Source of the DNA: a virus
Taxonomy: Duplodnaviria > Heunggongvirae > Uroviricota > Caudoviricetes
Virus record (IMG/VR): IMGVR_UViG_3300000292_000114
Strand: one strand, 5' to 3'
Length of the DNA stretch: 4,708 nt
In this document: piece by piece, positions 1-4,708 of the stretch
Numbering within the stretch: the first letter of the stretch is position 1
Layout: each line of letters opens with the position of its first letter
Translations under genes and position numbers: made by a program
Notes under the pieces: model-generated
What the model was told of the DNA's origin: nothing
What the model saw: only the letters and a program-made list of their open reading frames with translations
The model's database searches: none

Positions 1-87
1 CGTGCGCCACTGATCGCCCACTTCCTTCAGTTCATGGGCTGGTTTGTTCCGCAGCTCCACCAGCGCCTGGCAATATTTATTACTCAT
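1..87 (-). CDS. 5' fragment (29 codons; gene continues past the window start) of a putative phage Dam-family N6-adenine DNA methyltransferase (YfdM-like)
   Basis: ATG at 87-85 overlaps the upstream TAA stop (TAATG). My reverse-complement translation is MSNKYCQALVELRNKPAHELKEVGDQWRT, open to the window edge. The D-x-W-x-T(P) N-terminal motif is as I recall it for phage Dam methyltransferases. Gene order O-like / PerC-like / methyltransferase resembles CPS-53 yfdO-yfdN-yfdM. Partial, so not in the ORF track. Confidence 0.4.
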   Translation of the reverse strand, partial: MSNKYCQALVELRNKPAHELKEVGDQWRT

Positions 88-575
88 TAAGCCCCCACGT
101 AATTCCCTGACAGATACCACTCTTCACCCGATGCAGCGCGCTTGCTGCTTTTCCGTAAGCACCGCTCACGACGCGCCAGAAAATTGTTTCGTTCTGGCTG
201 GGAGTGGCTTTCACGGAATGCCGCCATCCACACGGTTGCAGCACGACGGTATAAACCCCTGGACTCCAGTTCTTCAGCCTGGCGGGTCAGGCACAAAATC
301 ACCCGTGGATCGTTAGTGCCGACATAGAAATTGCGCACAGGTCTGGTTTCTCGAACTGGTTGTGGTTCCGGTTCCTGCGCTCTCTCAGTCAGGCGCGGGA
401 AATGTCTGCGTGTATCTCCTTCACAACGGTGAGCCACACGCCCACTCTGACGTAACTTGCTTGCTGACTGCAGAACGCGCTGTCGTGAGTAACCTGCAAA
501 AGCATCCGCAATGTCACCGGAAGTACACCCCGGATGGGCTTCAATGAATTTCTGAACGTCATTTAACAGACTCAT
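87..575 (-). CDS. PerC-family (YfdN-like) putative transcriptional regulator, about 162 aa
   Basis: Part of track ORF 87..809(-). First ATG after the N-run is at 575 (MSLLNDVQKF...). C-terminal half carries a PerC/Pch-like motif (AEELESRGLYRRAATVW...RRERCL). Stop TAA at 89-87. True start is uncertain because Ns at 583-719 lie immediately upstream. Confidence 0.55.
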   Translation of the reverse strand: MSLLNDVQKFIEAHPGCTSGDIADAFAGYSRQRVLQSASKLRQSGRVAHRCEGDTRRHFPRLTERAQEPEPQPVRETRPVRNFYVGTNDPRVILCLTRQAEELESRGLYRRAATVWMAAFRESHSQPERNNFLARRERCLRKSSKRAASGEEWYLSGNYVGA

Positions 576-742
576 GATCACCNNNNNNNNNNNNNNNNNN
601 NNNNNNNNNNNNNNNNNNNNNNNNNNNNNNNNNNNNNNNNNNNNNNNNNNNNNNNNNNNNNNNNNNNNNNNNNNNNNNNNNNNNNNNNNNNNNNNNNNNN
701 NNNNNNNNNNNNNNNNNNNCTCGCGTTTTTCGGTGTACGTAC

Positions 743-1660
743 TTACGGACGGCGATAAGCGCAGGGAAAGCTCATCCCATTTTTCCCGCAGCTTCGACGG
801 GCTGAGCACGTTACGGCACCAGAACGGATCGCGGCTGACGCGGCTNNNNNNNNNNNNNNNNNNNNNNNNNNNNNNNNNNNNNNNNNNNNNNNNNNNNNNN
901 NNNNNNNNNNNNNNNNNNNNNNNNNNNNNNNNNNNNNNNNNNNNNNNNNNNNNNNNNNNNNNNNNNNNNNNNNNNNNNNNNNGGCTGTCCAGTTCGGTTC
1001 TTTGGGACGAACCACCTCGCCGTCACATTCGGCAGCCTGCTCGTACAGGGCGATGATTTTTTTCCAGAGCCACTGTGCGCAGGTCAAATCATCCTGCGTT
1101 CCCCACTGGCGCTTTTTAGGGCTGAATACAACAGCATCAGGATGGCGAGTTAAAAACTCCTGTTCAGCCGTCTGCGTGTCCGGTTGCGAAGCGTCCGGAC
1201 GAGAAGTTTTTTTATCTGACGGATCATGTTTTGATTTTACTGACGGATCCCCGCCAGATTCTGACGGGTGAAAACCCGCTTTTTTGCCAGATTTCGACGC
1301 ATCAAATTTTGACGGGGCAGATTTTGATGCGTCAGATTTTGACGGGTCAGAATCTGACAGTTGAGAAAATGCCGCTGCCTGAAGCTTCGCAACGTTAAGC
1401 TGATAAACATTCGACGCATTGCGGTTACCCTGGCGACGCGCCTTACGCGTTAACCAGCCTTCTGCTTCCAGCCGTGCGATAGCCGTTCTGACGGTACTCA
1501 TCCCCGCGCCAATCTGGCGGGCAATGGTTTCAATTGATGGCCAGCACACACCTTCGTCATTACTGAAATCAGCCAGGCGGGCCATAATTGCCACGCTGGA
1601 TAACTTCATGCCTGACGCAGCGCAACCATCCCATACATAGCCGGTTAATTTAGTGCTCAT
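743..1660 (-). CDS. Phage replication initiator, lambda O-like (N-terminal winged HTH, low-complexity linker encoded by iterons, C-terminal DnaT-like region)
   Basis: Track ORF 743..1660(-), 305 aa, interrupted by Ns 846-982. GAGG Shine-Dalgarno 6 nt upstream of ATG at 1660. N-terminus MSTKLTGYVWDGC...IARQIGAGMSTVRTAIARLEAEGWL is HTH-like. Central SDPSKSDASKSAPSKFDASKS repeats coincide with the DNA iterons. Position after cro/cII-like genes fits a replication gene. Confidence 0.7.
   Translation of the reverse strand: MSTKLTGYVWDGCAASGMKLSSVAIMARLADFSNDEGVCWPSIETIARQIGAGMSTVRTAIARLEAEGWLTRKARRQGNRNASNVYQLNVAKLQAAAFSQLSDSDPSKSDASKSAPSKFDASKSGKKAGFHPSESGGDPSVKSKHDPSDKKTSRPDASQPDTQTAEQEFLTRHPDAVVFSPKKRQWGTQDDLTCAQWLWKKIIALYEQAAECDGEVVRPKEPNWTAXXXXXXXXXXXXXXXXXXXXXXXXXXXXXXXXXXXXXXXXXXXXXXAASAAIRSGAVTCSARRSCGKNGMSFPCAYRRP
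1211..1363. repeat. Iteron array (candidate phage origin of replication) embedded in the O-like gene
   Basis: Eight copies of an approximately 15-bp unit with core GATTYTGACGG: 1211-1225, 1232-1249, 1256-1270, then five contiguous 15-bp units at 1289-1363 (AGATTTCGACGCATC, AAATTTTGACGGGGC, AGATTTTGATGCGTC, AGATTTTGACGGGTC, AGAATCTGACAGTTG). T7 run at 1208-1214 adjacent. Confidence 0.6.
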
Positions 1661-1669
1661 GACCGACCT

Positions 1670-2005
1670 CTATTTCCCTGAATTTACGACGAAACTGTTC
1701 GAGCGGACNNNNNNNNNNCTCATAGCCTTCGCGGAGGTAGATAACCCGTTGTGTTTCCGGTTCCCAACGAATGACTCTGACGGGCACTCCGTAGTGATCT
1801 TTGAACCAGCGGTTAACTTGTCGCAAAGGACTGTCTCCTTCTGCCGGTTGAAATCACCCACAGCCCACTCTGCAAAGCTGTGGGTTACAATTTCCCTGTC
1901 ACCTGGTACATTCACTGCATAGCAATACTCCACCTTCGCTTTTCCACCCGGTACAGGAAGCGCAATCAGTTGCGAGCGACGGTAGTGTGTTGTTAAACTG
2001 TTCAT
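1670..2005 (-). CDS. Hypothetical early-operon protein (YmfM-like by position and size), 111 aa
   Basis: Track ORF 1670..2005(-). Its ATG (2005-2003) overlaps the upstream gene stop (ATGA, translational coupling). Stop TAG at 1672-1670 sits 9 nt before the O-like start. Contains 10 masked nt (1709-1718). No recognisable motif. Confidence 0.45.
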
Positions 2006-2565
2006 GCGTTAGTTTCTCCACAGTCACGACACGCCACGGCGCCCGGAGCTGCACACTCGCGGGCGTCACTACTTTCTGAAACGCAAAAGATTTTGTAGAC
2101 CAGTGCTGCATGCTCCTGCAGCTTCGAAATTGAGAGGTACAGCTCATCGTTAATTGCTGTCTTCTCATGCGGTTCCACTACACCGTCTTCAATTGCTGAA
2201 CGAATCTGTTTTGAATAACTGCCGATCTGTTCAATGACCTCCAGCAGGCGTTGGTTGATATCGGCGTTGTCCACATCCTCGACGTCAGGAAGAGACACAA
2301 AGACGCCATTTGCAGACTGCGCCACAGCATCAGCAATGAAGTGAGTGCCACCAGCACGCTGTAAAACCATTGCCCATCCCAGCGGGAAAATCTGATCGCC
2401 ATCTGCACGAAGGCGGTTGAATAAAGCGTTTTCTGTTACATCGAGCCAGTCAGCCGCTTCAGCGTAACCACCCGGCAACGCCGCGATCGTTTTTCTGACA
2501 GCTTTCACGTACCACTCAGGCTGTTTTTCTATTTTCCAGTGATGCTTACCCACGATTAGCCTCAT
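2002..2565 (-). CDS. CII-like / YdaT-family prophage regulatory protein (YmfL-like), 187 aa, with C-terminal Cys cluster
   Basis: Track ORF 2002..2565(-). HTH-like segment [23 protein letters not shown]...[13 protein letters not shown] is reminiscent of lambda CII. C-terminus has C-x9-C-x7-C-x2-C ([28 protein letters not shown]). Sits immediately downstream of the cro-like gene. Confidence 0.55.
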
Positions 2566-2596
2566 CGTTCTGTGGTTAAAAATTGAAAGTGTTCTG

Positions 2597-2797
2597 CTAA
2601 TCTTTCGGATAGATATCCGGTCTTAAGTCAGATTTCGTAATTGCACCTGACGTGCATTGCTCAAGTTTTTTAGCCAGCACAAAACTGGCTTTTTTATAGC
2701 CATTGAAAACCAGCCGTAAGTAGCCAGGTGTTGAGCCAACTTTTCCGGCCAACTCGCCCTGCTGTTCTTTGGTTAAAGAGTCCCAATACGCTTTCAT
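2597..2797 (-). CDS. Cro-like HTH regulator (YdaS family), 66 aa
   Basis: Internal ATG at 2797-2795 of track ORF 2597..3100(-), with GGAGG 8 nt upstream. The longer track ORF would run through the operator region and the cI start. Protein MKAYWDSLTKEQQGELAGKVGSTPGYLRLVFNGYKKASFVLAKKLEQCTSGAITKSDLRPDIYPKD ends in the DLRPD motif I associate with YdaS/Cro-like proteins. Divergent from the repressor gene. Confidence 0.65.
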   Translation of the reverse strand: MKAYWDSLTKEQQGELAGKVGSTPGYLRLVFNGYKKASFVLAKKLEQCTSGAITKSDLRPDIYPKD

Positions 2798-2887
2798 ACA
2801 ATGTGTACCTCCGGTGTACATATTACATGATTGAAATGAACCTTCAAGATACTTGTACCTTAACGGTACAAGGGTTTTAATTTCGTT
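2798..2887. promoter_or_regulatory. Divergent immunity switch: two inverted-repeat operators plus candidate PR (minus) and PRM (plus) promoters
   Basis: Operator B 2852-2872 is CTTGTACC-ttaac-GGTACAAG (perfect 8-N5-8 inverted repeat). Operator A 2802-2820 is TGTGTACC-tccgg-TGTACA (imperfect copy). Candidate PR on minus strand: -35 TTGAAG (rc of 2842-2847), 16-nt spacer, -10 TAATAT (rc of 2820-2825). Candidate PRM on plus strand: -35 TTGTAC 2853-2858, 17-nt spacer, -10 TTTAAT 2876-2881, start near the cI ATG at 2888. Confidence 0.5.
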
Positions 2888-3636
2888 ATGAAAACAATCC
2901 ATGACATCCGGCGGTCTAACGCCAGAAAACTGAGAGATGGTGTTGGCGGGAATTCTTCCTTTGCCACTATGATTGATCGCGAGCCAACCCAGACCAGCAG
3001 GTTTATGGGAGATGGTGCTACTAAAAATATCGGTGACAGCATGGCACGACACATCGAAAAATGTTTCGACCTGCCTGTCGGATGGCTCGATCAAGAACAC
3101 CAGACAACGAACATCACAAAAAAACCTGATGTTTCAATCACTAATAAACAAATCACATTAGTCCCTGTCATATCATGGGTACAGGCCGGAGCATGGAAAG
3201 AAGTTGGATATTCTGAGGTTGATTTGAGCACAGCAGAAACGTATCCCTGCCCTGTACCCTGTGGGGAAATGNNNNNNNNNNNNNNNNNNNNNNNNNNNNN
3301 NNNNNNNNNNNNNNNNNNNNNNNNNNNNNNNNNNNNNNNNNNNNNNNNNNNNNCTTGCGGGTGATAGGTGATTCAATGATTGATGAGTACCGCCCGGGAG
3401 ACATGATTTTTGTCGATCCTGAAGTACCTGCCTGCCACGGTGACGACGTTATTGCATTGATGCACGATACAGGTGAAACCACCTTCAAAAGGTTGATAGA
3501 AGATGGGACACAGCGTTATCTCAAAGCGTTAAACCCAAACTGGCCTGAGCCTTACATTAAGATCAACGGTAATTGCTCTATAATTGGTACTGTGATTTTC
3601 TCAGGAAAACCAAGAAGATACAAAATCAAAGCCTAA
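2888..3636 (+). CDS. cI-like prophage repressor, LexA/S24 peptidase family (two segments 2888-3271 and 3355-3636 separated by an 82-nt N-run)
   Basis: Track ORFs 2888..3364(+) and 3355..3636(+). N-terminal part has ...VISWVQAGAWKEV (Ala-Gly autocleavage-like motif, compare lambda cI HVQAGMF). C-terminal part has VIGDSMIDEYRPGDMIFVDPE (Ser nucleophile) and TFKRL (Lys). The two parts are in different frames if the Ns are length-preserving (span 749 nt, not a multiple of 3). Confidence 0.65.
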
Positions 3637-3648
3637 TCAATGTTTATG

Positions 3649-3671
3649 AACCTGCTTCGGCAGGTTTTTTT
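3649..3671 (+). terminator. Rho-independent terminator downstream of the repressor gene
   Basis: 7-bp stem AACCTGC (3649-3655) / GCAGGTT (3660-3666) with UUCG tetraloop (3656-3659), followed by a T7 run (3665-3671). Lies 13 nt after the TAA stop at 3634-3636. Confidence 0.6.
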
Positions 3672-3788
3672 ATACTTGATAATATACCTTTGAGATACAT
3701 AATGTACCCAAGAGAAACAACAAACAGGCAGGACGCCCACGAAGTAGCCGCCTGGGGCATATGAAGTCCAGGATGATTCGTTAGCAAC

Positions 3789-3811
3789 AAAAAAGCGCCC
3801 TATAGGACGCT
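3789..3811 (-). terminator. Candidate rho-independent terminator for the convergent DUF1311-like gene
   Basis: On the minus strand: stem AGCGUCC / GGGCGCU (one G-U wobble) with UAUA loop, followed by UUUUUUG (plus-strand A-run 3789-3794). Lies about 27 nt after the minus-strand stop at 3841-3839. Confidence 0.45.
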
Positions 3812-3838
3812 TCGCTCTTTAACAATCTGGATGACTTA

Positions 3839-4351
3839 TTACTCAGATTTGAACTTTGGTTCTGGCAAAAGAGGAGGAGTTGAGTCCTCGAATCGTAGCC
3901 AGTGCTCCCAGATATCGTGGGATTGTAATTCCAGAAGACCAATTTGACGTGATGCAACTGCAGTGCCAGCTATAGTTCCTCCTGCATAATCAACCTGGAC
4001 GGACTTTGACGCTTTCTCAATTAATTCTGTCCAAGCTTCACTTTCCGCGTTAAAAGAAGCAGTTAATTCCTGCAGACGCTGTGGATCATCCTTGTTGTCT
4101 TGTTTCAAACGATTCAGGGCGGCCACCGAATACTTATTCTTAACCCAACTAACCTGAGCTAACTGAACTCTCTGACAAGCGTCCATATCAGTAGTTGTTT
4201 CCTGAGGCATATCAAAGCAGGAAATAAAAAAAGTCTCAACACCATCATTTAGACTACTGCTCGGCTGGTTCAAAGCATCAGAAGCATTGGATGCTATCGG
4301 TATTATCAGTGCTACCGACAGAATCAAACGTTTAACATAAATCGCTCCCAT
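3839..4351 (-). CDS. Secreted (Sec signal peptide) DUF1311 / LprI-like protein, putative periplasmic lysozyme-inhibitor-type accessory (moron) gene, 170 aa
   Basis: Track ORF 3839..4351(-). AGAGGGGA Shine-Dalgarno 7 nt upstream of ATG at 4351. N-terminus MGAIYVKRLILSVALIIPIASNA|SDA has the n/h/c regions of a signal-peptidase-I substrate with no lipobox Cys. Mature part has a Cys pair (C46, C60) and YAGGTIAGT...RQIGLLEL, which I recall as DUF1311-like. Hand-counted 60-nt blocks give about 40-47% GC, lower than neighbours. Confidence 0.55.
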   Translation of the reverse strand: MGAIYVKRLILSVALIIPIASNASDALNQPSSSLNDGVETFFISCFDMPQETTTDMDACQRVQLAQVSWVKNKYSVAALNRLKQDNKDDPQRLQELTASFNAESEAWTELIEKASKSVQVDYAGGTIAGTAVASRQIGLLELQSHDIWEHWLRFEDSTPPLLPEPKFKSE

Positions 4352-4635
4352 TTAATTATCCCCTCTAAGAACAGAGTCATCCAGATTAGCCGAATCCTTG
4401 TTGTTGGGGAATAACCAGGCCCACCTCGCCTGATGTGGCTAAAAGCAGGCACATAACAGCTAAGTATTTTCAACCAGAGAGAATCCTTAGCGTTGTGGTG
4501 AATGCGGCTCAGCGCACGCGGGTTAAGGTTGAGGCTGACAGTCGACCTTCTGTGGATACCCACCCGCCTGGTGTGCAACCTTCGCCAGGCACCGGGAGGC
4601 ACCCGGCACCACAACTTTATGCTGTGTGTAGTCCT

Positions 4636-4682
4636 GGCGGTACCAGCTTGTACCCTTGCTTCCGGCTGGTACCGCTCTTTTT
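4636..4682 (+). other. Perfect 11-bp inverted repeat GCGGTACCAGC-N17-GCTGGTACCGC followed by TCTTTTT (terminator-like hairpin or protein-binding palindrome)
   Basis: Arms at 4636-4646 and 4664-4674 are exact reverse complements. T-run at 4678-4682. The loop contains CTTGTACC, the same half-site as the immunity operators. Confidence 0.35.
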
Positions 4683-4708
4683 ACAAAACAGAGAAGAGCA
4701 TCACCGGA

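Follow-up and report, generated by a model that had tools for sequence, protein, structure and literature searches.

The window, by which we mean the whole stretch of 4,708 nucleotides that was analysed, is 99% identical to Shigella phage SfIV and has the same gene order, and bases 990–1700 are 99.2% identical to SfIV and several Escherichia coli phages. Judged by its sequence, it is the immunity and early-replication region of a lambdoid prophage of the e14/SfIV type. A cI-like S24 repressor is encoded on the plus strand. On the minus strand, cro is followed by a CII/CP76-like regulator and a small ORF, and these by the replication gene and then a PerC-like regulator. The replication initiator gene (minus strand, 578–1660, stop codon at 578–580) is placed in the rightward early operon behind cro and the cII-like gene, in the manner of lambda. 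It is the orthologue of SfIV_41 (313 aa; 99% identity to SfIV), which is labelled "replication protein" in the SfIV annotation, and its product was assigned to PHROG 391 ("replication initiation O-like", E = 1.6e-135). Two runs of N inside the gene (583–719 and 846–982) are masks of 137 nt each, which stand for 64 and 69 real bases according to the SfIV alignment. Because the masks differ in length from the bases that they replace, window length does not equal gene length, and SfIV_41 was taken as the full-length reference. Downstream of the initiator gene, Pfam recognizes genes for a PerC-like protein and a protein with a LexA DNA-binding domain. A helicase-loader gene of the P type or the DnaC/DnaB type was not found beside the initiator gene in a survey confined to annotation and Pfam matches, and the SfIV genome annotation includes no P, DnaC, DnaB, helicase, loader, primase, or polymerase gene.

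The first-pass annotation had described the initiator as O-like, which holds for its architecture and its C-terminal domain but not for its N-terminal domain. The latter is a winged-helix DNA-binding domain (~aa 1–97; 1370–1660, minus strand) that matches Pfam HTH_36 at aa 23–70 (E = 2.5e-11) and is presumably the part of the protein that would read the repeats described below. The Pfam search of the initiator gave no match to Phage_rep_O (PF04492) even at E ≤ 1, whereas the O protein of phage 434, included as a control, does match PF04492 (E = 5.6e-36). The C-terminal domain starts at ~aa 175 (990–1135, minus strand, the rest being partly masked) and is homologous to the C-terminal, P-binding domain of lambda and 434 O (BLASTP against 434 O, E = 7e-26; tblastn against lambda O, E = 4e-18). 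With respect to the lambda O family (PF04492), the protein is therefore a relative through its C-domain and an outsider through its N-domain. No Rep_3-type domain was matched in the initiator, and a weak match to RP-C fell under the cut-off (17 bits vs 24.4). A search of solved structures returned weak MarR-type matches only (E ~0.008), which fit a winged helix and nothing further, and a single-sequence AlphaFold2 model of aa 1–223 (mean pLDDT 41) was too poor for a reading of fold or disorder. When the initiator was sought as the sole replicon of small plasmids, it was encountered mostly in prophages within large replicons or in ~40-kb phage-like circles.

Between the HTH_36 domain and the lambda-O-like C-domain, the gene contains a repeat array that encodes ~aa 100–150. 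It had been proposed that a 15-bp tandem array in this region doubles as the coding sequence of a low-complexity linker between the two domains, and both the array and the encoded peptide were found as described. Tandem Repeats Finder places the array at 1288–1351 with a period of 15 (4.3 copies, 77% matches) or of 30 (2.1 copies, 85%), and a repeat search recovers six copies in register at spacings of 33, 15, 15, 15, and 15 bp. With up to two mismatches allowed, the window contains 13 occurrences of the core GATTYTGACGG where 2.4 are expected; none of 200 shuffles reached 13, and eight of the 13 occurrences lie within 1251–1360. Five contiguous 15-bp units are arranged head-to-tail at 1286–1360, with cores at 1347–1357, 1332–1342, 1317–1327, 1302–1312, and 1287–1297. 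Their phasing is exact, as the first-pass annotation had claimed, although the units are not identical (65–83% identity to the reference copy, 0–2 mismatches to the core proposed there). On the sense strand, the unit consists of five codons, NNN-TCA-RAA-TCT-GAC, that specify x-S-K/E-S-D and include the near-palindromic core TCAGAATCTGA. The peptide of the minus-strand ORF across the repeats reads ...LSDSDPSKSDASKSAPSKFDASKSGKK..., and the five-unit block itself encodes (D)SD-PSKSD-ASKSA-PSKFD-ASKSG.

Units 5 and 6 are separated by an 18-bp spacer with an A6 tract (1268–1285; sense strand GGC AAAAAA GCGGGTTTTCAC). The sixth site is the 17-bp palindrome CCGCCAGATTCTGACGG at 1251–1267, complementary at 7 of 8 arm positions; no other site is as well conserved between species, and CCGTCAGAATCTGGCGG is the commonest site type. 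This palindrome contains, at 1257–1267, the one full copy among the three upstream copies that had been proposed, whereas the other two (1211–1225 and 1235–1249) share with the repeats only the half-site CTGACGGATC. The half-sites are located at 1240–1249, with a conserved GATC at 1246–1249, and at 1216–1225, with a conserved GATC at 1222–1225. Across the 39.8-kb SfIV genome, the rep gene is the sole cluster of the motif (8 matches vs 1.8 expected), and its array is one of two tandem-repeat arrays in all. No DnaA boxes were present in or beside the array. A terminator-like hairpin on the antisense strand (1265–1278) was examined as a possible antisense-RNA end and rejected, since the orthologue consensus does not preserve its stem.

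Directly downstream of the sites, in the direction of the gene, lies an A+T-rich stretch (1202–1241; 72% A+T, A-rich on the sense strand) that is the least stable 40 bp of the gene and a candidate unwinding element. Duplex stability was scored with nearest-neighbour values in 40-bp windows, and the minimum in the SfIV gene was found at nt 420–459, corresponding to 1202–1241 of the window (z = 3.43). The O gene of phage 434 has its least stable window at nt 437–476 (78% A+T, z = 3.09), directly after the annotated iterons. Thus, the minimum begins at a nearly equal gene position in both (nt 420 in SfIV and nt 437 in 434 O), and the A+T-rich stretch is milder here than in 434 (72% vs 78%). The gpO-binding iterons in the 434 annotation correspond to O codons 117–144, a position equivalent to that of the SfIV-type array. 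In ori-lambda, dyad-symmetric sites bound by O dimers are followed by a 40-bp A+T-rich region (PMC5043065). The succession of sites and a least stable A+T-rich stretch, as in 434 O, therefore matches the anatomy of ori-lambda (PMC5043065).

The constraint on this region was assessed in a set of orthologues comprising 80 loci from different species with N-domain identities of 52–100%, 75 of which have a readable linker. These orthologues share phylogeny, so that counts over the 75 loci are not counts of independent events. The first-pass annotation had suggested a comparison with related replication genes, and in this comparison the core persists: in 68 of the 75 orthologues, the linker contains 3–8 copies of TCA[A/G]AATCTGA, with at most one mismatch, while the seven most divergent orthologues have 0 or 1 copy. 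Outside the linker, the gene never contains this sequence, and with both strands counted, the rest of each locus (~4 kb) has it 0–1 times. The GATC at the position of 1246–1249 is present in 68/68 orthologues, the Asp codon at the second half-site is GAT in 100% of them, and 55/68 have two GATC within the 75-nt half-site stretch.

The simplest competing account of such a pattern is that the repeats are a protein feature only, namely a low-complexity (D-x-S-K-S)n linker that was made and homogenised by replication slippage and whose DNA has no role in cis. The repeat unit is exactly five codons long and in frame in nearly all copies, the number of whole units changes within E. coli and Shigella to give proteins of 313, 318, and 323 aa, and the peptide composition is typical for disordered linkers, all of which would be expected under slippage. 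Indeed, the linker peptide has a high content of Ser, Asp, Pro, and Lys and varies from 3 to 8 units between species and from 5 to 7 within E. coli and Shigella; its proposed low-complexity character is borne out by this variable unit number and by the tolerance of a frameshifted segment. The codon usage, however, is not that of a peptide repeat. Among Ser codons, TCA accounts for 49% in the linker vs 12% in the N-domain and TCT for 35% vs 8%, and the Lys codon AAA reaches 96% vs 58%, while the wobble positions of the linker Asp, Pro, and Ala codons, which are spacer positions, show no bias. To avoid selecting on DNA, S[K/E]S tripeptides were picked at the protein level (n = 253). The first Ser was encoded by TCA in 229 of these and the second by TCT in 186 and by TCC in 50 (236 together), and the Lys/Glu codon was AAA or GAA in 253/253, with AAG and GAG never used.

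The wobble positions of the core are thus frozen across ~70 species, whereas synonymous sites in the N-domains of the same genes are saturated (top-codon frequency of 0.49 on average at four-fold sites, with Ser columns mixing AGY and TCN). By anchoring the alignment on the conserved GGDPSV peptide, we also found a ~66-nt block that takes in site 6 and the A+T-rich stretch; nearly all of its positions, wobble positions included, are conserved to 90% or more (consensus TTTGACCCGTCAGAATCTGGCGGGGATCCGTCAGTAAATTCAAAACAAGATCCATCAGATAAAAAAAC). The top-codon frequency in this block is 0.92, as against 0.55 in the N-domain (Mann-Whitney p = 7e-7). Moreover, in phiP27 and the Citrobacter prophage L076, a −1 indel precedes and a +1 indel follows one conserved copy (ACCCKTCAGAATCTG), such that this copy is read out of frame in the phiP27 lineage. 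The DNA of the bracketed copy, ACCC(G/T)TCAGAATCTG, is intact, and the peptide changes from HPSESG to TLQNLD (phiP27) or TRQNLT (L076). The repeats are also palindromic, a property for which a peptide repeat has no need. The clustering of the core, the codon use, the frozen block, and the frameshifted copy together exclude a purely peptide-level repeat, and the slippage account can be considered extremely improbable. The codon evidence indicates instead that purifying selection is acting on the DNA itself, wobble positions included. As the encoded peptide is free in length and even in frame, it would act as a flexible tether with a sequence that is largely set by the DNA sites.

Instead of protein sites on duplex DNA, selection could be acting on a structure of the mRNA or single strand, or on an overlapping reading frame. 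The 176-nt sense strand folds far better than its shuffles (z = −4.7), and other frames are open across the array (ORFs at 1231–1398 on the plus strand and 1237–1419 on the minus strand). Nevertheless, such a z-score is expected from any array of palindromes, a lone 11-bp palindrome with a 1-nt centre cannot fold into a hairpin, and base identity is kept, not pairing alone. No Rfam family was matched; the best hit, mir-5880, scored 27.7 bits against a threshold of 97 bits and can be attributed to a chance match to the palindromes. The motif by itself leaves the alternative frames open, and the array varies in length by whole units. We consider a structural RNA or an overlapping frame highly improbable as the source of the conservation, and the overlapping-ORF reading, like pure slippage, was rejected on the codon evidence.

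The dyad symmetry of the repeats can be followed between species. The inner arms CAGA/TCTG are nearly invariant, and complementarity between outer arm positions exceeds the expectation under independence (for example, 234 observed vs 196 expected at positions 4/14). Relatives with 50–62% N-domain identity have either CCTCCAGAATCTGGAGG, which is a perfect 17-bp palindrome, or GTCCAGAATCTGGAC. Compared with the SfIV-type CGTCAGAATCTGACG, these sites have changed symmetrically in both arms, and the peptide has become PPESGG or GPKSG. One such relative, L083, contains three weaker sites in 33-bp tandem units; spacing is therefore not conserved, whereas multiplicity and dyad symmetry are. The L083-type site is CTCCAGAATCTGGAG. 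The initiator of Edwardsiella phage Edno5, an HTH_36 protein with 27% identity, has a palindrome of its own, ATCCCAAAATTGGGAT, at the same place in the gene. It is present in three tandem 24-bp copies (two identical and the third 83% identical) and two weaker ones, which encode NDPKIGIL repeats. Symmetric switches between sites, together with the separate palindrome of Edno5, are the pattern that would be expected of initiator–iteron pairs.

The inheritance of the array points in the same direction. DNA conservation collapses directly past the A+T-rich block, where the C-terminal domains diverge, and the N-domain, iterons, and A+T-rich block form one inherited module that has been joined to at least three C-terminal types. 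The lambda-O-like type is found in SfIV and Klebsiella phage 1 LV-2017. Phg_2220_C is found in phiNP, in YeP2 (by alignment), and in most genomic loci (by the peptide after the block), and the phiP27 type is followed by DnaC-like and DnaB-like genes. The first-pass annotation had expected the repeats to define the replicon specificity of the prophage; from the sequence comparison, it is the whole module of N-domain, iterons, and A+T-rich block that would set this specificity.

Taken together, the conservation at the DNA level, the symmetric and co-varying sites, and the A+T-rich least stable 40 bp next in line support the reading of this region as a lambda-like origin. The repeats are probably the initiator-binding iterons of a lambda-type origin of the prophage, followed by an A+T-rich unwinding element, with both lying in the linker-coding middle of the initiator gene. 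The parallel with ori-lambda drawn in the first-pass annotation thus gains support from position, dyad sites, the A+T-rich stretch, selection at wobble positions, and co-variation. Each site has a dyad-symmetric core, TCAGAATCTGA, that reaches 15–17 bp. Dimers of the HTH_36 N-domain, produced from the same gene, would bind the six sites, of which five adjoin each other every 15 bp, and the resulting nucleoprotein complex may strain and open the adjacent 40-bp A+T-rich stretch at 1202–1241. The lambda-O-like C-domain would then bring in host helicase-loading functions, and the peptide rich in Ser, Asp, Pro, and Lys would be a length-tolerant flexible tether. Against this reading stand the close packing of the abutting sites, an A+T content below that of 434, and the absence from the SfIV annotation of a P, DnaC, or DnaB gene through which a lambda-O-like C-domain might recruit the helicase.

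Alternatively, the repeats could be real protein-binding sites that serve another purpose, such as an operator or roadblock in autoregulation of the initiator, an array bound by some other regulator of phage or host, or a locus for copy control or incompatibility, with the true origin located elsewhere. Dyad-symmetric arrays under DNA-level selection are by themselves no proof of origin function, and plasmid iterons act in copy control too (reviewed in PMC5043065). On the other hand, the position of the array is homologous to that of ori-lambda, the least stable A+T-rich stretch lies on the same side and at the same distance as in 434, and the array is inherited en bloc with the DNA-binding domain of the initiator. 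Beyond this array, the SfIV genome offers a single further tandem-repeat array and no further cluster of the motif, and roles in control and in origin function can coexist. We therefore regard a true origin elsewhere as unlikely, and retain the reading of the repeats as the probable iterons of an in-gene origin.

Some details of this putative origin could amount to a design that is distinct from, and not a copy of, that of lambda. The abutting 15-bp sites would set neighbouring predicted dimers ~154 degrees apart on the helix, unlike the ~20–24-bp spacing of lambda. Tentatively, we could picture a single-protein replicon without a loader gene, in which initiator dimers occupy gapless 15-bp palindromes, the two conserved GATC in the unwinding element render initiation sensitive to Dam methylation or SeqA, and the linker peptide is an evolutionary passenger of its own binding sites. 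This picture as a whole is speculative, and we hold it to be possible rather than probable. Dam-type methylase genes lie directly behind the initiator gene in several relatives, an observation that would fit sensitivity to Dam methylation or SeqA.

A full-text literature search found no published description of this origin, and none of the phage and plasmid records examined for the HTH_36 initiator family has an origin annotated inside the gene. The analysis defines a likely origin and specificity module for a very common group of enterobacterial prophages, including those that are e14/SfIV/SfII-like or phiP27-like and many in Klebsiella, Citrobacter, Yersinia, and Providencia. It also presents a clean natural case of dual coding, in which a protein's predicted DNA-binding sites dictate the sequence of its own linker. 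These sites and their initiators could supply reagents for experiments on incompatibility and specificity, and lambda-dv-like vectors of new specificity.

Among known systems, plasmid iterons are found outside the rep gene, as direct repeats to which Rep monomers bind, and are usually accompanied by DnaA boxes. The origins of the pSC101, F, R6K, and P1 type resemble the region described here in having a repeat array next to an A+T-rich region, but the sites here are palindromic and coding, without a DnaA box in or next to the array and without a Rep_3-type domain in the initiator. In plasmid iteron origins, arrays of replicon-specific initiator-binding repeats lie beside an A+T-rich region, and the initiator–iteron pair sets specificity (PMC5043065). 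The likeness to E. coli oriC is only loose, in that GATCATGTTTTGA fits 7/11 defined positions of GATCTnTTnTTTT, and we do not claim membership. The 13-mer unwinding element of oriC is A+T-rich, contains GATC, and lies beside initiator sites.

The O-like gene of Edno5 shares with the present gene an HTH_36 N-domain, a lambda-O C-domain, and palindromic tandem repeats at the same in-gene linker position. It differs in its 24-bp units of lambda-like appearance with a ATCCCAAAATTGGGAT core, in the low identity of its protein to that of SfIV (27%), and in the P gene that lies behind the initiator gene. With respect to ori-lambda (lambda and 434), the present N-domain is HTH_36 rather than Phage_rep_O, the site sequences are unrelated (TCAGAATCTGA here and ATCCCTCAAAACGAGGGA in lambda), and in place of four sites that are ~20–24 bp apart there are six, five of which follow directly on one another every 15 bp. 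Two conserved GATC in the A+T-rich part and the lack of a P-type loader gene are further differences. Common to both are an origin, putative here, that lies within the initiator gene where the linker joining the DNA-binding N-domain to the C-domain is encoded; multiple dyad-symmetric sites (six full ones here) followed downstream by an A+T-rich stretch of ~40 bp that is A-rich on the sense strand; the rightward early operon; and a homologous C-terminal domain. All features of a lambda-type in-gene origin that can be tested in sequence were found here, that is, its position, at least four dyad sites, a promoter-distal A+T-rich region of ~40 bp, co-variation with the N-domain, and constraint on the DNA. 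Although some of its details are unusual, the arrangement leaves the concept of lambdoid phage replication unchanged and will hardly surprise a specialist; it is a fresh, if putative, instance of the textbook arrangement of an origin inside its initiator gene and not a new kind of system.

Tandem unit number at the predicted origin was surveyed in 80 viral contigs from E. coli/Shigella, and five units were found in 75 of them. Two contigs carry six units, encoding a protein of 318 aa, and one carries seven, encoding 323 aa; the remaining variants are one of 303 aa and one frameshifted copy. Point variants in these contigs concentrate in the triplet separating unit 3 from unit 4, a spacer that reads CCG, ACG, or CAG, and the G1317 change of the window (Asp to Ala) adjoins this same variable triplet. 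A conserved iteron is bracketed by a compensated frameshift, first a -1 and then a +1 indel, in both phiP27 (L005, 1930-1975) and a Citrobacter prophage (L076, 2430-2470). The frameshifted iteron DNA encodes TLQNLD in phiP27 and TRQNLT in the Citrobacter prophage, while HPSESG is encoded otherwise.

Runs of N mask the window at 583-719, 846-982, 1709-1718, and 3272-3353. Both runs in the rep gene span 137 nt, yet they stand in for 64 and 69 real SfIV bases, and because these masks differ in length from the bases they replace, ORF lengths and reading frames of the window across them are meaningless.

Two GATC (Dam) sites, at 1222-1225 and 1246-1249, lie within the conserved A+T-rich block. The first GATC of the block, that of the half-site at 1240-1249, is kept in all 68 orthologues (loci among L007-L086), with GAT used as the Asp codon throughout; for comparison, the Asp codons of the tandem units in the orthologues are GAC in 209 cases and GAT in 92. 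A pair of GATC sites within 75 nt is found in 55 of the 68 orthologues. A gene for a Dam-type N6-adenine methylase is located directly 3' of the initiator gene in Klebsiella phage 1 LV-2017, phiNP, and one further compared locus (L169), and one gene further away in YeP2. These features may point to methylation or SeqA control of the predicted origin.

On the plus strand at 1265-1278, antisense to the rep gene, CGGGTGAAAACCCG is a hairpin that, with the T6 after it, resembles a terminator; it falls in the spacer that separates site 5 from site 6. This hairpin is probably incidental because its stem is weaker in the orthologue consensus. The conserved A6/T6 tract of the same spacer could add to DNA bending.

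DnaA-box-like 9-mers (TTATCCACA, allowing one mismatch) occur six times in the window, at 2014, 2267, 2571, 4080, 4434, and 4551, versus 0.9 expected, and at least six were reached in none of 200 shuffles. Three of these lie within or close to the cII-like gene, and none of the six in the whole window is in or beside the repeat array. Operator-like stretches of the window were noted at 2800-2875 and at about 3685-3715. Palindromes with TGTAC/GTACA half-sites, such as TGTACCTCCGGTGTACA and CTTGTACCTTAACGGTACAAG at 2852-2872, are located between cro and the repressor gene, and a 20-bp tandem repeat of two copies is found past the repressor gene in SfIV (28455-28493). These palindromes and the SfIV repeat are probably OR and OL. 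At 4462-4684 on the plus strand, a full-length match to the sRNA family STnc100 (Rfam RF02076) scored 45.4 bits (E 9.6e-8), just missing the gathering score of 47 bits.

According to its annotation, SfIV (L167; window 87-575) has an initiator-only replication module. The whole SfIV genome has no annotated gene for P, DnaC, or DnaB, even though the C-domain of the SfIV-type initiator shares homology with the lambda O domain that binds P. The genes after the initiator gene encode a winged-helix plus PerC protein and then a protein with a LexA DNA-binding domain.

In two E. coli chromosomes (L061 and L084; match 2001-2237), the initiator gene is reduced to its first 79 codons, which are joined in frame with an unrelated 455-aa ORF. 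Neither the iterons nor the A+T-rich block nor the C-domain is left in the initiator gene of these chromosomes, which agrees with a replication-defective prophage. This fusion appears to resemble the ymfN arrangement of e14 in K-12, in which the joined part is terminase-like sequence.

Follow-up and report, generated by a model that had tools for sequence, protein, structure and literature searches.

Genes at the locus and the prophage family to which they belong

The window (the whole stretch of viral DNA analyzed here, 4,708 nucleotides of IMG/VR record IMGVR_UViG_3300000292_000114) contains two divergent ORFs whose start codons, an ATG at 2797 on the minus strand (2797..2795) and an ATG at 2888 on the plus strand, enclose a 90-bp spacer (2798-2887); the initial annotation of this DNA had placed an intergenic region with these limits between a cro-like gene and a repressor gene, and the ORF coordinates bear this out. 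The corresponding genes of SfV and SfIV are annotated as cI and cro. The minus-strand ORF (2597..2797) encodes a Cro-like protein of 66 amino acids with a YdaS-type helix-turn-helix (HTH); its RefSeq name is ymfT (croE), and its product matches Pfam YdaS_toxin and HTH_3 at sub-threshold scores. Next in the cro operon is ymfL (RefSeq name; 2002..2565, minus strand), a cII-like regulator gene (Pfam Phage_CP76, E=1.4e-13).

On the plus strand, ymfK (cohE; 2888..3636) encodes the repressor, a protein that begins with an HTH domain and ends in an S24 peptidase domain (Peptidase_S24, E=2.8e-21). In the window this ORF is broken by a stretch of N (3272-3353), and the full protein of 224 amino acids was taken from the identical locus of E. 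coli ATCC 11775; VQAG, GDSM (Ser) and FKRL (Lys) motifs are all present, and by these motifs YmfK would be of the LexA-like self-cleaving type. Residues 1-74, the DNA-binding domain, match the structure of SPC32H Rep (PDB 5d50, E=3.6e-9); no Pfam family was found for the N-terminal domain, even at E=10. An intrinsic terminator follows the repressor gene (3648..3667, plus strand; terminator scan), and the SfV record annotates the same feature. Scans of the window for Rfam families (at the gathering threshold) and for tRNAs gave no matches.

Judged by its sequence, the spacer region is the immunity module of the e14/SfV type of lambdoid prophage (ymfK/cohE–ymfT/croE). Positions 2560-3270 of the window are 100% identical to the E. 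coli ATCC 11775 chromosome, 99.4% identical to the e14 element of K-12 MG1655 (ymfK, ymfT, ymfL), 98-99.7% identical to SfV, SfIV and PhiR29, and 96.6-99.7% identical across the phage set PhiR29, SfIV, SfV, Ayreon, cdtI and Stx2c; the module was found in 1,325 of 5,426 complete E. coli genomes (about 24%). The K-12 spacer differs from that of the window by a single nucleotide, at 2803, outside the operator core. The first 72 amino acids of the repressor are 100% identical in SfIV, Ayreon, 2H10 and PhiR29, and 98.6% identical in the SfV, cdtI and Stx2c phages; a DNA-binding domain shared in this way with the e14/SfV group implies that the immunity specificity is probably the same as well. In SfV, a regulatory feature described as “putative operator region” (GenBank U82619.2, 26377-26445) corresponds to window positions 2803-2871, ending one base outside the dyad here called O1 and one base outside that called O2. 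The suggestion that this locus represents a new immunity specificity consequently fails, because the region is the immunity module of e14 and of the SfV, SfIV, cdtI and Stx2c phages: the element has been described before, as have its operator region and (see below) its leaderless repressor transcript.

Some differences from these close relatives deserve mention. K-12 e14 (cohE/ymfK, croE/ymfT, ymfL, ymfM/sfiC) has the same gene order and near-identical DNA over cro-OR-cI, but the prophage in the window, which matches that of ATCC 11775 exactly, shows less decay; its early-left arm also differs, with a gene for a 170-amino-acid LprI-like protein followed by yfdP/Q/R-type genes, and there are point changes in the operator OL2 and in the -35 element of the PL-like promoter, both described below. 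Compared with SfV, in which the right half of O1 is weaker (TATACA), the spacer of O2 is different. SfV, SfIV and their relatives are functional phages, whereas the window is a fragment of a chromosomal prophage. The SfIV paper records cI and Cro in SfIV, and SfII, SfV and SfIV as being without homologues of N, cII and cIII. The window carries the CP76-type cII-like ymfL, and the left arm lies only partly inside it.

Transcripts, candidate promoters and candidate operator dyads

The GTAC-core dyads of the initial annotation are present in the spacer and greatly exceed chance expectation: the window has exactly two copies of GTAC-N7-GTAC, each of them in the spacer, against an expectation of 0.03 copies per window from shuffled sequences (1 of 200 shuffles reaches two). 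One of these, the candidate operator O2 (OR3-like; 2852..2872), is a perfect 21-bp palindrome, CTTGTACC-TTAAC-GGTACAAG, with a conserved core at 2854-2870. The other, the candidate operator O1 (OR1-like; 2804..2820, with GTAC-N7-GTAC at 2805-2819), is TGTACC-TCCGG-TGTACA, a 17-bp imperfect dyad with one mismatch to TGTACC-N5-GGTACA, and was not reported by the repeat search. An earlier description of two 21-bp inverted repeats with TTGTACC half-sites therefore fits O2 but not O1; the observation was real but partly misdescribed, in that O2, the cro Shine-Dalgarno sequence and the TTTAAT element discussed below are confirmed and O1 is not as it was written. A possible weak middle operator (OR2-like; 2837..2853), TGAACC-TTCAA-GATACT, has three mismatches to the same consensus.

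Both genes can be assigned a promoter in the spacer. For cro, a loose hexamer scan gives a putative PR-like promoter on the minus strand (2820..2847) with a -35 element TTGAAG (2847..2842), a 16-nt spacer and a -10 element TAATAT (2825..2820); the same scan places a cro promoter candidate there in each of four divergent phages (the one in the window, EPP-1, CF60a and LESphi3). The strong GGAGG ascribed to the cro-like gene is indeed there (2812..2808, minus strand), 10 nt before the ATG, and lies inside O1, covering parts of its left half-site and spacer. With this ribosome-binding site inside an OR1-like operator, the cro mRNA would begin at its own Shine-Dalgarno sequence: the predicted start is near 2812, with a leader of about 15 nt beginning at GGAGG.

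For the repressor, a PRM-like promoter on the plus strand (2853..2881) combines a -35 element TTGTAC (2853-2858), a 17-nt spacer and a -10 element TTTAAT (2876-2881), the last being 6 nt before the repressor ATG as had been noted at the outset. Its position suits the transcription start mapped in K-12. TTTAAT is without the A at -11 that is usual, and normally critical, in a -10 hexamer; a consensus promoter scan called neither of the two spacer promoters.

The prediction of a leaderless repressor mRNA was correct and had already been demonstrated, given the near-identity of the K-12 spacer (1 nt different) and the start-site mapping of Romero et al. (2014; PMC4681348). That study lists five leaderless mRNAs in E. 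coli K-12, ymfK among them; in its Table S3 ymfK has a leader length of 0, transcription starting on the gene's first base, and in its start-site list the ymfK start is 1 nt away. By this dRNA-seq mapping in K-12, transcription would begin at 2888 (plus strand), the A of the repressor ATG. The K-12 lysogen start-site list has no forward start site in the spacer, in keeping with repression of the cro promoter. The perfect dyad, O2, is the one on the repressor's own promoter, yet the ymfK start is readily detected in lysogens.

The dyads, two strong and one weak, overlap both the putative PR and the PRM as fixed by the mapped start site, supporting the earlier view of the spacer as a compact divergent repressor/cro switch. 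The right edge of O1 is the last base of the cro -10 element, so placed that the dyad spans roughly -7 to +10 of the predicted cro promoter. O2 overlies the -35 element and spacer of the repressor promoter. The middle site adjoins O2 and overlaps the PR -35, and 43 bp separate its center from the repressor start site downstream. Lambda OR2 stands at about the same distance from the PRM start.

A second cluster of dyads is found past the repressor gene, just 3' of its terminator (3648-3667). Here the promoter scan gives a PL-like promoter on the plus strand (3676..3703; -35 TTGATA, 16-nt spacer, -10 CATAAT), and a consensus scan gives two candidate operators: OL2, TATACC-TTTGA-GATACA (3683..3699), in the PL spacer, and OL1, TGTACC-CAAGA-GAAACA (3703..3719), whose first base is the last T of the PL -10. 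PL is thus built like PR, the last T of the -10 being in each the first base of an operator. The centers of OL1 and OL2 are 20 bp apart, and the predicted centers for all five sites are 2812, 2845, 2862, 3691 and 3711. The picture of two operators was accordingly incomplete: O1 and O2 exist as such, but a likely third OR site and the OL pair had been left out. With the OL cluster included, the repressor gene is flanked by OR and OL some 0.83 kb apart.

The OL pair is also present in SfV, K-12 e14 and EPP-1. In relatives OL2 reads TGTACC-N5-GATACA or GGTACA, and the PL -35 is mostly the consensus TTGACA; compared with most of them, the window has two point changes, one in the PL -35 and one in OL2. 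Among haplotypes the half-sites of the OL operators are kept and their spacers vary. In the SfV genome as a whole (37 kb), five matches to TGTACC-N5-GGTACA with at most two mismatches were found against 0.85 expected (0 of 100 shuffles reach five), and four of the five flank cI.

Isolated TGTACC/GGTACA hexamers are in overall excess in the window (1905, 1950, 2136, 3178, 3253 and 4649). On reading the sequence around them, they are without a partner half-site at the right spacing, and they were treated as chance or coding occurrences rather than as operators; that at 3178 encodes the VQAG cleavage motif.

Conservation of the dyads and the choice among explanations

Variation among close relatives was assessed from 78 IMG/VR loci plus phage and genome copies, which together comprised 35 different haplotypes of the 90-bp spacer; all the relatives from the IMG/VR scan were at 99-100% identity, usable for haplotypes and not for divergence. 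TGTACC at 2804-2809, TGTACC at 2854-2859 and TTTAAT are invariant in all 35, and GGTACA of O2 (2865-2870) varies in one. The common polymorphisms are at 2813/2814 (O1 spacer), 2860/2863 (O2 spacer), 2833/2835 (between the cro promoter hexamers), 2872 and 2885; the sole common one in a half-site is at 2816, the second base of the right half of O1. Fixed half-sites around a variable spacer are the pattern expected if a protein contacts the half-sites and not the spacer. The conserved operator core is 17-19 bp, and not 21, since the outermost base, 2872, is polymorphic. The middle site (2837-2853) is nearly invariant. A further inverted repeat in this part of the spacer, TTGAA-N7-TTCAA (2831-2847), was rejected as an operator, because nowhere in the spacer is polymorphism greater than in its left arm (2833, 2835).

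More distant homologues of the first 72 residues of the repressor occur in Edwardsiella phage EPP-1 (69%) and in Pseudomonas phages such as CF60a and LESphi3 (55-59%), among others, and these retain the segment IDREPTQxSR; their spacers have otherwise diverged, with the same dyads at the same places. Scanning one genome per species (genome contigs) supplied a divergent set of 48 loci, for which the chance expectation, scaled from the SfV genome shuffles, is about 0.07 sites per 3.2-kb locus. All 25 loci that keep the helix R-E/D-P/A-T-Q-x-S-R, including those of Escherichia, Klebsiella, Pantoea, Serratia, Erwinia, Edwardsiella, Rosenbergiella, Salinicola and Phytohalomonas, have dyads at -84 to -87 and at -34 to -37 from the ATG; 15 of them have a site at -51 to -53 and 22 have one or two sites right after the gene (about +704 to +750). 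In 20 loci the helix is a different one (Acinetobacter, Endozoicomonas, Methylobacter, Vibrio and others), and these together yield three weak matches. In a 23-species alignment the invariant columns comprise GTACC of O1 together with the CC of the Shine-Dalgarno sequence, and ACA of its right half; G..CC and AAG (the cro -35) of the middle element; TGTAC and TAC of O2; and the ATG. A-A-T of the repressor -10 is invariant or nearly so. The comparative evidence for TGTACC-N5-GGTACA as the predicted operator consensus is strong. Within the searchable literature, which did not extend to Allison 2002 and Mehta 2004, we found neither binding nor footprint nor reporter data on YmfK or YmfT, and nothing relevant on the half-site sequence or on binding by YmfK, CohE or CroE.

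Taken together, the explanation that we consider highly probable is that the spacer is the OR of an e14/SfV-type module, composed of 17-bp dyads, and that it is accompanied by an OL pair past the repressor gene. The least secure element is the middle site, and one possibility, which we rate as distinctly the less likely, is that O1 and O2 are the only operators in the spacer, 2837-2853 belonging to the cro promoter as its -35 region and upstream contacts. The middle site has three mismatches in the window, its central CAA/TTG is the -35 itself, and 10 of the 25 helix-keeping species are without a site of two mismatches or fewer at that position; the -35 with which it overlaps might by itself account for its conservation. 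With centers 17 bp apart, the site and O2 would also place two dimers on different faces of the helix, an awkward phase for adjoining sites. Against this, TGAACC (2837-2842) and GATAC/GGTAC (2848-2852) are invariant or nearly so outside the -35 and match the half-sites, and a clearer TGTACC-GTCAA-GGTTCT stands at the same position in Pseudomonas, Salinicola and Phytohalomonas. Better versions with two mismatches (TGAACC-N5-GGTACT or TGTACC-GTCAA-GGTTCT) are present in 15 of the 25 species and in the Pseudomonas phages. On these comparisons the middle site is probably a weak operator.

A different question is which protein reads the dyads. Their main reader might be the Cro-like YmfT, or some other factor, while the S24 repressor recognizes something else. 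Cro homologues do accompany the module at 32-58% identity (including those of the Edwardsiella and Pseudomonas phages) and keep their HTH, so that the covariation fits equally well, and cannot separate repressor from Cro as the reader, since both vary together; in addition, the best site overlaps the repressor promoter, where lambda Cro prefers to bind. OL-type sites over an early-left promoter are, however, classic repressor targets, and in 45 loci the dyads come and go together with the predicted recognition helix of the repressor. To our knowledge, all characterized cI/Cro pairs (lambda, 434, P22) share operators between both proteins, which makes binding by Cro alone unlikely; we regard this alternative as improbable. 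Still less credible is a role for the 2852-2872 palindrome as an RNA hairpin or intrinsic terminator instead of a protein site. The terminator scan does flag an 8-bp stem and 5-nt loop followed by GGTTTTAATT, and the predicted RNA fold is stable (-13.1 kcal/mol, z = -3.8), but the palindrome is upstream of both the repressor start (2888) and the predicted cro start (about 2812), the 35 haplotypes contain no compensatory stem changes, the half-sites being simply invariant, and the same half-sites recur in O1, OL1 and OL2, imperfect dyads that are unable to form good hairpins. A hairpin role is unlikely given that neither mRNA would contain O2 and that its sister dyads are imperfect.

If the spacer is the OR of an e14/SfV-type module with its OL pair past the repressor gene, its operation might be as follows. 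YmfK/CohE, an SOS-cleavable repressor, would bind the 17-bp TGTACC-N5-GGTACA dyads as a dimer, and YmfT/CroE, by analogy with lambda, would bind the same dyads, also as a dimer. Repressor on O1 would block lytic transcription of ymfT-ymfL-ymfM and the replication genes; occupation of O2 by surplus repressor or by Cro would turn repressor synthesis off; and the middle site would probably act in an OR2-like manner. The OL pair would control an early-left operon transcribed from the strong promoter past the terminator. RecA-stimulated self-cleavage of YmfK would then relieve both PR and PL, a proposal that fits the published induction of the e14 division inhibitor, which is SOS-dependent and LexA-independent. 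The assignment of proteins to sites, the affinities, any looping or cooperative binding, and the points at which transcription from PR and PL begins are our inferences.

Comparison with other switches and significance of the module

Functionally this is a lambda-type switch, while by its sequence it is the e14/SfV module. It shares with lambda the divergent cI and cro genes, the S24 repressor, dyads over both promoters, a leaderless cI mRNA and a second cluster of candidate operators at the early-left promoter past cI; the predicted site centers are also arranged like OR1, OR2 and OR3, lying at about +1, -33 and -50 relative to PR and at -76, -43 and -26 relative to PRM. The operator sequence itself (TGTACC-N5-GGTACA) is unrelated to that of lambda, and the OR spacings are 33 and 17 bp rather than 24 and 23 bp. 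There are two candidate OL sites where lambda has three, and the best site is over PRM where in lambda it is over PR, the reverse of the lambda affinity order. Unlike in lambda, the cro Shine-Dalgarno sequence is inside OR1, the distance from OL to OR is only about 0.83 kb, the phages SfII, SfV and SfIV are recorded as having no N homologue, and Cro has a YdaS-type HTH.

The Rac (racR-ydaS) and Qin (dicA-dicC) prophages offer another comparison, with a divergent repressor and small HTH gene and a YdaS-family partner. RacR and DicA are not known to have the S24 self-cleavage domain, and their operators differ from those of the e14/SfV module. The Rac and Qin repressor mRNAs are also leaderless (Romero et al., 2014; PMC4681348). 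The closest solved homologue of the DNA-binding domain, SPC32H Rep (PDB 5d50), binds palindromic sites; Rep is, however, a tetramer inactivated by an antirepressor, whereas YmfK has an S24 peptidase C-terminal domain.

It is possible, and we put this forward tentatively, that the e14/SfV family, from Enterobacterales to Pseudomonas and Halomonadaceae, uses a compact design of three OR and two OL sites, with OR2 and OR3 abutting at 17 bp, the strongest site on the repressor promoter, the cro ribosome-binding site inside OR1, and OL and OR enclosing only the repressor gene (about 0.83 kb). If so, a repressor-mediated loop would wrap the repressor's own gene alone.

The element in the window is thus a real, ordinary and known one, and as a discovery it adds little; what it leaves of value is a predicted operator consensus that is well supported by comparison, and a map of three plus two candidate sites. 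The module itself controls the induction of e14 and the SOS-inducible division inhibitor ymfM/sfiC in K-12, as well as phages that convert Shigella serotype (SfV and SfIV) or confer toxin production (the Cdt-I and Stx2c phages). In this family, the predicted consensus TGTACC-N5-GGTACA, with its three OR and two OL sites, would help in predicting which prophages share immunity.

Gaps and gene starts in repressor records

Runs of N occupy positions 583-719, 846-982, 1709-1718 and 3272-3353 of the window. The last of these, 82 nt long, falls within the repressor gene (ymfK/cohE), at a position where the otherwise identical gene of E. coli ATCC 11775 has only about 8 nt (GEM-TYI-LRVIGDSM); as a result, the window ORF measures 749 nt rather than 675, and window coordinates to the right of the run are offset from the real sequence by about 74 nt. 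Rather than being biological, the run appears to be a gap in the scaffold or a mask. The same repressor is carried by IMG/VR contig IMGVR_UViG_2778261590_000007.

Another irregularity concerns the diverged repressor homologue of Edwardsiella phage EPP-1 (OQ910326.1). Its deposited CDS starts 66 nt 5' of the ATG homologous to that of the window repressor (position 1501 in EPP-1), and the 5' extension (1435-1503) spans both the -10 and O2, the predicted operator upstream of the repressor ATG: the start has probably been mis-annotated.

Isolated half-sites and an STnc100-like stretch

The operator hexamer TGTACC/GGTACA is found 10 times in the window, versus 1.4 expected, with only four copies inside predicted operators. 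Six more (1905, 1950, 2136, 3178, 3253 and 4649) stand alone as single half-sites within genes or the sRNA-like region. This region, window 4462-4684 (+), matches Rfam RF02076 (STnc100, a gammaproteobacterial sRNA) over the full length of the model, with E=2.3e-8 and a score of 45.4 bits, below the gathering score of 47. By eye, its 3' end has a stem-loop (GCGGTACCAGC...GCTGGTACCGC) with TCTTTTT after it. In ATCC 11775, the matching region carries the RefSeq annotation "frameshifted hypothetical protein".

Replication gene and a possible moron

Within the HTH_36/DnaD-like replication gene (743..1660, - strand) are five to six iteron-like direct repeats (CAGATTTTGACGnnt) with 15-bp spacing, at window 1252-1367. 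Lambdoid origins are likewise embedded in a replication gene, O.

A converging 170-aa gene (3839-4351, - strand) lies between the PL-like promoter on one side and early-left genes on the other. Its product has a signal-peptide-like N-terminus and a weak match to LprI, a lysozyme inhibitor (E=0.006). The e14 prophage of K-12 lacks this gene at the corresponding position. Equipped with its own terminator (3813..3792, - strand), the LprI-like gene looks like a moron.

What the first reader, a model, noticed from the sequence alone, without database searches (positions are those of the whole stretch)
3839..4351. Secreted DUF1311/LprI-like moron placed convergent to the prophage repressor
The lambda rexAB-equivalent slot next to the repressor is occupied by a periplasm-targeted protein on the opposite strand, with its own RBS, its own terminator and lower GC than the flanks. 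This looks like a horizontally acquired, lysogen-expressed accessory gene. DUF1311 is the LprI lysozyme-inhibitor family, and periplasmic lysozyme inhibitors can act in superinfection exclusion, as T4 Spackle does against the gp5 tail lysozyme. Alternatively it could protect the lysogen from host lysozyme. Both readings are hypotheses.
Basis: partly seen in the sequence, partly recalled or inferred. Interest (0 to 1): 0.7.

Follow-up and report, generated by a model that had tools for sequence, protein, structure and literature searches.

The report
Secreted DUF1311 cargo gene in prophage
A real, conserved gene for an exported protein of the poorly understood DUF1311 family is one of at least ten unrelated "cargo" genes (eleven sequence classes) that related E. 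coli prophages carry next to their repressor, but nothing found here shows that it inhibits lysozyme.

The parts
3839..4351 (-). ORF170 coding sequence (170 aa, WP_000500990.1): exported, divergent DUF1311-fold protein
4283..4351 (-). Signal peptide coding part (aa 1-23; predicted cleavage SNA|SD)
   Evidence: KR n-region, 12-residue hydrophobic core, small residues at -3/-1, no Cys lipobox; architecture conserved in orthologs; residues 1-24 disordered in the model
4360..4365 (-). Ribosome-binding site GAGGGG, 8 nt upstream of the ATG
   Evidence: read from the sequence
3792..3813 (-). Intrinsic terminator of the cargo gene (9-bp stem plus U-run); part of a left module shared by seven minus-strand cargo classes
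   Evidence: (centroid -13.7 kcal/mol on the minus strand, only -7.2 on the plus strand)
3814..3826 (+). boxA-like element GCTCTTTAACAAT (identical to 13 consecutive bases of rrn boxA plus spacer), on the strand of the early-left transcript
   Evidence: one hit, 0.01 expected; consensus from PMC2724277; conserved in the Klebsiella relative and in all minus-strand cargo classes
3824..3836 (.). Left arm of the perfect 13-bp inverted repeat AATCTGGATGACT
4375..4387 (.). Right arm of the inverted repeat AGTCATCCAGATT; the breakpoints with PhiR29_1 (3832/3833 and 4378/4379) fall inside the arms
3676..3703 (+). Candidate early-left promoter pL (TTGATA-16-CATAAT) with an operator-like site ATACCTTTGAGATAC at 3684-3698
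   Evidence: 10 of 12 matches; position supported by synteny with ST64B and the Klebsiella prophage (TTGACG-18-TATTAT)
3648..3667 (+). Terminator of the cI repressor gene
   Evidence: z -4.4; annotated as a terminator in SfV
2888..3636 (+). cI-type repressor (LexA/S24 family; middle masked by N, which breaks the frame)
4462..4684 (+). STnc100-like prophage sRNA, divergent from ORF170, ending in its own terminator hairpin
   Evidence: RF02076, 45.4 bits against gathering 47, E 5e-8, full-length model

Best explanation
ORF170 is a lysogenic-conversion cargo gene of an SfV/e14-type lambdoid prophage of extraintestinal E. coli. Shown: it encodes a conserved protein under purifying selection with a Sec-type signal peptide and a DUF1311 three-helix-bundle fold. 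The protein carries an extra N-terminal beta-hairpin and a conserved C-terminal H-x-x-W...DSTPPxLPEP tail. It is one of 11 cargo classes (ten unrelated genes plus a 65%-identical variant of ORF170) in a hypervariable slot that lies just downstream of the early-left promoter pL and is read antisense to it. Inferred: with CI bound at OL, pL is silent and the cargo can be expressed in the lysogen. After induction, head-on pL transcription would shut it down. That transcription may be protected from Rho by the upstream boxA-like element while it crosses the untranslated antisense stretch. Inferred by family analogy only: the mature soluble periplasmic protein acts as a stoichiometric binder or inhibitor of a cell-wall-degrading enzyme that reaches the periplasm from outside. 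I rank a T6SS-delivered effector first and a phage-delivered muramidase second. It would then protect the lysogen as an orphan immunity-type factor.
Confidence: 0.35

Rival explanations
1. It inhibits host (c-type) lysozyme, as proposed for LprI, and protects the lysogen during infection of urine, blood or mucosa.
For: It belongs to the family that Pfam names after LprI. It is periplasmic by prediction. The carriers listed were mostly human extraintestinal and avian pathogenic E. coli.
Against: LprI also has an MliC domain, and the ScwA authors consider MliC sufficient for inhibition. They note there is no experimental evidence that the PF07007 domain inhibits lysozyme, and deleting ScwA did not change lysozyme sensitivity (PMC7933661). 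ORF170 has no MliC, PliC or Ivy match and no such structure among the listed fold hits. E. coli already encodes the lysozyme inhibitor Ivy, seen annotated in EDL933.
Confidence: 0.12
2. It is a Spackle-like superinfection-exclusion factor that blocks the tail or ejection muramidase of incoming phages in the periplasm.
For: The gene sits in a prophage slot that swaps many small accessory genes, the kind of place where exclusion genes are often found (general knowledge: lambda sieB, HK022 nun, T4 sp). It is predicted to be periplasmic.
Against: No sequence or fold similarity to Spackle or to any viral protein. No PADLOC hit. No homolog in 50,697 phage genomes. Most relatives are solitary chromosomal genes in non-prophage contexts.
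Confidence: 0.12
3. It modulates the cell's own peptidoglycan enzymes, as ScwA does for MltD, and so changes envelope properties of the lysogen.
For: Among the papers examined here, ScwA is the enterobacterial LprI-domain protein whose lysozyme phenotype was tested, and it works this way (PMC7933661). The conserved chromosomal, stand-alone distribution of relatives fits a housekeeping envelope role.
Against: ScwA is a 275-aa protein with four cysteines, so only the domain is shared. No peptidoglycan enzyme gene is linked in any locus examined.
Confidence: 0.15
4. It is a captured host gene carried passively, with no selected function for the prophage or lysogen.
For: Relatives 56-66% identical lie in ordinary chromosomal contexts in Raoultella and Klebsiella. 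It is a rare slot occupant (3 of 79 loci; 142 of 5,426 E. coli genomes). No clear promoter was found.
Against: Purifying selection acts between prophage-borne variants (dN/dS 0.21). The gene is retained in the same slot across genera and immunity types. The RBS, signal peptide and terminator are all intact.
Confidence: 0.15

Closest known systems
DUF1311 / LprI family (Pfam PF07007); solved members 3GI7 (P. putida PP0307) and 6AR7 (B. thailandensis), both of unknown function
   Different: ORF170 itself is below the Pfam gathering score. It lacks the second cysteine pair. It adds an N-terminal beta-hairpin and a conserved C-terminal DSTPPxLPEP tail that defines a subfamily of about 500 cluster representatives.
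[not shown]
   Same: Same domain family, periplasmic, in E. coli. Experimentally neutralises a periplasm-acting toxin (PMC12981562).
   Different: Only a remote profile-level relation. Etsi4 sits next to its effector and Hcp in a T6SS cluster, whereas ORF170 has no effector nearby.
ScwA (Salmonella SL1344_0490)
   Same: Soluble periplasmic enterobacterial protein with an LprI domain, horizontally acquired.
   Different: 275 aa with four cysteines. It regulates MltD levels and was shown not to protect against lysozyme (PMC7933661). It is not prophage-borne.
M. tuberculosis LprI
   Same: Shares the PF07007 domain that gives the family its name.
   Different: LprI is a lipoprotein with an additional MliC domain, to which inhibition is attributed (PMC7933661). 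ORF170 has neither a lipobox nor MliC.
Lambda rexAB, and the lambda/P22 sieB and HK022 nun type of lysogen-expressed genes near the immunity region (from general knowledge)
   Same: Accessory gene beside the repressor in a lambdoid prophage, plausibly expressed in the lysogen.
   Different: Unlike rexAB, it is not between cI and pL and is not co-transcribed with cI. It lies downstream of pL on the opposite strand. There is no sequence relationship.
T4 Spackle (gp61.3)
   Same: Predicted periplasmic, small, phage-encoded.
   Different: No sequence or fold match. No evidence of lysozyme binding.

Membership tests
Pfam PF07007 (LprI/DUF1311) | Scores at or above the curated gathering threshold of the family HMM | tested here: not met
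   17.3 bits against a cut-off of 22, E 0.0062, residues 50-137 to profile positions 8-96 of 106
Pfam PF07007 (LprI/DUF1311) | Homology demonstrable through intermediate sequences or a profile | tested here: met
   The profile search found 494 relatives (253 at E<=1e-10). All 48 sampled match PF07007, the best at 7.9e-20. The A2 profile hits 3gi7 at 3.1e-6 and 6ar7 at 4.6e-7.
Pfam PF07007 (LprI/DUF1311) | DUF1311 helical-bundle fold | tested here: met
   [not shown]
Pfam PF07007 (LprI/DUF1311) | Four conserved cysteines (two disulfides) | tested here: not met
   Only C45 and C59 are kept. The positions of the second pair are non-Cys in ORF170 (K-A-S-K-S and A-S-R-Q regions) and in its close enterobacterial clade, while distant relatives keep all four.
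Pfam PF07007 (LprI/DUF1311) | N-terminal export signal | tested here: met
   Rule-based only: n-, h- and c-regions with SNA|SD, conserved in architecture across orthologs. SignalP was not available.
Proven lysozyme inhibitors (MliC/PliC PF09864, Ivy, PliG) | Sequence or fold membership in one of these families | tested here: not met
   No Pfam hit other than the weak LprI one. The model is all-helical and no inhibitor structure appears among the listed PDB matches.
Proven lysozyme inhibitors (MliC/PliC PF09864, Ivy, PliG) | Inhibits lysozyme in vitro or protects cells | not testable with these tools
   Needs a biochemical assay. The literature precedent for an LprI-domain-only protein (ScwA) is negative (PMC7933661).
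T4 Spackle-type exclusion factor | Similarity to Spackle, or a demonstrated block of tail lysozyme | tested here: not met
   No match in PDB sequence, PDB fold or BFVD searches. No PADLOC hit. Activity is not testable here.
T6SS immunity protein | Encoded next to a cognate effector | tested here: not met
   No effector in the prophage locus. No T6SS or hydrolase enrichment among 138 neighbours of 72 relatives.
T6SS immunity protein | Homology to a tested immunity protein | tested here: inconclusive
   [not shown]
Lambda rexAB-type position | Lies between cI and OL/pL and is co-transcribed with cI | tested here: not met
   It is on the opposite strand to cI. The pL candidate at 3676-3703 lies between cI and the cargo. 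In ST64B, OR-type operator words recur right after the cI terminator. In the Klebsiella relative, a 10-of-12 promoter with three operator-like repeats sits there.
Moron (Hendrix-type extra gene in a prophage) | Present in some and absent in other closely related phages | tested here: met
   11 cargo classes among 79 loci; ORF170-type cargo in 3 of 79; flanks 96-99% identical to phages with other cargo.
Moron (Hendrix-type extra gene in a prophage) | Own promoter and own terminator | tested here: inconclusive
   A terminator is present but belongs to a module shared among cargos. No promoter with at least 9 of 12 matches was found, although 75 nt upstream are about 95% conserved between E. coli and Klebsiella.
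Moron (Hendrix-type extra gene in a prophage) | Expressed from the repressed prophage | not testable with these tools
   Needs RNA-seq or a reporter in a lysogen.

The most novel reading that the evidence does not exclude
The slot is a dedicated 'antisense cargo bay' in the leader of the early-left operon. It is a conserved frame made of a minus-strand terminator, a consensus rrn-type boxA on the plus strand, and a bracketing inverted repeat. Unrelated genes are exchanged within this frame. They would be expressed only while CI silences pL, and the boxA lets pL transcription cross them after induction. ORF170 in this bay would be a prophage-borne orphan immunity protein that protects the lysogen from cell-wall toxins delivered into the periplasm by rival bacteria (T6SS) or by phages.
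Probability: 0.2. Interest if true: 0.7.

Novelty: new member of a known kind. Interest (0 to 1): 0.42.

Why it matters
It corrects a tempting annotation shortcut. The Pfam name 'lysozyme inhibitor LprI' does not establish lysozyme inhibition for a DUF1311-only protein. It defines a recognisable DUF1311 subfamily, marked by a C-terminal DSTPPxLPEP tail, with about 500 cluster representatives across Proteobacteria and no known function. A prophage has picked up one branch of that subfamily. It also maps a compact, highly exchangeable cargo slot in a common group of E. coli, Shigella, Salmonella and Klebsiella prophages. The slot holds at least ten unrelated, uncharacterised small genes (eleven classes, one a variant of ORF170), and its antisense position behind pL suggests a simple way to restrict cargo expression to lysogeny. 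All of this is testable with standard genetics in ExPEC strains.

Tried and rejected
1. Invertible cassette. A synthetic flipped-junction query found no genome with the inverted orientation among 5,426 E. coli genomes, so this was rejected.

2. Empty ancestral palindrome. The search for adjacent repeat arms in viral contigs was non-specific and gave no hit with the right flanks. The scan was truncated, so the result is inconclusive.

3. OL operators at about 4640 and a second boxA at 4672. Rejected: these are the terminator hairpin and U-tract of the STnc100-like sRNA.

4. STnc100-like element as an HK022 put-type antiterminator. There is no DNA similarity to HK022, and this was not pursued further.

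5. Guilt by association for function. Neighbours of 80 relatives showed no T6SS, hydrolase or defence enrichment.

6. Defence annotation of ORF170 or of the other ten cargo proteins. No PADLOC hits, and essentially no Pfam hits except a ClpX-type zinc finger in one 73-aa ORF.

7. Direct PDB sequence search with ORF170 or with A1 gave only chance-level hits.

8. The AFDB50 fold library was unavailable.

9. A tRNA-like stretch seen by eye in the Klebsiella locus was not called by ARAGORN.

10. A search for a sigma-70 promoter for ORF170 found none at the scan threshold in either species.

Full report
**What the window is.** The 4,708-base window is 100% identical to chromosomes of extraintestinal pathogenic E. 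coli such as PA45B. It covers the immunity and replication region of an SfV/e14/CPS-53-type lambdoid prophage. The genes are:
- an O-like replication gene (743-1660, minus strand);
- small unannotated ORFs at 1650-2005, of which 1670-2005 matches phrog_1170 (unknown function); RefSeq annotates a DUF4222 protein in this interval of PA45B;
- a CII-like ymfL (2002-2565, minus);
- a Cro-like ymfT (2600-2800, minus);
- a LexA/S24 repressor cI (2888-3636, plus), whose middle is N-masked so the frame appears broken.

To the right lie yfdP, yfdQ, yfdR and so on up to int, all on the plus strand.

**Check of the observation.** The ORF at 3839-4351 on the minus strand (170 aa) exists, and RefSeq annotates it at the same coordinates as a hypothetical protein. 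It has a GAGGGG ribosome-binding site 8 nt before the ATG. It is convergent with cI. Two terminators lie between the genes: 3648-3667 on the plus strand for cI, and 3813..3792 on the minus strand for the ORF.

The N-terminus has a textbook Sec signal: MGAIYVKR, then LILSVALIIPIA, then SNA|SD, with no lipobox. Every ortholog keeps that architecture even where the sequence differs. The gene evolves as a protein: dN/dS is 0.21 at dS 0.97 against a 65%-identical prophage variant.

Two details of the description do not hold as written:
- The ORF's GC content (0.435) matches cI (0.451) and cro (0.438). It is low only relative to the replication genes and the right flank.
- The terminator is not private to this gene. 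It belongs to a module shared by other cargo genes.

**Family assignment.** Against Pfam, the protein hits LprI/DUF1311 (PF07007) below the curated threshold: 17.3 bits against 22. NCBIfam and PADLOC give nothing useful. PHROGs gives a full-length match to a family of unknown function. Close homologs occur only in Escherichia and Klebsiella.

A profile of these homologs, searched exhaustively against 1.84 billion cluster representatives, found 494 relatives (253 at E<=1e-10). Most are 130-150 aa and align to residues 51-166. All 48 that I sampled are PF07007 members, the best at 7.9e-20. The broadened profile hits the two solved DUF1311 proteins, 6ar7 and 3gi7, by sequence.

The AlphaFold model (pLDDT 81, pTM 0.76) has these elements:
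- a disordered signal peptide;
- a beta-hairpin (residues 31-43);
- three long helices;
- a C-terminal strand.

ORF170 is therefore a divergent but genuine DUF1311 protein. Its subfamily is marked by a conserved C-terminal tail, H-x-x-W..W-L-x-Y-x-D-S-T-P-P-x-L-P-E-P. The enterobacterial clade has lost the second of the family's two cysteine pairs.

**What the family name does and does not imply.** The literature held here does not support that step:
- LprI of M. tuberculosis carries an additional MliC domain. The ScwA authors state that MliC is sufficient for lysozyme resistance and that no experiment supports such a role for the PF07007 domain.
- Their own periplasmic LprI-domain protein, ScwA, did not affect lysozyme sensitivity. 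It controls the murein hydrolase MltD instead (PMC7933661).
- The other tested role is T6SS immunity. Etsi4 of EHEC is a DUF1311 protein that neutralises the periplasm-acting effector Etse4 (PMC12981562).
- DUF1311 genes also flank WHIX T6SS toxins (PMC12135965).

ORF170 has no MliC, PliC or Ivy match. Neither Spackle nor any lysozyme inhibitor appears among its listed structural neighbours, and no viral structure matches.

**Genomic context of relatives.** In 72 loci from Vibrio, Photobacterium, Psychromonas, sphingomonads and others, the neighbours are unrelated housekeeping genes, with no enrichment for T6SS or hydrolase genes. Of the 46 neighbour proteins scanned around the eight closer enterobacterial homolog loci (Raoultella, Klebsiella spp., Erwinia, Pantoea, Sodalis), only two carry an S24 repressor domain. 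The family is therefore mainly a solitary chromosomal periplasmic protein, and the prophage copy looks like a captured branch.

In contrast, the 71%-identical Klebsiella variicola homolog sits in exactly the same prophage slot, between yfdP and a different (HTH_3 plus S24) repressor. No homolog exists in 50,697 sequenced phage genomes. The full 1,069-bp region around the gene, at 80% coverage or more, is present in 142 of 5,426 complete E. coli genomes.

**The slot.** In phage records only the flanks of the region match. I analysed 79 loci: 76 IMG/VR contigs with an identical cI protein, PA45B itself, and the SfV and PhiR29_1 references. In these, the interval corresponding to window 3780-4421 holds 11 sequence classes of cargo:

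| Cargo | Strand | Loci |
|---|---|---|
| 144-aa protein | minus | 31 |
| SfV orf33 | plus | 13 |
| Coiled-coil plus zinc-ribbon proteins (two classes) | minus | 6 and 2 |
| Membrane proteins of about 160 aa (two classes; the two-TM topology is read by eye from the sequence) | minus | 3 and 2 |
| A class that I recall as e14's ymfI/ymfJ (113 aa on minus, 102 aa on plus; from memory, not checked) | both | 3 |
| ORF170 plus its 65% variant (two classes) | minus | 3 in total |

The table omits two further plus-strand classes (6 and 5 loci).

None of the other cargos has a Pfam or PADLOC assignment, apart from a ClpX-type zinc finger in one 73-aa ORF. ORF170 is thus a rare occupant of a true exchange hotspot, which supports the 'moron' label.

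**Where the slot lies relative to pL.**
- In heteroimmune ST64B, 9-mers from its own OR region (TATATCGCA, CTTGCGCAA) recur immediately after the cI terminator. Homology to the window resumes only at window 3723.
- In the Klebsiella prophage, the cI terminator is followed by a 10-of-12 promoter, TTGACG-18-TATTAT, set among three ACAGTTTT repeats and pointing at the cargo.
- The window has the corresponding promoter-like site, TTGATA-16-CATAAT, at 3676-3703. It overlaps ATACCTTTGAGATAC, which resembles the OR palindromes at 2805 and 2855 and the half-degenerate site at 2839.

The early-left promoter and operator therefore sit directly after cI, and the cargo lies downstream of pL on the antisense strand. 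This is not the rexAB arrangement. In lambda (general knowledge), rexAB lie between cI and pL and are co-transcribed with cI.

My inference is that cargo can be expressed while CI keeps pL off, and that head-on pL transcription opposes it after induction. I could not find a sigma-70-like promoter for the cargo at the scan threshold in either species. However, the 75 nt upstream are about 95% conserved between E. coli and Klebsiella while the RBS region has diverged.

**The frame around the cargo.** All seven minus-strand cargo classes share a left module, and the three purely plus-strand classes lack it. The module consists of:
- a hairpin that terminates on the minus strand only (centroid -13.7 kcal/mol with a U-run on minus; -7.2 with no U-run on plus);
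- immediately after it on the plus strand, GCTCTTTAACAAT at 3814-3826.

That 13-mer is identical to 13 consecutive bases of the rrn boxA plus spacer, ugcucuuuaacaauuua (PMC2724277). It is unique in the window, with 0.01 expected by chance.

A perfect 13-bp inverted repeat, AATCTGGATGACT at 3824-3836 and AGTCATCCAGATT at 4375-4387, brackets the gene. The homology breakpoints with PhiR29_1 fall inside the two arms. PhiR29_1, which carries a different cargo, has its own perfect 13-bp repeat, AATCTGGATATCC / GGATATCCAGATT. It shares the outer 9 bp and differs concordantly in the inner 4 bp. The Klebsiella homolog keeps the window's version although the gene inside has diverged.

The repeat is not an inversion switch: no genome among 5,426 has the flipped junction. 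I found no empty site. I leave the repeat unexplained. It could be a remnant of an ancestral palindrome homogenised by template switching, a recombination frame for cargo exchange, or a long-range RNA stem. One idea that fits the layout is that the boxA-like element recruits Nus factors so that pL transcription survives the untranslated antisense crossing. This is untested, and the association with cargo strand is confounded because the module is inherited as a unit.

**The right flank.** The region that RefSeq annotates as a frameshifted pseudogene (window 4495 onward) matches the prophage sRNA family STnc100 across its full length on the plus strand: window 4462-4684, 45.4 bits against a gathering score of 47, E 5e-8. 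The GGTACC repeats there are its terminator stem. STnc100 is a known prophage-associated sRNA (bioRxiv 10.64898/2026.05.13.724894). ORF170 and this sRNA are divergent neighbours.

**Verdict.** The 'secreted DUF1311 moron beside the repressor' description stands. The 'rexAB-equivalent slot' and 'lysozyme-inhibitor family' steps do not.

I commit to this mechanism: an exported periplasmic binder or inhibitor of an incoming cell-wall-degrading enzyme, with a T6SS-delivered effector more likely than a phage-delivered one, expressed in the lysogen. It rests on family analogy and gene placement only. I give it 0.35, with host-lysozyme inhibition, Spackle-like exclusion, ScwA-like modulation of host enzymes and neutral hitchhiking as live rivals.

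In kind, this is a new, divergent member of a known family sitting in a known type of prophage accessory slot. The antisense-behind-pL frame with a consensus boxA is the most unusual aspect and deserves an experiment.

Noticed in passing
window 3824-3836 and 4375-4387: A perfect 13-bp inverted repeat brackets ORF170. A different cargo in PhiR29_1 has its own perfect 13-bp repeat with the same outer 9 bp and concordantly different inner 4 bp. The arms derive from a recurring ~21-bp motif, GTTGTTGGGGATATCCAGATT, which is also repeated directly just to the right (4399-4420). It is not an inversion switch (0 of 5,426 genomes flipped). The purpose is unexplained.
   Followed up: partly
window 3814-3826 (+): GCTCTTTAACAAT is identical to 13 bases of the rrn boxA plus spacer antitermination element. 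It is preceded by a hairpin, lies on the strand of the early-left transcript, and is conserved in a Klebsiella relative and in all minus-strand cargo classes. It may be a Nus-factor site that protects pL transcription across the antisense cargo.
   Followed up: partly
window 4462-4684 (+), continuing past the window end (L001 9823-10045): A full-length match to the prophage sRNA family STnc100 (RF02076), just under the gathering score. RefSeq annotates a 'frameshifted hypothetical protein' over it, which is probably not a protein gene. Downstream, a 15-bp perfect long-range stem (4684-4698 with 4757-4771 in window numbering) suggests more structured RNA before yfdP.
   Followed up: partly
window 3676-3703 (+) and 2804-2871: Candidate pL (TTGATA-16-CATAAT) with an operator-like ATACCTTTGAGATAC. 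The OR region holds palindromes GTACCTCCGGTGTAC (2805) and GTACCTTAACGGTAC (2855) and a degenerate copy AACCTTCAAGATAC (2839).
   Followed up: partly
window 1288-1351: About four copies of a 15-bp unit, CAGATTTTGACGGGT, inside the O-like replication gene. These are probably origin iterons, as in lambda ori.
   Followed up: no
loci L004-L083, slot equivalent to window 3780-4421: Ten other cargo classes of unknown function share this slot. They include a 144-aa protein in 31 of 79 loci, zinc-ribbon coiled-coil proteins, and membrane proteins of about 160 aa with apparent two-TM topology. None has a Pfam or PADLOC assignment. They form an untapped set of candidate lysogenic-conversion or exclusion genes.
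   Followed up: partly
L284 (ST64B) 3059-3331: In Salmonella phage ST64B the same slot holds no ORF. It contains 273 bp of GC-rich, apparently structured sequence ahead of the STnc100 region.
   Followed up: no
L286 and L287, 136-651 and 1292-1807: Two 171-aa genes lie in tandem on short metagenomic contigs that carry the P0014 homolog of ORF170. This may be a tandem duplication of the cargo.
   Followed up: no
window 573-719, 846-982, 1709-1718, 3272-3353: Runs of N mask parts of the window. The run inside cI does not preserve the reading frame, so cI appears as two ORFs (2888-3364 and 3355-3636).
   Followed up: yes

Follow-up and report, generated by a model that had tools for sequence, protein, structure and literature searches.

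RNAs of the STnc100 family, known as EcOnc27 or sRNA103 in the Stx phages of EHEC, are encoded in lambdoid prophages. There the canonical copies sit in the sense orientation within the late operon, downstream of Q or stx and ahead of the lysis genes, a location on which the literature agrees (PMC7873438; PMC12370729). The family is widespread: EDL933 carries 11 transcribed copies, one of them confirmed by Northern blot (PMC5331693), and one copy sits beside stx2. EcOnc27/sRNA103 binds Hfq (PMC7873438; PMC12711010). The prophage-encoded PasD1 and PasD2 of EPEC E2348/69, found near Q and lpxR in the late region, depend on Hfq for their stability and have RIL-seq partners (PMC8550237). PasD and STnc100 are reported to be structural homologs, and a shared ancestry has been proposed for them (Zhu, Shabalina, Storz; bioRxiv 10.64898/2026.05.13.724894). 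The putL and putR RNAs of HK022, a lambdoid phage without N-type antitermination, are encoded in cis in the early leaders; put RNA consists of two stem-loops within about 70 nt (PMC9378689) and directly follows its promoter.

The locus analyzed here lies at the end of a 4,708-nt stretch of phage DNA (the window; IMG/VR record IMGVR_UViG_3300000292_000114). The plus strand of 4459-4682 very probably specifies a structured RNA that belongs, as a divergent copy, to the STnc100/PasD/EcOnc27 family. It shares with STnc100 the layout of helices P1, H1, H4 and H5, the strands GGUGAAU and CACCGGGAGGCACCCGGCACCA, a 3' intrinsic terminator, and a sense position in an operon of a lambdoid prophage. Unlike STnc100, it has an extra 5' hairpin (P0), shows no recognizable promoter at P1, and lies in the early-left leader by the repressor gene. 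The likeness to PasD is indirect and runs through STnc100. The novelty is modest: the locus scores below threshold, lies in a different place, and belongs to a family already known. It adds the early-left leader to the late region as a home of that family, and three parts merit follow-up: a pseudoknot, the early-left clade, and a link to the DicF-dicB spacer.

Setting of the locus in the prophage

The whole stretch is the immunity region of a lambdoid prophage (Table 1). E. coli UTI89 and numerous further ExPEC chromosomes match the segment 4352-4708 at 100% identity, and 1814 of 5426 complete E. coli genomes contain the locus at a coverage of at least 80%. Reading beyond position 4708, a check named in the initial annotation, leads on the plus strand through a 22-bp hairpin into yfdP, yfdQ, yfdR and onward to the integrase gene, that is, into the early-left operon. 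The order is therefore PL candidate, gene-insertion slot, RNA, terminator, long hairpin, and yfdP-yfdQ-yfdR...xis-int. The interval 4380-4708 makes up most of the gap of about 470 nt between the minus-strand DUF1311-like gene and yfdP. A long structured 5' leader and a plus-strand sRNA ending at a hairpin had both been suggested for this interval, and both suggestions fit what we found: an STnc100-family fold on the plus strand, followed by a terminator-like hairpin, within the leader of the early-left operon.

In the window, SfV, ST64B, 118970_sal3, and phiES15, the element is found on the early-left strand, with the repressor gene on one side and the first early-left gene on the other. Phages with the element in this position have at least three differently annotated repressor types, and the first downstream gene varies between a yfdP-like gene and kil (phiES15 has kil, not yfdP). 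The slot between PL and the RNA holds a different minus-strand gene in each of the window, SfV, and phiES15. In ST64B it is empty, and a leader of about 770 nt runs unbroken from PL to sb37. The emphasis that the initial annotation placed on the DUF1311-like gene was misleading, because the RNA element points away from this gene and does not lead to it. The LprI match of the gene is weak (17.3 bits against a cut-off of 22), and other phages have other genes there. The reported GC content of roughly 60% applies to the core (63.3% for 4490-4617) and not to the whole of 4380-4708 (54.4%); the Rfam-matched segment 4462-4684 has 56.5%, and the contrast with the neighboring gene, given as about 42%, was reproduced at 43.5%.

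Table 1 Features of the immunity region and of the predicted RNA, in window coordinates
Feature	Position	Strand	Details
LexA-family repressor gene (ymfK-like)	2888-3636	+	
cro-, ymfL- and replication-type genes		-	
Early-left promoter candidate	3676-3703		TTGATA-16-CATAAT, 10/12; TTGACA in SfV
DUF1311-like neighbor gene	3839-4351	-	3' of the terminator of the repressor gene
Conserved upstream block	4421-4458	+	small hairpin GCCUG 4428-4432 / CAGGC 4446-4450
Hairpin P0	4459-4491	+	arms 4459-4471 and 4479-4491; -12.3 kcal/mol, z -4.6
STnc100-like core	4492-4615	+	Rfam match, RNAalifold on 38 sequences, pair counts on 14
P1	4492-4500 with 4607-4615	+	closing helix, GUUGUGGUG/CACCACAAC
H1	4504-4519	+	5 bp, bulged A4516, loop UCAGC
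P2	GGG 4520-4522 with CCC 4563-4565	+	assigned by analogy
Pseudoknot 5' strand AAGGUUG	4525-4531	+	pairs with the H4 loop at 4576-4582
H4	4566-4573 with 4583-4590	+	hairpin, 9-nt loop
Pseudoknot 3' strand CAACCUU	4576-4582	+	fills 7 nt of the 9-nt H4 loop
H5	4592-4606	+	CCGGG-AGGCA-CCCGG
Single-stranded linker UUUAUGCUGUGUGUAGUCCU	4616-4635	+	conserved within the clade
Intrinsic-terminator-like hairpin	4636-4682	+	4636-4648/4664-4676, 15-nt loop, U-tract 4678-4682
22-bp long hairpin, 5' arm	4681-4708	+	3' arm past the window, at 6400-6421 of the UTI89 locus (L001)

Fold of the core and its covariation

The fold of the RNA, its terminator and its conserved position are observed features. A permissive covariance-model scan against Rfam, one of the checks proposed earlier, gave a single strong match, STnc100 (RF02076) at 4462-4684 on the plus strand (45.4 bits, E 9.6e-8), which spans the full model (positions 1-206 of 206). 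The score is 1.6 bits below the curated STnc100 cut-off of 47 bits and thus under the gathering threshold. Part of this shortfall stems from H1, whose pairs the model flags as non-standard even though compensatory changes keep the helix. The homologous places in SfV, ST64B, 118970_sal3, and phiES15 score 35-41 bits with STnc100 and are also sub-threshold. Because the RNA falls just under the Rfam cut-off, RefSeq annotates a broken hypothetical protein here (its only entry at the locus is a "frameshifted hypothetical protein" pseudogene), and recognizing the RNA corrects that annotation. Folding of both strands, likewise proposed earlier, showed that only the plus strand is better than shuffled sequences (z -3.6, none of 200 as stable). 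The minus strand folds like its shuffles (z -1.2), and no antisense partner of the AgvB/AsxR type was detected in Rfam at E <= 1.

All consensus helices (closing stem, H1, H4, and H5) and the strands GGUGAAU and CACCGGGAGGCACCCGGCACCA were located within 4492-4615. The canonical family shares the invariant 22-mer CACCGGGAGGCACCCGGCACCA (4591-4612), exact copies of which occur in at least 120 viral contigs. We drew 83 unique cores from contigs with this 22-mer, and they have in common P1, an unpaired AAU, H1, a short P2, a variable insert, H4, and H5. The conserved single strands of the core are GGUGAAU and CACC...GCACCA. At one position of P1, A-U and G-C pairs exchange 17:17. H1 has 5 bp, a 1-nt bulge, and a UNNGC loop throughout the family, and its stem reads GCGGC/GC.CGC in the window as against CCCCC/GG.GGG in the canonical copies. 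Two of the repeats reported in the initial annotation belong to these helices. The nested stem GCCTGG/CCAGGC is hairpin H4, and the GGCACC(C)GG motifs are present as described but are not independent repeats, as they are the two strands of H5 and the 3' strand of P1.

Pairs were counted on an alignment of 14 sequences from the clade with the H1 variant of the window. For P1, H1, the pseudoknot, and H5 together, 94.9% of the alignment cells are paired, compared with 87.2% in shuffles (0 of 500 reach the observed value), and the covariation is 0.271 versus 0.138. Pairing falls to 28-45% when the partners are slid by 1-3 columns. Both partners have changed in four of the five pairs of the pseudoknot, in three pairs of P1, and in two of H5. 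The compensatory changes in H5 are a new structural point: the stem changes from CCGGG/CCCGG to CCUGG/CCAGG or UCGGG/CCCGA, while the AGGCA loop stays constant. These changes mark the loop and GGUGAAU as invariant, and probably as the parts that are recognized. H4 and P2 do not keep a single register in the MAFFT alignments, and their support is the parsing of individual sequences.

A second new structural point is a covariation-supported pseudoknot that is not drawn in the structure line of the Rfam match. In almost all members, 6-11 nt after H1/P2 are complementary to the H4 loop, and this complementarity is retained with at least 12 different sequence pairs. The strands are AAGGCUG/CAGCCUU in phiES15, and other members have CUGGUG/CACCGG, CCAGUC/GACUGG, AUCAGC/GCUGAU, GUGAUAC/GUAUCAC, or AGACUGACAAA/UUUGUCAGUCU. 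Duplex energies were too noisy for this helix, so we used helix length relative to shuffled loops and column counts instead. The mean helix length is 6.5, compared with 4.3 for shuffled loops, and 17 of 34 sequences have p<0.05; the combined Fisher p of 2e-16 is indicative only, because the sequences are related. On the clade alignment, the pseudoknot is 95.6% paired. A rival local hairpin (4525-4532/4542-4549) exists in the window and is preferred by single-sequence folding.

Flanking elements and the early-left promoter candidate

The block at 4421-4458 is near-identical in SfV and Cronobacter phage phiES15 despite different flanks. Its CAUAAC (4452-4457) can pair with GUUGUG, the first six bases of the P1 5' strand, and is a possible anti-P1 strand; this extension of P0 appears in the folds of all clade members and in the MFE structure of 4421-4690. 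P0 lies directly 5' of P1 and is specific to the early-left clade. A hairpin of unrelated sequence is found at the corresponding place in ST64B, phiES15, mEp460, and four metagenomic relatives (among them L022, L060, and L070). A direct repeat had been reported at 4392-4409 and 4481-4500; it is present at 78% identity, with the second copy at 4481-4498, but it is not conserved. The conserved element does not include the first copy, since homology to SfV begins at 4421, and the second consists of the P0 3' arm and the P1 5' strand. The repeat is probably a chance match or an insertion scar. Alignment of homologous phages bore out the conservation of the structured elements, not that of the direct repeat, and the terminators differ between relatives.

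The linker 3' of P1 is kept in ST64B, 118970_sal3, and phiES15 though their terminators differ, and is a candidate seed or Hfq-contact region. A search of the 12-kb prophage stretch returned no convincing linker target, only a single 9-mer away from start codons. The perfect inverted repeat of the initial annotation was confirmed (arms 4637-4647/4665-4675, 11 nt, 100% complementary) as part of the hairpin at 4636-4682, which has 13 pairs including two G-U (-23.7 kcal/mol, z -4.4; none of 200 shuffles reaches this stability). On its 3' side stands CUCUUUUU. A simple terminator scan overlooked the hairpin because its loop is longer than 8 nt. Phages mEp460, cdtI, and Stx2c carry the same hairpin by itself, as an independent module, and nearly all canonical relatives have a strong terminator 20-45 nt 3' of P1. 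We interpret the hairpin as a terminator-like element that is predicted to form the 3' end of the RNA and a barrier ahead of the early-left genes. By eye, CGCUCUUUUUAC at 4674-4685 looks boxA-like; it overlaps the terminator tail.

The long hairpin adjoins yfdP on its upstream side (L001 6330-6430 folds at -45.8 kcal/mol, z -5.6). Its stem covaries, and its inner loop is conserved in ST64B. The N leader of lambda contains an RNase III site, and the long perfect hairpin ahead of the first gene here is reminiscent of it. The lambda early-left leader, with nutL, the RNase III site, and tL, occupies the same place on the map and also has a terminator to overcome; unlike lambda, the prophage studied here has no annotated N gene.

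The early-left promoter candidate overlaps the operator-like sequences TATACC-N5-GATACA and TGTACC-N5-GAAACA, which are repeats at 3683-3719. These repeats resemble the OR sites TGTACC-N5-GGTACA at 2804-2820 and 2854-2870. No plus-strand promoter was found by consensus scans of 4360-4708, which a weak or activated promoter could escape, and none was found in 4360-4520 even in a permissive scan. At the usual promoter place of the family, the window has a sigma-70 score of 6/12. Among canonical relatives, a match of at least 9/12 was present in 24 of 79 distinct upstream regions compared with 2 of 79 shuffles; an example is TTGACA-16-CATAAA, and the -10 element ends 3-14 nt before GGUGAAU. The presence of P0 and the conserved upstream block implies that the transcript starts further upstream, probably upstream of 4450. 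The RNA may exist solely within the PL transcript, in which case lysogens may lack it.

Relatives with the H1 variant and possible functions

In species-representative genomes, the H1 variant of the window was found at 21 loci, from Escherichia, Shigella, Klebsiella, Raoultella, and Enterobacter as well as two gut MAGs labelled Veillonella and Collinsella. The largest group is that of Qin-type prophages, where the variant lies in the spacer from the DicF terminator to dicB, with an identical copy in MG1655, which links the family to a K-12 locus where genetics is easy. The Qin spacer scores 34.4 bits with STnc100 (sub-threshold) and has P1, H1, and a compensated H5 (CCUGG/CCAGG). It shares with the window the H1 variant GCGGC-UNNGC-GC.CGC, the pseudoknot (CAGUUAA/UUAACUG in Qin), and an operon of the early-left type, which in Qin encodes a cell-division inhibitor. 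Unlike the window, it is not followed by a terminator, and the ribosome-binding site of dicB lies some 20 nt past P1. In the section examined, a preprint on dicBF regulation describes no structured RNA for the DicF-dicB spacer. All in all, the H1-variant relatives in Qin, Klebsiella, Raoultella, and Enterobacter lack a terminator and lie 20-35 nt before a start codon, a placement that resembles a cis-acting 5' UTR more than a free sRNA. In mEp460, P1 and H1 are kept and H5 is changed, a divergent core that was missed by both BLAST and Rfam.

We lean toward a terminated leader or an Hfq-binding sRNA of the STnc100/PasD type whose terminator also gates the early-left genes. Leftward transcription would yield a terminated, stable, structured RNA. 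Homology to PasD and EcOnc27 suggests that this RNA could associate with Hfq and use its unpaired linker or loops to act in trans. The terminator would shield the early-left genes from any transcription lacking the modification that allows terminator read-through. We infer the transcript ends, Hfq binding, trans action, and the read-through route. The functional part, an Hfq-associated riboregulator combined with an insulating terminator, is drawn by analogy and could go either way.

The element may instead be a cis-acting domain of the 5' UTR with a protein, a ligand, or RNA polymerase as its binding partner, in which case any free sRNA is a terminated by-product. Such a domain would control the read-through, processing, stability, or translation of toxic early-left genes. 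Its sense position at the head of the operon, whichever gene lies downstream, fits such a role. So do the pseudoknot and the invariant unpaired bases of the core, a combination characteristic of RNAs that bind a ligand or a protein, and the relatives that stand without a terminator directly before dicB or small ORFs. The clade also has no recognizable promoter of its own, but it has P0 and a strand able to sequester the P1 5' strand. Against this, the canonical relatives are autonomous promoter-RNA-terminator units, terminators are swapped as modules with no conserved alternative pairing between core and terminator, and the mEp460 operon is kept with a much altered core. The cis-acting role is the main rival reading, and we regard it as rather unlikely. 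Far less plausible is a processive antiterminator like HK022 put, in which the RNA would bind the polymerase and read through 4636-4682 and later terminators. No N-like gene is annotated, a strong terminator stands ahead of the early-left genes, and the element lies on the PL transcript, as put does; a PL-proximal box (3716-3785) even has GGAUGA as in putL and putR. However, the window core lies about 780 nt from the PL candidate, and alignment of putL/putR with this 124-nt multi-helix pseudoknotted core found no sequence or architectural similarity. Canonical relatives have promoters of their own immediately ahead of the lysis genes, and constitutive antitermination there would be lethal to the lysogen; the Qin copy is 3' of the DicF terminator, not 5'; and no second copy was found on the PR side. 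Such antitermination is extremely unlikely.

Two further readings concern the DNA itself. The initial annotation had considered the early-left promoter/operator region or a recombination site, and GTAC motifs in the hairpin (4640, 4650, and 4669) do recall OR half-sites. A minus-strand promoter-like match with its -35 inside the 4421-4458 block, seen in SfV and phiES15 only, could point to a promoter of the divergent gene, and part of 4352-4460 may serve as one. However, the GTAC motifs are neither spaced nor oriented as in TGTACC-N5-GGTACA, mEp460, annotated with an XRE-family repressor, has the hairpin too, and the GC-rich region has no promoter match, the best PL/OL candidates lying about 700 nt upstream of it at 3676-3719. 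The both-sided helix changes that keep pairing reflect selection on RNA and argue against a recombination site or any other DNA site. A DNA site as the explanation is very unlikely. The locus is almost certainly not a small protein-coding gene, as some phage records ("hypothetical protein") and the RefSeq pseudogene would have it. ORFs do exist on both strands (96 aa on the minus strand, 4324..4614, and 95 aa on the plus strand), but neither has a Pfam match, indels of 1 nt and 5 nt break the frames among homologs, RefSeq itself treats the gene as frameshifted, and substitutions follow the base pairs of the covarying helices. The earlier view that the region has no convincing coding sequence is upheld, as is its description as structured and non-coding.

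A transcription-terminating riboswitch was considered and rejected, as no aptamer-terminator pairing is conserved and the terminators of the relatives differ. The one alternative pairing is local, 7 bp between CCUGGCG (4633-4639) and CGCCAGG (4584-4590), found by eye and not kept in phiES15.

A broader reading is that the STnc100/PasD fold is a pseudoknotted sensor or protein-binding domain placed ahead of host-toxic genes, the abundant Hfq-bound sRNAs being its terminated leaders. It would cover the lysis cassettes, kil, dicB, and the early-left operon alike. We consider it improbable; if it were true, the K-12 DicF-dicB spacer would be a member and a tractable model in which to test it.

Probable early-left promoter and adjoining leader box

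Directly 3' of the terminator of the repressor gene, we identified a promoter-like site that is likely the early-left promoter (PL). Two operator-like repeats are overlapped by this candidate, and both resemble the OR operators (TGTACC-N5-GGTACA; positions 2804-2820 and 2854-2870). The adjoining leader box occurs once per locus and had no match in Rfam. It is retained in SfV, ST64B and phiNP, and also in phages of Yersinia, Pectobacterium, Klebsiella, Salmonella and Aeromonas, whose repressors differ. A GGAUGA motif is common to this box and to both putL and putR of HK022. In the window, the terminator of the inserted gene abuts the box directly. Feature calls in the window cover the sequence outside the N runs, which mask positions 583-719, 846-982, 1709-1718 and 3272-3353 and break up the ORFs of the replication region as well as the gene for the repressor.

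Features of the early-left region, related phages and other copies of the fold
Feature	Location	Strand	Details
Candidate early-left promoter	window 3676-3703		TTGATA-16-CATAAT; TTGACA in SfV
Operator-like repeat	window 3683-3699		TATACC-N5-GATACA
Operator-like repeat	window 3703-3719		TGTACC-N5-GAAACA
PL-proximal leader box	window 3716-3785		ACAGGCAGGACGCCCACGAAGUAGCCGCC...GUCCAGGAUGAUUCG
Slot gene, window prophage	3839-4351	-	
Slot gene, SfV (L002)	about 3790-3962	-	ORF unannotated in the record
Slot gene, phiES15 (L005)	about 3100-3353	-	ORF unannotated in the record
22-bp perfect stem	window 4681-4708 on to UTI89 locus (L001) 6421		conserved three-way inner loop; between terminator and yfdP
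C4/isrK tandem, SfV	L002 1226-1414	-	
C4/isrK tandem, ST64B	L004 909-1097	-	
C4/isrK tandem, 118970_sal3	L006 436-624	-	
C4/isrK tandem, mEp460	L007 323-511	-	
C4/isrK tandem, Stx2c phage	L008 625-813	-	
STnc100-like fold, Qin-type locus	L138 7719-7855		
STnc100-like fold, mEp460	L007 2852-2994		
Paired cores, viral contigs	L027, L044, L058, L078	same	spacing about 484 nt
Paired cores, viral contig	L083	same	spacing 267 nt
Paired cores, viral contig	L020	same	spacing 922 nt

Accessory genes, a long hairpin and the C4/isrK tandem

Between the leader box and the conserved block at 4421-4458, the window prophage, SfV and phiES15 carry three unlike minus-strand genes, and in ST64B the slot is empty of any such gene. 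The slot is an accessory-gene insertion hot spot, antisense to the early-left transcript. Ahead of yfdP, a long hairpin (-45.8 kcal/mol, z -5.6), of which the window contains the 5' arm alone, shows covariation of its stem in ST64B. This hairpin is a candidate site of processing by RNase III.

In the interior of the early-right region, SfV, ST64B, 118970_sal3 and mEp460 encode C4 antisense RNA and isrK in tandem, both exceeding the Rfam cut-offs. The same tandem is present at the equivalent, unannotated place in a Stx2c phage. Genes at these sites are annotated as 'transcriptional regulator', and the one in mEp460 is similar to an antirepressor. Possibly, this is an immunity module of the P1 c4/ant type. 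The tandem was not found in the unmasked parts of the window.

Further copies of the STnc100-like fold

An STnc100-like pseudoknotted fold was found in a Qin-type prophage locus, and the same sequence lies between DicF and dicB in the Qin prophage of E. coli K-12 MG1655. The spacer of ~190 nt from the DicF terminator to the dicB start codon forms this fold, which has the H1 variant of the window, scores 34.4 bits against STnc100 and lacks a terminator. It appears to have been unannotated so far; the section considered of a preprint on dicBF regulation does not mention it. A more divergent copy in mEp460, undetected by BLAST and by Rfam, retains the closing helix P1 and H1, has H5 substituted and overlaps an opposite-strand CDS (hypothetical protein F853_gp37). 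Some viral contigs carry tandem same-strand pairs of STnc100-type cores.
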